The notes under the pieces were generated by a model. It saw nothing but the letters and a program-made list of their open reading frames with translations. It searched no databases and was not told where the DNA came from. A stretch of 64,000 nt of DNA, from the NCBI GenBank assembly GCA_963775895.1, contig CAVZKL010000016.1:9441-73440 (forward strand), given 5' to 3'. Shown here piece by piece: positions 1 through 64,000 of the stretch. The position numbers were made by a program, and so were the translations under genes. Numbering within the stretch: the stretch's first letter is position 1; each line of letters opens with the position of its first letter. This DNA is from Candidatus Bathyarchaeota archaeon. GTDB lineage: Archaea; Thermoproteota; Bathyarchaeia; Bathyarchaeales; Bathycorpusculaceae.

Positions 1-1310
1 GTAGGTTGGCAAATGAAACGATGCCCGTGTCTGAGGCGAGTTTGTGTGCTTTCAGTAGCAGGGCTTTTGCTCTTTCGTCTGTGAATGTTTCGGGACGAAT
101 CTTCACGGTAAGGCTTAGGCCAGTGAGCGGTTTGCGTGTTCTTTCTTCATCGAGAACTTCGAGCAACAGGCTTGCTAGCAATTGAGCTTGTTCTTTGAAG
201 TCTTTGTACGCTCCGACGCGTTTTCCGAGGGCGCCGATTGCGGGTTTTTTTTCTAGGAAGTTGGGTGGAGTTAGTTCGAGGCCGAGTGAGACTTTTGTGT
301 GTCGAGTCAGGTTGGACGTGAGGAGGCGCAGTAGTTGTTTGATTTTGGTGGGTTCGACGTTTTTGGCGAAGGGGGACAGGAAGACGTTGAAGTAGTCGAC
401 TGTTTGTGTGTTGTCGACTTCTCTGGCGGTGTAGAGTAGTGCGTTGAGGGTGAGGTCAATGGCGTGTTCGAGGTCTTGCGGTGGTGGGTACGATTGAAGG
501 TTGGGGTTGATTTCTTCGAGGTTTAGGCCTTTTTCTATGAAGAATCTGAGGTCGTGCATTATCTCGCTTGGTCTTAGGATCCAAGAGTCTAGGTTGTCGA
601 TGTGCAGTGCTCCTGACAGGTGTGCGTCTGAGATGTCTCTTGGGAGGATGTTGAGCAGCGTGTATTCCTTGAACACGGTTTGTCCGGCAAGTTCTTGGAC
701 TGAGGGTGTTGCTTGGAGGTTTTTGTTCTTTGATTCGATAAGGTTGGTTACGTCGTGGACGGGGATGCCGAGCCTCGTCAGTTTGTGTCGGTACTCTTCG
801 AGGCCGTTTTCTATCAGGATGGTGTTTACGACTTCTCGCACGAGGGGGGCGGTGAGGTATTTGGTTTTTGAGCGGGTGAGTTGTTTTTCTGCTTCTTTGG
901 CGATTTTTTGTGCGAGTTCTGCGGGCATTTTCGCTTCTTTTATGAGTGAGTTGGCGATTTTGTTCGTGTCGAATTCTTCGAGTGCGAGGCGGCTGGTGCG
1001 GACGAGGGTGGTTTTGGTTTTGAGGGCTTTTTTGTCTATGCGGTCTGCGACGTCGATGACCATTTTGCCGAGTTCGGTGAGGAGGTATTTTCTCGTTTCG
1101 ACGTCCGTTTCGGCTAGGTCTGCTTTTAGCAGGAATTTTAGGTGGTAGGCGAATCTTCCGGCGTCTCGGCTTGGGTTCATTTTTAGTTGGTTCATGAGTT
1201 CTGTGTAGGAGAGGGGTCCTGTCGAAGAGTAGGTTGAGTATTTGCAGTCTCAGGGGTGAGGAGACGGCTTTGAGCACTCTTACTCCGCGTACGCGTTGCT
1301 GTGTGGACAT
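1..1310 (-). CDS. ArsR-like HTH + ATP-cone + class III ribonucleotide reductase (NrdD)-like fusion; frameshift near 1218; runs off window edge
   Basis: N-terminus LKAVSSPLRLQILNLL continues after a frameshift as SYTELMNQLKM..AGRFAYHLKFLL (HTH). It is followed by VRTSRLALEEFD..IANSLIKEA..LTAPLVREVVN..TRLGIPVHDV (ATP cone) and DAHLSGALHIDNL (NrdD). The frame stays open to position 1. Confidence 0.75.
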
Positions 1311-1411
1311 CCTTTCTCGCCAAACCCCTCGTAGTGATAAAGCGTATTATTGGCGGTGAGGGTTTAAAGCTGTTAGGGAATGCTGTTCTGTTCGGTTTGG
1401 TTGAGGGTGTT

Positions 1412-1489
1412 TATTCGCTGAAAAAAAGGTTATTGTGTACCTCACCCTCCTCGGTTTCAATGTATCGTGAATATTAGGATCCAAATATG
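1412..1489. repeat. 78-bp non-coding element, copy 1 (copy 2 at 59626-59703)
   Basis: tattcgctgaaaaaaaggttattgtgtacctcaccctcctcggtttcaatgtatcgtgaatattaggatccaaatatg; near-identical to copy 2, same orientation. Confidence 0.9.
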
Positions 1490-1577
1490 CTCGGGCTTTT
1501 GAATCATGAGTGATCTGAACACGTTTTTATTCTCCAGAGTGATCTTTGCTGGAAGTGTTGGTTGGAGTGATCTTACG

Positions 1578-1885
1578 ATGGGTCGGGGTGGTTTGTCAGA
1601 TGAATGGGATGAGGCTTCAGGGTCCTGGGAAGATTTTGTTCGAGGGGGAAAGGACTACTATCGCGATGAGATGAACAATCCTGCGATCTTCAAGGTGATT
1701 GGGAACGTCAGGAATGAGCGTGTCCTGGATTTGGCGTGCGGCGAAGGGTACAACACGAGGATTTTGGCAAGGAAAGGAGCCGCGGTGGTGGAAGATTTGT
1801 CTTCTCTATCACTCATCCTTGTTTCGAGTACGGTGACACAGTGAAGCACGAGCATTTGCTAACCCTAGTCTGCTCTCAAGCCTAG
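1578..1885 (+). pseudogene. Class I SAM methyltransferase remnant with internal deletion
   Basis: VLDLACGEGYNTRILARKGA (motif I) is joined out of frame to GGRFVFSITHPCFEY, the downstream motif of this family. Confidence 0.7.
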
Positions 1886-2016
1886 TTGCCTACGCAACCA
1901 TCGTCGTTCTCTCGACCGCCGTTCTCAGCGCAAAGAAACGCAAGAGAAAATAGGCTCGCTTTCTCCTTTTCTCTATACGACACCACGCAAGGATCGTACT
2001 GGAGGATCATTCGTAA

Positions 2017-3005
2017 ATGCCAAAGAATCAAAGAGAACGCTTGAAGAAGAATGAAACAATGCTCTCAAGAAGACAAATAGCCGTGATCATCGTCGCAGTC
2101 GTTCTTGTCGTGGGTGCTATATCTGCAGCTTTGCTGCTGCAAACTCCTCCCCAAAAAATCAGTTTTCCCCTTACTGCGGGTATCATTGATCCGTTAGCAG
2201 AAGAAATTCCAAACCCCTCGTTCGTAAAAAATGTCACGGAGACTCTCGAAACCCACGGCTTCAACGTCACCTACAACAATGGCACGTTGGGAGTCGGCTT
2301 CTTCCAGAACCTCGCCAAATATAATTACGGAATAATAATATTGCGAGCCCATTCCGCACTCAGAACGGATGGCTCAACCGTAGATCTGTTCACGTCTGAA
2401 CCATATGACCCTTCAGCGTACGCTGAACTACAGAACACCGGGTTGCTCGTAGAAGGTATCCTCAACTACACTACTGCCACATACTTTGCAATAACGTCCA
2501 AGTTCATAGAAAACTTGCAAGGGAATTTCCCGAAGAGCATCATCATCGCGATGGGCTGCAATACCCTAGCCCCTGGACTAGGCCAGCTTGCAGAAGCTTT
2601 CAACAAAAAAGGTGCCAGTGCTTTCATCGGTTGGAATGGTTACGTGGGAAACGTCGTCACTGACGATGAAACAGAAAACTTGGTTAACAAACTCATCGTG
2701 AACAACGAGACGGTCGGTCAAGCTATTGACGGGGTTTGGGATCTGACGTTTGGAAGCAAATGGAATGCTACCCTCAAAAAGCTCAGGATCTAAGAATATC
2801 CGACTTGACCCCAACTATTTCAGGTGCTTCTAACGCACAGTCTACGACATCAAACCCTTGGCAACGCCAGACTTCGAGCCACACGATTCTACAACTGGCG
2901 CAAAGCGGATCCTCAGTGACCGCGACCTTGACGAAGACGGAAATTCTCCAAGGAAGCAGAAGAATCAGACAGACTTGTTTGAGAACACAGCTCCAGTTGG
3001 ACTAG
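2017..3005 (+). CDS. Membrane-anchored hypothetical protein, probable frameshift near 2757
   Basis: N-terminal TM helix and 258-aa ORF; the overlapping frame 2736-3005 (MECYPQKAQDLRISDL) looks like the true C-terminus. Confidence 0.5.
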
Positions 3006-3321
3006 TCAGATATCTGAATCGCCTTGAAACTGCTAGATACAACTGGTTTCGAAGTCGTTCTCCCATCACCCCAGTCTTCTGCAGCTTTCTGATTTCGGCA
3101 GATAACACTTGATCCTCCAAGATCTCTGATGTCCATTTTTCAAAATCTCCGCGCCCAAGATGGAATTCCAAGGATTTCACGTTCACTTTGTTGATCTTTT
3201 CCATGAACTCCTTTAGTGAAGAAGCGCTCATACCTGTGTAGTTGCCAACTGACGTGTAGAACTGGAATGCCTTCTCTGCAGACACAGTCTTCAAGGGTTT
3301 CGGATTCATTTCGGAAGTCAT
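2965..3321 (-). CDS. DUF5752-like small protein
   Basis: AFQFY..G.YTG.SA.SLKEF..V..KSLEFH..RGDFEKW pattern. Confidence 0.7.
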   Translation of the reverse strand: MTSEMNPKPLKTVSAEKAFQFYTSVGNYTGMSASSLKEFMEKINKVNVKSLEFHLGRGDFEKWTSEILEDQVLSAEIRKLQKTGVMGERLRNQLYLAVSRRFRYLTSPTGAVFSNKSV

Positions 3322-3491
3322 ACAATTCCCCTATTTCTTAACATCGTTCCGTTAATAAGGATAACCCTTCAGTGACGATTCAACGAGATCGAAGCAGCCA
3401 CAATTTCAAACTCATCAACGCTAAAAGCGCCAACATTAAGCCGGTCAAAGACTTGATAAAGGCGATCGGCAGATTTATAGATGTGAAAACG

Positions 3492-4097
3492 ATGTCCGAA
3501 GACGCCGACAGGATGAAGAGGCTCATCACGTTCAAAAAGAAGCTTGAAACGAGAATAGAGGAGCTTGACATTGAACTCAAGGATCTGAAATCAACGCTTG
3601 AAATTGTCAACTCAATTGTGCTAGAGAAAGGATTCAAGCGACCAGAAATCAGCACCAAATCTGCAGTCACAGCATCGATCGGAGAAAAAGAAGAATCGGC
3701 GGCACCCGAAGGAGTCGTCAGGACTGACAGCGAGCTTCAAGACATCACTGTCCTGAAATCTGACAACGGCGAAGTTCTGGCAGACCTTCATGTTGAAGAT
3801 GACGGTTCATTGCACGTTGTGCTGGCCAAGGACAAAGACTTTGACATCAATACGCCACCTTTCAATCAGTTTCTCATTCAGAGGGTGCTGTTAAAAATGC
3901 AAGAGAGAGACAGCGAACTCGTGAGATCTGGCCAGCTTTCGGCCGAAGGAATTTTGGGTTTTGACGTAATTCGAGACGGTGACACCGTACGTGAGCTGGT
4001 TATTAGAAACTTTGATGGCGATCGTTTGAGAGAGCTGAAATCAAGCATTCGCTGGACTCTTGAAAAGATGTTCGAGAAGATGAGAGGGCAAAACTAG
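3492..4097 (+). CDS. Conserved hypothetical protein with N-terminal coiled coil
   Basis: Long ORF; likely start MSEDADR; coiled-coil N-terminus; ends LKSSIRWTLEKM. Confidence 0.7.
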   Translation: MSEDADRMKRLITFKKKLETRIEELDIELKDLKSTLEIVNSIVLEKGFKRPEISTKSAVTASIGEKEESAAPEGVVRTDSELQDITVLKSDNGEVLADLHVEDDGSLHVVLAKDKDFDINTPPFNQFLIQRVLLKMQERDSELVRSGQLSAEGILGFDVIRDGDTVRELVIRNFDGDRLRELKSSIRWTLEKMFEKMRGQN

Positions 4098-4101
4098 GAT
4101 T

Positions 4102-4677
4102 TCACTTTGCACGATCAAAATAGATGTTCTTGCCGTGAGCCGAAACCGGAATCCCGATGATGGTCGAGGATCCAGGCATCAACTTTAACCTTATCGCGGC
4201 ACTGCCAACGGTGAACATCATCCTGTTATCAACATTCAACAGGCTCGCCGTCTTGACTGCAGAACACAAGGCTATTCCCAAGTCAAGCATTTTGAAAACA
4301 CAGGTCGGACCAAAGAAGTCTTTTCCGAGTTTCTTCTCCTTTTCTCCAAAAGCCCTGCACGTCGAAAAACCACATCCACCGCAATCCAGTCCGACACTCT
4401 TGTCTCCTCTGACACCAACTAGAATGATGGCTTCAGATTCTCTTACGTTCTTAGCGTCACGCTCAAACACCTTATGCGGATGTCCACCCCGTTCCAGACC
4501 AATCTCTTCCATCTTTTTGGCAATCGCATCTTTTTCTGCACCGTGCAAAATCAGCGTCAGAATGTCGTCCACACCTGTAGCCTTGGGCGCTGTTCGTGCC
4601 GCGACAAGCATTGCCTTTGCAGCAGCCAAAATGGCTTCCTCTTCAGCTCCTTTGCTTCCTATTATTGGTGGCTTCAC
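4102..4677 (-). CDS. DUF2148 / ferredoxin-domain protein
   Basis: AARTAPK, CGGCGFSTC, DLGIALCSA, VDNRMM motifs. Confidence 0.85.
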   Translation of the reverse strand: MKPPIIGSKGAEEEAILAAAKAMLVAARTAPKATGVDDILTLILHGAEKDAIAKKMEEIGLERGGHPHKVFERDAKNVRESEAIILVGVRGDKSVGLDCGGCGFSTCRAFGEKEKKLGKDFFGPTCVFKMLDLGIALCSAVKTASLLNVDNRMMFTVGSAAIRLKLMPGSSTIIGIPVSAHGKNIYFDRAK

Positions 4678-4874
4678 GGTTGGACCTCACGATTCCAATT
4701 TACTAAGAAATATCTTTGCAACTTAATAACGTTGATTTGTTACCAGCCTGTAAAGGCCTTTTTCAGAAGATCGACTACGATGTTCAACTGGCCCGTAGGC
4801 CCCACGGCCAAGAAAGATATTCCCAAAAGAAGCAAGAGTGCTCCTATCATTCTGCGTTGCTGCACGTCCATGTT

Positions 4875-5309
4875 CTATCCCAGATGTTTGTTCAACGAGG
4901 CTTCAATGTGCTTTTTCGGAACGCAACCGACGATTCTGTCTACTTCTTTTCCATTCTTCATGATAATTAGTGTCGGTATACTGAAAACTTGGAAATTCTC
5001 CGCAGTCTGCGGGTTCTGATCAACGTTGAGTTTCCCAATGAATACCTTTCCCATGTATTCTTTGTGGAGTTCTTCGACCGTCGGAGCTAAGGCTCGACAT
5101 GGACCACACCACTCTGCCCAGAAATCGACAAGAACTAGAGGGTACTTCTTGACCGTTTCATCAAAATCTGAATCTGTCACGTGAACAGGTTTGTCACTCA
5201 TGTCTTTTCTCGCCTTTAGCTCCGCCAGTTTCCTCCATCGTATACGCTTCAGTTCTTCGTTCTCCTCTGATATAAATTGTTCGTGTTCCCCTGCCCATCC
5301 ATGAATCAT
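4875..5309 (-). CDS. trxA: Thioredoxin
   Basis: VDFWAEWCGPC active site, SIPTL. Confidence 0.95.
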   Translation of the reverse strand: MIHGWAGEHEQFISEENEELKRIRWRKLAELKARKDMSDKPVHVTDSDFDETVKKYPLVLVDFWAEWCGPCRALAPTVEELHKEYMGKVFIGKLNVDQNPQTAENFQVFSIPTLIIMKNGKEVDRIVGCVPKKHIEASLNKHLG

Positions 5310-5750
5310 CTATGTTTTTTGCGTTCTGCTCACTGAACAAGCTCGCACAAGTTTTCCATAGGCGACTGCTGGATCGTCAACCTTTTCAACCAACTTCTCA
5401 AATGGACAAGTCTTCGTCTTATTAGCGTTCAATACTCTCTTCACAAGAGTGTCCCACTCCAGATGGATCTCGTTTTCTTCCAAGAAGATCTTTGCCTTCT
5501 GACTCAGAGTCTGCGCATGAACTGATTTCACTTTGGAATAAACGCACATCAAGGCAATGGCTTTTCCCACAACCTTATCGGCAACGGAAGCGCCTTCAAA
5601 TTGAACTCCGAGTCTATCAATGGCTTCCAAAAAGCCTGACACCCCCCGCAACTTGGATTCAAGAATCACTTTGTTATCTTTCACAACGACAAGCGTCAAC
5701 TCTGCACTGCGGATCCGACTTTTCGCAACATCAAGATCAGTCACATTCAC
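5310..5750 (-). CDS. DUF1893 family protein
   Basis: VADKVVGKAIA and CPFEKLV motifs. Confidence 0.85.
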   Translation of the reverse strand: MNVTDLDVAKSRIRSAELTLVVVKDNKVILESKLRGVSGFLEAIDRLGVQFEGASVADKVVGKAIALMCVYSKVKSVHAQTLSQKAKIFLEENEIHLEWDTLVKRVLNANKTKTCPFEKLVEKVDDPAVAYGKLVRACSVSRTQKT

Positions 5751-6232
5751 GTTCTTTCTTCCAGCTTTCGCAATCGAAGGTGTCCAGATTTTTCTATCGT
5801 GAAAAGCTCGTTTTCTGGCATCGAAGCAACTTGCGCTGCAAGTTCTTCGTTAGTCACTCCGTTGCCAAATCGGTTCATCAACTCTTCTATTACGCCGCGT
5901 TTCACGCATATCGTAAGAGCTCGCTTCGGATTCTGGACTTGAAAACTGCCGCATATCTCTTGTTCTGATTTTTCTATCTCAAGTTTCTGATTTCCGATGG
6001 TGCAATGTGTTGTTGATTGTATCCCATCGATGGTGCATGAAAACGGCGTAGTCTGGGGGACTTTTATCGTTACTTGAAACGTGAACTCATTCCCCGTACG
6101 GCTTCTGAGGATTTCTTTCGCAGCTTTTCCCATTCTCACGCCGATGACGAGAAACGGTCCTAAGTGTCCGTGCAGTTTCACTGCATCATCTATTGCCTTC
6201 TCAAGCTCTTTCTCTCTGGTCTTTGTTTCCAA
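5747..6232 (-). CDS. FmdE family protein
   Basis: HGHLGPFLVIGVRMG and CTIDGIQSTTHCTIGN. Confidence 0.85.
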   Translation of the reverse strand: METKTREKELEKAIDDAVKLHGHLGPFLVIGVRMGKAAKEILRSRTGNEFTFQVTIKVPQTTPFSCTIDGIQSTTHCTIGNQKLEIEKSEQEICGSFQVQNPKRALTICVKRGVIEELMNRFGNGVTNEELAAQVASMPENELFTIEKSGHLRLRKLEERT

Positions 6233-6274
6233 TTTTTTCCAACCTTGCGTCGTTCCGCCGTTTTCAGTATAATC

Positions 6275-7183
6275 CTACTTCAACTCAAACATTCTTTCAA
6301 GAGCTTTCCTCGCCTTCTTGGCAATGGGTGCTGGAACTTTGACCACATACTTTTCTTCTTTGAGTGAGGCATAGATTCTTTCCAGAGTGTTAAGCTTCAT
6401 GTTCGGACAGACAGCCCCGGCATACGCTAGGATGAAAGTCTTCTCCGGATTGTCTTTCCTCAGTCGGTGGAGTACTCCCTCCTCTGTTGCCACGATTAAG
6501 GTTTTCGCGCAACTCTTTTTGGCGTATCTGCAAATCTGCGAGGTGCTTCCGACGAAATCTGCCATCTTCTGCACTTCAGATGTGCATTCTGGGTGAACCA
6601 GAACAACCGCATGAGGCTGCTCCATCTTGAGTATCTGAATATCCTCAGGTTGAAACAGCAGGTGTGTGGGACAGAACCCCCACTCTGGAATCGGAATCAC
6701 AGTTTTCCCTGTTTGCCTTTGAACGTATTCGGCGAGGTTTCGGTCTGGTCCAAAAAGCACTTTGTCAGCTTTCAAGGATGCAACAACTTGAACAGCGTTG
6801 GCAGATGTGCAACAGATGTCGCTTTGCGCCTTGGCTTCAGCCAAAGTGTTAACGTAAACGACCACAGGCACTCCGGGATGCAGTGATTTTGCCCGTTTGA
6901 TCTCTTCCACCGTCAACATCTGCGCCATCGGACAACGCGCACCGAGCGAGGGCAGGAGCACCTTCTTTTCAGGGTTTAATATCGCGGCCGATTCCGCCAT
7001 GAAATCAACTGCCGCGAAAACTATGATCTTCGCTTCCAGTTCTTCCATGGCCTTTCTGCTCAGTTCAATGCTATCGCCAATGTAGTCTGCAATGTCCTGA
7101 ACCTCAGGTCTCTGATAGTTGTGAGCCAGAATAATCGCGTTCTTCTCCTTTTTCAACTTGGCTATCTCTTCGGCAAGAGTCAT
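6275..7183 (-). CDS. nadA: Quinolinate synthase A
   Basis: ILAHNYQ, FMAESA, CPMA, YVNT, HPEC, CPNMK. Confidence 0.97.
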   Translation of the reverse strand: MTLAEEIAKLKKEKNAIILAHNYQRPEVQDIADYIGDSIELSRKAMEELEAKIIVFAAVDFMAESAAILNPEKKVLLPSLGARCPMAQMLTVEEIKRAKSLHPGVPVVVYVNTLAEAKAQSDICCTSANAVQVVASLKADKVLFGPDRNLAEYVQRQTGKTVIPIPEWGFCPTHLLFQPEDIQILKMEQPHAVVLVHPECTSEVQKMADFVGSTSQICRYAKKSCAKTLIVATEEGVLHRLRKDNPEKTFILAYAGAVCPNMKLNTLERIYASLKEEKYVVKVPAPIAKKARKALERMFELK

Positions 7184-7310
7184 GCTTTCGCCTTGAATGG
7201 AATCACGTGTCTAGGTAAATGGAAAGATATATGCGTTTACCCAAACACTCAGAATTCTCTACTATGCTTTCCAGAATCAGTTCTCTGCGGACGATGCAGA
7301 ACGGGGATAG

Positions 7311-7416
7311 TGCAGGGGGTGAGATTTGAACTCACGTACCCCTTCGGGACGGGATCTTGAGTCCCGCGCATAAAGCCCCATCTATCGCGGGTTTGGCCAT
7401 GCTCTGCTACCCCTGC
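7311..7416 (-). tRNA. tRNA-Leu(CAA) with 21-nt D-loop intron (7372-7392)
   Basis: Acceptor stem GCAGGGG/CCCCTGC-A, anticodon arm CGGGA-CTCAAGA-TCCCG, long variable arm, GTTCAAATC T-loop; BHB motif around the insert. Confidence 0.92.
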
Positions 7417-7720
7417 ACCTCTCCCAGAACTACGCCTTCTTTCTTATTAATTATTTCTGGAAAGTGAGGCATGATTCATCTCTTCGATCATTTTCAATGC
7501 TAAGAAGCGATGCTTGCTTCATGGATGTAACGAAGCGAAAACCATGCATCATACATAAAAAAGTTTATTAGAAAGCTGTGTTGTTTACGTTTTAGCTCTT
7601 TAATATTGGCGACCATTTTTCAAGTTGGAATGACCCAACAGTCGGAGGAAATTGAAAATTTGGAGAAACCCGCACCGAAACGCGTTCGCGCAAGTCTAAA
7701 CGTGTAGTTGCGGGAGATGG

Positions 7721-10700
7721 TTGAAATTGACTGAAATATCGAAAGAAGATACCCATGTGATGCTGGACGCATTTTTTAAAGATAAAGGCTTGGTTCGTCA
7801 GCATTTAGACTCTTTTAACGAGTTTATTGATCGGGGACTGCAAGAAGTGATAGATGAAGTAGGCGAGATCCCAATTGAAGTCCCTGAAAGCCCGTACAAG
7901 GTTAAGCTAGGTCAAATCTGGATCATTGACCCTCAGACGAGAATAACCGGACCATACGCGACCGAAGTGGACGGGACCAAACATGAAATCTACCCGTTGG
8001 AAGCCAGACTCAGAAACCTGACTTACGCAGCGCCTGTTGCCCTTGAAATGACTCCCGTCATAGATGGGCGAGAACAGGACACCGAACTCGTCTACATCGG
8101 AAACATCCCTGTGATGTTGAAGTCAAAACTGTGCTTCCTGTCGCAATTGTCAAGAGAAGAACTGATTGCATGCGGAGAGGACCCTGATGATCCTGGGGGT
8201 TATTTCGTCGTCAACGGTTCAGAGCGTGTAATAGTCGCTATGGAGGATTTGGCGCCCAACCGCATAATCGTGGATATTGATGAAAAGGGCGCAACACCAG
8301 TTTACATGTCAAAAATATTCTCGACTACGGTTGGCTTCAGAGCAAGAATCGAATTGAAGATCAAATCCGACGGTGCGCTTTACGTTTCTATGCCGGGTGT
8401 TCCTTCTGAAGTTCCGTTCGTCGTGTTGATGCGGGCCCTAGGGCTTGAATCAGACAGAGAGATCGCTGAAGCAATTTCTTTGGACAAAGACATTCAAGCT
8501 GTTTTAGACCCTTCTTATGAAAAGGCTTTAGGAGTGGACACGGCTAAAGACGCAATTCTGTTCATTGGCAACCGCGTTGCCCATGGACAAGTTGAAGAGT
8601 ACCGACTTCAGAAGGCCGTGACTGCAATAGACAAGAATTTCCTACCGCATATAGGAAGAATAGAACAAAAGAGAAGGGACAAAGCACTGTTCTTGGGCGA
8701 GATGGCCTGTAGAGCGATTGAACTGCAGCTTGGAAGGAGAAAGCCCGATGACAAAGATCATTTCAAAAACAAAAGGCTAAGGTTAGCAGGACCACTTCTT
8801 GCCGATCTATTTAGAGTCGCATTCAGAAACCTCACACGTGACATAAAATATCAGCTTGAACGCATCGGCGTGAAGGGTCCGATAATAACCGTTTCTGCTG
8901 CCGTTCGGCCTGGCATAATAGCTGAAAGGTTCCAACACGCCCTGGCAACGGGAAACTGGGGAAGGGGAAGAGTTGGCATAACTCAGCTTCTCGACAGGAC
9001 AAACCACATTTCAACGTTAAGTCATCTGCGACGATTACAGTCTCCACTGAGCAGGAGTCAACCCAACTTCGAAGCAAGAGACCTACACGCGACACATTGG
9101 GGGCGCTTGTGCCCGAACGAGACGCCTGAAGGTTCAAACTGTGGCCTGGTCAAGAACCTTGCCCTATCTGCGTCCATCTCCGTGGGCGTTAACCCAGAGA
9201 AGATCAAACAACTTTTGTTTGGTAGCGGTGTTACCCCAGTCCTTGAAGCCAGCAACGACTTGAAGCTCAACGGAGCCAAGGTCTTTGTTGACGGCAACAT
9301 CGTAGGCTACTGCAATAATCCTGAACAGTTGGCGCGAGAATTTAGGGACAAGAGACGGAGAAGCGAAACATCAACGGAAGTAAACATCGCTTACTTCTCA
9401 AAATCGCAGGTTGAAAGGGAAGAGATCTATATCAACTGCGACGAGGGCAGGGTCAGAAGAGCTCTTATAATAGTCGACAACGGCGTTCCAAGACTTCAAC
9501 CTGAACACGTGGAAAAGATCGCAACCGGAGAATGGGCGTGGGAAGATCTCGTAAAAAACGGTGCAGTTGAATACTTGGACGCTGAAGAAGAGGAAAACGC
9601 TTACGTGGCATTGAGCAATGAAAGTTTGGGATTGGACCACACTCATTTGGAAATCGCAACCTACACGATTCTTGGAATCTGCGCCTCAACAATTCCATAC
9701 GCCGAACACAACCAGTCACCGCGCAATTCCTATCAAGCAGCGATGGCAAAACAAGCATTAGGAGTCTATTCAACTAATTTCCAGCAACGTGTAGATTCAA
9801 GATCACACATCCTGCATTACCCGCAAGTGCCACTTGCAGAGACCGCCTTAATGGACACGATGGGCTACAAACTGCGCCCCTCAGGACAAAACTACGTTGT
9901 CGCCGTGCTTTCCTTCGAAGGCTACAACATGGAAGACGCCTTAGTCTTCAACAAAGCATCGATAGAAAGAGGCTTGGGCCGCTCCACTTTCTTCAGGATC
10001 TACGAAGCAGAATGCCGCCAATACCTCGGAGGGTTGAAAGACAAGTTCACTCTGCCTGAGGCAGGAACTCGTGGATACAGAGGCGAACAATACTATCGGT
10101 TGCTAGAACCAGACGGCATAATAGGGTTGGAATCAGGCGTTGCAGGCGGGGATGTGCTCATCGGTCGCATAAGTCCGCCAAGATTCCTAGAGGAGTACAA
10201 GGAATTTGAAGTCAAAGGTCCGTCAATGCGTGACACTTCGGTCGATATGCGTCCGTCAGAAACTGGCACTGTTGACGCTATTTTCATTACGGAATCTGGA
10301 GACGGGAGCAAGCTGGTTAAGGTCAGGGTCCGAGATCAGCGTGTGCCCGAGCTGGGCGACAAGTTTGCTTCGCGACACGGACAAAAAGGCGTTATCGGAC
10401 TGATTGTCCCTCAAGAAGACATGCCTTTCACGGAAGATGGAATCGTACCCGACTTGATCATCAATCCTCACGCCATTCCTTCGAGAATGACGGTTGGACA
10501 GTTCATAGAGTCGCTGGCTGGAAAAGTCGCTTCTGCGCGTGGAAAACCAGTCGATGGAACGCCGTTCTCAAACGAAGGACCAACTGAGCTTAGAACCGAG
10601 TTAATAAAGCTCGGTTTCAGCAGCACAGGTGCAGAAGTATTCTACAGCGGCGTCACTGGTCAGAAATTCGTGGCAGACGTTTACGTCGGTGTGGTTCACT

Positions 10701-11092
10701 ATCAGAAACTGCACCATATGGTTGCGGACAAGATTCACGCCAGGGCTCGAGGACAAGTTCAGATGTTGACGAGGCAGCCAACAGAAGGAAGAGCCAGAGG
10801 TGGTGGTCTCAGGTTCGGTGAAATGGAGCGTGACTGCCTGATCGGCCACGGTGCTGCTATGCTTCTCAGGGACAGACTGCTTGAAGAGTCCGACAAGTAC
10901 ACGCTGTACATCTGTGAGACGTGCGGGCACATAGCTTACTATGACATGAAACAGAGAAAATACACGTGCAAGCTCTGCGAAGACAAAGCGAAGATATCGC
11001 CTGTGATTGTGTCCTATGCGTTCAAGTTGCTGTTGCAGGAACTTATGAGCTTGTGTATTTCGCCCAAATTAGCGCTTAAGGAGAAGGCATAG
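7721..11092 (+). CDS. rpoB: DNA-directed RNA polymerase subunit B (Rpo2, unsplit)
   Basis: GDKFASRHGQKG, GGLRFGEMERD, C-terminal Zn finger. Confidence 0.99.
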   Translation: MKLTEISKEDTHVMLDAFFKDKGLVRQHLDSFNEFIDRGLQEVIDEVGEIPIEVPESPYKVKLGQIWIIDPQTRITGPYATEVDGTKHEIYPLEARLRNLTYAAPVALEMTPVIDGREQDTELVYIGNIPVMLKSKLCFLSQLSREELIACGEDPDDPGGYFVVNGSERVIVAMEDLAPNRIIVDIDEKGATPVYMSKIFSTTVGFRARIELKIKSDGALYVSMPGVPSEVPFVVLMRALGLESDREIAEAISLDKDIQAVLDPSYEKALGVDTAKDAILFIGNRVAHGQVEEYRLQKAVTAIDKNFLPHIGRIEQKRRDKALFLGEMACRAIELQLGRRKPDDKDHFKNKRLRLAGPLLADLFRVAFRNLTRDIKYQLERIGVKGPIITVSAAVRPGIIAERFQHALATGNWGRGRVGITQLLDRTNHISTLSHLRRLQSPLSRSQPNFEARDLHATHWGRLCPNETPEGSNCGLVKNLALSASISVGVNPEKIKQLLFGSGVTPVLEASNDLKLNGAKVFVDGNIVGYCNNPEQLAREFRDKRRRSETSTEVNIAYFSKSQVEREEIYINCDEGRVRRALIIVDNGVPRLQPEHVEKIATGEWAWEDLVKNGAVEYLDAEEEENAYVALSNESLGLDHTHLEIATYTILGICASTIPYAEHNQSPRNSYQAAMAKQALGVYSTNFQQRVDSRSHILHYPQVPLAETALMDTMGYKLRPSGQNYVVAVLSFEGYNMEDALVFNKASIERGLGRSTFFRIYEAECRQYLGGLKDKFTLPEAGTRGYRGEQYYRLLEPDGIIGLESGVAGGDVLIGRISPPRFLEEYKEFEVKGPSMRDTSVDMRPSETGTVDAIFITESGDGSKLVKVRVRDQRVPELGDKFASRHGQKGVIGLIVPQEDMPFTEDGIVPDLIINPHAIPSRMTVGQFIESLAGKVASARGKPVDGTPFSNEGPTELRTELIKLGFSSTGAEVFYSGVTGQKFVADVYVGVVHYQKLHHMVADKIHARARGQVQMLTRQPTEGRARGGGLRFGEMERDCLIGHGAAMLLRDRLLEESDKYTLYICETCGHIAYYDMKQRKYTCKLCEDKAKISPVIVSYAFKLLLQELMSLCISPKLALKEKA

Positions 11093-11093
11093 T

Positions 11094-14000
11094 ATGTCTC
11101 AAGAAGAGATTGTTCGGAAAGTTGTTGATGAAATAAACTTTGGCATGTTCTCGCCGCAAGACGTTAGAAAACTCTCAGTCGTGGAGATTCAGACACCAGA
11201 CACGTACGACGAAGACGGTGCGCCCATATCGGCTGGCCTAATGGATGGCAGGTTGGGCACGCTTGAGCCACGGCAGAGATGCAAGACATGCGGAAATACG
11301 GCAATTCGTTGCCCAGGACATTTCGGTCACATAGAACTTGCGGTTCCGATAATACACATCGAGTTTACAAAGATAATGTACGATCTTCTGAGAGCAACGT
11401 GCCGAAATTGTGGGCGTATACTACTTCCGGACGACGTAATCGATAAGGCCAAGACCCGGGTTGAGAAGACAAAACAACTTTTGGGACTGGTTCCTGATGA
11501 AGTCTACAAAACGATTATACAAGAGACAAAGAGAAAGCAGTGTCCACATTGCGCTGCTGCACAGTACAAGATAACCTTTGAGAAACCGACGAAGTTCAGC
11601 GAGGTGATTCCTGAAAGCGGTTCTGAACCTTTGACACCGTCGATGGTTCGTGAAAGAATGGAGCGCATCACCGACGATGATCTTGAACTTCTGGGGTTCA
11701 ATCCGAAGACTGCACGTCCCGAATGGATGGTTCTACAGGTTCTGCCAGTTCCGCCCGTGTATGTTCGTCCGTCAATCACTCTGGAATCTGGCATCCGTTC
11801 GGAGGATGATTTGACACACAAACTTGTTGACATAATCAGAATAAACCAGAGACTCAAGGAGAACATGGATGCTGGAGCGCCAACACTGATCATTCAAGAC
11901 TTGTCAGAACTGCTGCAATACCATGTGACCACGTACTTCAACAATGAAGCTTCAGGAATTCCCCCGGCACGGCATCGCTCTGGAAGGGCATTGAAGACTC
12001 TATCACAAAGGCTGAAGGGTAAAGAGGGAAGGTTTAGAAGCAATCTGTCAGGAAAGAGAGTGGACTTTTCAGCAAGAACTGTCGTTTCTCCCGATCCGAA
12101 TCTTGATATAAACGAGGTCGGCGTGCCCCTTGAAATTGCGATGCGTCTGTCAGTCCCAGAAAAGGTGACTGAGTGGAACATTGAAGAGATGCGGGAACTC
12201 GTAAAGAACGGGCCTGAAAAGTATCCAGGAGTCTTGTACATCATCAGGCCGGACGGCAAACGAATACGACTTGAATTCGTAGTGGATCGAGAGAAGATTG
12301 CTGAAGCGATTGAGTTAGGGTTCGTTGTCGAACGTCATCTTAAGAACGGAGACATAGCGATCTTTAACCGTCAGCCTTCGCTTCATCGCATGTCCATTAT
12401 GGCTCACTACGTGCGTGTTTTGCCGTACAAAACGTTCAGGCTTCACCTGTGTGTTTGTCCGCCATACAACGCGGATTTCGACGGCGACGAGATGAACTTG
12501 CACGTTCCTCAGAGCGAAGAAGCTCGGACTGAAGCATTGTTGCTTATGCAGGTTCAGGATCAGATACTGTCGCCACGTTTTGGAGGGCCGATAATCGGAG
12601 CCATTCGAGATTTCATAACCTCTGCCTATTTGTTCACGAGATCGTCAAACTATTTGACGAGAAACGAAGTCAACAGACTGCTGTTGGGAGCGAAGTATGA
12701 GGGCGATATACCCGAACCCAAGATCAAACAGCCGCAACCGATGTGGTCAGGAAAACAGATCTTCAGCCTATTTCTGCCCAAGGACATGAACTACGTTTTG
12801 AAGGCTAACATCTGCCAGGGGTGCATAAAATGTAAAGGGCAAGATTGTGAGTTCGACGCTTACGTGGTTGTGAAGAACGGCCAACTCGTGAGCGGAGTTA
12901 TAGACAGGCGCTCTATTGGTGCTGAACAGTCTGAAAGCCTTCTGCATAGGATAATCAAGGACTATGGGACACAGGCAGGACGAGAGTTCCTCAACAAGAT
13001 AACGAGAATGCTGAAGTACTACATCTCCATGCGCGGTTTCACGTACGCCTACAACGAGTTGGTTCTCTCTCCGAAAGCCGAAGATAGAATAGGTAAGACT
13101 ATGGAGAGAATTGAGAACAAAATCGAGGAGTTGATTGCAAGCTATCGAAAGGGGTCGCTGCCCCGATTGCCTGGACAAACGTTAGAGGACTCGTTTGAAA
13201 TATACGTTATGAACGAGCTGGCAAAGGCAAGAGATGAATCAGGTAAGATAGCTGACGAAGACTTCACTTTAGAAAACTCTGGTATTATCATGACGAGAAC
13301 GGGCGCAAGGGGCTCAAGTCTCAACATCGGACAAATAAGCGCTTGCGTCGGACAGCAGTCGGTCCGTGGAAAGAGAATCCTTCGAGGGTATGTTGACCGC
13401 GCTCTGCCACACTTCCAAGCCGGAGACCAACGTCCTAAGGCAAGAGGGTTCGTTTATTCCTCATATCAAACAGGGCTTGACGTCATCGAGTTCTTCTTCC
13501 ACGCGATGGGCGGCCGGGAAGGACTCGTCGACACTGCAGTCAGAACGCAACAAAGCGGTTACATGCAGAGACGATTGATCAACGCACTTGAACACATACG
13601 TCTAGAGTATGACAGCACGGTTCGTAACTCGGCCGGAGATATAATCCAATTCCAATACGGAGAGGACGGAGTCGATCCAGCAAAAAGCGACCATGGAAAA
13701 GCTGTTAACGTGAATCGTCTGGTTGACCAAATTAAAATAGGGAAGGAAAGAGGCAAAGCTGCAACTAGCGAATTCGTCAAGGAAAAGCTGGATGAGGTTG
13801 AAGGTGAACTCACACCGATTTTGGTGGATCAGCTCAAACAGAACTTGTCCAAGAGCGAATTGACAAAACCGGCAGTTGAGCAAGCGATCAATCTGACGGT
13901 TGATCGTTATAAGCGTGCACTCATGGAGCCAGGTGAGGCGGTGGGTATTGTCGCGGCGCAATCCATTGGTGAACCTGGTACGCAGATGACTCTCAGAACA

Positions 14001-14915
14001 TTCCACTACGCAGGCGTGAGAGAACAAAACGTGACTTTGGGTTTACCCAGACTCATCGAAATTGTTGATGCTAGAAGAATTCCGTCTACGCCGATCATGA
14101 AGATTTACTTGACGGAGGAGTTCAGAAAGAGCAGGGAGGCGGCGGTGAAAGTAGCTCGCGAAATCGTTTATACTACGATGGAGAACTTGGCCGAAGCAGT
14201 CTACTTGGATCCTATCCACGACGAGATAATCATAGAGCTCAACAAGACGATGATGGAAGACCGTGAAGTGACTCTGGACTATCTGAAGGAGAAGCTTGAG
14301 CTTCCAAACGTCACGGTGAAATCGAAGGGCAACAGTATTCGGATTCAACCGAAGAAAGTTGAAACTATCAAGAAGTTGCTTGGGAAAGTCTCCGCTTTCC
14401 ACGTCAAGGGCGTACCCGGCATAAAGCGTGTGCTGGTCACTGAAGAACACGGTGAATGGGTAATCAATACGGACGGTTCAAACCTACCGAGAGTCTTAGA
14501 AATTCCTGGAGTCGACAGTTCAAGAACTACCACGAACAATGTTCACGAAATAGCCAAGACGTTGGGCGTTGAAGCAGCGAGAAATGCGTTGATAAACGAA
14601 GCTAAAGGAGTCTTGGAAGAGCAGGGGTTGGACGTTGATACACGTCACGTCATGCTCGTGGCGGATATGATGACCTCCACCGGTGAAGTCCAGCAGATAG
14701 GCAGGCACGGCATCAGCGGCAAGAAATCAAGCGTCCTCGCGCGAGCCGCGTTTGAAATCACCGTTCCCAACATCGTTGAGGCCGCCGTCAAAGGTGAAAG
14801 CGATCCTCTCGCGGGAGTAACCGAAAACGTAATAGTGGGGCAGTCAATACCAATAGGCACAGGTTTAGTGGAGTTGTACATGTCCACGTTCGAAAAGAAG
14901 AGTGAAAAGAAGTGA
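11094..14915 (+). CDS. rpoA: DNA-directed RNA polymerase subunit A (fused A'+A'')
   Basis: NADFDGDEMN plus the A'' motifs AAQSIGEPGTQMT and ENVIVGQ in one 1273-aa ORF. Confidence 0.99.
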   Translation: MSQEEIVRKVVDEINFGMFSPQDVRKLSVVEIQTPDTYDEDGAPISAGLMDGRLGTLEPRQRCKTCGNTAIRCPGHFGHIELAVPIIHIEFTKIMYDLLRATCRNCGRILLPDDVIDKAKTRVEKTKQLLGLVPDEVYKTIIQETKRKQCPHCAAAQYKITFEKPTKFSEVIPESGSEPLTPSMVRERMERITDDDLELLGFNPKTARPEWMVLQVLPVPPVYVRPSITLESGIRSEDDLTHKLVDIIRINQRLKENMDAGAPTLIIQDLSELLQYHVTTYFNNEASGIPPARHRSGRALKTLSQRLKGKEGRFRSNLSGKRVDFSARTVVSPDPNLDINEVGVPLEIAMRLSVPEKVTEWNIEEMRELVKNGPEKYPGVLYIIRPDGKRIRLEFVVDREKIAEAIELGFVVERHLKNGDIAIFNRQPSLHRMSIMAHYVRVLPYKTFRLHLCVCPPYNADFDGDEMNLHVPQSEEARTEALLLMQVQDQILSPRFGGPIIGAIRDFITSAYLFTRSSNYLTRNEVNRLLLGAKYEGDIPEPKIKQPQPMWSGKQIFSLFLPKDMNYVLKANICQGCIKCKGQDCEFDAYVVVKNGQLVSGVIDRRSIGAEQSESLLHRIIKDYGTQAGREFLNKITRMLKYYISMRGFTYAYNELVLSPKAEDRIGKTMERIENKIEELIASYRKGSLPRLPGQTLEDSFEIYVMNELAKARDESGKIADEDFTLENSGIIMTRTGARGSSLNIGQISACVGQQSVRGKRILRGYVDRALPHFQAGDQRPKARGFVYSSYQTGLDVIEFFFHAMGGREGLVDTAVRTQQSGYMQRRLINALEHIRLEYDSTVRNSAGDIIQFQYGEDGVDPAKSDHGKAVNVNRLVDQIKIGKERGKAATSEFVKEKLDEVEGELTPILVDQLKQNLSKSELTKPAVEQAINLTVDRYKRALMEPGEAVGIVAAQSIGEPGTQMTLRTFHYAGVREQNVTLGLPRLIEIVDARRIPSTPIMKIYLTEEFRKSREAAVKVAREIVYTTMENLAEAVYLDPIHDEIIIELNKTMMEDREVTLDYLKEKLELPNVTVKSKGNSIRIQPKKVETIKKLLGKVSAFHVKGVPGIKRVLVTEEHGEWVINTDGSNLPRVLEIPGVDSSRTTTNNVHEIAKTLGVEAARNALINEAKGVLEEQGLDVDTRHVMLVADMMTSTGEVQQIGRHGISGKKSSVLARAAFEITVPNIVEAAVKGESDPLAGVTENVIVGQSIPIGTGLVELYMSTFEKKSEKK

Positions 14916-15247
14916 TAGACGTAGACAAAGCAATTGCTGCGGCTGTAAAAACAGGCAAAGTGTCTTTTGGGGCAAGCTCAGCTGTTCAGAACGCGCAAAG
15001 TGGAAGAGCCAAGCTAATAATAATCGCAGCTAACGCACCAAAGAACGCGCGCGGAGACGTTGAGTACTACACTAAGCTTTCAAAAGTCCCATTGATCGTT
15101 TACAAGGGATCGTCGCTGGATTTGGCAGCCGTGTGTGGCAAACCGTTCGCTGTATCAGCGTTAAGTATAAGAGAGCCAGGCGACTCAGAAATCCTCAAAT
15201 TGACGGAAAAAGCTGAGCCTGAGGAATCCGGCGGAGGAAATGAATGA
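14912..15247 (+). CDS. rpl30e: 50S ribosomal protein L30e
   Basis: VKTGKV.FG, LAAVCGKPF, IREPGDS; conserved operon position. Confidence 0.96.
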   Translation: MIDVDKAIAAAVKTGKVSFGASSAVQNAQSGRAKLIIIAANAPKNARGDVEYYTKLSKVPLIVYKGSSLDLAAVCGKPFAVSALSIREPGDSEILKLTEKAEPEESGGGNE

Positions 15248-15681
15248 CCACGGGCATAAAGTTCACCAGCAACGAGATGCGCTACATCGCTTTGTTTGAA
15301 AACATTACGAGTGCCAGCGTCAAAGACTGCATAATTGACGAAGAACAAGGGCGGGTTCTATATGTTGTTAACGAAGGACAAGTGGGCGTTGCTATTGGAA
15401 GAGGCGGAAGGAACATTCATACTCTTGAGAGAATGACTGGTAAAAAACACGAGATAATTGAATACGCCGAAGAACCCGCGCAGTTTATCAAGAACGCCTT
15501 GAAACCCGCTTCCGTCAAAGAAGTGCGCATAACCGAAAGACCCGACGGCAAATCAATAGCCGTTGTTGCGGTGAACCCGAAGGACAAGGGCGTGGCAATA
15601 GGGAAGAATGGCAGAAACGCCGAGAGACTTCGTTTCCTAGCGAAAAGATACTTTGATATCCAAAATGTAAGCATAACATAA
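15244..15681 (+). CDS. nusA: Archaeal NusA (KH domains)
   Basis: Two KH motifs AIGRGGRNI / AIGKNGRN; operon position. Confidence 0.96.
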   Translation: MTTGIKFTSNEMRYIALFENITSASVKDCIIDEEQGRVLYVVNEGQVGVAIGRGGRNIHTLERMTGKKHEIIEYAEEPAQFIKNALKPASVKEVRITERPDGKSIAVVAVNPKDKGVAIGKNGRNAERLRFLAKRYFDIQNVSIT

Positions 15682-15704
15682 GTTGGAAGAGAGGTATCGA
15701 GAAC

Positions 15705-15884
15705 ATGAAACTTCTGGCAAGAATGAGTCTAAACATTTTGCTGCTAGTTTCTGCTCTAGTCAGCGTGGCTGAAGCCACAGACAACTCTTTTACGTCGCAG
15801 TTCTTGGGAAGCCCACTGCTGATTCTGGTGGCCTTAATAATAATCGACGCAATAGCTTTTGCATACCACAGAATACGCAAGTAA
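15705..15884 (+). CDS. Small membrane protein (59 aa)
   Basis: Manual translation MKLLARMSLNILLLVSALVSVAEA...LLILVALIIIDAIAFAYHRIRK; gaggt upstream. Confidence 0.55.
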   Translation: MKLLARMSLNILLLVSALVSVAEATDNSFTSQFLGSPLLILVALIIIDAIAFAYHRIRK

Positions 15885-15933
15885 GGGTATGCACTGTTCT
15901 TTTTCTTCGAAAAAATTGGAGGCATGAACATTT

Positions 15934-16521
15934 TTAGGCTTTCGTTTCTGCGTTCAGAAGCATGTCAATCAAGGCTTTCTGGTCGACTTCTGCTCGAGTT
16001 CTCCAATCTAGATACATTTGACCGCTTTCATCTTGCGTCAAATATCCGTATCTGATGTATCTCTCGATGTTCAGTCCCACTTTCCATCCGGGTAGCTTTT
16101 CTCGCAGGAGCGCTTCAACCTCATCCCTTGACGCTTTGCCCTTCTTGGACGTGATGTAGGCAATGGTAATTGCCAGTCCTGCGAAGTCGTCTATTCTCCA
16201 TCCAATCATCTTTGCTTCTTTGGGGACCAGATTGCCTCGCAATGCGACGTAGTGTCTGGCTCTGTCCAATTGTTCTAGGGAGGGCTTCTCTATCTTTCTC
16301 TCTTCCTCAAACACTGTCTTGACTTCTAAGTCCAGATTCTTCAGATAGTCGTCAAGAATCTTGAGCACTTTCGGGTAGTCTGACCCCAAAGCCTTGCGGA
16401 GTTCCCAGCCTTTCACTCCTGGTTTGGCATGACGTTTGAAGAACAAGATGTGTATAGCCCTTTTCAATTTACTGGCGTAAGCGGCTTTTCTCTTGCTCAT
16501 TCGAGTTCTCCTCGCTTCCAC
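15934..16521 (-). CDS. Putative kite (tandem winged-helix) SMC accessory subunit
   Basis: Third gene of an overlapping operon with the SMC-like ATPase; size and WH-like pattern; inference. Confidence 0.55.
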   Translation of the reverse strand: MEARRTRMSKRKAAYASKLKRAIHILFFKRHAKPGVKGWELRKALGSDYPKVLKILDDYLKNLDLEVKTVFEEERKIEKPSLEQLDRARHYVALRGNLVPKEAKMIGWRIDDFAGLAITIAYITSKKGKASRDEVEALLREKLPGWKVGLNIERYIRYGYLTQDESGQMYLDWRTRAEVDQKALIDMLLNAETKA

Positions 16522-17324
16522 TTCTGCCAGTCTGCGGCTGAAACGGATATGGGCACAGACACCAGCTGTTTCATCCCTGTTTTGGCCACGGGCTTTTCGT
16601 AGGGCACTAAGAACGTTTCTTCCTCTAACGGATGAATTTCCAGAGTAGCGTAACCGTAGGTCACGAGAAAACTTGTGAGAAAGGCCCTGTTCACGGTTTC
16701 TTCATAAGTGTCGGCGCCGATGAAATCCCAGTAGCGGATCTTTCCTTTCTCTCCTTTGCCTGCGACGGTTTTCTTGAGTTCTTGCCAGAAAATTTCCAAT
16801 TCTTCCGAGAAAGTCTTGTCTCGCAGTATTCTTTGACGAACGAGTTCTTCGCGAGTCATGGAACCTATGTCAACTTGTTCTGGCGGTGTTTCTTTCCATC
16901 TGTCTTCCAATGGCACGAGAGTGTTCCAGTATCTTATGGCCTCCGCCATGCTGTGGAGAGATATCTGTTCCCATTCGATCAAGGGATGCCAAGATTTCAG
17001 AAAGGTTCTTGCGATTTCCCCTTTCTCCATTTTCTTAAGCTTGTCTTCTAGCAGAAACGGGTCCGTGTAGAGTGATGTTGACCTGTGTTTCACCCATTCG
17101 CTTTGCAGTTTGACCACGGAAGCCAGGCGATGCAATGTTTCGGCGTCAAGACACAGATCTTCTGGGATCATCCATTCTGGAAAGTGTTCTTTCACGGTGC
17201 CTATGTTGGCGCTAATGTCTATCAAGAATGGGTCGAGTGAGCGTTCTTCGACCGACTTGCACGTTTCGATTATGCGCCGAAGCTTCTCTCTGCCGAGCTT
17301 CTCGTGGGCTTTCTTGGAGTGCAT
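16497..17324 (-). CDS. Putative kleisin (ScpA-like) SMC accessory subunit
   Basis: Overlaps the SMC stop; LDPFLIDI near the N-terminus resembles ScpA DPW.IDI; inference. Confidence 0.55.
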   Translation of the reverse strand: MHSKKAHEKLGREKLRRIIETCKSVEERSLDPFLIDISANIGTVKEHFPEWMIPEDLCLDAETLHRLASVVKLQSEWVKHRSTSLYTDPFLLEDKLKKMEKGEIARTFLKSWHPLIEWEQISLHSMAEAIRYWNTLVPLEDRWKETPPEQVDIGSMTREELVRQRILRDKTFSEELEIFWQELKKTVAGKGEKGKIRYWDFIGADTYEETVNRAFLTSFLVTYGYATLEIHPLEEETFLVPYEKPVAKTGMKQLVSVPISVSAADWQKWKRGELE

Positions 17325-19288
17325 CAGGCTACCTCTCTGATTATGGATTTGCCTTCGATGTTCTGCACGGTGATTATGTTGACTCCATTTTTGTCGAAGC
17401 TTATTTGACTCGGCGTGATTAGTAGGTATTGTGCTGTAGAATTGTTGACTCTCGCTACGAGCATTTGCGCGATCATTTCACGGTTTTTCGGGTCCATGTG
17501 AATATCGTATTCGTCTACAGCTCTGAAAGGAGATCGTACGTGCTGCTGCAGAGCTAGGAGAAAACTCATAATTGCTGTCGTTCTCTCTCCACCGCTCTGC
17601 GTGTAAGCGTCAAGCGGCACTGGTTTTCCGCCTTTGAACCCAACGAGAATTTCCAGGCCTGCTGCTTCTATATCCTGCCCGTTGGCAAGTTTAACCTCGC
17701 CCACTGCTTGGGTTTGCGTCAGTGTCTTCTGGTATTCTAGGTTAACTCGATCCAAAAGAGTCTCCAACACCGTCCGCCACGCTTGCATTCTGGTCTTCAC
17801 TTCTTCCAGCGTCTTTTCACGGTTTTCGGCGACGAGCTGAGTCTTCTCTTTCAGTTCTAGGTAGAGCTTTGAGTAGGATTCGTACATGTGTTCAACGTCC
17901 TCAGAGACGTCCGAAAGTGCGGCCAAGTGTCCTTCTGTGACGCGCATCTCGTCGAGGATTTCGTCTGTGTCTTTTGTTGATGCCACTCTTGGGCCTACGG
18001 TTTCAGCTTTGCTCACGGCCTCTTCCAATCGAGTTCTTGCTTCTTTGAGGCTTCTGTCCAGATCTCGTAAGCTGGTAGTTGCATTTTCGCCGCGATATTG
18101 TAGGACTGCAAGCTCAATTCGAGAGTCCAGGATTTGGTTGCTCACCTTTTCGGTTGCTTCGTCCCAGTTCCTGTATCTGGATTGATTCCTCTCTATTTCG
18201 GCGTCCAGTTTTGACGAGTTCTCCTTCGAGTTTTGAATGAGTTCTTTGAGTTGTTCACTTCTGAGAAGCTTGATCTGAACCGTCTTCTTCGTTGAAGACG
18301 TGTTTCCAGGACGCGCGCCTCTGCCCAGATTCTCACTAATCGTCTCCAGCATTGACGTTTCTTTAAGCAGTTCTTCATAGAGGGAAGCCGTCGATGAGGT
18401 GCTTGCTTTCTGGCGTTCAAAATCTAGACGCTCGTCTAGGAGTCTTCTCCATTCATTCTTCAGCTTTTGGCGTTCATTCTCTTGAGCCTGCAGGTCATCT
18501 TTCGTAGATTTTGTCTTTTCTTCGATTTGGTTCAGAATTTCTTGCTGTTTGTTCCTGCTGTTCTCAAGCTGTCTCGATGTTTGCTCTTTTCTCGTGACCT
18601 CGGCCCATGCCAATTCTCGTTCGAGGAACCTTCTTTTGGAGAGCAACTGTTTTTTCTCTTGGTAGCGGTCATATTGTTCTCTCCAATAGTTGAGCGTCTG
18701 CTCAGCCGATTCCAAAAGCTTGCTCATAGACTCTTCTTGGCTGAGAATGCGTGTCAACTTTTTCTGAGCTTGCACGACGTTTTCTCGGTAGGGTTCCAAC
18801 CCGACCGCAGCTTCGACGATTCGTAGTTTTTCCTGCGTAGAAAGCACGGTGAACTGTTCAACCATGTTTTGATGCATTATTATCAGTATGTTGTCGGGGT
18901 CGACACCCAACTTTCCCAGGAATCTTTGAACGTCATTCTTTGTGACGGCGCGGTTCTCAAGCGAGAACCAGTACGTGCCATCCCTTCGCAGGACGCGAGT
19001 GAGAAAGAGTTGGTCTTTGTTGTATTTTGGAATGGGTCTATTATTTCCTTTTCTCGTGTTATCAAGGACTAGCGTTACACGTCCCTGATCTTTGCCCCAT
19101 CGAATGAGATCGCTCAGTTTCTTGGATCTCTCCGTGTACGACTGTCCCAAGGCCACGGATATGGCTAACAGAAGGGATGATTTGCCTGAACCGTTGGGTC
19201 CACAGATGACGTTGACGCCCGCCCTGAAGGGTACCCTAGCATACTCATAGCTCATGAAGTTCTCTAGGATTACCTCTTGAATCAACAT
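17324..19288 (-). CDS. SMC5/6-related ATPase (short, 654 aa)
   Basis: LENFMSY, GPNGSGKS, long coiled coil, QSGGE, SPFRAVDEYDIHMD. Confidence 0.9.
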   Translation of the reverse strand: MLIQEVILENFMSYEYARVPFRAGVNVICGPNGSGKSSLLLAISVALGQSYTERSKKLSDLIRWGKDQGRVTLVLDNTRKGNNRPIPKYNKDQLFLTRVLRRDGTYWFSLENRAVTKNDVQRFLGKLGVDPDNILIIMHQNMVEQFTVLSTQEKLRIVEAAVGLEPYRENVVQAQKKLTRILSQEESMSKLLESAEQTLNYWREQYDRYQEKKQLLSKRRFLERELAWAEVTRKEQTSRQLENSRNKQQEILNQIEEKTKSTKDDLQAQENERQKLKNEWRRLLDERLDFERQKASTSSTASLYEELLKETSMLETISENLGRGARPGNTSSTKKTVQIKLLRSEQLKELIQNSKENSSKLDAEIERNQSRYRNWDEATEKVSNQILDSRIELAVLQYRGENATTSLRDLDRSLKEARTRLEEAVSKAETVGPRVASTKDTDEILDEMRVTEGHLAALSDVSEDVEHMYESYSKLYLELKEKTQLVAENREKTLEEVKTRMQAWRTVLETLLDRVNLEYQKTLTQTQAVGEVKLANGQDIEAAGLEILVGFKGGKPVPLDAYTQSGGERTTAIMSFLLALQQHVRSPFRAVDEYDIHMDPKNREMIAQMLVARVNNSTAQYLLITPSQISFDKNGVNIITVQNIEGKSIIREVA

Positions 19289-19382
19289 CTATGGTATTTC
19301 CTGATAGAGTAGGTAATAATGTTAAAAACACTCTTATTAAAACAAATAGTACAGTTCTACAACAAATAATGTAGTTCTCGGG

Positions 19383-19523
19383 TCACTTAGGTCTCCTGAA
19401 AATGCTTAAACCGTCCATGTCCAAGATGTGTGTCCAACCATCTTCAACGAGTTTTCGAGCTTCCTCGACGGTTCTTGCGGTTGCGGAGTAGTATTGGTCT
19501 TCTACCGTGTCAACATAGTGCGT
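19383..19523 (-). pseudogene. Probable C-terminal relic of an archaeal tyrosine site-specific integrase
   Basis: Manual translation THYVDTVEDQYYSATARTVEEARKLVEDGWTHILDMDGLSIFRRPK*, resembling, from recall, the C-terminal tail of Bathyarchaeia integrases; no upstream catalytic domain. Confidence 0.6.
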
Positions 19524-19904
19524 AGGAAAAGTGAAAAAAGGTTTGACCTAGAAGCCCGCGAGCGTGCGCGAAAAAGAATTTCGAGATTTGAAAGAGAGAT
19601 TTGAAGTATAATCCGTTCTCTTGTTCCTTGTATTGCGTGCGTATGAGGTGCTATTTCACTTGCTGAACCAATCCAAATTCACTCATACATCTCAATCGCA
19701 GAATGCTTTCACGTGTGTAGTTTAATTACTGTTGGATTTCATCGACGGAGAGAGGGCGATCTTCCTTTTGCAGGACACCAAGAATTTTCGCTATTTCTCC
19801 AAACAGACGGCTCAAGAGCAAATACCCGAACCAAGAGTCATGGCATGTCTACTAGTGCATTTGGAAATTAGCGCGCGCGCTGAATCCAAGTGGGGACTTT
19901 TGAT

Positions 19905-20435
19905 TCAACGGTTTCTTCCGAATTCGTCGAAACTCGCTATCTTTTCTAGACTCTTCTTTCTGCGTACGAAATGCAGAACCTTGCTGGTCAACTCTAGTTT
20001 TTCACGGTGATAACCAACAGCAAGCAGAGCGACCACCCGGAATCTTTCAGGTATTTTCAACAGGCTCTTTACTCTTTCTTCACTGAAACTTCCCACCCAG
20101 CACGTGCCGAGACCTTCCGCCGTGGCCGTTAAGACCATGTTTTGCATCGCTATCGCAACGTCAACAGCGTACCAATTGGGCGATGCTTTCTGGTCACCGC
20201 AACCAACGATTGTAACGGGCGATTCGGCAAGAAACCTTGCATATCTACCACCCTTTGCCAACACCTCTCTTTTTTCACGGTCCGCAACGACTATGAAGTG
20301 CCATGGTTGAATGCTTCCTGCAGACGGAGCCAGCCTTGCAGCTTCCAGAATCCTATCGAGCTTCTCATCTGGAACGGGTGTTGACTCGTAAGCGCGAGCT
20401 GAATGTCTCTTCTGAACTGCTTCGAAAACGTCCAT
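19905..20435 (-). CDS. Nitroreductase family protein
   Basis: RHSARAY, AARLAPSA..QPWHF, GLGTCWVG. Confidence 0.93.
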   Translation of the reverse strand: MDVFEAVQKRHSARAYESTPVPDEKLDRILEAARLAPSAGSIQPWHFIVVADREKREVLAKGGRYARFLAESPVTIVGCGDQKASPNWYAVDVAIAMQNMVLTATAEGLGTCWVGSFSEERVKSLLKIPERFRVVALLAVGYHREKLELTSKVLHFVRRKKSLEKIASFDEFGRNR

Positions 20436-20540
20436 CTCTATCCCGTCATGAAAGAGTATTCTTCAAAGTCAAGGCTATAGAGATTTTCCTATGTGCACCC
20501 GCGTCGTGGAAGGTTTTTTGGTGCGCTCAAAGAAAATCGA

Positions 20541-21281
20541 CTAGACACTTCGTTGCTTCAGCCTGGTGAGAGAGCTCCTTTTTATTGTTGGTTTATATCT
20601 TGATCCGGCCCAAATTTCCTCCAATTGAGCCTTCCCTTTTTCTGTGAGATTGAAGGTTACCCCAACACCGTCGGATCCCCATGTCTCTTCTAATAATCCT
20701 CTCTTGACAAGCCTTGTTATCGTTTGTTTGGAAATGCTAAATCGTTCGTGTAGGTCGAGAAATGGCAAAGACCTACTTAGCAATGCTTGAAACAACTTGG
20801 CCTTTTCCGCACATTGCAGAGGCCCTGACTTGCTGTTTGCGGGCTTCTGGTACCGTGGCGCACACGCAAGGTTCGATCTTGCACGGCTTCCAGAAATTGC
20901 TCTTGCTGAGGTCACATTTAGCTTTGATATGAGAGAACAGTTAGCTTTTGGTTTCGTCGTATGATCCTCTGGGCTAGTTTTGTTGCTGAGTCTTGGAAGG
21001 TCGTCGTTCTCAAGTAGAGTGAAACTTGTCTCCTTCCAAGTGTGGGTTGGGCTCTTGTGATGAACGTATACAAATCCGCCAAGTTTCTTCAGGTTGCCGC
21101 TCGAGTCTTTGACAGTTTGAAATACGGGAGCTTCACTGACTAGGACTCGGCCCGACCTCGCAGCTTTCTGAAGATGGAAAACCGCAGTCTTTCTTGAAAC
21201 TCCATAGTGCTCGGCTATCTCGTGAACAAATCGTGGTCTTGACAAGAACTCTAAGAGGTCGATTCTGCGCGGTTTCCTCAT
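20541..21281 (-). CDS. Putative transcription regulator with N- and C-terminal (w)HTH domains
   Basis: HEIAEHYGVSRKTAVFHL and LVKRGLL...FNLTEKG. Confidence 0.6.
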   Translation of the reverse strand: MRKPRRIDLLEFLSRPRFVHEIAEHYGVSRKTAVFHLQKAARSGRVLVSEAPVFQTVKDSSGNLKKLGGFVYVHHKSPTHTWKETSFTLLENDDLPRLSNKTSPEDHTTKPKANCSLISKLNVTSARAISGSRARSNLACAPRYQKPANSKSGPLQCAEKAKLFQALLSRSLPFLDLHERFSISKQTITRLVKRGLLEETWGSDGVGVTFNLTEKGKAQLEEIWAGSRYKPTIKRSSLTRLKQRSV

Positions 21282-21410
21282 GTCTAACCACGTGAAAAAG
21301 AGTCATCCAGAGGTTATAAATGTATCCAGCGCATAATTATTGACAAGGCATTGGGCAAGAACGGATAAATATTTGGTCCTTGACATTTCGATTGACTTGG
21401 GAGAGAGTGG

Positions 21411-24236
21411 GTGCAGTTGTCATCAAAGGCCGAGACTTCAACCAAGACGGATTTGATGTACGAGATTGTCTACAACCCAGACTTTGTTCCAATTCGCTCA
21501 GCAAGAGTCACTGTCAAAACTACGCTAGTGGGCGGCAAAGCTTCCTACCTAATGCAAAATCATGTCACTGGAATTTACTATGAACCTGATGAATTGGCCA
21601 ATCTGATCTGGACTTCAACCGATGGAAAAAGAACTGTAAAAGAAATAGTGGAAGAAGTCCAGAAACAGAAACCGAAAGTCAAAGAAGATGACGTCACTGG
21701 AATATTGCTTTTTTTCGCAGAAGCCAGCCTATTGGTATCAAGTCCTGAACGGTTGAAGACTAAAAGGTTCAAGGTAGTCTCAGCCTTTGAAATGGATTTG
21801 ACATTGATCAACCAAAGTAAGGACTTTATACACTCCATCCACAACAAATTACGTCCAATCTTGAAGAGATCTTTGCTTTGGGCCGTCGTCATTTTCATAG
21901 TCCTGGGAGCAGCGCTGTTTGCAGTCCGATTCGTGAGCATCTTTGGCAACAAATCGAATTTCCAAATCCTCGGATCAACTGCGGTGGGTTTCTTTTTCTA
22001 TTATTTTGTGGCGCTTGCCCCCGTAATTGCAATCCACGAGATTTCTCACGGGCTAGCACTTGTTCATTATGGCGGAGAACCTGGAGAGATGGGTGCGGGA
22101 ATCTTCTATTTTGGTCCAATGTTCTACACAGAAACCACGGACGTTTGGACCTTGGAGAAAAGGCACAGGATAATGGTTTTCTTGGCAGGAAACATAAGCA
22201 CACTCTCGATCGGCTCCATATTCGCATTTATTACGTTTTTTGTAAAGTTTCCGCAACCTGCTGTGCTCGTGCTGACAATGGTTGCTTTCTATTGCTTCAA
22301 CATGTCCTTGTTCAACTTCGCTCCCCCCTTTGAGACGGATGGATACTACGTTCTTTCAGACTCTTTGGACCTGCCGAACCTGCGTCACGAATCTTACGGA
22401 TACGTGGGTTCGCTCTTGCGGCGAGCCCTTGGAAGAAAAGCAAAATCGAAAGCTTCGGTGCTGACGAGGCGAAAAAAGTGGATCCTCATTACGTATGCCG
22501 CGGTATCCATAGGATGGATAATTTACATCGTGTTTCAGACCTCGCTCTTTCTCAGTTACATGAGCCAAGACATCATGGTCATCGTTTCCAACATTCTTCA
22601 CACGATTTGGACTTTTCAAGCTGTTCCTGCTTCGATAATACTAGTCGCCGTACTGTCTGTGCTCTATTTTGGAATGCAAGTTCTCGGATACGGATCGCTT
22701 TTCTTGGCTGCTGCTAGAAAGGCAATTCGGAAACCCGTTCGCATCGAGGCGATACCTGACAGAGCCGTATCAGTTTTCGCGTATTTGCCGTCGCAGGCTC
22801 CAGAATCGCTTTCGAACAACTTGAGAACCAAGATGGAGAAGACAGCGGAAAAGTTCACGCATGACTTTGAGATAAGACAAATTGGACGGTCGTGCATTGC
22901 AGTTTTGAGAATGGGCGGAACTAGTCTAGCCTTCACTCAAATCAAAGACAACCTCAAGCGTGTGGAAGACGAGTTCAGAACAGCTTATGAGAAACTGATT
23001 CTGCATCACCAAGATCAACTTCAAAAGTCAATAGGGATTTGCTCTTCCGCCAATATGAAAATGACTAGATTGCTCGAAAAGGTGGCAAATGAATCCGTCA
23101 GTTCAGGCAATTCTGGAGCTCTCGCAATCGTCAATGCGTGCAAAGAGAAGCAGAAAGAGACAATCCATTACCTACTCACTTCCTCTTTTGGAACAGTGTG
23201 GACAATTGAAGTGCAGCCTGCCCACGAGTATCAGATTCAGAGGGAAATAATGCCCGAAATGCTCTTGGAAGACTTAACGTTGACAGATCTTTACGGTGAC
23301 TGCGAAAACTTCAAGAAGCGTATCGTTTTCGGTTTTGACTCGCTGACGAGATTGGCAGAAGACACCGAAGCCGGCCTAAAAGAAAGTCTTGCTCAGCCTC
23401 AGGAATACCAGCTGGTCGGCGTTTTCGAGCCTATTAGGAGTCGCATCACTTTTGTAGGAAGGACAGAGCAGTTGGGGAAGAAGCTTGATGTTTTTGCACC
23501 GTACTTCTTGGCCGAAACTTGGTCAGGCTACCTGGACAACTTGTTGACAGAAACGTGTTATGACATTGACGCCTTGAATAGAGTTCGTCTTCCAACCGCG
23601 AAACAGATGAAGGAAATGAGCGTTGGCGAGTTGGCCGTTCTAACCAAAGATCTTTCCGAGTTCGCGGAAAATCGGGAGCTAGTCGACAAGCGCATTCGAG
23701 GGTCAGAAGACACACTTTCCAAGATGAATCAACACATGCAAGAAGTGCGCGATGCGATAAAGCCCTCTGGGAATTATGAGATTGGGTTGCTGGACGCAGC
23801 GTTCAATGTCAACGCCGAAAACCTCGAGGCGATTCCAGTCAGAATAAGAGATTTCCGAAAACAATGGAGGACTGTATGCAAAGAACTTGACAGAATTGGA
23901 AAGTACGTCACCGATGAATACGAGAAGAGAAGAGGCGAGATCCGTCAAGAGAAGCGCAAGATGCTTAATGTATATCCGGCCGTTGTGGCCATTTCAACCC
24001 TGATTGCCGCGTGTAGCTTTCTGCCGACTTTTAGCATGTTCCAGATCCCGGTACTTTCAATAGCATTAATCGCGCAAGCTTTTTACTGGTTCGTTTTTTA
24101 TCGTAAGTGGAGATCGTTCCGCCGAGTTTCAAAGTATCCCACTGAAGCTTTCAGTCGTATCCATCTTCTCATTCTAGCGTGGACAGAAGCAATCTACGGA
24201 TACGTCACAACCGGCGACATTCTAGCTCCATTGTGA
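21411..24236 (+). CDS. PqqD/RRE-like domain + M50 membrane zinc peptidase + long unknown C-terminal region
   Basis: YLMQNHVTGIYY..LIW..DGKRTVKEI (RRE-like), HEISH, NFAPPFETDG, multiple TM helices. Confidence 0.85.
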   Translation: MQLSSKAETSTKTDLMYEIVYNPDFVPIRSARVTVKTTLVGGKASYLMQNHVTGIYYEPDELANLIWTSTDGKRTVKEIVEEVQKQKPKVKEDDVTGILLFFAEASLLVSSPERLKTKRFKVVSAFEMDLTLINQSKDFIHSIHNKLRPILKRSLLWAVVIFIVLGAALFAVRFVSIFGNKSNFQILGSTAVGFFFYYFVALAPVIAIHEISHGLALVHYGGEPGEMGAGIFYFGPMFYTETTDVWTLEKRHRIMVFLAGNISTLSIGSIFAFITFFVKFPQPAVLVLTMVAFYCFNMSLFNFAPPFETDGYYVLSDSLDLPNLRHESYGYVGSLLRRALGRKAKSKASVLTRRKKWILITYAAVSIGWIIYIVFQTSLFLSYMSQDIMVIVSNILHTIWTFQAVPASIILVAVLSVLYFGMQVLGYGSLFLAAARKAIRKPVRIEAIPDRAVSVFAYLPSQAPESLSNNLRTKMEKTAEKFTHDFEIRQIGRSCIAVLRMGGTSLAFTQIKDNLKRVEDEFRTAYEKLILHHQDQLQKSIGICSSANMKMTRLLEKVANESVSSGNSGALAIVNACKEKQKETIHYLLTSSFGTVWTIEVQPAHEYQIQREIMPEMLLEDLTLTDLYGDCENFKKRIVFGFDSLTRLAEDTEAGLKESLAQPQEYQLVGVFEPIRSRITFVGRTEQLGKKLDVFAPYFLAETWSGYLDNLLTETCYDIDALNRVRLPTAKQMKEMSVGELAVLTKDLSEFAENRELVDKRIRGSEDTLSKMNQHMQEVRDAIKPSGNYEIGLLDAAFNVNAENLEAIPVRIRDFRKQWRTVCKELDRIGKYVTDEYEKRRGEIRQEKRKMLNVYPAVVAISTLIAACSFLPTFSMFQIPVLSIALIAQAFYWFVFYRKWRSFRRVSKYPTEAFSRIHLLILAWTEAIYGYVTTGDILAPL

Positions 24237-24296
24237 AGACGCAAAAAAAGGAAATAAACCCTAAAAAGGGCGGTTTTGCGCGTAGATAGTTCCTCC

Positions 24297-24557
24297 CTAC
24301 TCCACTTTTGTTGGTGTATGAGTGCCTAACTTTGTTGCTACGTGGGTGCCTAACTTTGTTGGTGTATGAGTGCCTAACTTTGTTGCTACGTGGGTGCCTA
24401 ACTTTGTTGGTGTATGAGTGCCTAACTTTGTTGCTACGTGGGTGCCTAACTTTGTTGGTGTATGAGTGCCTAGTCTTACCGCCATTTTTGTGGGTTCTCT
24501 GAGCTCTGGAACGACTCTCACCTTCTCGTCAGGCTTAACAACCTTTTTTTCTTTCAT
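24297..24557 (-). CDS. Repeat-containing peptide, candidate multicore precursor (86 aa)
   Basis: GGAGGTGA SD upstream and TATA-like TTTTAAAT further upstream; 28-aa leader + 7 octapeptide repeats + VE. Confidence 0.8.
   Translation of the reverse strand: MKEKKVVKPDEKVRVVPELREPTKMAVRLGTHTPTKLGTHVATKLGTHTPTKLGTHVATKLGTHTPTKLGTHVATKLGTHTPTKVE
24307..24472. repeat. Tandem repeat: 3.5 perfect 48-bp units, each two alternating 24-mers
   Basis: A = tttgttggtgtatgagtgcctaac, B = tttgttgctacgtgggtgcctaac, order ABABABA. Confidence 0.98.
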
Positions 24558-24718
24558 TCAGTTTTCACCTCCAATTAGAGCGCTTTTCACACACTTCATG
24601 TAAGTGGCGATTTAATTTAAAAGATTGTTTGAAGATCATGATATACACGTAACAGTAAGACTTTTCTTACGATACGAACATATGAGTGATCTAAGCAGCA
24701 AAAGGTGGACATTGGAAG

Positions 24719-24922
24719 ATGAAGCGAGAACCAAAGGCTGAAACTGAAGGAACAGTGGAGGCGATTTTTAGGGGTCAATCAAGGATGACGGCTCGGGGGC
24801 AGATAACCGTGCCCACCGAAGTGAGGAAGAAGTTTGGACTGAGACCTGGAGATATCTTGTGTTTTTTGGAGATGGAAGGAACAGTCATTCTTAAGCTAGG
24901 ACCCCTCGTACTCACCGAATAG
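24719..24922 (+). CDS. AbrB/MazE/SpoVT family DNA-binding protein
   Basis: RMTARGQITVPTEVRKKFGLRPGD. Confidence 0.9.
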   Translation: MKREPKAETEGTVEAIFRGQSRMTARGQITVPTEVRKKFGLRPGDILCFLEMEGTVILKLGPLVLTE

Positions 24923-24966
24923 TCTTTTTCAGATGTATGTTGCCCGCGCGAGCGCGCGCGCCAATT

Positions 24967-27579
24967 CTAGCTACTGGTGGTGGAGGGCTCGCCAGTAGGG
25001 TATAACGCATTAGAGGGCTTTTCGATCTCAATCAACAGTAAATTCAGCTTCTCGACGTTGATTCTACTGCCGAGCTTCTCGTACAATTTCTTTGCCTTTT
25101 CAATCTGTGCTCTTGCGGCGGAGAGTTTTCGTTGTCTTCCAAGGGCCCAAGCATAGTCGGTCCTAGCCATTGCTTCATGCAAAACCGGGGCCATAGCCCC
25201 GCTTAGCAACTCAAAAAACTTTTCAAAATGGCTATTTGCTTCATCCCATTGACCTTTGGCTGCAAATATGACGGCTTCCGTGCGAGCACCTACCGCTTGG
25301 GCCAGTTTACTTGATCCACGACTGGTAGCCGCATAGGATTTGGTGAATTTCTCCATATATTCCTCCAAGCGTTTAAGCTCTCCGAGTTTTGCATAATCTC
25401 TTGCGATGTTCGAGTAGATCATACTTTGAATGTAGTACGAATCCGTTTTCTCCGCATATTTGAGTCCCTTGAGTGAGTCATCAAGCGCTTCTTTTAGCTC
25501 GCCCAAGGATTCGTGAAGCAAACCCGAATACAGTCTGGCCCAAGCCATTCTGTTATACTCGCCTATTTTCTCCCCTATCCTGATCACTTTATCCCAGCTA
25601 TCAAGAGCCTCCTGATGAGAACCACGCGTGAATTGAGCGTTTCCCATCCAGAAATAAGCCTCGGTCTCTTTGCGCGAGTTTCCTATTTTTTCGTATAATT
25701 CGATCGCGCGTTGGAGAAAACGGACAGATTCTTCACCTTGAGAGTTCGCCACGTAAACAGATCCAATTTCCAGCAACGCATCGGCCACGTCAGGATCAGA
25801 GTTCTTCTCCTCAAAAATCTGCAGGCAGTTCTCCAATTCGTTCAACGCACTTGCTATTGAAATGTTACCTCTGAAGGTATTGGTTTTTGTCCTGTACATT
25901 TGAACCCTTGCGTATTCTAGACTACTAAAACGAGAGTCTTTCTCAGCTTGGTCCGCCAATTCCAATGCATGGGGCATGTCCCCCCTGTTGAAAGAAGCAG
26001 TCATAGCCTTCCTAAGAGCGCGAAGTCTCAACTCACCCGATTCCGAGATGTTGCTCAATAACTCGAGTTTTTTCGCAGCTCCCTCAAATCTACCCATGGC
26101 TGAAAGGGCATCTCCTAGCCCTTCTAGAGCAGTAAGTCTCTCAGCAGCGTATTTCGGATCCTCCGATGTAATTTTCAGTACATATTCGAAATGCTTTACA
26201 GCTTCGCTATTACTGAACCTTTTCAGAGCATCTTCACCAGCCGCGATACTGTACGGTATCGATTTTTCCCTGTTTCCTGCTTGACCGTAGTGAAATGCCA
26301 AGTCGTTGACCGGCAATTCTGTGGCTTGCATACTGAAATTCTCTATTTTCTCCGCGACTCTCTCGTGATACTCGCGCTTTAGAGGTGCAGACATTTCCTC
26401 GTATAGGACTTCACGAAACTTGGCGTGACCAAACTTGTACACGTTCTCAACTGGATGAATCAAAAGAGTCGAGCGTGCGATTACGTTCAGAGTCTCCAGA
26501 ACAGTCAATCTATCTTCAGATAGAACTGCTCCGAGCAGTGATGGATCAAACCGTTCTCCAATCGCAGATCCTAGATCAAGCATTCTCCTTTGAACCGTGT
26601 TCAAGCGGTTTAGCCGATACAGTATAACGTCTTTCACTTTTGTTGGTATATCCAGTTCCTTTGCATCAAGACACCATGTGCCATCTTTACAGACTAGGCC
26701 ACCGGATTCAATAAGCATCCTAACGGATTCGACTGCAAAAAGCGGGTTCCCTTGGGTGTCTCTTGAAAGTTTTTCGACAAATTCCGGTTCAATCGCCCCG
26801 TTGACCATCAGCTCAGCAAGCTTCTCGACGTCAGGCTTGTCTAGGTTGAGGATTTTTATCTCGGCGAACAGATCTTCACGCCTCATCAATTGCAGGGTTT
26901 CACCCAATGGATTAGGATGCCCTTCGTAGTCCTGACTCACTTCTTCAATTCGAAAAGTACCTATTATGAGAATCTTCGAGGGCCTAATAGCGCGTGACGC
27001 ATAATGAAGCAACGCTAAAGAGGCAGAGTCGGCCCAATGAAGGTCATCAATGAACAGAACTAAGGGTTTCTCCGCCGAAATTGAAAGTAGGGCGCTCAAC
27101 ACAGCCGCATACGTCTTGTCTTTCCTGATTTCGGCGCTCAACCCCGGTTGAGTGTTTGTTGTCTTGTGGTGCTTTGGGCCTTTGAGCCACCCTGTTATTC
27201 CAATGGGTTCAGCCTCGAACACCTCATTTCCCTTCAACCAGCCCACTATTCCTAGATACTCCTTTGCAGATTTGTTGGCATCTTGATCTTGACCATAAGA
27301 GTGGAGGGTGTTGAAAGCTTCTATGAAGGGAAAGTATGGGATTGGAGTTCTACTGATGCAAAATCCCGTCAAAACACTGACGTTCTTCTCTCTGATCGTC
27401 TTCAAAAATTCCTTCACAAGTCTAGTCTTTCCAGCTCCAGCTTCACCGAAAACAAACACAGTGGCGCCTATTCCCGAAGACGCCGAATCAAATAGCCTTT
27501 TCAGTTGTTGAAATTCCGGCTCTCTGCCGACAAACGTAGGCTCAGTGAGCATTGAAGGCGTGTAAGGATTTTCAGCCAT
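24967..27579 (-). CDS. STAND-type AAA ATPase with C-terminal TPRs
   Basis: FVGRE, GEAGAGKTRL, LFIDDLHWAD, GNPLF, helical TPR-like repeats. Confidence 0.9.
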   Translation of the reverse strand: MAENPYTPSMLTEPTFVGREPEFQQLKRLFDSASSGIGATVFVFGEAGAGKTRLVKEFLKTIREKNVSVLTGFCISRTPIPYFPFIEAFNTLHSYGQDQDANKSAKEYLGIVGWLKGNEVFEAEPIGITGWLKGPKHHKTTNTQPGLSAEIRKDKTYAAVLSALLSISAEKPLVLFIDDLHWADSASLALLHYASRAIRPSKILIIGTFRIEEVSQDYEGHPNPLGETLQLMRREDLFAEIKILNLDKPDVEKLAELMVNGAIEPEFVEKLSRDTQGNPLFAVESVRMLIESGGLVCKDGTWCLDAKELDIPTKVKDVILYRLNRLNTVQRRMLDLGSAIGERFDPSLLGAVLSEDRLTVLETLNVIARSTLLIHPVENVYKFGHAKFREVLYEEMSAPLKREYHERVAEKIENFSMQATELPVNDLAFHYGQAGNREKSIPYSIAAGEDALKRFSNSEAVKHFEYVLKITSEDPKYAAERLTALEGLGDALSAMGRFEGAAKKLELLSNISESGELRLRALRKAMTASFNRGDMPHALELADQAEKDSRFSSLEYARVQMYRTKTNTFRGNISIASALNELENCLQIFEEKNSDPDVADALLEIGSVYVANSQGEESVRFLQRAIELYEKIGNSRKETEAYFWMGNAQFTRGSHQEALDSWDKVIRIGEKIGEYNRMAWARLYSGLLHESLGELKEALDDSLKGLKYAEKTDSYYIQSMIYSNIARDYAKLGELKRLEEYMEKFTKSYAATSRGSSKLAQAVGARTEAVIFAAKGQWDEANSHFEKFFELLSGAMAPVLHEAMARTDYAWALGRQRKLSAARAQIEKAKKLYEKLGSRINVEKLNLLLIEIEKPSNALYPTGEPSTTSS

Positions 27580-27800
27580 AGCGCGCGCCTCATTCTACTA
27601 TTTGGGCCCCTGCTGCAATTAAACCTTGAGCTTCACTTACGTGTCACTTGCCAACTAGCGCTTTGTTTCTTTGCGGATAAAAGTTCTCTCTGGCAATAAC
27701 CAATGTCTATGAGTCATCTGACTGCATATTGTGATTCGTTCTCATCTTACTATCACAAAGTCTTTAAACCACAAGGTAAATTACAGAAAGGGGACAACTC

Positions 27801-28706
27801 GTGCAAAATTCCAAGGTAAAAAGATCTGGAGATGACCAGCCTACAACACTGGTGGTTGGAGCTACTGGAGAACTTGGAGGCGCGATCGCTAGGATGCTTC
27901 TTGCGCAGAAGCGACATGTGCGTTGTTTGGTAAGGCAGCACTCGAAATATCAGCCTCTCGTGGAAGCTGGAGCAGAGATCGTGTGGGGAGATCTGAAGGA
28001 TCGGAAGTCTCTTGACCCTGGATGTGCAGGAGTCGAAACAGTCATTACAACTGCGAACTCGGCTAGGCGTGGTGGTCAGGACAATCCGAAGACGGTGGAT
28101 CTTGAAGGAAACCGCAATTTGATTGACGCTGCCAAAAATGCGGGAGTAAAACACTTCATATTCATCTCGGCCAATACCGCTGATGCGCACAGTCCTGTAC
28201 CATTTCTTCAAGCCAAAGGAAAAACTGAAGAACATCTTCGCGAAAGCGGGATGAAATATACCATCATTGCCCCTGACGCTTACATGGAGTTCTGGGTTGC
28301 GAACATCGTGGGATTGCCAGCATTGAATGGGCAGCCTGTAACCATCGTTGGTGATGGTCAGCGAAAACATTCCTTTGTCTCAGCTGCAGACGTTGCAAAG
28401 ATAGCTCTTGCCTCCGTCAACAATCCCAAAGCGATGAATCAGCGACTACTAATCGGTGGTCCCCAACCAGTTTCATTCCTCGACATCGTAGCCGTTTATG
28501 AGCGTGCTCTGAGCCGCAAGATTACGGTTAACCATGTAGCTCCAGGTCAATCCGTGCCTGGTCTCAGTGAGGAACTGGTGGCGTTGCTGACCGGCTTCGA
28601 TATGTATGATTCACCCATAAATATGACGGAGATCACTCGCACCTATGGCGTTAAACCCACTTCGGTTGAGGAATTTGCAAAGAACATGGTTGCAGGTTCC
28701 AAATAG
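27801..28706 (+). CDS. NmrA-like / atypical SDR oxidoreductase
   Basis: VVGATGELG; NLIDAAKNAGVKHFIF. Confidence 0.9.
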   Translation: MQNSKVKRSGDDQPTTLVVGATGELGGAIARMLLAQKRHVRCLVRQHSKYQPLVEAGAEIVWGDLKDRKSLDPGCAGVETVITTANSARRGGQDNPKTVDLEGNRNLIDAAKNAGVKHFIFISANTADAHSPVPFLQAKGKTEEHLRESGMKYTIIAPDAYMEFWVANIVGLPALNGQPVTIVGDGQRKHSFVSAADVAKIALASVNNPKAMNQRLLIGGPQPVSFLDIVAVYERALSRKITVNHVAPGQSVPGLSEELVALLTGFDMYDSPINMTEITRTYGVKPTSVEEFAKNMVAGSK

Positions 28707-29044
28707 CGCGCGCTAGCCTGTTTGATAATCAATTAGGTAAATCACGCGCGTTTAGTATATCCATAAGAAGGCTTTTCAGATACTTGTTGTTAACTTCTAT
28801 TAGTCCACAGGTTTATCAGGGGCGTAGCGTGCGCGAGTGACAGTCTGTATGTCAACCACCATTGACACCCAGAAGACAAGATAGGGTATGTTGAGTATTA
28901 AAGACTACATCATAACCCACGAAAAGAACATGAGGCAGAAAAAGTGCGTGCGCGCGCGCAAGATCTCTCCACAAACGATATTTGACCGAAGAGACTATCT
29001 AGAGACGCTCGCGCGAAATACGAATGTCAGAGGCGGTGTAAGAA

Positions 29045-29623
29045 ATGAGTGACAAATCACCTAGTAAAAGTTTAATCGATGAGTTACCAGGCGCAGTGAA
29101 AGAGAACCTTTCCTCTGGAGAGGAAGTGATCCGTTACCTAAAAACTTTCGAAGTAGTTGAAAGACCCGACTACATCATACTCACAAACCTCCGTGTTGCC
29201 TATTTCGATGAGAGACATCTGGGTCGCTACGTCTTCAAGTCCATACCGTTCGAGAAGCTACTCCAAATAAGGGCGGGTCGAGGTGCCGTGCTGTGGGGAG
29301 AAATCTCCTTCGAGAGCGAGGATGGCACCGTGATTCTATTGGAGAGGGTCGCGCGCCGCGACATAGAAGGCTTCATAGACGCCCTGGAAACCGCATATAA
29401 CAGCATAGCCGTGGAGCCGATATCAATAAAACATGAAAAGGATCTGCTCGGCAAGGCGACATGGGAGTTCAACAAGCCCGCAGAGATGATTGTCCGGCAA
29501 CGGTCTTCCGATCAGCCTAAACCATCTGAGGATCCGCTAGATCAGCTAAAAATGAGGTTCATCAGAGGGGAGATATCCGAAGAGGAGTACAAGGCTAAAC
29601 TTCGTGTACTGCAAGAGAAGTGA
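29045..29623 (+). CDS. Bacterial PH-like domain + SHOCT domain protein
   Basis: IILTNLRV; C-terminal LKMRFIRGEISEEEY. Confidence 0.8.
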   Translation: MSDKSPSKSLIDELPGAVKENLSSGEEVIRYLKTFEVVERPDYIILTNLRVAYFDERHLGRYVFKSIPFEKLLQIRAGRGAVLWGEISFESEDGTVILLERVARRDIEGFIDALETAYNSIAVEPISIKHEKDLLGKATWEFNKPAEMIVRQRSSDQPKPSEDPLDQLKMRFIRGEISEEEYKAKLRVLQEK

Positions 29624-29883
29624 ACGTGTTCTCATTGCCGTTTGTTCTGCCATCATTCATAATTGCCGTAGCAAGAGTGACTGTTCCTTGGTCCAGAACA
29701 AAACACAGACCAAAAAACCCAACGAAAAGTATGAATCCGACAAGGCTAAAAATACGCAAGCCCCTTGCTTTGTTTCGTTCTTCTCTGATTTTCTCTTGAA
29801 AGGCTACTATGCGCGCGCTTGCTCGTTCAGACATGAAGCCACCAATTTCCTTTGATCGTAGGTCCCTATTCTGATTCTTAGTC

Positions 29884-29920
29884 GTTTGGGTTTGGGATAA
29901 AACTTTACCCCAAACCAAAC
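29884..29920 (+). repeat. ~37-bp imperfect palindrome, copy 1
   Basis: gtttgggtttgggataaaactttaccccaaaccaaac. Confidence 0.85.
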
Positions 29921-29951
29921 TTTTATAAAAATGAACATGTTGTCATCACTC

Positions 29952-30881
29952 ATGGAAAGTTTTGTCGATAACTTGTTTGTTCGCTTAAGAGTGCGTGGCT
30001 TTCAGGCACGAATTGTCTCTGTCTCTCATTTGCAGGAGATGCAGAAAGAGATAGAAAGCCTTCGTAGTCACGCCTTCCTTGATGCTCAGTTCTATCAAGA
30101 CCGCCTTGCTTGGTTCAACTTCCAAATTCCTGAAGACCTGCCGAAAGCACAATCCTTGATTGTTGTAGCTGTCCCAAGACCCCAGACTCGAGCGATTTTT
30201 ATCTGGAATGGACAGCGACGTCCACTGATTCTTCCTCCTACTTACACAGCATATGATGAAATAGCAAAACAAGTTGAAAATCTTCTGACAAAAATATTCA
30301 GAGAAAAAGGTTACAAATCTGCAAGAACGGCACTACCCCTTAAACTACTGGCAGCTCGAAGTGGTCTCGTTCAATACGGCAGGAACAATATTTGCTATGT
30401 CTCTGGGCTGGGAAGTTTTCTCCAGCTCGTAGCCGTCTATTCTGATATGCCTTGTGAAGAAGACTCTTGGCAGGAAGCAACGATGATGAAGAGCTGCGAG
30501 GAATGTGAACTGTGTCGCCGAGCTTGCCCCACAGAAGCTATTCCTTCTGACCGCTTCCTTCTGCGTGCTGAACGATGCATTCCGTATCATAATGAAAAGA
30601 AAGGCGACGTTCCGTTTCCAAAGAGGATGGATGCTTCGTGGCATAACTGCGTCGTAGGATGTGTGCGCTGCCAAAGAGTCTGTCCACAGAACAAAGAAGT
30701 TATGCAATGGACAGGAGAAGAAGCGGAATTTTCCGAGGAAGAGACCGCTCTGCTCTTAGAAGGTTTACCATATGACAAACTGCCGGCCACAGCACAAAGG
30801 AAACTGGAGCGTCTGAGTCTAGTGGACTACCTCGACAGTCTTCCTCGCAACTTGGGCATTTTCTTCAAGAAACGTGAGTAG
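29952..30881 (+). CDS. Epoxyqueuosine reductase (QueG)-like 4Fe-4S protein
   Basis: LAARSGL..YGRNN, CEECELCRRACPT, GCVRCQRVCP; TTTTATAAAA at 29921-29930. Confidence 0.8.
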   Translation: MESFVDNLFVRLRVRGFQARIVSVSHLQEMQKEIESLRSHAFLDAQFYQDRLAWFNFQIPEDLPKAQSLIVVAVPRPQTRAIFIWNGQRRPLILPPTYTAYDEIAKQVENLLTKIFREKGYKSARTALPLKLLAARSGLVQYGRNNICYVSGLGSFLQLVAVYSDMPCEEDSWQEATMMKSCEECELCRRACPTEAIPSDRFLLRAERCIPYHNEKKGDVPFPKRMDASWHNCVVGCVRCQRVCPQNKEVMQWTGEEAEFSEEETALLLEGLPYDKLPATAQRKLERLSLVDYLDSLPRNLGIFFKKRE

Positions 30882-30905
30882 TCCAAATTCAAGTGAGTTC
30901 TCTGT

Positions 30906-30938
30906 GTGTTTGGGGGTAAAGTTTTATCCAAACTAAAT
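30906..30938 (-). repeat. ~37-bp palindrome family, copy 2 (inverted relative to copy 1)
   Basis: gtgtttgggggtaaagttttatccaaactaaat. Confidence 0.8.
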
Positions 30939-31067
30939 GTGGTCAAAGTCGTCGGTCAAGCTTCGACACCATTGAGCAATTTCGAGCAGATGCCAAAAGT
31001 AATCATTTGGAGTCGCATCGCAAGATATTTCAATCTGAGTTGCCCGAGACAAGGTAGAGAATGGGAA

Positions 31068-31418
31068 ATGAAAATCGGCTCGATCGTTATCGATTGCAGT
31101 GAGTTCGACAAGATGTTTGCATTCTGGCAGGAGGCGCTACATTACGTCTCCCGAGAGCCTGCGAAGGACGGTTGGGTCGTTCTTCGTGACCCTGAGGGAA
31201 GAAATCCGAACGTCTCCTTGAACCGAGTCCTTGAGAAGCGCTCAGGCAGGAATAGGTTGCACCTCGACCTCTATACTGACAACAGAGAGGATGAGGTAAA
31301 GAGATTACTCAAAATCGGAGCGACCCGCCATCCCCAGACGTATGAGCCTGATGATGATTTCGTCGTGCTGGAGGACCCTGATGGCAACCTCTTCTGCGTG
31401 GTCCAAAAACACACATAG
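31068..31418 (+). CDS. VOC/glyoxalase family protein
   Basis: IVIDC..FW..AL, NRLHLDL, VLEDPDGNLFCV. Confidence 0.92.
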   Translation: MKIGSIVIDCSEFDKMFAFWQEALHYVSREPAKDGWVVLRDPEGRNPNVSLNRVLEKRSGRNRLHLDLYTDNREDEVKRLLKIGATRHPQTYEPDDDFVVLEDPDGNLFCVVQKHT

Positions 31419-31429
31419 AAACCGGGTTC

Positions 31430-31804
31430 TCAAGGACTTGGCAAGTGAACAAGGGTTGGTTTGGGGTAAAGCTTTATCCGCATACGCGATACTGTGGTTG
31501 ATCGGTCTGAATAGGCTTCAATGAGATCTTTGACTGCTTTTGCTATTTGGGAATCTTTGACTGCTTTTGCTATTTGGGAATCTTTGAACTTGTAGTATCG
31601 AATCCTCTTTCCAAACATGACAAGGGTAACAATGTTTTCATTTTCCAGAGTTTCTAAATGAGTTCTAGCTGACACGTAATTGACAGTGGTCCTTTTCGCT
31701 AACTCGGAAACAGTGACGAGTTCTGACCGCATCAAGACTTTCAGCATCTTCAGCTTAGTCTTTGAACAAAGCACGTCTTCGATGTTATTGTGCGGAAGCG
31801 TCAT
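31430..31804 (-). CDS. ArsR-like winged-HTH protein with internal 9-aa duplication, possibly degenerate
   Basis: IEDVLCSKTKLKMLKVL..VSELAK..HLETLE; KDSQIAKAV occurs twice. Confidence 0.7.
   Translation of the reverse strand: MTLPHNNIEDVLCSKTKLKMLKVLMRSELVTVSELAKRTTVNYVSARTHLETLENENIVTLVMFGKRIRYYKFKDSQIAKAVKDSQIAKAVKDLIEAYSDRSTTVSRMRIKLYPKPTLVHLPSP
31455..31485 (-). repeat. ~37-bp palindrome family, copy 3 (degenerate)
   Basis: gttggtttggggtaaagctttatccgcatac. Confidence 0.7.
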
Positions 31805-31992
31805 CGTGGTTACCCTCACTATGTTGCCTCCGCAAAGTTCTAAGCGCATGATTTCATCGGCCCATTACAGCTCACTGAAGACCTTCAAGAGCCTCAGGGT
31901 GATGTGAATTGGAAACGCCTTAGACTAGTGTTCGAAAGTCATAAATACGAAATTGGACAAAATGAAACAAAACAAATTGAAGAGGGAGAAGA

Positions 31993-33148
31993 TTGCATAA
32001 GACTTTGGCGATTCTAATTGTATTCTTGCTTCTCGCAAACATTGGGGCTATTAGCATGGTTCACGCGCAAACACCACATCAGATTGCCATGGACGCGGCC
32101 ATAACTAAAGGCATCGATTATCTTAACATGCTTCAAGCTCCTGACGGACATATCGGCGAAAGCTGGTACGTGGGCGAGACTGGCCTCTACATTCTTGCGT
32201 TGCTCGATCACAACATTTCAAAGAATGATCCTCACGTGCTAAACGCCACGAATTACATTCTGTCGCGAGTACAAATCGATGGATCCATCTACCAGTCTGA
32301 ACCAAACTATGAGACGGCTGGCGCAATTATGGCTCTGGAAGCGCTTCAGAATTCTACATTGCTGCCAACGATAAGTAATGCGGCAAGCTATGTCTTGTCG
32401 TCGCAGGCACCGGACGGGTCTTTCGGTTACAGCGCAGGAGCTGGAAGTGGAGATCTCTCTAACTCGCAATACTCAATTCTGGGTCTGAAATCTGCAGAGC
32501 TTGCAGGGTGGGTTCCACCATCTTCGACTCCGTACACTAAACTCGCAAACTGGGTGAAAACTCAACAGAACGTTGATGGCGGCTACTGCACTTATGGTTA
32601 TACAACTTCTAGCGGGGCAGGGACAAGTGCAGCACTCATATGCTTATCCCTTGCTGGCGTCCCCTTAGGTGATTCATCGATTCAGGGCGGCATCACTTGG
32701 CTCAAAAACAACTTCAGCTACACAACTAACCCTGGGTACGACTGGTTAGGAGCGTATTACTACTATCTCTATGGTGCAATGAAAGCACTCACTTTCTGCG
32801 GCATCACGAATCAAGTCGGCGGAGTGATGGACCCCACAACGGCGGCCAACCCTGGTGTCGCAGGAGACAGAGGATGGCACTTCGACTTCTCGGAACACTT
32901 GATAGTGACGCAATATGGGAGCGGCGACTGGCACTGCATTCCCAGGCGTATATTACTATCACACAGTTGAAGACATAATGGCGGTTCTCGTTCTTGAGAG
33001 ATCCACCGTGGTAGCACCCCCAACCACAGTTGGCGGCGAAATCATATCCGTCAACGTGTTGCAACTACTGGCTCCGTATCTGCTGATTGCTTTATTCGCG
33101 GCAACCGCATCTGGATTGCTTCTGCGATATAGAAGAAGAATAACCTAA
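31993..33148 (+). CDS. Secreted, C-terminally anchored prenyltransferase/squalene-cyclase-repeat protein; frameshift near 32935
   Basis: Signal peptide; QW-like repeats QAPDGH, QIDGS, QAPDGSF, QNVDGG, QYGSGDW; TM helix + basic tail in the second frame. Confidence 0.75.
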
Positions 33149-33327
33149 ACTCCCATTTTTTTGTGTCAGGCTCGGCGGCGCGCGCGAGGTACAGGCCATT
33201 AAGTTTTCTTTTTTTTAGAAAATAGCGCACGAACATTGTGTGGGCACATACTGAATTGGCTTTGGCAATCTTAATAAGTGTTGATTAATTGGTCTTGGAC
33301 TGTATTGGAACTAAGGAAAGGTTTGAG

Positions 33328-34098
33328 ATGCGAATGGAAGGAATAATGCTCGAATCTGTTAAGAAATCTTTTGGTGACAAGGTTGCAGTGAGAGACCTGA
33401 CATTCTCCGTCGAACCAGGGGAAATACATGGTCTTCTAGGTCCAAACGGATCAGGGAAAAGTACAACCATGAAGATGATTATGGGCATAGTCAAGCCCGA
33501 CCACGGAAAGATAAACCTCTGCGGCATAGACGTGCTGCGGCAACCCGTTGAGGCCAAGAAGCTCGTTGGTTATGTTCCAGAATTTCCCTATCTCTACGAA
33601 TACCTGACGGCTTCGGAATACCTTGACTTCGTGGGCACGGCATATCACATCGACCTGAAGAGCAGGCGGGAGAGGGTTGATGAGCTTCTTCAGGCTTTGC
33701 AGATGAATGAACAAATCAATGAAGTCATGGCCGGTTTCTCTCAAGGCATGCGGCAGAAGATAGCGTTCACAGCGGCTCTGCTTCATCGACCTAAAGCCTT
33801 GATCTTGGACGAACCATTGAACGGTCTGGACCCTCGATCGGCTAGGATCGTTAAGGATATCCTTCAGCGCCTTGCCGGGGAAGGCGTCACAATCATCTTT
33901 AGCACTCATGTCTTGGAAATCGCTGAGGCTGTGTGCGGCAAGATTACGATATTGAATGAAGGGAGCATCATAGCTGAGGGAACTGTGCAAGAACTGAGGG
34001 CAAAAGCTGGCATGCCTGGTTCGACGTTGGAGGATATATTCCTGAAACTTACCGGTAGCGAAGATGCTGAAAAGATTGTTGAGGCTTTACGGCTATGA
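33328..34098 (+). CDS. ABC transporter ATP-binding protein
   Basis: GPNGSGKS, FSQGMRQK, ILDEP. Confidence 0.96.
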   Translation: MRMEGIMLESVKKSFGDKVAVRDLTFSVEPGEIHGLLGPNGSGKSTTMKMIMGIVKPDHGKINLCGIDVLRQPVEAKKLVGYVPEFPYLYEYLTASEYLDFVGTAYHIDLKSRRERVDELLQALQMNEQINEVMAGFSQGMRQKIAFTAALLHRPKALILDEPLNGLDPRSARIVKDILQRLAGEGVTIIFSTHVLEIAEAVCGKITILNEGSIIAEGTVQELRAKAGMPGSTLEDIFLKLTGSEDAEKIVEALRL

Positions 34099-35735
34099 AT
34101 CGGTCAACGATCGTTAGCCTTGCAAGTGTTCTCTACAAATCGTATTTCAGAGCTAGTAGCCGTGGGCGCAGGAGCTTCCTATCTAGACCTATCGCGCTGG
34201 TCATTTTGGATGCAATCGTTTTCTTGGCTCCATTAGGGCTGTTTTCTTATGTGCTCCCTTTGATTCCGAGTGAATATGCAAGCACGGTTCGAATGGTTGC
34301 AATGCAGGCGCTTATTGTTTTGCCTGTTATCCTTACTTCGGCTGTACTTTTGGCTGGTATACTCTTTGAGCTTGGGCAGACCACAAGCCTGTCTACAAGC
34401 GAAGCGGTGAACTGGCTTCCAGTGTCTCCGAATGAATACATTGTGGCCTCCAGCTTTTCATTGGAGTTCGCTTACTCGCCAGTTCTGTGTTTTAGTCTTG
34501 GGGTCGCTATACCTCTCGCCTTGAGCCTTGGCATGCTGTGGGTTGTTCCTTTTTTCGTCGCGATAACGCTCCTTGCCTTCATCTGGGGAGCTGTGCTCGT
34601 TGAGGCTTTGAGGGCGGTGATGAACCGCATATCCTCTGGTCTTTACAAGAAGAGCGGAAGATTCGGTGTCATCCTTCGCATTGTCCTCGTTGTCGTGCTA
34701 CTCGTTGCGGTGCAGATAGCCTTTAACCCTTACATTCTTTACACCGCACTCTCAAGCATTGTCAACGGCGTCAACGTGGCTTGGTTTGTGCCGGTGATTT
34801 GGCCTTCAGTTGCCGTTGCTTCTTCGCTTGTTCCCGACGCGGTGAGGGCGACCGCGTTTACGTTGCTTTCTCTCTTGTTCACTTTGCTGATTTTTGAGGG
34901 TGCAGCCAGGCTCAGAGCCAGGTATTGGTCGCCTGTGCCCGTCACAATTATGGTGTCCACTTCAACCGTTTACGTCCCCAAGGGGGAGTCTTTTTGGTGG
35001 TTGGATCCAACAGCGTTTGCATTGGCTTTGAAGGAGTTGAGGTCTCTTGCGAGACGGAGGGATATGGCGAGGTTTCTCGCTATTCCAGTGTTGCTCGTGG
35101 TAGCTTCTTTTCTCCCCGCGGTGACGAGTGGAGAGAGTGCAAGTAAGGCATTGTCGGGTGTTGGTTTGGTTCTTATGGCTGAAGCATCTTTTATCATGCC
35201 GATGATGCTCTCTTCCATTTCCATAGGGCAAGAGGGAAGTTCGATTGCTAACATCTACATGCTTCCTATATCAGTCGATGAGTTTGTGAAGGGGAAGCTC
35301 TTTCTTTCATGGGTCGTTTCAGGCGTAGGAGTCTTGGTGATTGCTTTGCTGCTGCAGTTTCTGGCTCCTCTTTCGGCGTTGCTGTTCTTGGCTACCTTGA
35401 TTGCGGTGATCTTCAATGTATTCGTACAAGGATATGTGGGTCTTGGGGCAGGTTCGCGTTACCCCAATTTCACCGTCGGGCCTAGAGCGAGATACCTCAC
35501 ATTTACAGGATTCATTGTCGCCTTCACTATAGGAGGACTGGCGACTTTGGCGATTATTGCCCCATTGACAGTGTACCTAGTGACTGGATTCTCCTCGCCA
35601 TTGGGCGGAGGCTCTATGGGATCAATCTTGTTGGCCATCATTTTGACAGTGGCCATTGGCGTAGTCATTCTCCCACTCACGCGCTCCTACTGCATGCGAG
35701 GCGTAAGGAAGCTCCTTTCAAACATGGAAACTTGA
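34095..35735 (+). CDS. ABC-2 type exporter permease
   Basis: Multi-TM protein overlapping the ATPase stop (ATGA). Confidence 0.85.
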   Translation: MNRSTIVSLASVLYKSYFRASSRGRRSFLSRPIALVILDAIVFLAPLGLFSYVLPLIPSEYASTVRMVAMQALIVLPVILTSAVLLAGILFELGQTTSLSTSEAVNWLPVSPNEYIVASSFSLEFAYSPVLCFSLGVAIPLALSLGMLWVVPFFVAITLLAFIWGAVLVEALRAVMNRISSGLYKKSGRFGVILRIVLVVVLLVAVQIAFNPYILYTALSSIVNGVNVAWFVPVIWPSVAVASSLVPDAVRATAFTLLSLLFTLLIFEGAARLRARYWSPVPVTIMVSTSTVYVPKGESFWWLDPTAFALALKELRSLARRRDMARFLAIPVLLVVASFLPAVTSGESASKALSGVGLVLMAEASFIMPMMLSSISIGQEGSSIANIYMLPISVDEFVKGKLFLSWVVSGVGVLVIALLLQFLAPLSALLFLATLIAVIFNVFVQGYVGLGAGSRYPNFTVGPRARYLTFTGFIVAFTIGGLATLAIIAPLTVYLVTGFSSPLGGGSMGSILLAIILTVAIGVVILPLTRSYCMRGVRKLLSNMET

Positions 35736-35968
35736 GTTTAATTCGCTTAGCGCGCGCGAGCGCTCGTTTGGAACTACACGAGAGGTAACTATGTGGATTC
35801 TTCTCCTGCTGTTGTTGGTGGTTTTTTCTATGTGGGATAATGGGGATTGGAAGGTTTACTGTTTGAACGCTACTACGCCCGGGTGCAGGTGAAAAGGCTT
35901 AGGTAGGGGTTCCAACTATCATTGTTTTTTGAAATTGCCTTGTAACTGAAGCGGATGAGGTAAGTCCT

Positions 35969-37258
35969 ATGGCAAATTGCAGACTGGAAAAAAGTGAGGA
36001 TTTCGCGGTTAAGCTCGATTCTGAAGACCCTCTGAAAGATTATCGCAACAGGTTCTACGTTCAACCAAACACGATATATTTGGATGGCAATTCCTTAGGG
36101 CTTCTGTCGAGAGACTCGGAGGCCTCAGTTTTGCGTGTTATCGACGAGTGGAAGAGGCTTGCCATCGGAGGATGGCTTGACGCGAAACAACCGTGGTTCT
36201 ACTTTGCTGAAACTCTTGGAGCCATGTGTGCCAAGCTTGTCGGTGCCGAACCTGAGGAAGTTGTTGCCACGGGAGCAACCACCGTCAACATTCACTCGCT
36301 TGTTAACACTTTTTATCAGCCCGGTCGGAAAAAGAAGATACTTGCAGATGAACTCACTTTTCCCACCGATATCTATGCTCTCAGAAGTCTAGTTCGACTG
36401 AGAGGTTTCGATCCAAGTCGAGACTTAATTCTTGCCCCAAGCGAGAACCGTCGGTTCTTGAGCGAGGATAATATCATTGAGTTGATGGACGAAGGTGTTG
36501 CACTTGTTTTTCTGCCCTCAGTATTGTATAGAAGTGGACAGCTTCTTGACATGAAGAAACTCACGGAAGAAGCACATGATAGAGGAATACCCATAGGTTT
36601 TGACTGCTCCCATTCAGTAGGCGTTTTACCCCATTACCTTGACAAATGGAAGGTAGATTTCGCCGTATGGTGCAGCTACAAGCACCTGAACGGTGGACCG
36701 GGCGGAACAGCCTTTCTATACGTGAACAAAAAACACTTCTGCCGAGAGCCATCCCTGGCAGGTTGGTTTGGATATGTCAAGGAGAAACAGTTTGACCTAT
36801 CCATCAATTTTGAGCATTCACAGAGCGCAGGGGGATGGCAAATATCATCTCCACCGATTTTGAGTGCAGCTGCCGTGGAAGGTTCGCTCAAAATTATACT
36901 TGAGGCCGGAATAGATGCCATAAGAGAAAAATCGTTGAAGCTAACCTCCTATCTTATTCATCTAGTCGATGTGACCCTGTCTAAACCTCCATACGACTTT
37001 TCCATAGGAACTCCAAGAGAAGCCGAACGCCGAGGTGGACACGTGGCAGTTGAGCATGCCGAAGCCATGAGGATAAGCCAAGCGCTAAGAGCAAGACACG
37101 TGGTTTCTGATTTCAGACCCCCAAACGTGGTTCGGGTTGCCCCCACGCCGCTCTACAACACCTACCACGAAGTCTGGAAGATAGTTCAACACCTAAAGGC
37201 AATAATCGAGAAAAAGGAGTACGAGAGATTTTCTAAGGAGAGAAAAGACATATCATAG
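35969..37258 (+). CDS. kynU: Kynureninase
   Basis: IYLDGNSLG, FPTDIY, WCSYKHLNGGPG, LAGWFG, DFRPP. Confidence 0.95.
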   Translation: MANCRLEKSEDFAVKLDSEDPLKDYRNRFYVQPNTIYLDGNSLGLLSRDSEASVLRVIDEWKRLAIGGWLDAKQPWFYFAETLGAMCAKLVGAEPEEVVATGATTVNIHSLVNTFYQPGRKKKILADELTFPTDIYALRSLVRLRGFDPSRDLILAPSENRRFLSEDNIIELMDEGVALVFLPSVLYRSGQLLDMKKLTEEAHDRGIPIGFDCSHSVGVLPHYLDKWKVDFAVWCSYKHLNGGPGGTAFLYVNKKHFCREPSLAGWFGYVKEKQFDLSINFEHSQSAGGWQISSPPILSAAAVEGSLKIILEAGIDAIREKSLKLTSYLIHLVDVTLSKPPYDFSIGTPREAERRGGHVAVEHAEAMRISQALRARHVVSDFRPPNVVRVAPTPLYNTYHEVWKIVQHLKAIIEKKEYERFSKERKDIS

Positions 37259-37294
37259 CCAACTTTGCCGGGTAGCGCGCGCTCTACGATGCGT

Positions 37295-37720
37295 CTACGG
37301 GCAGAACGAGTATTTCCCGTTTTTTTCTCGCTCGGCAATCCATGCCTTTACTCCGATTTGCTTCATCCTATGAAGGTTCTCAACTGTCTTCTTGTGGTGG
37401 GCAGCCCCATCTGAAGCAAACGCTTTCAGAATACTGCATGGAAACTCGCCGCATTGAAAGCAGTATTGAACCTTCTTGTTCTTTGCACAAAACATGATTT
37501 TGCAGTCGGAACTCCAATGAACATCAAGCGGTCCTCTGCATCTTTCGCATTTTATCTGTTCTGGCTTGATTATTTCCTTACGTTCTTCTTTGAACCAGGT
37601 CACTATCTCTTCCATCAATTTTGCGTTTCCATGAGCCGCTTCGTACATGTCACATTTCGCACAGTTCAGACCGCAAAACGCTATTGCCCACTTCTCTGAT
37701 TCTTTGCTCGTGCTTCTCAC
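37295..37720 (-). CDS. DUF3795 Cys-rich protein
   Basis: CGLNCAKC, CERC, YCFQCGEFPC. Confidence 0.88.
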   Translation of the reverse strand: MRSTSKESEKWAIAFCGLNCAKCDMYEAAHGNAKLMEEIVTWFKEERKEIIKPEQIKCERCRGPLDVHWSSDCKIMFCAKNKKVQYCFQCGEFPCSILKAFASDGAAHHKKTVENLHRMKQIGVKAWIAEREKNGKYSFCP

Positions 37721-37833
37721 CTTTCAAGGATAACCAAAGCTGGTTCAGGTATAACTTTTCCGGATCGCCAAAAGTTGTTGTTGGAGTAGAGTTTTATCAC
37801 ACACACTTAAGAATTGGGGAAGGTATTATTTGA

Positions 37834-38298
37834 ATGGAGGTAACACACGCGATGGATTTTGACCAATTTGTGGAACAATATCATCTGACGGTTGCTGAAT
37901 TTGCCAAAGGGAATCCTAAGCCCGTTATTGCACTCCTTTCTCACAGAAACGATGCATCCCTTGCGGGTGGCTTTGGCGGTTTCACACACGGCTACGATCA
38001 GGTTGCAAAGGCTATCGAGTTTGCAGCAACACAGTTCAAGGAAGGGAAGATTAGTTTCGAGAACTTGGCGAAAGTTGCGACCCAAGACATGGGATACATC
38101 GTGGAGATAGAGCGTTACAAATCCAAACTTGGTGGAAGTGAAGACGTTACCCTCGATGTTCTGCGGGTTACAAGCATCTTTCGGCTCGAAAAGGGGGTCT
38201 GGAGGCTCGTTCATCGCCATGGTGACCCAACGACAGCTATGAATGTATTAGTTCAATTACTTCCCAAAGCAGTTGTTTCTATCCAAAAAGCTGTCTGA
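37834..38298 (+). CDS. NTF2/SnoaL-like protein
   Basis: LRVTSIFRLEKGVWRLVHRHGDP. Confidence 0.85.
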   Translation: MEVTHAMDFDQFVEQYHLTVAEFAKGNPKPVIALLSHRNDASLAGGFGGFTHGYDQVAKAIEFAATQFKEGKISFENLAKVATQDMGYIVEIERYKSKLGGSEDVTLDVLRVTSIFRLEKGVWRLVHRHGDPTTAMNVLVQLLPKAVVSIQKAV

Positions 38299-38432
38299 GT
38301 GTGGAAGCATCTCCCGCCACTACATCCTTTTTTTCTTTTTCCCGCAAAACCAAAGATTGACTTTCTTCCCGAATTCGCGCGCGAACAGAAAACTATTTTA
38401 GCCCTGGTTTTTTTTGAAGCAACCAAGAGGAG

Positions 38433-39197
38433 TTGTTATTGAACATCAAATTCAAAGAGGATTTTATTGTTCTCTGGAAAAAATTCTTTGGTGAAGCGGA
38501 ACTTCCTATCGCCTTCTACTACACGAATGAAGAAGGGCATGCGGAACTCGTGAAGCCCGATACAATAGCGCGCAGATGCGTCATAGCAGCGCTGTCACTT
38601 GTAAGGAAGGGGAGAGCTTTGTGTTTTGATGCAGAGTCAATCGGCTGTTCTGGCGGGCAACTGTGTCTGGGCTTTCGTGAAACGCTAGAACCTGACGATG
38701 AATACTTCCTCTCCTGTGGAATTCCTGGAAAAATTGAAGGTGAGCGTTACAAGAAGACGCCTGAGATTGCTGCCGAGTGGCTTAAGCTTATGCCGTCGTT
38801 CAAGGCTCCAGCAAAGTTCATAGTGTTCAAGAAGTGGGACTCATTGAATGAGTCGGATGAACCTGACGTCGTAATCTTTTTCGCGTGCCCCGATGTCCTT
38901 TCAGGCCTCTTCACATTGGCAAATTTTGAAGAGACGGAACCCAGCGATGTTTTCACTCCGTGGACTTCAGGGTGTGGCTCAATCGTTCAGTATCCCTTTC
39001 TTGAGAAAGATTCTGTCCGCCCAAGAGCTGTCATAGGATTGTTTGATGTTTCAGCGCGCCCCTTTATTCCAGAGAACACGCTTTCCTTTTCTGTATCCAT
39101 GCGCAAGTTCGAGCGTATGGTTCGCAACATGGAAGAAAGTTTCCTGACCACAAATTCCTGGAAGGCAATACAGAAAAGAATTCAAGGGACACCATAA
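38433..39197 (+). CDS. DUF169 family protein
   Basis: IGCSGG, EGERYKKTPE, EPDVVIFFA, GLFDVSARP. Confidence 0.85.
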   Translation: MLLNIKFKEDFIVLWKKFFGEAELPIAFYYTNEEGHAELVKPDTIARRCVIAALSLVRKGRALCFDAESIGCSGGQLCLGFRETLEPDDEYFLSCGIPGKIEGERYKKTPEIAAEWLKLMPSFKAPAKFIVFKKWDSLNESDEPDVVIFFACPDVLSGLFTLANFEETEPSDVFTPWTSGCGSIVQYPFLEKDSVRPRAVIGLFDVSARPFIPENTLSFSVSMRKFERMVRNMEESFLTTNSWKAIQKRIQGTP

Positions 39198-39206
39198 TAG
39201 CGTGCG

Positions 39207-39548
39207 CTAGACCTTGACGACCAGTGCAAGTGCAGCGCCGACGATGCCGAGTATCGCGCCAATGAATCCGCCTACAGTTCCTCCGAAGAGGCTAACGATG
39301 GAGAAGACCAGTATCAGACTTCCCCACCATCTGCAACACGCACGTAAGCCGCGCTCACCTTCTCCAGGACGAATCTTGAGCATGATGGCAGAAATCAATA
39401 CGAGTATCCCTGACACTACTCCGATAATCATCCCGATCTCCTAAATCGTTGCATAGAGGCTGCCTGTATAGATGTTGCCCAGAATAATCAAGATACCAGC
39501 CACCAGTGAGATGATGACTGCTGTCGTGACCATCTTAGGTTCTGACAT
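39207..39548 (-). pseudogene. Small multi-TM membrane protein interrupted by in-frame TAG at 39441-39443
   Basis: MSEPKMVTTAVIISLVAGILIILG...ATI*EIGMIIGVVSG...GAILGIVGAALA in one frame. Confidence 0.6.
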
Positions 39549-39755
39549 CTTTTCAACTCTGTCAAGACTTCGACGTCAAGCATATTTAAGCGCTATGGCG
39601 AGAAGCGCGACGCTAATTGATGATTTTTCGAAAGAGGAAGTAAGCATGGAAAAAAGTAGTACAATATATGCCGAAAATCTTTCAAAAAGGTTATATCAAG
39701 ACCATTGGCGAAGTCTCCAGCGCAATTCCTTTTTTTGGTGTGTTTGATACTGCTT

Positions 39756-39974
39756 CTAAGTCATTTGCCCGAAGAGCCCGACTACCAAAGCTATCACACC
39801 GATAATCAGAACCATGATTGCTCTCCAGCAGATACCCGTGCGGTCGTAATACGTTCCGAATCCCATATTCACCTTTTTGTCTTCCGGAGTTTTCATTCCG
39901 AGATAGAGAAATGCAGCACCAAGGATGGTGATGAAACCGCCAACAGCGAGTACCAATGGAATCAAAGAACCCAC
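39756..39974 (-). CDS. Small two-TM membrane protein
   Basis: Two hydrophobic segments. Confidence 0.5.
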   Translation of the reverse strand: MGSLIPLVLAVGGFITILGAAFLYLGMKTPEDKKVNMGFGTYYDRTGICWRAIMVLIIGVIALVVGLFGQMT

Positions 39975-40231
39975 CAGTTAAGCTATTGCTCAACAAACGA
40001 GATAAACTTTGAGAATAAAACGCCAGTTCATAGGCCTTAAGTGTTAGTTATCCAAAACCAAGACGGACAATAATGTTCTGCGTTACTGGGAAGCAATCAG
40101 GATGAAATAGCATGTTAGAAGCCCCACGCGAAAACTAGTAAGATTGTGGTTTTGGTGCTAGTTTTCGGTGAATATAGAGAAAAAGGGATAAATGGAAGAA
40201 AACACCAATTTTTTAAGCGGAGGATTTGAGA

Positions 40232-40724
40232 ATGAAGGGCATAGTTGTTTATGACACCTCCTACGGAAACACCAAGAAAATCGCAGAAACCATTGCAGAG
40301 ACACTGAAAGAGTCTGGAATAGAAGTTGACCTCTTCGACGTAAAAGATGTAAAAGCTGAGCGCAAAGGACTACGATTTCTTGGTTCTCGGTTCTCCAACC
40401 AAATTTGGCACAATGAGCTTTGCAGTCAGATCTTTTTTGGGCAAGGTAAAGAGTGAGGAATGGATTAACAAACCTTTCATAGCCTTTGATACCGAAAATC
40501 CTGAAAACATTGAGCGGTCACGCCTTGAGAACAAAGAATGGAGCGCAGCCGAAAAGATTGCTGAAAGGCTTAAAGAGAAGAAGATGAACCAACTGTCGCC
40601 CGTTTTGAAAGCCCTCGTGTTGGATTGGAAGGGACCGCTTGTGGAAGGCGAAATAGAACGAACAAGAGACTTCGCAAGGGAACTCGCCATCAAATTGAAG
40701 GAAGCGGCGCTGCAACAAAAGTGA
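40232..40724 (+). CDS. Flavodoxin-domain protein; frameshift near 40352
   Basis: VYDTSYGNTKKIAE, then VLGSPT...AFDT in the next frame; break lies in an A run. Confidence 0.85.
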
Positions 40725-40894
40725 TAATTAAAGCGCGCGCGGTTGAGGCGTCATCGCAGTCACCTTTGCTATGCTTGTACGAAACAGTAGAAAGCGGTTC
40801 GCTCGAAACAACATTTCCTCAAAGCAGAGAGACAAGTCAAAGTAAAAAAGACTTATAGTCAATGCTGAATGATAAGAATCATGAGGAAAAAAAT

Positions 40895-41128
40895 ATGGAA
40901 GAACGAAACAAAGGGTTAGTACTTTTCGGGATAGTTCTCTTAGCGATAGGTCTGGTTGCTTCTTTTTACTCTCAAACGGAGTTACCTGGAGGTTATGGAC
41001 GAACAACATATCCCTATCAAACTACAGGCATAATCTTAGATGTGGCCGGAATAGCGTTCATAGCATAGGGATTTCTTTATTCACCACGGAAGACAACGCC
41101 ACCACCGCCACCACCCAGCAATCCATAG
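40895..41128 (+). pseudogene. Small two-TM protein with Pro-rich tail, in-frame TAG at 41066-41068
   Basis: ...AGIAFIA*GFLYSPRKTTPPPPPPSNP*. Confidence 0.55.
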
Positions 41129-41212
41129 CAATCACGCGCACTGCTATTCACTAGCGGGCGCGCACATAAATCTTAAATCATGCTTGGACCTACAGTTCTT
41201 TGAGGTTCATCA

Positions 41213-41656
41213 ATGGTGGATGAAGATCCAGTCATGACAATCGACAAGCCTCACTTCACGGTGAAGCTCTACAAGGATTTGCTGAAAGTGGATTTGAAAG
41301 AGGGCATTAGAAGAGAACTCGAAGCCTTTGCAGAAGCGAAGCCAGCGTTACGTGAAAGTGTGGGCTTGCTATTCCAAACAATCATTCCTCTTGATGTCCG
41401 CCTGAGAGACATATCGTCCGTAGGTTTGGACAAGAAAGGAAGAGTGAAAGTGGCAATCCCCACGCGAAGAGACCTCACAATCCCTGTTGAAGGAGAAGAG
41501 GCTCAACGACTAATTGACAAACTGAACGATCTAATCCAGCCAGAAAAAGAGAGAATGGTAAGGGACAAGGCAGCGGCAAAAAGGGCTGAAACGGAAGAAA
41601 CACGCAGAGTATCAGGAGCCGAAAAGGACCTTTCGGGTGCAATGTTCAAAAAATAA
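41213..41656 (+). CDS. Hypothetical protein
   Basis: 147-aa ORF with gaggt upstream and normal composition. Confidence 0.7.
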   Translation: MVDEDPVMTIDKPHFTVKLYKDLLKVDLKEGIRRELEAFAEAKPALRESVGLLFQTIIPLDVRLRDISSVGLDKKGRVKVAIPTRRDLTIPVEGEEAQRLIDKLNDLIQPEKERMVRDKAAAKRAETEETRRVSGAEKDLSGAMFKK

Positions 41657-41935
41657 ATGTCCCATCTGCCTTCGTGCGCGCGCTATTTACGTTGACCGTG
41701 CGAGCATCAATGAATCATTGACCGAAAAGACATTCTGAATCCTTATTGAGAATTCATAAATCAAATATCTGCCTCGGGCGATGGAAGAGTGGGGTTAAGC
41801 ATGAAGAAAATTGAGAATGCAACCAAGAGAAATGCTAGCAGTGTTCATCTGTTAGACGACGCTCCTAGGGAGCTCAGGAAAACTGAGGCTAGAAAGCCGT
41901 TATTCCTCACGAGATATGAGTAGAATTATCAATCG

Positions 41936-42163
41936 CTATTTGATTGCGTTTTTCATCATGTCTTGTATCGCTTCGCCTATTCCACCAGGATAATGAATCG
42001 CAATTCTCAGCGCGAATTCTCTGACTAGGTTCGCAGGAACACGGTACAAAGTGATATTGACGAAGATGTCATCCCTCGTCAGATCAACCGTTTGATTCTC
42101 CTGAAGATACGATGCAAGCCCCTTCTGTTTGTTCATGCCGTCGTCGCCAGTTGGTGTTAGCAA
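41936..42163 (-). CDS. Small hypothetical protein (possible ribbon-helix-helix)
   Basis: VNITLYRVP..LVREF...GGIGEAIQDMMKNAI. Confidence 0.55.
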   Translation of the reverse strand: MLTPTGDDGMNKQKGLASYLQENQTVDLTRDDIFVNITLYRVPANLVREFALRIAIHYPGGIGEAIQDMMKNAIK

Positions 42164-42477
42164 GTTTGACGAGCCTGCTCAGAGAATCCGAACTTGGAAT
42201 TATTATCTTGGACGGAATTGGCAACCACCAAGTTCGAATGAGGGATTGGCGCGGCTCGTCAAACCTGAAAATCGGTTTGGTGCGGACGCCTTAAAAGGTC
42301 AGTCTTAAAGCAACACTTTTTCAAAGCAGAGAGGTGAGTTGAAGTGAATAAAACTCCATCAGTTTTCCAGGAGAAAGACTATGTGACAAAAAGAGGCTGC
42401 AGCGTGTGACTCCTTCGATCAACCAGGTGTCAGCAAGCTTTATTGATTCTCAATGACATACATTCTCAAAGATTGCC

Positions 42478-43065
42478 ATGATCCTTGGCATTTGTGGAAG
42501 TCCGCGGAAGAAGGCAACAGAATTCGTATTGACCGAAGCTTTGCGCATGCTTGAGAAAATGGGCTTTGACACCGAGCTCTACACGGTGCGAGGGAAGAAC
42601 ATCGGTTTCTGTCAACACTGCGACTACTGTCTAAGAAACAAGGAATGCAGACTTAAGGATGACATGTTCATGCTTTACCCTATGTTGAAGAGAGCAGAAG
42701 GACTCATATTTGCAACCCCTGTCTACAACGGCGGACTGAGTGGACAAACAAAGGTCGTTATGGACAGGTGCAGGGCTCTACTTGCACAAGATCCTAACGT
42801 ATTTAGACATAAGGTCGGTATGGCGATAGCAGTGGGCGGGGACAGAATTGGCGGTCAGGAACTGGCTATTCAGCAGATCACGACTTTTTACGTTCTGAAC
42901 GGAACTGTTCCCGTCAGTGGCGGAGCTTTCGGTGCGAACCTGGGTGCCACCTTCTGGTCGAAAGACACGCTAAAAGACACACAACTGGATGAAGAAGGTT
43001 TCAGAAGTCTGAAGAAAACAATCAAGAGATTCGCTGAAATGCTCAAACAGAACAAGTCAAAGTAG
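42478..43065 (+). CDS. Iron-sulfur flavoprotein / NADPH-dependent FMN reductase family
   Basis: GICGSPR, CQHCDYC..C, ATPVY, GGQE. Confidence 0.92.
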   Translation: MILGICGSPRKKATEFVLTEALRMLEKMGFDTELYTVRGKNIGFCQHCDYCLRNKECRLKDDMFMLYPMLKRAEGLIFATPVYNGGLSGQTKVVMDRCRALLAQDPNVFRHKVGMAIAVGGDRIGGQELAIQQITTFYVLNGTVPVSGGAFGANLGATFWSKDTLKDTQLDEEGFRSLKKTIKRFAEMLKQNKSK

Positions 43066-43084
43066 TTTCCTGAAGTGAAATAAC

Positions 43085-43669
43085 TTGATTGGCAAGCCAA
43101 AGAACAAGGAAAAGGTTGCCTGGGGAATCACGGGCAGTGGCGACAGGTTGTTCGAGACAATCACCGTTATGAAACAGATGAAAGAAACATACAAAAACAT
43201 GGTCGACATACGCGTTTATCTTTCGAAGGCAGGAGAACAGGTCACCAAATGGTACAAACTGTACGAGCCTCTGAAGCAAAGCTTCGACAAAGTCTGGATT
43301 GAATCAGGCCCGAACTCTCCTTTTCTTGCTGGCGAACTTGAACTGGGAAAGTTCAAGTTTCTGCTTATCGCTCCAGCAACTTCGAACACGGTGGCAAAAC
43401 TATCTACTGGAATTTGTGACACTCTGCTTTGCAATTCGGCAATCATGGCCTTGAAGGCCTTCGTTCCCGTCTACGTTATGCCCAGTGACTTCAAAGAGGG
43501 AACCTTAGTCACCAAGCTTCCTAACGAGAAAGACCTTCGACTGAGAATAAGGAAAGAGGATGCTGAAAATGCTCGAAAACTCGCCCGCATGGACGGTGTT
43601 TTTCTGCTGGAAAAACCTGAAAATATCAGTCAAGTGTTCGAAAAGCACTTCGCTATCGGCCAACTCTGA
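43085..43669 (+). CDS. afpA: Archaeoflavoprotein AfpA family
   Basis: VAWGITGSG, APATSNTVAK, YVMPSD, LRIRKED. Confidence 0.85.
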   Translation: MIGKPKNKEKVAWGITGSGDRLFETITVMKQMKETYKNMVDIRVYLSKAGEQVTKWYKLYEPLKQSFDKVWIESGPNSPFLAGELELGKFKFLLIAPATSNTVAKLSTGICDTLLCNSAIMALKAFVPVYVMPSDFKEGTLVTKLPNEKDLRLRIRKEDAENARKLARMDGVFLLEKPENISQVFEKHFAIGQL

Positions 43670-43795
43670 CTTCCTGTCGCCTTTTTTCCTTGTTAGTCTT
43701 CGGACGCTATTTCCATTGGAACTCTGTCCGCCTCAGAGCAACGAAACTAAAACCTTAAGATAAAGAACTCATTAAGAAGCTGAGAGGATCCGAAG

Positions 43796-44488
43796 ATGGT
43801 TGTTGCTGGAAAAGTATTCAGGCTTTCCGATCCGCTTCCTGTCGCCGATATCGCGACACGGCTCGAAGGATATCGAACCGAGGAAGAATACGAAGAGGGA
43901 GACCACAAGTTCACGCTGCAGACAGAGGTTGTTGGGCTCGTTCCGAAAGTGAGGATGCTAAGGGGTATATACTCTCATGATTTTGTCACTCAGGTTTTTC
44001 ACAGAGGAAAAATCCTGCCTACACCACGCACAATTGAAGCAGTCTTTAGCTTTGCTGAGTATGAAGGTACCACGTTCTTAACGGTCGTTGAAAAGAAACG
44101 AACTGCAAATTTCATTGCAAACAAGCTGAGTGAAATCTTGTTCGAGAAGGTGGGGGGAGTTTTGGAAGCGAGGATTTCCCCGGAGACACTGAAGAGTTTT
44201 CACCTCAAGAATCCTGAGGACACGAAGATAACATTCTTTGATAACGTTGACATTCCAAACGTTGACAAGCTTTCTCTCTACGGCCCAGACCTGATAAACA
44301 CGTCATTGTTCGAAGATTACGGAAAACACGGCGACTTGTGGTACGTGGTCGCAAGGTCGAGGAATTACGGTTACGTTGTTGGCATAACGAGAGATGCGTC
44401 AATAACAATCTTCAACCTAAGCGAAAAAGAGCCTTACCTCGAATTTGTGGCAAAAGAAATCTTTTCATTGACCAAAGAAGAGACCTAG
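43796..44488 (+). CDS. Conserved archaeal hypothetical protein
   Basis: 230-aa ORF with gagg SD. Confidence 0.75.
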   Translation: MVVAGKVFRLSDPLPVADIATRLEGYRTEEEYEEGDHKFTLQTEVVGLVPKVRMLRGIYSHDFVTQVFHRGKILPTPRTIEAVFSFAEYEGTTFLTVVEKKRTANFIANKLSEILFEKVGGVLEARISPETLKSFHLKNPEDTKITFFDNVDIPNVDKLSLYGPDLINTSLFEDYGKHGDLWYVVARSRNYGYVVGITRDASITIFNLSEKEPYLEFVAKEIFSLTKEET

Positions 44489-44493
44489 AAAGT

Positions 44494-45021
44494 CTAGTAC
44501 TCGATTCCCTTCCGTGCCTTGAAACCAGCGTTGTACGGATGCTTTATCTCGATCATCTCTGTGACCAAGTCAGCCGCTTGAATGATCTCGCGTGGCGCAT
44601 TTCTACCGGTCAAAACGAGCTCAACGTGCTCTGGTTTCTTCTTGATAAGTTCGAGCACTTCTTCTACGCTAATGAGCCTGAGATTGAGCGCAACATTGAT
44701 TTCATCCAGTACAACTATGTCGGCTTCGCCCTTCATGACAGCTTCTCGAGCCGTTTCAAGAGCTTGTCCTGCTAAGTCAACGTCGACTTTGTCAGGTTTC
44801 TTTTCTGAAACGAATCTGCCCCGCCCGAATGCTCTAAGTGTCAGTCCAGGCAGCTTGTCCACGACGTATAATTCGCCGTAATCGAAACCGCCTTTGATGA
44901 ACTGTACTATGTAGACCTTCAATCCTCTTCCCACGGCTCTAAGGGCCAGTCCAAAAGACGCGGAGCTTTTGCCCTTTCCGTTTCCAGTGTAAACTTGAAC
45001 GAGTCCCCTTTCAAGTTTCAT
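44494..45021 (-). CDS. cobO: Cob(I)alamin adenosyltransferase
   Basis: YTGNGKGKS, QFIKG, VVLDEI, LTGR, KHPY..G..ARKGIEY. Confidence 0.95.
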   Translation of the reverse strand: MKLERGLVQVYTGNGKGKSSASFGLALRAVGRGLKVYIVQFIKGGFDYGELYVVDKLPGLTLRAFGRGRFVSEKKPDKVDVDLAGQALETAREAVMKGEADIVVLDEINVALNLRLISVEEVLELIKKKPEHVELVLTGRNAPREIIQAADLVTEMIEIKHPYNAGFKARKGIEY

Positions 45022-45976
45022 TTTTCAGAACCTTCTTCAAGAGTCTTCGGGCCGCAGACGTTGGATCTGTTTTCCTTTCCACTATCTCATGGACGAGTTG
45101 GTCTAAATGACCATCTCTTTTCAACTCTTCGATCAGAGAATTAGTCACTATCTCTCTAATAGCTTCTACGAGCTCGGTCTCTGCCCTCGTACTCATAGAT
45201 GCTTTTTTGCATTCGCGATTTCCTTCTAGAAAGCATCTGTGTTTCTCGATTTTCTCGATCACTTCGGAGACTCCTTCGCCTGTCAATGCGATCGTTTTTA
45301 GCACTGGTGGCTTCCACAGTTGTTCTTTGTTGTTCAGTTGAAGGTTCGACTGAATGTCCATAACTGCTTTGTCTGCGCCTTCACGGTCAGCCTTGTTTAC
45401 GACGAAGATGTCGGCTATCTCCATTATACCTGCTTTTATTGCCTGTATGTCGTCACCCAGTCCAGGTGCGTGAACCATGATTATCGTCTGGGCAACTTTG
45501 ATTATTTCGACTTCCGATTGTCCCGCTCCGACGGTTTCAACTATGACTATGTCTTTTCCAGCTGCGTCAAGGATTCTGACCGCATCTTTCGTCGCTTTGG
45601 CTATTCCCCCGGCATAGTTCCGGGTAGCCATGCTCCGTATGAAAACGTCCCTGTCCATGCAAAGCTCTTGCATTCGAATTCTGTCGCCCAGCAGGGCTCC
45701 GCCGGTGAAGGGGCTTGTAGGGTCGACAGCTACCACGCCTACCGTTTTGCCTCTTCGTCTGTACTCCTTCACAATTTTCTCGATCAACGTGCTTTTCCCT
45801 GCACCGCCGGCACCTGTCACGCCTATAATGTGGGCTTTGCCTGTGTGAGGATATATCTCAGCGACTAACTCTTGAGCCATGGGCTCCTTGTTGTTTTCAA
45901 TGATGGTTATTGCCTTGGCTATGCTTCTTCGGTTGCCTGCGAGTACGCCTTTGACTATTTCTTCGGTTTTTGTCAA
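45011..45976 (-). CDS. meaB: MeaB-family GTPase chaperone of B12 mutase
   Basis: GAGKST, AVDPTSP..GGALLGDRIRM, VETVG, NKAD. Confidence 0.95.
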   Translation of the reverse strand: MTKTEEIVKGVLAGNRRSIAKAITIIENNKEPMAQELVAEIYPHTGKAHIIGVTGAGGAGKSTLIEKIVKEYRRRGKTVGVVAVDPTSPFTGGALLGDRIRMQELCMDRDVFIRSMATRNYAGGIAKATKDAVRILDAAGKDIVIVETVGAGQSEVEIIKVAQTIIMVHAPGLGDDIQAIKAGIMEIADIFVVNKADREGADKAVMDIQSNLQLNNKEQLWKPPVLKTIALTGEGVSEVIEKIEKHRCFLEGNRECKKASMSTRAETELVEAIREIVTNSLIEELKRDGHLDQLVHEIVERKTDPTSAARRLLKKVLKNET

Positions 45977-45997
45977 CGCCTCTGCACATCTTGATCG

Positions 45998-46411
45998 TTA
46001 GCTTTTTTTCGAGAGGCTATCCAAAACATACTGTTTTATGGTTTCCGTCGACGTTCCTGGTCCAAATATCTCTCTAATTCCCAGCTTTTTCAGTTCTGCT
46101 ATGTCTTCTTCCGGAATGATGCCTCCCGCGAAAACCATTACGTCTGTCATTTCCTGTTCTTTCAGAAGCTTCATTATTCTGGGAAAGAGTGTCTTGTGGG
46201 CTCCTGAGAGTATGCTCAGGCCTATTACATCTACATCTTCCTGCAGTGCTGTTTCAGCAATTTGCTCAGGTGTCTGTCTGAGGCCAGTGTAAATGACTTC
46301 CATGCCCGCGTCTCTGAGCGCTCTTGCCACGATTTTTGCTCCTCTGTCGTGGCTGTCGAGTCCCGGCTTGGCGATCAGTACCCTTATTTTCTTTCCTTTC
46401 TGCATGTTCAT
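45998..46411 (-). CDS. Acyl-CoA mutase small (B12-binding) subunit
   Basis: [20 protein letters not shown]. Confidence 0.95.
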
Positions 46412-46416
46412 CGCCT

Positions 46417-48101
46417 CTAAATTACTATTAACTCCTTGTACTCACCGTAAACTTGGCGTAACACTTCGCAGATTTCGCCCAGCGTCGCGTACGCTTTCAC
46501 TGCGTCTATTATTGATGGCATTAGGTTTTCATCTTTTTCTGCGGCGTGACGTAGCTTGTCGAGTGTTTCTTGGACCTTCTTATTGTTGCGTTCATGCTTC
46601 AATTTTTGAAGGTTCGCGATCTGTTCTTTCTCGACTTTCGAGTCCACGCGCAATAGTTCTATTGGGATTTCTTCCTTTTCAATCTTGTAGTCGTTGACGC
46701 CGATTATTGTGCGTTTCATTTCTTCGATTTCTTTCTGATATTTGTAGGCGCTGTCGGCGATTTCTTTTTGGAAGAATCCCTTTTCGATCGCCACTATTGC
46801 TCCACCCATTTCGTCGACCATTCGAATGTAGTCGAAGGTCCTTTTTTCCATCTCGTTCGTCAGTGCTTCGACGTAATATGCGCCTGCCAAAGGATCTATG
46901 GTGTCTGTTGCTCCGCTTTCGTGAGCTATTATTTGTTGAGTTCTTATTGCGACTCTGACCGCTGCTTCACTGGGCAAAGCTAAGGCTTCATCGAAGGAGT
47001 TTGTGTGCAGAGATTGAGTGCCGCCAAGTGCGGCCGACAAAGCTTGAATTGTGGTGCGGGTAATGTTGTTTAAGGGTTGTTGGGCTGTGAGGGTACAACC
47101 CGAAGTTTGCACGTGCATTCGCATCCACATCGATCTCGGGTTCTTGGCGTGAAATCTTTCCTTCATCAACTTTGCCCAGATCCTTCGAGCAGCTCTGAAT
47201 TTTGCTATTTCTTCGAAGAAGTCATTGTGAGAAGCAAAGAAAAAGGACAGCCGCTGAGCAAAATCATCCACTTTGAGTCCTCTTTGCATGGCTGATTCTA
47301 CGTAGCTTATTCCATCGTAGATCGTGAAGGCCAATTCCTGAACGGCGTTTGCACCTGCCTCTCTGATGTGGTAGCCGCTTATGCTTATTGGGTTCCATCT
47401 TGGCAAATGTCTTACGCAGTATTCGACTATGTCGGTTGTGAGTTTGACCGCAGGTCTGGGCGGATAGATGCAGAGTTTCTGAGCGAAGTATTCTTTGAGG
47501 TTATCGTTCTGGGTTGTGCCTCCGAGCTTCTCTCTCATCACGCCCTGCTTGTCGCCGACGGCGACGTACATGGCCAACAGCATAGCTGCTGGACCATTAA
47601 TCGTCATGGAAGTGGTAACCTTGTCAAGCGGGATTCCATCTAAGAGCACTTCCATGTCCTTCAATGAAGAGACGGCAACTCCGCAGATGCCCACTTCCCC
47701 TTCGCCGACGGGATGATCCGAGTCATAACCAAGAATCGTCGGATAGTCAAACGCGATGCTTAAACCCGTTTCTCCTTCCTTGAGTAGATATTTGAAACGC
47801 TTGTTGGTCTGCGCAGCTGTGCCGAACCCTGAAAACTGACGCATTGTCCACAGGCGTCCCCTGTACATCGTTGCGTGAACACCGCGAAGGTACGGATACT
47901 CGCCAGGAAAACCCATGTCGCGCACGTAATCAGTTGAATTGATGTCCTCTGGTGTGTACAAACGTTTAATCAATATATTCGAAGTGTTCTTGAACTCACC
48001 TTTCCTTTCCTTGGATTGCTTAATCCAGTTAGGTAAAGTTGTCTGTTCCCAGCGTTCACGTTCCTTCTTCACTTGTTCGATTTTTCTTTCTCATCAAACA
48101 C
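46417..48101 (-). CDS. B12 acyl-CoA mutase large subunit, isobutyryl-CoA-mutase-like; likely true start GTG at 48101 with an A-run frameshift
   Basis: [38 protein letters not shown]. Confidence 0.9.
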
Positions 48102-48350
48102 CGTCTCATCCTGCTCCTTATATGAACGTAAGCTGTTTGAAAGTATAGTACCATCATTGAAGCTTAAAGGATATTTTCCTATCGGTCCAAAAAGTCATTT
48201 CATCTTATCTGATTACTAAAAATGCTTAGATTGGTCCAGCAAAGTTTTAGCTGGAGTGGTTCATGGCTCGCTTCAGGGGGTCGCGCGCGGGCGAAATCAC
48301 GCGAATGACACTTCTCTCATTGCTCCTTAAGAATCATCCGCTTCCAAGCT

Positions 48351-49465
48351 CTATTGAGCTTCCAACAGCGATGCCGCAGCTGAAAATCCCCATCCGTAGC
48401 CGAGCATCAGTATGACGTTGCTCTTTGAGAGTCTGTTGGCAGAGGTTATTCTTTCAAGTATGAAGGGCAGGCTTGCCCCTGCCAGGTTTCCGTGTTCTTT
48501 CAATATTTCACGCGATTCCTGCAGTTTTTCACGGGGAATTCCATGGTTCTCGGCCAGGGCCTCCAGGATTTTTTCGCTGCCCGTGTGAACTGCCCACTTC
48601 TTCGATTGCATGATCGTCTTCTTCAAGTTTTTGCCAAGGAGTCTTTTCAGTGCTGCACTCGTGTACTTGACTCCAAGCGTCGGTATTCCTCTGCCGAGGT
48701 TTGAATGGAATCCAAACTTGAAGGTTTCAGGCAAAGAGGAGAGTTTAGCGTAGCCGGCAGATGATCTGTTTCTCCCAGGTTGGTGACTTCGACTGTTTTC
48801 TTGACAACCAAACCTCCACCGCTGTTTGCCACGACGGTCGCGGCTACTCCGTCGCCGAACAAGAAATACTCCATCGTTGCCACCCAATTGTCAAGTTCAA
48901 TTTGTCGCTTGTTTTCGTCTCTGATCTCGTTGATTCGACCAATCTCCTGAACTTCTTTGATGCCGTTGACTTGGTTCTGGAACCAGAACGAACTGACTCC
49001 GCTGTCGCAAATGAGCACATTATCCTTTGAATTTGCGGCTAAGTGATCTTCTGCGAGTTGCAGAGCTTTAGGAAAAGCAGTGCTGGCGATTCCCTGAACG
49101 TTTACGTGTTTGATGTATGGACCAAACCCTATTTTCCTTACGAGAAGTTGGCTTAACCCGGGGCTCAAAACAGGGTTAGCATCATACGTTGCGATGAAGT
49201 AGCCAATTTTGTTTATCGACACTGCACTTCTCTCGAGTGCTTTGTTGCAAGCATCAACGCAGAGCGAGAGGAGTCCTTCCTCATCCGAACGATCCTTCAG
49301 TTTTGAACCTGCAAGCTTCTGGTTGATGAAGGATCTTTTGGAAACGCCCAGATTCAGGACGTTCTGTTTTACTGCAGGTGGAATCTTGCACGGAAAAGCC
49401 TCGATTAATTCTTCGGTCGTGTACTCGTTCTTAGGCAGAGCCGTGGAAATCTGGATTATGTTCAT
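48351..49465 (-). CDS. Type III PKS / chalcone-synthase-fold protein; frameshift near 48760
   Basis: LFGDGVAA, VHTGS..IL, HGNLAGASL, GYGWG; split over two overlapping frames. Confidence 0.8.
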
Positions 49466-49614
49466 GTCACAGAGTGAGACGCGAAAGTTATAAAAGGATT
49501 TGGCCAGCTCATGAACTTTTTCGGGCGATATTTGTTTGTTGCCAGTGGCATCACAAATGTCATATAGTGGGTGAAATCCACTAGCTAAGCAACTTTTAAG
49601 CTTGAGGTGAAAGG

Positions 49615-50907
49615 TTGAAGAAGGTCGGAATAGTTGCAGGAAGCATCTCGAGGTTCGACAACCCGAGACACACTCTGCAAGAAGAAATGTGCGCCGAAGC
49701 AGTCAAAATGATACTCGACGACGTTCCCGAGCTTGAACTTGGAGATTTTCTCAAGAAAGGCTACGCTTGCTGCTACTCTTATTTCAGCGACATTCTCGAA
49801 CAGCAACAGTGCATGCACTGGATAATCAACGATTACTTGGGTCTATCAGGCGTTGCGTCTTACCGTGTGGAATCAGGCGGTGCGACGCCTATCGATGCGA
49901 TAGTCAATGCCGCGCTGTGGGTGCGTTCAGGCATGTTTCCGGTCGTCTTGGTCGTTGGATGGGAAAAGATGAATGAAATGCCCATCCAGAAGGTCAACGA
50001 AGCTATCGCTATCGCAGGAGACACCGATTGGGATTTTGTTTCAGGCTTCACGTACAACGCTTTCTACGCCACGATGGAAGCTAGGAGAATGCACGTCTAT
50101 GGAGACACCGAGGAAGATTTGGCTGAAATCGCGGCGATGTGCCACAACAACTCGCTTGAAAATCCGTACGCTCAATGGCCAGCTCAGCATGGGTTTGGCA
50201 AGATTACGGTTGAAGATGTGTACAAATCCCGGCTCATAGCATGGCCCTATAGGACTCACGAGTGTGCAATGACAAGCGAAGGAGCCTCAGCAATACTTTT
50301 GGCAAACGAAGAGATGACTAACAAAATGACCAATAACCCAGTGTGGATAACAGGCGTGGGATTCGGTTCTGACACCATGCGGGCTGGAGACCGCCCCGAC
50401 AATCCAGCTTGGAAAGGAGTCTACCCTGAAGACGAAAAAATATGGCCGAAAGGCGTTCCCAAGCCAATGTCACCATATCCGGACCTGCTCAATTTCGGCG
50501 CCTTAAGAACATCTGCAAGAATGGCATACAAGGACGCTGGAATCAAGAACCCCCGAAGAGAGATAAGCCTCGTTGAAATCTTCGACCCTTACGCGGGCGT
50601 AGTCTTGGCGGGACTCGAAGACTTCGATTTCTGCAAGCGAGGTGAAGGAAAGAAACTTCTACGTGACGGAGTGATTTCTAGACATGGCGAGCTTCCATGT
50701 CAACTGAGCGGTGCCTTAACAGCTCAAGGGCACCCTGTGGGTTCAACGTCAATCGCACAAGTTGTTGACAGCTACTGGCAGCTGAGCAATCAAATCGGAA
50801 AGAAATGGGGGGCGCCAGGCAGACAGCTGAGCAAACCCAAGAGAGCTTTCATCCATGGGCACGGAGGCACTGGATGCCAAGCAGGCGCAGTAGTTTTGGA
50901 GGCGTAG
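49615..50907 (+). CDS. Thiolase-like (SCP2-type) protein lacking the N-terminal catalytic Cys
   Basis: VESGGAT in place of EAACAS; GWEKM, NPYAQ, GHPVG. Confidence 0.85.
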   Translation: MKKVGIVAGSISRFDNPRHTLQEEMCAEAVKMILDDVPELELGDFLKKGYACCYSYFSDILEQQQCMHWIINDYLGLSGVASYRVESGGATPIDAIVNAALWVRSGMFPVVLVVGWEKMNEMPIQKVNEAIAIAGDTDWDFVSGFTYNAFYATMEARRMHVYGDTEEDLAEIAAMCHNNSLENPYAQWPAQHGFGKITVEDVYKSRLIAWPYRTHECAMTSEGASAILLANEEMTNKMTNNPVWITGVGFGSDTMRAGDRPDNPAWKGVYPEDEKIWPKGVPKPMSPYPDLLNFGALRTSARMAYKDAGIKNPRREISLVEIFDPYAGVVLAGLEDFDFCKRGEGKKLLRDGVISRHGELPCQLSGALTAQGHPVGSTSIAQVVDSYWQLSNQIGKKWGAPGRQLSKPKRAFIHGHGGTGCQAGAVVLEA

Positions 50908-50911
50908 GAGA

Positions 50912-51599
50912 ATGAAGCAGCCAGGACCAGAAAAGATGATCAAAGAATCATCCTACGACAGGAAATGGTGGGATGACTGGGAACGCAAAGGTGGGTGGAG
51001 ACCTGAAGGCTGGAAAATTGTCGAGATGAATGACGGTCCCACGTTGAATGACTTGAAACCTGAAAAGTTCCTAGTCGTGCATAGACCACACGGAAGCATG
51101 TTCCATCACAGCTACGGCAAAGTGTCCAGATTCTTCATAGGACTGCTGGAAGGAAAACTGGAAGGCACAAAATGCCCAAAGTGCGGTCTTGTCTATTGCC
51201 CGCCACGCGCGCACTGCTTCAACCCGAAATGCAGACTTGAAGAAACGAAATGGGTTGAGCTTCCCAAAAAAGGAGAGGTTCATTCGTACACCGTAATGGC
51301 TATTGCGTGGCCTTCAATGGCGCATCTGCAACCCTTGGTGGGAGCGATGGTACGAATTGAAGGAACGAACACATGTTTGCCGATGACGATGCGAGACGTT
51401 GATCCTGAGAAAGTCAACATAGGCCTTGAAAGTCAACATTAACATCGTCAAGAAACCCAAAGGCGATCTACTTGACGTTTATGCCACTCCAGCTGAAGAA
51501 CCCGTTGCTCCAAAGAGAACACCAGAAGAACTGAAGCGCTTCAGAGAAGACATGGACAAAACAAGAGCTTGGGTCAAGAAAACCTTCGGACCTAAGTAA
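50912..51599 (+). CDS. DUF35 Zn-ribbon/OB-fold protein; frameshift near 51425
   Basis: KCPKCG.VYCPPRAHC, GEVHSYT; continues KVNINIVK...FGPK* in another frame. Confidence 0.85.
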
Positions 51600-51751
51600 G
51601 TCTTAAGCATTCCACACAATGCGACTTTGCCTTCAACGATCCCTGCTCTCCCTTTTTCCTCGTGTTCCAATACCAACAGAATCGGCGAAGTTTATATACG
51701 CCGCTCACAGAGTTTCTTTTTCTTCGCAAACTAGTTAGAGACGGGTCTCAA

Positions 51752-52924
51752 ATGAACGGAAAACCTCTTGCATCCATAGTTTCTGCAGGCTTGTCCAAGT
51801 TTGGAAAGCTGGAAGGATTGTACGCCAGAGAGATTTTCGCGGATGCTGCGAAGGAAGCGTTCGACAACTGTCCCAAACTGGATCCGAAAAGGGACATCGA
51901 AGCATTGTTTGTTGGCCACATGGGAGAGTCTTTTGAACATCAAGGGCACACGGGGCCAACGATGGCGGATTGGGCAGGTCTCGGACATGTCGCGGCTACT
52001 CGTACTGAAGCTGCTTGTGCTTCATCTGGCGTTGCCTTGAGGGCTGCGATCTGCGCTGTGCGTTCCGGGCTAAGTGACGTGGTGATGGTGGGCGGTGCGG
52101 AGAAAATGACGCACAGAACGACTGCTGAAGTGACTGAATACCTTGCCATGGCCTCTGATTATCCCTTTGAACAGTGGAATGGCATCACTTTTCCTGGGCT
52201 TTATGCGTTGATGGCAACGGCGCACATGCATGCATACGGAACGACCGAGCGACAGTTGGCTGCGGTTGCCGTAAAGAATCATTTTCATGGCAGCATGAAC
52301 CCGAAAGCTCAGATGCAGAAGGAAATAACCCTCGAGAATGTTTTGTCCTCTCGAGTTGTTGCCTGGCCGTTGAAGTTGTACGACTGTTCCTTGATCACTG
52401 ACGGTGCAAGTTGCCTGATTCTAACGAGGCCTGAACTGGCAAACAGGTTTACAGACACACCAATACAAATAATCGGGAGTGGTCAAGCGAGTGACACCAT
52501 CGGCCTGTACGAGCGTAAGACTCTCACTTCTCTCGAAGCCGCCAAGATCGCTGCAAAAAAGGCTTACGAAATGGCAAACGTCAAACCTGAAGACATTGAT
52601 GTAGCAGAGGTCCATGACTGTTTCACGATCGCAGAGATTTTGGCTTACGAAGATTTGGGATTCTGCAAAGCTGGAGAAGGCGGAAGACTCGCTGAAATTG
52701 GCGAAACGAGGCTCGGCGGAAGGATCCCTGTTAACACGAGCGGAGGTTTGAAAGCAAAAGGTCATCCTGTAGGCGCAACTGGAACTGGACAGGCCTATGA
52801 GATTTTCTTGCAGCTCACTGGTCGTGCAGGTGGAAGACAGGTGAAAGATGCAGAGACAGCACTTACCCACAACGTAGGCGGATCGGGTGCAACCGCAACG
52901 GTGCACATATACAGGAGGGCGTAA
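51752..52924 (+). CDS. Archaeal acetyl-CoA acetyltransferase (thiolase)
   Basis: EAACASS, EVHDCFT, KGHPVGATG, HNVGG. Confidence 0.93.
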   Translation: MNGKPLASIVSAGLSKFGKLEGLYAREIFADAAKEAFDNCPKLDPKRDIEALFVGHMGESFEHQGHTGPTMADWAGLGHVAATRTEAACASSGVALRAAICAVRSGLSDVVMVGGAEKMTHRTTAEVTEYLAMASDYPFEQWNGITFPGLYALMATAHMHAYGTTERQLAAVAVKNHFHGSMNPKAQMQKEITLENVLSSRVVAWPLKLYDCSLITDGASCLILTRPELANRFTDTPIQIIGSGQASDTIGLYERKTLTSLEAAKIAAKKAYEMANVKPEDIDVAEVHDCFTIAEILAYEDLGFCKAGEGGRLAEIGETRLGGRIPVNTSGGLKAKGHPVGATGTGQAYEIFLQLTGRAGGRQVKDAETALTHNVGGSGATATVHIYRRA

Positions 52925-52926
52925 GA

Positions 52927-53337
52927 GTGAATGAACAGACTCCCTTCACGATAGAGCAGTTCTACAGGAACATCTCTCAGGGAAAACTCCTAGGCGCAAA
53001 ATGCCTGAAGTGCGGAAAAGTCCATCTTCCGCCAAGACCACTGTGCGACCACTGCTTCTCGAAGGAATTCGACTGGACTGCTGTTCCAACGAGGGGCAAG
53101 CTTCTGTCTTACACTATAATTCACATTGCGCCGCCGCAGTTCCAAGCGATGGCTCCTTACGCAATGGGCATCATCGAGCTTGAAAAGGGACTGAGAATGC
53201 CTGGCATGATTCAAGGAACGGCGTTAGAGCAAGTGAAGATAGGAATGGATCTGAAAATTGAGTTCGGAACAACGGTTGGTACGCAGCCTTGGCCTCAGTG
53301 GCCTAGATACTACTTCAAGCCTGTGCAATCTGAGTAA
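52927..53337 (+). CDS. DUF35 Zn-ribbon/OB-fold protein
   Basis: KCLKCG..HLPPRPLCDHC, GKLLSYT. Confidence 0.92.
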   Translation: MNEQTPFTIEQFYRNISQGKLLGAKCLKCGKVHLPPRPLCDHCFSKEFDWTAVPTRGKLLSYTIIHIAPPQFQAMAPYAMGIIELEKGLRMPGMIQGTALEQVKIGMDLKIEFGTTVGTQPWPQWPRYYFKPVQSE

Positions 53338-53513
53338 GAGCGCGCAAAGTTGGGCCAGCGCCTCTTTTCTTTTTCTGTAGGGCGGAAGTCGGTCACTCGA
53401 CATACCGCCTCAAGAACCTCGTTCGGTCAGCATATCAAGGATAATTGCGATGACGCCTTCCGCAAAGTTCAAGAATGCGTCCTGCTTCTCTTATGCAGGA
53501 AGGCTGATTTAGG

Positions 53514-53699
53514 ATGAACGTAGGAACAATTTGGAGCATGACTGCTGGACTTATGTTTATCATCGGGTTTGTTATTATGCTTCAGAAATACAGTGTTCCC
53601 TTCTTGAACGGCAGTTTTGATCTGGGCGTAGTCTTGTTCTTTGGAAGCATAGTCATGCTTCTTCTCGGATTCCTTCTTCTAGGCCAGAAGACCGAATGA
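53514..53699 (+). CDS. Small two-TM membrane protein
   Basis: 61 aa, two hydrophobic helices. Confidence 0.55.
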   Translation: MNVGTIWSMTAGLMFIIGFVIMLQKYSVPFLNGSFDLGVVLFFGSIVMLLLGFLLLGQKTE

Positions 53700-54143
53700 T
53701 TTGCAAAGCAAATTTCAAGGTGTTCCATGTGCTGTTCTCAGACGCGAGTAGACAAGCATCTATGATTGTTGGGACGTGCATTAGGATTAGCGTCAGAAAA
53801 AGTCTTCTCAGATTACAAGCTCAAAGTAGATTTAACTAGGAAATTTCGGTCACGTAGAATTGTGCAGGGAGGTGACGATTGTAAGCAGGCGTAGAATGTT
53901 TGATGGAATAGAATGCAGTAACTGTCAGTTCAAAGGAGGTACTTACTGCTGGCGACAGTGTCCATACAACGTTTGGAAAAGAGATGAATACTGAAAAAAC
54001 TAGGTTAAAATATAGGGCATCCCGACAGATTGCTATTATGGTTCAAGAAACAAGACTTGTAGAACAATCTTCTTGATTCTTCTATCATATTCACTTAATA
54101 AGCAAAGACTATCAATTTTAGTGGGGAGAAGGCAAGCAGAGAA

Positions 54144-54353
54144 ATGAATGAAGATAGAACAAGGGATTTGGAACAACAAGTCCTTGGAATTTTCAGCAAG
54201 TCGTTCTCGAAACGCTATGAGCAGTGGAAAAGGCAAGATCTTCTCGCTGTAGCGCTTGAAACGATGCCGAAACAGGTTGATGTTGAGAAAGTCATTGACA
54301 ACCTCATAAGGTTGAAATGTGAATTCGCGAAAAGGCTGAGCTACGAAGGCTAG
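54144..54353 (+). CDS. Small hypothetical protein
   Basis: 69-aa ORF followed by a GC tract and palindrome copy 4. Confidence 0.45.
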   Translation: MNEDRTRDLEQQVLGIFSKSFSKRYEQWKRQDLLAVALETMPKQVDVEKVIDNLIRLKCEFAKRLSYEG

Positions 54354-54396
54354 CCAGCTTTCGAGACGAGTTCGCGCGCGCTCATTCGCACTCACG

Positions 54397-54432
54397 GTTT
54401 GAGTTTGGGATAAAACTTTACCCCCAACCAAC
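54397..54432 (+). repeat. ~37-bp palindrome family, copy 4
   Basis: gtttgagtttgggataaaactttacccccaaccaac. Confidence 0.85.
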
Positions 54433-54576
54433 TAATTTCACTAACTCTCCCTACAAATCACTTCTCCAATCACTATTCCAATATCAATGCCTATACCTCT
54501 ATACCCATACTTATCCATACAACACACACGCACACGGCGCGTGAGGAGGGTAGGAATGGACGGTCAAAGCGCGCGC

Positions 54577-54879
54577 CTAGCGGGTGGGCGGTGCGGTCAG
54601 ACTCATGAGATTGTGACAGATTTTGCAGGCATCAATAACTTGCCGTCCTTTGTTGGTCGTTTCCCAGAGGCGACCGGCTTCAGCAAGGTAACCTGCTTCC
54701 TTCAGATCCACGAGATATCTGTTGCATTGGGCTGAACTCAAATTTAACTTGTCAATCATCCTGCCTTTTGTGCTTCCATGCTTCGCAATCCTCAGGATGC
54801 CCATGATAATGTCTTGGCGTCCCCTTCGTCCATGTCCACAAGGCATGGCATTCATCAATGTTCCTTTTACGGTCTCCAT
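54577..54879 (-). CDS. Archaeal winged-HTH regulator (HTH_45-like)
   Basis: RGRQDIIMGIL...NLS..QCNRYL..L...WETTNKG. Confidence 0.8.
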   Translation of the reverse strand: METVKGTLMNAMPCGHGRRGRQDIIMGILRIAKHGSTKGRMIDKLNLSSAQCNRYLVDLKEAGYLAEAGRLWETTNKGRQVIDACKICHNLMSLTAPPTR

Positions 54880-55051
54880 CTTCACGGCCCACACTTCCCT
54901 ACGGCAGACTAGTTCTCTGGTCAAATAGCTTTTGGTCGCACATGTTAACACCTTTGACGCGTGCGCTTTTTTCTTGTTCTAGAAAGTAGATGCGCTCCAC
55001 AAATTATATCTGTCAATTCAGCTTACATAGAGTCATGCATTAGGTGATAAA

Positions 55052-55654
55052 ATGACTCAAGTGAAGAGCGTTGGGATATCCAAAACATTGTTTGTAGTTG
55101 GGCTTATCGCAGCAATTCTGGCTTCTAGCCTAATCTCAGCAGTAATTGTGACACAACTTCCGATAGCCAAGGGACCTAAGGGAGACAAAGGAGACACGGG
55201 GGCAACTGGCTTGCAGGGGCCTCCAGGAGAGTCTAGAATATCAAACGTGTCATTCGTTAGCGTAGAAGGAATAGCCCCGGACAGTACTAGTTCTACGATA
55301 TACGGGGACATTAAGGGGGCGTCTTTGAGTATAGTCACGGAGAAGAACAGCAGCCTGCTAATCGTTTTTAGTGCCGCGCTTGATGGTCAATCTAGCAAGA
55401 ATTTTTCAGGCTACGTTTACCTAAGAGCGTTTGTCGATGGTATTCCGACTTCGCCCAACGGTGTCGAAGCTCTGTACATCAATATGGGCGAGCCCACGCA
55501 TGACCCGATGCGCGCTTTCGTCTTTGACACGACGGTTATTCCAGGAACGCACAGTGTGACGATTCAATGGATGGTGGCGACCACCGCTTTTGCCGCGGCC
55601 ATGTCTGTCGGTTCCACTGGTACCCTACAGGTCTTGGCTTTGCCGCTAGGCTAG
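55052..55654 (+). CDS. Membrane-anchored protein with short collagen-like G-X-Y repeat
   Basis: TM helix, GPKGDKGDTGATGLQGPPG, beta-rich C-terminus; ggtga SD. Confidence 0.8.
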   Translation: MTQVKSVGISKTLFVVGLIAAILASSLISAVIVTQLPIAKGPKGDKGDTGATGLQGPPGESRISNVSFVSVEGIAPDSTSSTIYGDIKGASLSIVTEKNSSLLIVFSAALDGQSSKNFSGYVYLRAFVDGIPTSPNGVEALYINMGEPTHDPMRAFVFDTTVIPGTHSVTIQWMVATTAFAAAMSVGSTGTLQVLALPLG

Positions 55655-55786
55655 AGCGCGCGCTCTTTAATGATTGCCTTCTTCATCAAGTCTTCTATTG
55701 CTTCGCTCATGTCGCCTAGATATTTCTGTGCGCCCGATTTGATGTATGCAGCAGAGACTCTGGCAGAATGAAAGGTCGCTTGACCA

Positions 55787-56320
55787 TTAGTCTTTCGTTT
55801 TGCGCAAGTTAGCAGCTATTCTAGAAAATGTTATGGGCAGATAGTGAGTACTTTCTTCTAGATTCAACAAGAATCCTTCGATGCTCTCAGCGTCCACGTA
55901 GGGTTTAAGTCGCTTCATCGCGTCTTCTTTAGCCTTTCGCATGTACTCTGCATATTCCGAGTAGTCCCTGAAGAATGAAATCACTATCGCGTCTTCTCGC
56001 ATACCTATCCCATTCATTGCTAGAAGAAACGTGGTGGGATTTTCTTTCTCCATTCTTCGGGATTCTTTTTGCATTTCTTCAACTTCTTGAGGAGAAAGCG
56101 TGTGCGCAAGTTTGAAGAAGATGACCGCCATGATCTGGAATCCCAGTTCCTGAAAGTTTGGTATCATTGTGTATTCTTTTATTGTGCCCTCTTTCTCGAG
56201 TCGCTGTCGGGTTCTAGTAATGGTCGGTTGCGAGACGTCCAGTGCTTTCGCTAATTCCCTGTCGCTTCTGCGACTGTTCTTCATAAGCTCGGCAATCAAT
56301 TTCACTTCAAGATCTTTCAA
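55787..56320 (-). CDS. Lrp/AsnC family regulator
   Basis: LMKNSRRSDRELAKAL.VSQPT.TR...LEKEG.IKEYT. Confidence 0.9.
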   Translation of the reverse strand: MKDLEVKLIAELMKNSRRSDRELAKALDVSQPTITRTRQRLEKEGTIKEYTMIPNFQELGFQIMAVIFFKLAHTLSPQEVEEMQKESRRMEKENPTTFLLAMNGIGMREDAIVISFFRDYSEYAEYMRKAKEDAMKRLKPYVDAESIEGFLLNLEESTHYLPITFSRIAANLRKTKD

Positions 56321-56634
56321 GACAATCTTTCCTCTTCAATTAGCAGACAAGTAGTAGGATCCTGCTTAAAAAACTGGTCCATGCGTTTCTGGAGACAAAC
56401 TGGTCAACCTTTCAATGAACGCAAAGGAAGTAAAAAAGAAAATAAGTTTCTTTAATGGATTTCATTCAAAACAGAATGGCCGAAGCTCCAGAATCGAAGA
56501 ATTTAAGATAGGCATGTTTTCTGCGATCTACTGTATCTCTGTTGTTCCTGTCTACAGAAACCTAATTCAGAATTCAGAATCTTTATTTTCTGTGAAAATG
56601 TGTTTCTGAAACGAGTTGCGGTGGTACAACCTCA

Positions 56635-56754
56635 ATGAAGCCGCCTTCGTCGCTGAGATCTTTGCTGAAAAGAAACGGGTATTCGGAGAAGACAGTGGAA
56701 GCCATATGGAAATGGTACGACTTCAATGATAGAAGGGGAGCCGCAAGTTATTAA
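56635..56754 (+). CDS. Possible 39-aa peptide
   Basis: Manual translation MKPPSSLRSLLKRNGYSEKTVEAIWKWYDFNDRRGAASY. Confidence 0.35.
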   Translation: MKPPSSLRSLLKRNGYSEKTVEAIWKWYDFNDRRGAASY

Positions 56755-56778
56755 GTCGGAACAAACTTTCAAAAATAC

Positions 56779-57477
56779 TCAATTTTTGCGGGATCTCGAC
56801 GATTTGTCAATCGTGTCAACCAATCGCGACACGTCTGAAACGGAACCCACCAAGTAGTTCACGCCTGCGGTCGTTAATTCCTTTTCAGATGACGACCCTG
56901 TTGGAAGCCCGACCGTGAGGACATCCAATTCTTTCGCGGACTGCACGTCATGGTGATTGTCGGCGATCAGTATCGCTTCTTCTGGTTTGACGTGGAGAGC
57001 TTTCAGCGTGGTTTGGAGGTGTTCAGGGTTGGGTTTGACGTTTTTCACCTTGTTTCTCGGTGTTACGGCGTCGAAGAATCTGGACAGTCCAAACCGTTTC
57101 AGAATGTAGTTTGTGGTTTTTTCGCTGTATGCGGTGAGCAAGCCGATTTTTAGATGCGCCTTATCTAGAGTCTCTAATTCTTCAGTGATGCCGGGAAGCA
57201 GTTCCGCGGTTTTTGCGGCTTCGAGTTCATATTGTTCAGATATTTCTGAGACTTCGTTGCGTATTTTTGTTACTGCTCTCTGGGGTTTGCCGCTGTTTTT
57301 CAGAAAGATCTCGGTTTTCTTCAGCATGTCAAACAGACTTTCATTCATGGATAGGACAGAAACTGGAATGCCGGCCTTTGCTAGATGGTTTCTGACTTCG
57401 GCTCTGATCGTCATGTGATCTAGGTTGAAGGTCGCGATCGTGCCGTCGAGCACAAATATAACAGCTTTGACGACCAT
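56779..57477 (-). CDS. HAD superfamily hydrolase (degenerate motif I)
   Basis: AVIFVLDGT, KPNPE, IADNHHD. Confidence 0.85.
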   Translation of the reverse strand: MVVKAVIFVLDGTIATFNLDHMTIRAEVRNHLAKAGIPVSVLSMNESLFDMLKKTEIFLKNSGKPQRAVTKIRNEVSEISEQYELEAAKTAELLPGITEELETLDKAHLKIGLLTAYSEKTTNYILKRFGLSRFFDAVTPRNKVKNVKPNPEHLQTTLKALHVKPEEAILIADNHHDVQSAKELDVLTVGLPTGSSSEKELTTAGVNYLVGSVSDVSRLVDTIDKSSRSRKN

Positions 57478-57639
57478 TGGTTCACATCTGAGGTGATTAG
57501 TTTTGAAGGCAGTACTCACGCTTGAGAAGAGATATACTTTGCGGTGAACCATCATAGCCAATCTTGGCTAGCAAACGAGGAGAATTTGGATGGCAAGAGC
57601 CTGCAAGTAAAAAGCATTTAAGTCGGAATCGGATTGGCT

Positions 57640-58210
57640 ATGACTCTGGATGAGCGATTCATGAAAACGATCGAGACTGAACGGCTCATTCTTCGTGATC
57701 TGATGGTGGAGGATTGGCCAGCAGTTCACGAGTACGCTTCTGACCTCGAAGTTGTTCGATACATGGACTGGGGTCCGAACACGGAAGATGAAACTAAGGA
57801 ATTCATTCAGAGGGCGCTCTCAAACTTGAGGGATGAACCTCGCCGCGTATTCACGCTCGCGATAGTAACGAAGACAGAAGGCAGGTTGATCGGAAGTTGC
57901 GGCATTCATGTCTCAAATCCTGAAAACCGCGAAGGATGGCTTGGTTACTGTCTTTAGCAGAGGTTTTTGGGAAAAGGGGTATGCGACCGAGGCCAGTAGG
58001 GCTCTGATGGATTTTGGTTTTGCTGAACTGGGTTTGCATCGGATATTCGCCACGTGTGACCCAGCGAATACTGCTTCTGCGCACGTGTTGGAGAAGTTGG
58101 GAATGAAAAGAGAAGGGCGTCTTCGAGAGCACAAGTGGTCGAAGGGAAAGTGGCGTGATTCTTTCCTTTACGCCATGTTGGAGCAAGAGTGGAAGGGGCT
58201 AGAGAAGTAA
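57640..58210 (+). CDS. RimJ/RimL-type GNAT acetyltransferase; frameshift near 57950
   Basis: IETERLILR, WEKGYATEA, N.AS..VLEKLGM..EG. Confidence 0.88.
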
Positions 58211-58252
58211 ACTGAATATTTAACCTGCTGCAATGTGTGTTCTTGATGCGCT

Positions 58253-58474
58253 ATGAGCTTTCAAGAATACGTGGGTGACAGACTCTGGCTGATATTGATT
58301 GACACGGTTCACTCTCTTGTCATGTACTCGTACCACAAGGCGTATACGAAGGAGGCCATTGTTCCTGAAAAACCGGAGATAGCACCTGCCGAGTTGGCGG
58401 CGAGGTTGAAGATGCCTGTCGGGGAGGCTTTGGTGATCCTGTATGAGTTGACGGAGGAAGGAAAGAAGCGGTAG
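58253..58474 (+). CDS. Small hypothetical protein
   Basis: 73-aa ORF, HTH-like C-terminus ELAARLKMPVGEALVIL. Confidence 0.6.
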   Translation: MSFQEYVGDRLWLILIDTVHSLVMYSYHKAYTKEAIVPEKPEIAPAELAARLKMPVGEALVILYELTEEGKKR

Positions 58475-58744
58475 TTCAGCTAAGTTTTGCGTCTTCTTGA
58501 CGTGTCTCTTAAGATGTTATTTTGCGCGCACGCAAAGATGTTCCTCCACTCTGAATGCGTCCATTTTGGCTTTGATGTCTTGGTTTTCTGTTCAGGTAAA
58601 TTTGTGCTGCCAATCGTTGTATCCGTTCAGGCGTGCGGCACAAATCGTTTTAACCTTTATAAGGCTTGCATCTCAAGATTATCAGGAGAGGCGTTCCTTA
58701 GAACGGAAGGTCTCGAAGTTGCTTTCACGAGGTTTCAGGGGGTG

Positions 58745-58957
58745 ATGTGTTTGAAGATTAGCGCTAGAAACCGTTTGAAGGGAAAGGTTGTGTCCGTTGA
58801 GAAGGACGGGTTGATGGCGAAGGTGAAGATCGAGGTGTCTGTGCCCGCTTATGTGACCGCGGTGATAACGAGGGATGCGACGGAAGATCTTAGCCTGAAG
58901 GTTGGAGATCAAGTCGAGGCTGTCATAAAGTCGACAGAAGTGATGATCGCTAAGTAG
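58745..58957 (+). CDS. TOBE/Mop molybdate-binding protein
   Basis: KISARNRLKG.V, TAVIT...L.LKVGD.V.AVIKSTEV. Confidence 0.92.
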   Translation: MCLKISARNRLKGKVVSVEKDGLMAKVKIEVSVPAYVTAVITRDATEDLSLKVGDQVEAVIKSTEVMIAK

Positions 58958-58958
58958 A

Positions 58959-59516
58959 CTATTCTACCACGTACCGGTAGGCCATGTGCTCACCGGCCGT
59001 GGAGCTTTTTCTTATTACCCGGAGTACGTCGCCTGGTTTTGCTCCTATTGCCTTCACCGTTGGATCCACAGAGCTTATTTGCGGGAGCTGGTACGGGTGA
59101 ACCCTGTATTTTTGGAGGAGTTGCTCTCTTTCTTCGTCGGTCAGGATTTCCTGTTTGGGGACGAGCTTGTGCTGGAAGATGTCGAATGCGGGAAAAGTTT
59201 TGGGCAGTAGTTCGATCTTCTTTTTCTTGGCACCCTGTTTGACGGCGTGGGTGTATCGTCCGTCGGTGACTATTATTCCCCTTTCGACTTCTGCGTCTTT
59301 CATGGCTTTTGCGAGTCGATTGATGCTGTTGATGCCCACGGTCGTTTCTCCTGGGACGCACCATATCAGGGCTTTCTGTTTTTCCTTTGGAATTTCAACG
59401 ATGTACCCTATGGCGTCATCGTGCTTCTGTTTCTTGATCAGTTTGTATGCTCTGAGTTTGATTAGGACGTCGGCTTTTCTTTCTTCTAGGCTCATGAGTT
59501 GTTGTTTCTTGCTCAA
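58959..59516 (-). CDS. rpoH: RNA polymerase subunit H (Rpo5) with Rpb5-like N-terminal domain
   Basis: HKLVPKQEIL, QLPQI...DP, KPGDVLRVIRKS.TAG..YRYV; ~105-aa N-terminal extension. Confidence 0.93.
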   Translation of the reverse strand: MSKKQQLMSLEERKADVLIKLRAYKLIKKQKHDDAIGYIVEIPKEKQKALIWCVPGETTVGINSINRLAKAMKDAEVERGIIVTDGRYTHAVKQGAKKKKIELLPKTFPAFDIFQHKLVPKQEILTDEEREQLLQKYRVHPYQLPQISSVDPTVKAIGAKPGDVLRVIRKSSTAGEHMAYRYVVE

Positions 59517-59625
59517 AACTTGGACCCTCGTTGCAAGAATGTTCGAAACCTAAACGACGTGTGTGCCCTTAAACCTTACGCTTCGAAGTCGAGCTGGGTT
59601 TGGCACTGAGGACTCGAGTTCTGCG

Positions 59626-59703
59626 TATTCGCTGAAAAAAGGCTTATTGTGTGCCCTCCCCTCCTCGGTTTCAATGTATCATGAATATTAGGATCCAAAT
59701 ATG
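59626..59703. repeat. 78-bp non-coding element, copy 2
   Basis: tattcgctgaaaaaaggcttattgtgtgccctcccctcctcggtttcaatgtatcatgaatattaggatccaaatatg. Confidence 0.9.
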
Positions 59704-59840
59704 AACGTGGATACGGTGGAATTCGACTTAGTCGGTTGGTTTTTCAGGTTTTTCGTGAGGATTCTTGCGAGCATCATTCGCGCCCGATGCGACTGGTGTG
59801 TTGTTGCGATTGGAAAAGCTGAGAGAACGTTGTTTGAAGT

Positions 59841-60518
59841 TTAGATGCGGAGGACTATGTTCTCAGCATAGTCCTTGATGGTTTCGGCGTATTTTGAGAA
59901 CGTTTCTGGAGTGTACGGGTTAACCGTGTTCAGTTTGCAGTCCAGTGTGTCGCCTGGAATGAATTGCTGTAGGGCCCAGGTTTTCGCGCCTTTGGCGATT
60001 TCGCACATGGCTTGGAGGTCGCAGGGGTCGACGAAGCCTGGAACGACGGTTGTTCTGAATTCGTATTCGACTTTTCCCGTCTTCAGCATTTCAGCGGTTT
60101 CCATCAGTTGCGCGGTCTCTTCTGCCCCCAACAAAGCGTATTTCTCCGGAGTGGTTTTAACGTCCAGTGCCACGTAGTCCAAGTGCGGTAGACACGCCTC
60201 GAGCATTCGTGAGTCAAGCCCGTTTGTGTCCAGTTTTGTGGCGAAGCCTTTTTCCTTCAGTTTCTTCAGAAACCTAGGCAGTTCCTTGTGGATTGTCGGC
60301 TCTCCACCTGTGACTACTACGGAGTCGACGTATTTCTTGCGTTCTTCAAGCATTTTCAGCGTGGTTTCTTCGTTGAGAAATGGGGGTTTTGGGTCGATCA
60401 CTATTCTCCAGTTGTGGCAGAATGGGCAGCGAAGATTGCACCCCGGTGTGAAGAGCACTGAGCTTACTCGGTTTGGGTAGTCGAGCAGACTTGTTTTTTG
60501 GATGCCGCAGAACTTCAT
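59841..60518 (-). CDS. nrdG: Anaerobic RNR activating radical SAM enzyme
   Basis: GCNLRCPFCHN, TGGEPT, KLDTNG, EFRTT; ATGA overlap with nrdD. Confidence 0.95.
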   Translation of the reverse strand: MKFCGIQKTSLLDYPNRVSSVLFTPGCNLRCPFCHNWRIVIDPKPPFLNEETTLKMLEERKKYVDSVVVTGGEPTIHKELPRFLKKLKEKGFATKLDTNGLDSRMLEACLPHLDYVALDVKTTPEKYALLGAEETAQLMETAEMLKTGKVEYEFRTTVVPGFVDPCDLQAMCEIAKGAKTWALQQFIPGDTLDCKLNTVNPYTPETFSKYAETIKDYAENIVLRI

Positions 60519-62647
60519 GCGCTTATCACTGGGGTTGGTGCGGCTGGCATCACGGCTGATCTGTCGAAGGTTTTTCTTATGGCGAACTCTGCTTGCTTGC
60601 CGTCGTTCCATTGATCCACGGGTCGCAGGTAGCCGACGACTCTTGAGTAGACTTCGCACTTGGCTCCGCAGGTTGGGCACTGTCTGTGTTCTCCGTTGAC
60701 GTATCCGTGGGTGGGACATATGCTGAACGTGGGCGTGAGCGTGAAGTACGGCAGATGCGAGTTCTGAGCGACTTTTTTGATGAGCTCTGACGAGGCCTTC
60801 CACGTGGGCAGTCTTTCACCGAGAAAGACGTGGAAGACGGTTCCGCCTGTGTAGAGAGTCTGCAGTCTGTCCTGATGCTCGAGTGCTTCGAAAATGTCGC
60901 CTTCAAAATCGACTGGTAGCTGTGAGGAGTTGGTGTAGAACGGTTCCGCGCCGTTTGCCAAATGCTTCTGGTTTGCGACGATGATCTCTGGATATTTCTT
61001 CTTGTCGATCCTTGCAAGTCTGTAGCTTGTTCCTTCGGCTGGCGTGGCTTCGAGGTTGTACATGTTGCCTGTTTCGTCCTGGTACTGCAGCAGCCGTTGG
61101 CGCATAAACTTGAGTGCTCTTACAGCGAACTCGGTTCCATCCATCGTGACGATGTTGGTGCCGAAGAGGTTGAGGATTGCCTCGTTCATGCCAAGTATGC
61201 CTATGGTTGAGAAGTGGTTCTGCCAGTAGTGTTCGTATCCCTTCTTCACTTCTCGCAGATAACGTTTCGAGTACGGATACAGGCCGTTTTCGGTGAACGC
61301 TTCAAGGACCTTGCGCTTTGTTTCCAGGCTGTCTCGGGCGATTTCCATCATGGTTTCCAGTCTTTCGAAGAATTCGTCCTCGTCTTTTGCGAGGTAACCG
61401 ATTCTTGGCAGGTTGAGGGTTACGACTCCTATCGATCCTGTCAACGGGTTTGCTCCGAAGAAGCCGCCGCCTCTGTTGCGAAGTTCACGGTTGTCGATCC
61501 TGAGTCGGCAGCACATACTTCGCACGTCTTCCGGTTTCATGTCGGTGTTGATGAAGTTGGAGAAGTAGGGTACTCCGTACTTGGCCGTTACTTCGAAGAT
61601 TTTCTGAGCGATGGGCGAGTCCCAGTCAAAGTTCTTCGTGACGCAGTAGGTGGGAATTGGAAAAGTGAACACTCTTGCCTTGGAGTCGCCTTGACTCATC
61701 ACTTCAGCGAAGGCGGCGTTGAACATGTCCATTTCAGGCTGCATTTCACCGTAGGTCATATCCATCAGTTTTCCTCCGATGATGACGGCCTCGTTCTTTA
61801 TGTATTCGGGGATTTTCAAGTCCAAGGTCACGTTCGTAAACGGTGTTTGGAACCCGACACGAGTGGGAACATTCATGTTGAAGAAGAATTCCTGTAACCC
61901 TTGTTCAACGTCCTTCTGAGTCAGATCGTCGTAGTGTATGAACGGCGCCAAGTAAGTGTCAAAAGTGCTGAACGCTTGGGCTCCGGCGGCTTCGCCTTGA
62001 AGCGTGTAGAAGAAGTTGACGATTTGTCCCAGGGCTGTCCGGAAGTGTTTGGCAGGTTTGCTCTCGATTTTTCCTGAAACACCGCCGAACCCGGAGATCA
62101 GAAGCTCTCTCAGGTCCCAGCCGACACAGTAAGCGCCTAAGACTCCGAGGTCATGGATGTGCATGTCCCCGGAAAAGTGCGCGTCCGCTATGTTCGGTGG
62201 GTAGATTCTGCTGATCCAGTACTTCGCGATGACCGTTGAAGAGAGGTAATTATTCAAACCTTGAAGCGAATAGCTCATGTTGCTGTTCTCTCGCACGCGC
62301 CAGTCTTCAACTTCCAAGTATTGATCTACGAGGTCAGCATCACTCAAGATAGCGGCCAGTTCCCTTTGGTCCTGGTGTTGTTTTCGATAGAGGATGTAGG
62401 CCTTAGCGGTTCTTGCATGTCCGTTCTCGATGAGTGTTTTTTCAACCAGATCCTGAATCTCTTCGACTGTTGGAACGCCGTCCTCGCCGAAGCGGAGCCT
62501 CAACTGGTCCAGGACCTGATCGCTGAGTTTCTTAGTCAGGTCACGGTCCTTTCCGCCTACGGCTTTCGCAGCCTTCCAAAGCGCTTTTGTTATACGTTCT
62601 TGATCAAACGATTCTAATCTTCCATCACGTTTTCTGACACACTTCAT
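60515..62647 (-). CDS. nrdD: Class III anaerobic ribonucleoside-triphosphate reductase
   Basis: ATP cone (VRKRDG), RSMCCRL, EATPAEG, Zn ribbon, glycyl-radical motif YSRVVGYL. Confidence 0.97.
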   Translation of the reverse strand: MKCVRKRDGRLESFDQERITKALWKAAKAVGGKDRDLTKKLSDQVLDQLRLRFGEDGVPTVEEIQDLVEKTLIENGHARTAKAYILYRKQHQDQRELAAILSDADLVDQYLEVEDWRVRENSNMSYSLQGLNNYLSSTVIAKYWISRIYPPNIADAHFSGDMHIHDLGVLGAYCVGWDLRELLISGFGGVSGKIESKPAKHFRTALGQIVNFFYTLQGEAAGAQAFSTFDTYLAPFIHYDDLTQKDVEQGLQEFFFNMNVPTRVGFQTPFTNVTLDLKIPEYIKNEAVIIGGKLMDMTYGEMQPEMDMFNAAFAEVMSQGDSKARVFTFPIPTYCVTKNFDWDSPIAQKIFEVTAKYGVPYFSNFINTDMKPEDVRSMCCRLRIDNRELRNRGGGFFGANPLTGSIGVVTLNLPRIGYLAKDEDEFFERLETMMEIARDSLETKRKVLEAFTENGLYPYSKRYLREVKKGYEHYWQNHFSTIGILGMNEAILNLFGTNIVTMDGTEFAVRALKFMRQRLLQYQDETGNMYNLEATPAEGTSYRLARIDKKKYPEIIVANQKHLANGAEPFYTNSSQLPVDFEGDIFEALEHQDRLQTLYTGGTVFHVFLGERLPTWKASSELIKKVAQNSHLPYFTLTPTFSICPTHGYVNGEHRQCPTCGAKCEVYSRVVGYLRPVDQWNDGKQAEFAIRKTFDRSAVMPAAPTPVISA

Positions 62648-63090
62648 GTTTTTACCTCTTTGATTAGTTTCTGAAAGTCTTCAGGCTCCTCGAACGCCTT
62701 GTAGACCGAGGCGAACCTGATGTAAGCCACTCGGTCAACCTTCTTCAGGTGCTTCATGACTAGATCCCCGATCTCCCGGGACGTCACTTCGTCTTTGCCC
62801 AGCGCGACCACATCTTGTCTTACGCGTTCTGCCAGTTCATGGATCTGCTCCATCGTCACCGGCCTTTTCTCACAGGCTTTTTGCAACCCTCTGACGATTT
62901 TGTTGACGTCGAAGCGTTCCGACATTCCATCTTTCTTCTTCACCATCAGCTCGACGGTTTCGATGTACTCGTACGTGGTGAAGCGCCTTTCACAGCTTCC
63001 GCACTCTTTACGCCGTCTGGCGGTGTTGTCGAGCGAGTCCCTCGTTTCGAGGGTCTTGAGGTTTTCGGACCCGCAGTACGGGCATTTCAC
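62644..63090 (-). CDS. nrdR: Transcriptional repressor NrdR
   Basis: MKCPYCG, RRRKECGSCERRFTTYE, ATP cone, AYIRFASVY. Confidence 0.97.
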   Translation of the reverse strand: MKCPYCGSENLKTLETRDSLDNTARRRKECGSCERRFTTYEYIETVELMVKKKDGMSERFDVNKIVRGLQKACEKRPVTMEQIHELAERVRQDVVALGKDEVTSREIGDLVMKHLKKVDRVAYIRFASVYKAFEEPEDFQKLIKEVKT

Positions 63091-63143
63091 GTGATCACCA
63101 TTTGTGCGCTCCGCAAGTCTTTAGTGTTTCACAACTGAAGCGA

Positions 63144-63172
63144 ACGCTGTATCTAGTGTCTGCTTATTTAAA
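63144..63172 (-). promoter_or_regulatory. TATA box (TTTAAATA) with adjacent candidate NrdR box
   Basis: acgctgtatctagtgt (63144-63159) matches 13/16 of the bacterial consensus acaCwAtATaTwGtgt, just downstream of the TATA. Confidence 0.6.
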
Positions 63173-63452
63173 TCCTTTTTACAACAATGATGAATTTATG
63201 TGAAAACGCACGAGTCAGAACATGTTCAACGTAGACAATAATAATCACAAATGGCATGATGAAAGCAAGTCTTTCTCACGAAAAGCGGTTCAATTCAAGT
63301 CAGGTCATAAATTGTTTAAGACTTTCTCTACACGGGCGACTTCGCGACTGAGAAAATCTGACTAGTGAATCGAGAGACAGGAGCTGTGCGCGAGAGCAAA
63401 TGATCTGGATGAAGCGAACGAGTTCCTCAGCTGAAGGATTCTGCCATGGCTT

Positions 63453-63918
63453 TCAATGATTTGTCACTTTTTTGACGAGAATCAGTGACCATCTTCTGTT
63501 TTCCTTCACCGTGAAGCCCGCTTTCTCGTAGAGACGCCTTGCAGTCACGTTAGTCTTGAGAACGGACAGTTCAAGCCAGCTCTTGCCAGTCTCTAGTCGC
63601 CATTCCAGCGCAGAAATTCAGCATGGCCATGCCGATTCCATGTTCCCGATACTCAGATTCGACAGCTAGGTTGCCAATATACAAGGTATCGGGCTCTTCG
63701 CGAACGACCAGAACGCCCGCTACCTGCTCTTTGAGCACGGCGTAGAGCCGAGTGGCTCTGAAGAACACAAACTCTGATGACACGACGTATGGAATAGCAA
63801 TAAGCGAATTGAGGAACCGAGACGTTCCGAAAAACATGATTGCTTTTCCTTCGTCGACTCTTCCTGAAGAAATTGAAGTTGCGGAGGTTGAACAGCAAGT
63901 GTTCTGTTGTAGTAACAT
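63453..63918 (-). pseudogene. GNAT acetyltransferase, frameshifted
   Basis: LYIGNLAV..YREHGIG, then LSVLKTNVTARRLYEKAGF in another frame; start uncertain. Confidence 0.7.
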
Positions 63919-64000
63919 GTTTGAAGCGAAGAAGCGTCGTAAGCTTTTTCGCCATCGGACATCTCCGAACGCTTAAGCTCGGTCTGAATTCGGTCGAGGC

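Follow-up and report, generated by a model that had tools for sequence, protein, structure and literature searches.

Bathyarchaeia carry a conserved cassette of four genes, encoding a wHTH protein, a membrane protease, a repeat peptide and an AbrB-type protein, and the locus looks like an archaeal peptide-maturation system of a new kind. The peptide has a conserved head and a fast-changing cationic repeat tail, and it adjoins a protease with an RRE-like front in many Bathyarchaeia. From sequence comparisons, we lean slightly towards a RiPP-like cassette specific to Bathyarchaeia, in which the RRE would dock the leader of the peptide, the M50 centre would cut the precursor and the cationic repeat part would be freed.

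A conserved cassette in Bathyarchaeia

The window, that is, the whole 64,000-nt stretch of DNA that was analysed, comes from Candidatus Bathyarchaeota archaeon (contig CAVZKL010000016.1). A preliminary description had drawn five genes here, and the ORF list agrees with it on the coordinates and orientation of every one. The genes and the features within them are:

20541–21281, minus strand: wHTH gene (246-aa protein), divergent from the protease gene; ORF list
21411–24236, plus strand: protease gene (941-aa membrane protein); ORF list, Pfam, NCBIfam and hydropathy
21411–21785, plus strand: PqqD/RRE-like N-terminal domain, residues about 1–125, with the Pfam PqqD match at 48–95
21858–22700, plus strand: M50/site-2-protease core, residues about 150–430, with six hydrophobic segments
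22035–22049, plus strand: HEISH motif, residues 209–213
22332–22346, plus strand: ETDGY motif, residues 308–312
22728–23981, plus strand: family-specific C-terminal domain, residues 440–857, about 430 aa
23982–24074, plus strand: two C-terminal hydrophobic segments by hydropathy, residues about 858–888, followed by a K/R-rich tail
24297–24557, minus strand: repeat-peptide gene (86-aa precursor-like peptide, leader plus tandem repeats)
24307–24472, minus strand: repeat region, 3.5 copies of a 48-nt unit, encoding LGTHTPTK and LGTHVATK in alternation
24474–24557, minus strand: leader, residues 1–28 (MKEKKVVKPDEKVRVVPELREPTKMAVR), fitting the family leader with its hydrophobic-P-(K/E)-hydrophobic motif
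24565–24572, minus strand: Shine–Dalgarno sequence GGAGGTGA, 7 nt ahead of the ATG of the peptide gene
24611–24622, minus strand: putative AT-rich TATA-like box 5′ of the peptide gene, spotted by eye
24719–24922, plus strand: AbrB gene (67-aa AbrB/SpoVT-type DNA-binding protein), divergent from the peptide gene
24967–27579, minus strand: STAND-TPR gene (870-aa STAND-type ATPase, AAA_16, with TPR repeats), a local neighbour

The peptide and protease genes lie tail-to-tail with a gap of 60 nt in the ORF list. The peptide gene is unannotated and, by genome search, present in a single copy. Other neighbours identified by Pfam among the seven window proteins scanned are a nitroreductase and an NmrA-like protein.

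We collected 107 loci, which collapse to 87 groups at a nucleotide identity of at least 97%; 75 of these groups make up the core family (at least 37% identity). In 55 groups, a repeat peptide adjoins the protease gene. The preliminary description had taken the peptide gene to be real and tied to the protease, a tie that protease homologues lacking neighbouring repeat peptides would have refuted; of the 42 dereplicated loci that offer at least 400 nt on both sides, 40 carry such a peptide, as do 48 of the 51 groups with at least 400 nt downstream. Where found, it is convergent with the protease gene in 65 loci and upstream on the same strand in 5, and it still adjoins the protease gene where the gene order is rearranged (loci L005 and L006). 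The leader type follows the protease clade across the family. The peptide scan was negative in three core-family groups despite usable flanks. Among peptide-negative loci, the flank contains Ns in L070 and L108, the gene order in L088 is the other one and upstream DNA is absent, and a weak repeat ORF in L076 is truncated where the contig stops.

The two regulators are the other constant members, in keeping with the preliminary description. A homologue of the wHTH protein is encoded at all 46 loci of at least 7 kb and at 72 of the 73 loci with at least 1 kb upstream (tblastn); for AbrB the figures are 40 of the 46 long loci and 52 of the 58 with at least 1 kb downstream. The 246-aa protein has two helix-turn-helix regions, an ArsR-like one at the N terminus (Pfam HTH_11/HTH_5, residues 4–48) and an HVO_A0261_N-like one at the C terminus (HVO_A0261_N, residues 157–222). 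The 67-aa protein matches NCBIfam AbrB (E = 5.8e-11) and Pfam MazE_antitoxin (28.2 bits). The 870-aa protein (Pfam AAA_16, E = 4.8e-30; TPR_12, E = 9e-19) has a homologue in only 6 of the 46 long loci, and so is not a conserved cassette member. The suggestion that it senses the peptide fares no better, since its score with the AimR model is 14 bits, the cut-off being 70; these two results, together with a peptide that has no signal sequence, speak against RRNPP-type signalling.

Besides wHTH and AbrB, the conserved neighbours comprise three families without daptide-type Pfam matches. No exporter, immunity gene or tailoring enzyme occurs among the conserved neighbours, and the absence of YcaO, LanM, ATP-grasp and radical SAM genes noted previously for the adjacent genes extends to them.

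The repeat peptide is a gene under protein-level selection

Tandem Repeats Finder reports the 48-nt unit 3.5 times at 24307–24472 with 100% matches (score 332), and three reading frames are open across it. The open ORF by itself is therefore no proof of a gene, because a DNA repeat without mismatches leaves more than one frame open, and the 86-aa frame might be a chance opening in a non-coding minisatellite between two genes. The absence of any exact match to six such repeat peptides in a collection of 15 billion proteins would fit that explanation. We nevertheless find it scarcely credible, as it is contradicted by ribosome-binding sites, leader conservation and codon-position pattern in the relatives. 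A strong Shine–Dalgarno 5-mer stands at the same position before an ATG in 42 of 44 peptide genes. The conserved leader lies outside the repeat; its 15-codon core has a median dN/dS of 0.27 (132 usable pairs of 465). Across the 44 genes, differences between successive repeat units fall 235, 93 and 1306 times on codon positions 1, 2 and 3; 1259 of the codon changes are synonymous and 149 non-synonymous. The amino-acid repeats stay near-perfect where the DNA repeats are just 77% alike (median). Together with the ribosome-binding site, the conserved leader and the distribution of differences over codon positions in relatives identify the minus-strand frame as the real one. The 86-aa ORF is thus a real gene, preceded by a strong ribosome-binding site, and protein-level selection acts on its leader as well as on its repeat unit.

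The leader is Lys/Glu-rich and about 28 residues long, with a hydrophobic-Pro-(Lys/Glu)-hydrophobic motif at its end; in the alignment of peptide leaders, Pro at position 17 is invariant. A leader HMM matches the window peptide at E = 2.3e-06, and its matches span clades, down to about 40% protease identity. In translation, the window peptide shows neither a signal sequence nor a hydrophobic segment, and it ends in ...TKVE.

All 44 complete peptide genes have tandem units behind a leader. The units run head-to-tail, with no spacer and no recognition or cleavage sequence flanking each, and are uniform within a gene and different between lineages (APAK, APSR, KTPM, GELKPR and others). In the arrays of 19 APSR and 20 ARSP units, we counted 51 and 57 synonymous changes between adjacent units and 0 non-synonymous ones. 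The repeat period spans 4 to 18 residues and equals 4 in 22 of the 44 genes. Ala makes up 27% of the repeat residues, Arg and Pro 13% each, Lys 12% and Thr 11%, while Cys, Trp and Asp are absent; nearly every unit has one Lys or Arg, and the median net charge of the repeat region is +0.24 per residue. One member (L090) has near-neutral, helical-looking repeats of 10 residues. Because the unit varies in this way between lineages, two proposals of the preliminary description hold at most for this genome: cutting into octapeptides, since the 8/16 period is peculiar to it, and a His-based metal ligand, since His makes up 0.3% of repeat residues over the 44 genes.

An RRE-like domain fused to an intramembrane protease

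Sequence profiles point the same way as the earlier assignment of the protease N terminus, which is PqqD/RRE-like by this measure. The 941-aa protein scores 23.1 bits against Pfam PqqD, whose cut-off is 23.4, at residues 48–95, and PF05402 is precomputed on 38 of 109 full-length-type relatives. In the PDB, the family profile matches the lasso RRE TbiB1 best (5v1u, E = 0.0022, over profile positions 41–108), followed by a lasso PqqD chaperone (E = 0.063) and PqqCD (E = 0.091).

The peptidase assignment likewise stands. The M50 motifs are intact: H209, E210, H213, P305, D310 and G311 are invariant across 47 sequences, and by alignment and hydropathy the HExxH and the Asp of the downstream ...P....DG motif both lie inside membrane segments. 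The Pfam M50 match is weak. The NCBIfam model daptide_HExxH (NF041824) matches residues 68–397 over profile positions 40–357 of 379 at E = 8.8e-45; at 153.5 bits it falls far short of the equivalog cut-off of 300 bits, so the proposed role of the protein is argued from homology and not from membership. The NCBIfam YydH/LiaK model also matches (E = 2.2e-11; 43.9 bits against a cut-off of 225). By these two matches, the protein is a relative of daptide MpaP and epipeptide YydH/EpeP.

Behind the core lies the C-terminal domain, which in a profile search of 1.84 billion representatives is confined to this architecture. Structure models (pLDDT 85.3 and 84.8) predict an α/β part, built around a ferredoxin-like core, that gives way to a long bundle of helices. 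Foldseek returned no fold match at E ≤ 0.001, and the best VIA Z values are 9.3, for helices only, and 6.5, for the α/β part. The K/R-rich loops predict that four elements share the cytoplasmic side: the RRE-like domain, the C-terminal domain, the tail and the loop that follows the DG motif. A protease whose soluble parts are all cytoplasmic, as predicted, suits an intracellular product equally well.

Proposed mechanism and alternatives

RRE-dependent precursors have been described as a conserved N-terminal leader followed by a variable part. The 86-aa precursor would follow suit, with its conserved leader of about 28 residues and its lineage-specific, positively charged repeat tail. The leader is most likely docked by the PqqD/RRE-like domain of the protease, predicted to lie on the cytoplasmic side, after which the M50 centre would cleave close to the junction of leader and repeats, on the inner membrane face, freeing the repeat part. 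The family-specific C-terminal domain probably takes charge of the long tail of repeats, or else links cleavage to the passage of that tail through the membrane, and the AbrB-type and wHTH proteins may control the two divergent promoter regions. We infer docking, the cut and its position, export and the function of the product from the features set out above.

The repeat unit might instead be the product itself. The conserved leader would be read and the precursor cut at every unit, by the M50 centre or by other proteases after each Lys or Arg, releasing without any tailoring enzyme many short, cationic, lineage-specific peptides (here LGTHTPTK and LGTHVATK) that act as a signal or antimicrobial. 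If so, these ribosomal repeat peptides would form a class of their own, and the system would be the first for peptide-based communication or antagonism in the uncultivated Bathyarchaeia. We hold this to be rather unlikely. The strong purifying selection on the unit, which bulk charge alone would not predict, argues for it, as do the basic residue found once in almost every unit and the uniformity within genes combined with difference between lineages, reminiscent of pheromone specificity groups; uniform cleavage of a repeat precursor by a dedicated protease also has precedents, as reported for WprP2 in RiPPs and for Kex2-processed repeat proteins in fungi. Yet tetrapeptides would be expected from the half of the genes with a period of 4, the contiguous units have neither spacer nor flanking recognition site, M50 enzymes of RiPP pathways have been described as making one cut, and neither an exporter nor a receptor is conserved, given the sparse distribution of the STAND-TPR gene. 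Alternatively, and in our estimation also doubtfully, the tail freed of its leader would stay inside the cell as a binder of DNA, RNA or another polyanion in the manner of histone H1 or protamine, with the membrane protease as a regulated-proteolysis switch that activates it. The composition and charge of the repeats suit such a polycation, and many units read (S/T/A)-P-x-(K/R), which we take to resemble SPKK/AKAP-type DNA-binding tails. The peptide without signal sequence or hydrophobic segment, the predicted cytoplasmic placement of the RRE, C-terminal domain and tail of the protease, the want of a conserved exporter and the presence of two conserved DNA-binding regulators point the same way. 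So do distant relatives of the protease (<37% identity), which adjoin genes for cNMP-binding proteins and cyclases in 8 of 12 loci, neighbours which hint that the protease family at large has a role in regulation rather than in biosynthesis. Against an intracellular binder, the exact unit is kept within each gene whereas basic nucleic-acid-binding tails usually tolerate drift, the L090 repeats are near-neutral, and RRE–M50 relatives, as far as they have been characterised in published accounts, serve secreted peptides. The cassette is also rare, with 2 full-length carriers in 401 sampled genomes of the class, which would be odd for a chromatin component.

Both of these readings, like the cleavage near the leader that we favour, make the peptide a substrate. 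It could also be a small basic protein under shared regulation, or one that inhibits or modulates the protease; the RRE-like domain would then bind something else, such as a regulator. The peptide–protease link is one of synteny, the distant relatives have no repeat peptide, so the module can serve other partners, and the convergent arrangement in 65 of 70 loci means that the two genes are not co-transcribed there. We judge this quite improbable, as the leader type tracks the protease clade, a leader of about 28 residues before a variable part is the layout described for RRE-dependent precursors, and the gene stays beside the protease gene through rearrangement.

Relation to known systems

The closest family match, daptide MpaP/DapP, has the HExxH M50 membrane core in common with the 941-aa protein and carries an N-terminal PqqD-type RRE where the latter is PqqD/RRE-like by sequence profiles; this daptide fusion of an RRE to an intramembrane site-2 protease is reported to remove the leader. 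Daptide clusters, as described, also have an invariant C-terminal Thr and genes for MpaB (DUF-RRE), an oxidative decarboxylase, an aminotransferase and a methyltransferase. In Bathyarchaeia, by contrast, the peptides have no invariant terminal Thr and MpaB/C/D/M-type genes are absent from the conserved neighbours, which together set the locus apart from a daptide biosynthetic cluster. Further, the host is archaeal, and the 941-aa protein exceeds the 379-position daptide model by 540 residues, made up of the C-terminal domain and two membrane helices.

YydH, EpeP and LiaK are likewise membrane M50 enzymes that mature a small ribosomal peptide encoded beside them, and EpeP is thought to cleave as well as export EpeX (PMC10885120). 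The Bathyarchaeia cassette differs in having neither a radical-SAM epimerase nor an ABC transporter, and its candidate substrate is a long repeat peptide instead of a short single core. The locus does not fit an epipeptide (YydF/EpeX) system, with no radical-SAM match in the seven window proteins or the conserved neighbours and a YydH/LiaK score well under its cut-off.

Canonical site-2 proteases (RseP, SpoIVFB and MJ0392) share the HExxH and ...P....DG motifs in membrane segments, and the family profile matches MJ0392 (3b4r) weakly (E = 0.72). Unlike RseP and SpoIVFB, the 941-aa protein has no Pfam match to a PDZ or CBS domain and carries the RRE-like domain instead. Its candidate substrate, too, has no membrane segment, and on both counts the system departs from canonical regulated intramembrane proteolysis.

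On the peptide side, yeast α-factor, fungal Kex2-processed repeat proteins and the RiPP precursors cut by WprP2 have been described as series of short identical units that follow a targeting part at the N terminus and vary from lineage to lineage, as the units here do. In these pro-peptides, spacers or dibasic sites separate the units, and processing depends on serine proteases and the secretory pathway, whereas the units here are contiguous with one basic residue each. Multi-core RiPP precursors share the arrangement of repeated units behind one leader, but here there are no sequences flanking each unit and no conserved tailoring enzyme family.

The next-best relatives from outside are bacterial PqqD–M50–HlyD fusions of about 700 aa (E = 1e-21 to 6e-9), which align over the first 20–40% of the 941-aa query and have the same kind of RRE-like and M50 front. 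Their C termini are, by precomputed Pfam matches, HlyD-type adaptors (PF25984, PF25919, PF25954 and others) in place of the architecture-specific domain, and in IMG they bear the name 'putative peptide zinc metalloprotease protein'.

Layout of the locus

A preliminary description of this part of the window had proposed five genes, and our ORF listing bears out the position and orientation of each:

20541–21281, minus strand: wHTH gene (ORF with Pfam/NCBIfam domain calls)
21411–24236, plus strand: gene for a 941-aa predicted membrane protease (ORF with Pfam/NCBIfam domain calls)
24297–24557, minus strand: 86-aa repeat ORF, convergent with the 941-aa gene, with 60 nt between them
24719–24922, plus strand: AbrB-type gene, divergent from the peptide gene
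24967–27579, minus strand: gene for an 870-aa AAA_16 and TPR protein, here STAND-TPR (Pfam/NCBIfam domain calls)

The first four are referred to below as the cassette. The 86-aa peptide comprises a leader (residues 1–28) followed by tandem repeats, and a Shine–Dalgarno sequence, GGAGGTGA, lies 7 nt 5′ of its ATG. The repeat (24307–24472) consists of 3.5 copies of a 48-nt unit with 100% matches and codes for LGTHTPTK and LGTHVATK alternately; when compared, the 24-nt halves of the unit differ at 5 bases, 2 of them silent. Because a perfect repeat of this kind keeps three frames open, the 86-aa ORF alone proves nothing, and the case for the gene rests on its relatives. The two extra frames over the repeat, a 64-aa ORF at 24308–24502 on the plus strand and a second frame on the minus strand, are open only because the unit has no stops; no conserved sequence flanks them, and they do not merit annotation. 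Between the genes of each divergent pair, the only operator-like repeat that we found is one 11-nt imperfect palindrome, and PADLOC returned only weak Csa3-HTH and TPR matches.

A repeat peptide gene missed by gene callers

Comparison with relatives supports the peptide as a real gene in several ways. First, a strong Shine–Dalgarno 5-mer is present 4–20 nt 5′ of the ATG in 42 of 44 complete peptide genes. Second, the N-terminal 25–35 residues align across clades, with the consensus M-E-E-K..KP-EEK-(V/A)-K-(I/V)-(Y/F)-P-K-L and an invariant Pro; leaders of separate types occur in the more distant clades, and these keep a hydrophobic-Pro-x-hydrophobic motif. The leader core of 15 codons has a median dN/dS of 0.27, based on the 132 of 465 pairs that are unsaturated. 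Third, the DNA repeats are 77% alike at the median (at least 95% in 9 of the 44 genes) and the amino-acid units are near-identical. When each codon is compared with the codon one period later, the differences at positions 1, 2 and 3 number 235, 93 and 1306, amounting to 1259 synonymous and 149 non-synonymous changes, the latter count being lowered by our delimiting the repeat region by amino-acid identity. A non-coding repeat could not have accumulated so many silent changes within identical units, and we regard this reading of the 86-aa ORF as excluded for practical purposes.

Gene callers miss this peptide: all six sequences tested are absent, as exact sequences, from a collection of 15 billion proteins. 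A profile search of 5.8 billion proteins with the family alignment gave no match at E ≤ 0.001, which is uninformative given so short a leader and a low-complexity tail. Assembly adds to the loss. A sequencing-run search with the locus found 16 runs, all of DNA, and in the four for which we inspected Logan contigs (X1, X2, X4 and X5) every contig stops at the window repeat and none bridges it. Contigs likewise end inside the peptide repeat at their 3′ ends in loci L031, L040, L046, L062, L079 and L100 and at their 5′ ends in L004/L009/L041 and L053. Short-read assemblies thus systematically lose or truncate the gene, and the repeat-unit numbers that they give may be misreported.

Conservation of the cassette

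We grouped 107 loci with protease homologues at a nucleotide identity of at least 97% in the protease gene, which gave 87 groups, 75 of them with at least 37% identity to the window protein (the core family). A repeat ORF lies beside the protease gene in 55 groups, including 48 of the 51 with at least 400 nt downstream and 40 of the 42 with at least 400 nt on both sides, upholding the proposal of a leader-plus-repeat precursor tied to the RRE–M50 protein. The three groups without a detected repeat ORF are L070/L108, which has Ns in the flank; L088, which has an alternative gene order and no upstream DNA; and L076, in which a repeat ORF of 10-residue period is cut by the contig end and falls below the score threshold. 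The peptide and protease genes converge in 65 loci; in 5 others the peptide gene lies upstream on the same strand.

The two regulators proposed as partners also hold up: a wHTH homologue is present in all 46 loci of at least 7 kb (72 of 73 with at least 1 kb upstream) and an AbrB homologue in 40 of the 46 (52 of 58 with at least 1 kb downstream). STAND-TPR, put forward as a peptide sensor, has a homologue in only 6 of these 46 long loci, so that such a role is not general. One of these neighbours (L063, 6078–9404, minus strand) has an additional KaiC-type ATPase domain at its C terminus (Pfam E = 4 × 10−8), which is missing from the window copy. We also saw, as had been claimed, no known tailoring enzyme near the cassette.

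Three more protein families often occur near the cassette, of about 98 aa (22 of 46 loci), about 148 aa (22 of 46) and about 1100 aa (19 of 46), the last with a weak DUF11/TRAP-beta match at its C terminus. Members include:

L033, 3771–4064: neighbour family
L033, 8539–8967: neighbour family
L036, 290–3583: neighbour family
C16 (contig of the window's genome), 50653–51006, equivalent to window 41213–41566: neighbour-family copy, with others on other contigs

As these families are multi-copy and occur elsewhere in the window's genome, we do not count them in the cassette.

Lineage-specific repeat tails

The unit period among the 44 genes is 4 in 22, 6 in 8, 8 in 4, 12 in 4 and 5 in 2, with 10, 13, 16 and 18 found once each. 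The tails are composed of Ala (27%), Arg (13%), Pro (13%), Lys (12%), Thr (11%) and His (0.3%), among other residues, and contain no Cys, Trp or Asp; they carry a median net charge of +0.24 per residue, and the peptides are 60–191 residues long. Neither the octapeptides nor the histidine chemistry suggested from the window copy is therefore general, given that half of the genes have period 4 and that His is so scarce. Units vary by lineage, with stepwise shifts between close ones (KTPM versus KPTM, KGGLGA versus KSGLGA).

In one pair of loci, L007 (8780–9112) and L030 (5529–5723), whose proteases are both 74% identical to that of the window, the same leader precedes 10 and 8 KPTM units, respectively, and the L007 frame passes the usual end and extends 19 nt into the protease gene, reflecting either a change of repeat number and frame or an assembly error.

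Architecture of the protease

Residues 1–125 of the 941-aa protein are PqqD/RRE-like by profiles (RRE, the RiPP leader-recognition domain), with a Pfam PqqD score of 23.1 bits against a cut-off of 23.4 and PF05402 precomputed on 38 of 109 relatives. Against the PDB, the best match of the family profile is the lasso-peptide RRE TbiB1 (E = 0.0022), followed by a lasso PqqD chaperone (0.063) and PqqCD (0.091). An alignment-based complex prediction of residues 1–135 with peptide residues 1–45 scored 0.01 against a mark of 0.32 and, run without controls, speaks neither for nor against binding. The M50 core spans residues 150–430, in which H209, E210, H213, P305, D310 and G311 are invariant among 47 sequences. 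The NCBIfam daptide intramembrane metalloprotease model matches residues 68–397 (E = 8.8 × 10−45) with 153.5 bits against a cut-off of 300, and the YydH/LiaK model gives E = 2.2 × 10−11. By hydropathy and the positive-inside rule, the RRE, the loop that follows the DG motif, residues 426–857 and the C-terminal tail would all lie on the same side of the membrane, taken as the cytoplasm.

Residues 440–857 are predicted to form an alpha/beta region with a ferredoxin-like core and a long helical bundle (pLDDT 85.3, pTM 0.81; 84.8 and 0.82 for the alpha/beta part alone). Foldseek against the PDB returned nothing at E ≤ 0.001, either for a 431-residue model of this C-terminal domain (best E, 0.09) or for a 261-residue model (best E, 8.5 × 10−3, of M16/bc1-core type at an r.m.s.d. 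of about 20 Å). The best matches in VIA-align were likewise below the tool's meaningful level, at Z = 9.3 in the wide search (8.6 on a second look), involving long helices only (spectrin/STAT-like), and at Z = 6.5 for the alpha/beta part alone (LapD GGDEF, followed by cyclase, palm and ferredoxin-like folds at Z = 5–6). The ESM Atlas held no usable match to residues 440–870, and a PDB sequence search with the domain profile gave coiled-coil matches only. We dropped M16-like, CorA-like and GGDEF/cyclase-like readings, for which all structure matches were under the meaningful level. In the model and alignment, the invariant acidic residues E519 and D621 appear to lie in helices, unlike palm-type catalytic residues, which lie in strands.

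The domain profile matched 55 of 1,835,955,588 representative proteins at E ≤ 0.001. All full-length matches carry the domain at about residues 431–860 of 890–970-aa proteins, which confines it to the RRE–M50–C-terminal-domain architecture; the others look like fragments or coiled-coil matches.

Novelty and proposed processing

The 941-aa protein does not reach the curated cut-off of the daptide model or of the YydH/LiaK model, and the cassette contains none of the other genes that define daptide or epipeptide systems, which makes it a relative of these and not a member. We rate it as a variant of RRE-dependent peptide processing; a class of its own seems unlikely. Among the papers listed in our searches on RiPPs, daptides and Bathyarchaeia, none reports the cassette in its title or abstract; family lists from RRE mining may include the protein. 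As far as the literature searched shows, the C-terminal domain, the repeat-peptide family and the wHTH/AbrB pairing are new.

In anoxic sediments, peat and wetlands, Bathyarchaeia belong to the most abundant archaea and, to our knowledge, next to nothing is known of how they interact. The RRE is the best-known peptide-recognition domain in bacterial natural-product pathways. Here an RRE-like domain is joined with an archaeal membrane protease and an unusual candidate substrate, one with a conserved leader and lineage-specific units that are identical at the protein level and drifting at the DNA level. If the peptide is indeed processed, a short peptide and one protein would offer a tractable entry into archaeal peptide biology, the 430-aa C-terminal domain would be a new domain for characterization, and the layout would provide a recognizable search pattern for similar hidden genes.

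The most likely course of events, to which our analysis gives somewhat better than an even chance, is that the RRE-like domain of the 941-aa protein receives the leader, that the M50 site cleaves the precursor close to where leader and tail meet, on the membrane's inner face, and that the tail is then released, with wHTH and AbrB setting expression. This proposal draws on homology to the daptide peptidase, on the precedent of EpeP and on tight synteny. The daptide peptidase is described as a fusion of an RRE and a site-2 protease that removes the leader (10.1101/2023.03.08.531785), and EpeP is thought to cleave and export (PMC10885120).

Strict conservation of the units favours function at the level of the unit, as would be expected if the tail were a multi-copy product of unit-sized peptides; we consider this improbable as a whole. 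About equally improbable is that the tail acts as an intracellular polycation, with which its composition, the lack of an exporter and the predicted cytoplasmic topology fit. Peptide and protease might also be syntenic without being substrate and enzyme; this seems less probable still.

Distribution and distant relatives

The window's genome is a 1.77-Mb assembly of 28 contigs with a single copy each of the peptide and protease genes, and public records with close relatives of the protease are titled Candidatus Bathyarchaeia or Bathyarchaeota. A word-seeded search with the 941-aa protein returned 109 cluster representatives at E ≤ 2.4 × 10−120, most of 860–980 aa and a few shorter ones seemingly truncated, after which matches drop to E = 10−21, with bacterial proteins some 700 aa long that combine PqqD, M50 and HlyD-type domains.

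The cassette is rare and patchy. It occurs in 5 of 61 genomes of nearest relatives, the window's own included, and, of 401 genomes sampled evenly across the class, 8 match the protease at E ≤ 10−20; only two of these eight (G000 and G059) have it at full length, and five have a short form of about 445 aa. Within the window's genus, eight other genomes have no cassette match, and two, G002 (L004/L009) and G009 (L005), carry the cassette at only 53–54% protease identity, in a different gene order (the peptide gene precedes the protease gene on its strand and wHTH follows it) and with repeat units unrelated to those of the window (AAKTRALSMAKS; ARTS/ARTN). These differences suggest lateral movement or very fast divergence.

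Relatives of the protease below 37% identity come from Nitrososphaerales, other Bathyarchaeota and one Acidiferrales bacterium, some being 430-aa short forms, and have no repeat peptide beside them. Their loci include:

L018, 5517–10237: distant-relative locus
L025, 3628–7805: distant-relative locus
L019, L023, L024, L026, L027 and L028: further distant-relative loci

No core-family locus (0 of 95) has a gene for a cNMP-binding or class III cyclase–TPR protein. Directly adjoining the distant protease gene in 8 of 12 loci is a gene for a cNMP-binding protein, accompanied in 7 of these by a class III cyclase–TPR gene, and in these relatives the RRE–M50 module may serve cyclic-nucleotide signalling.
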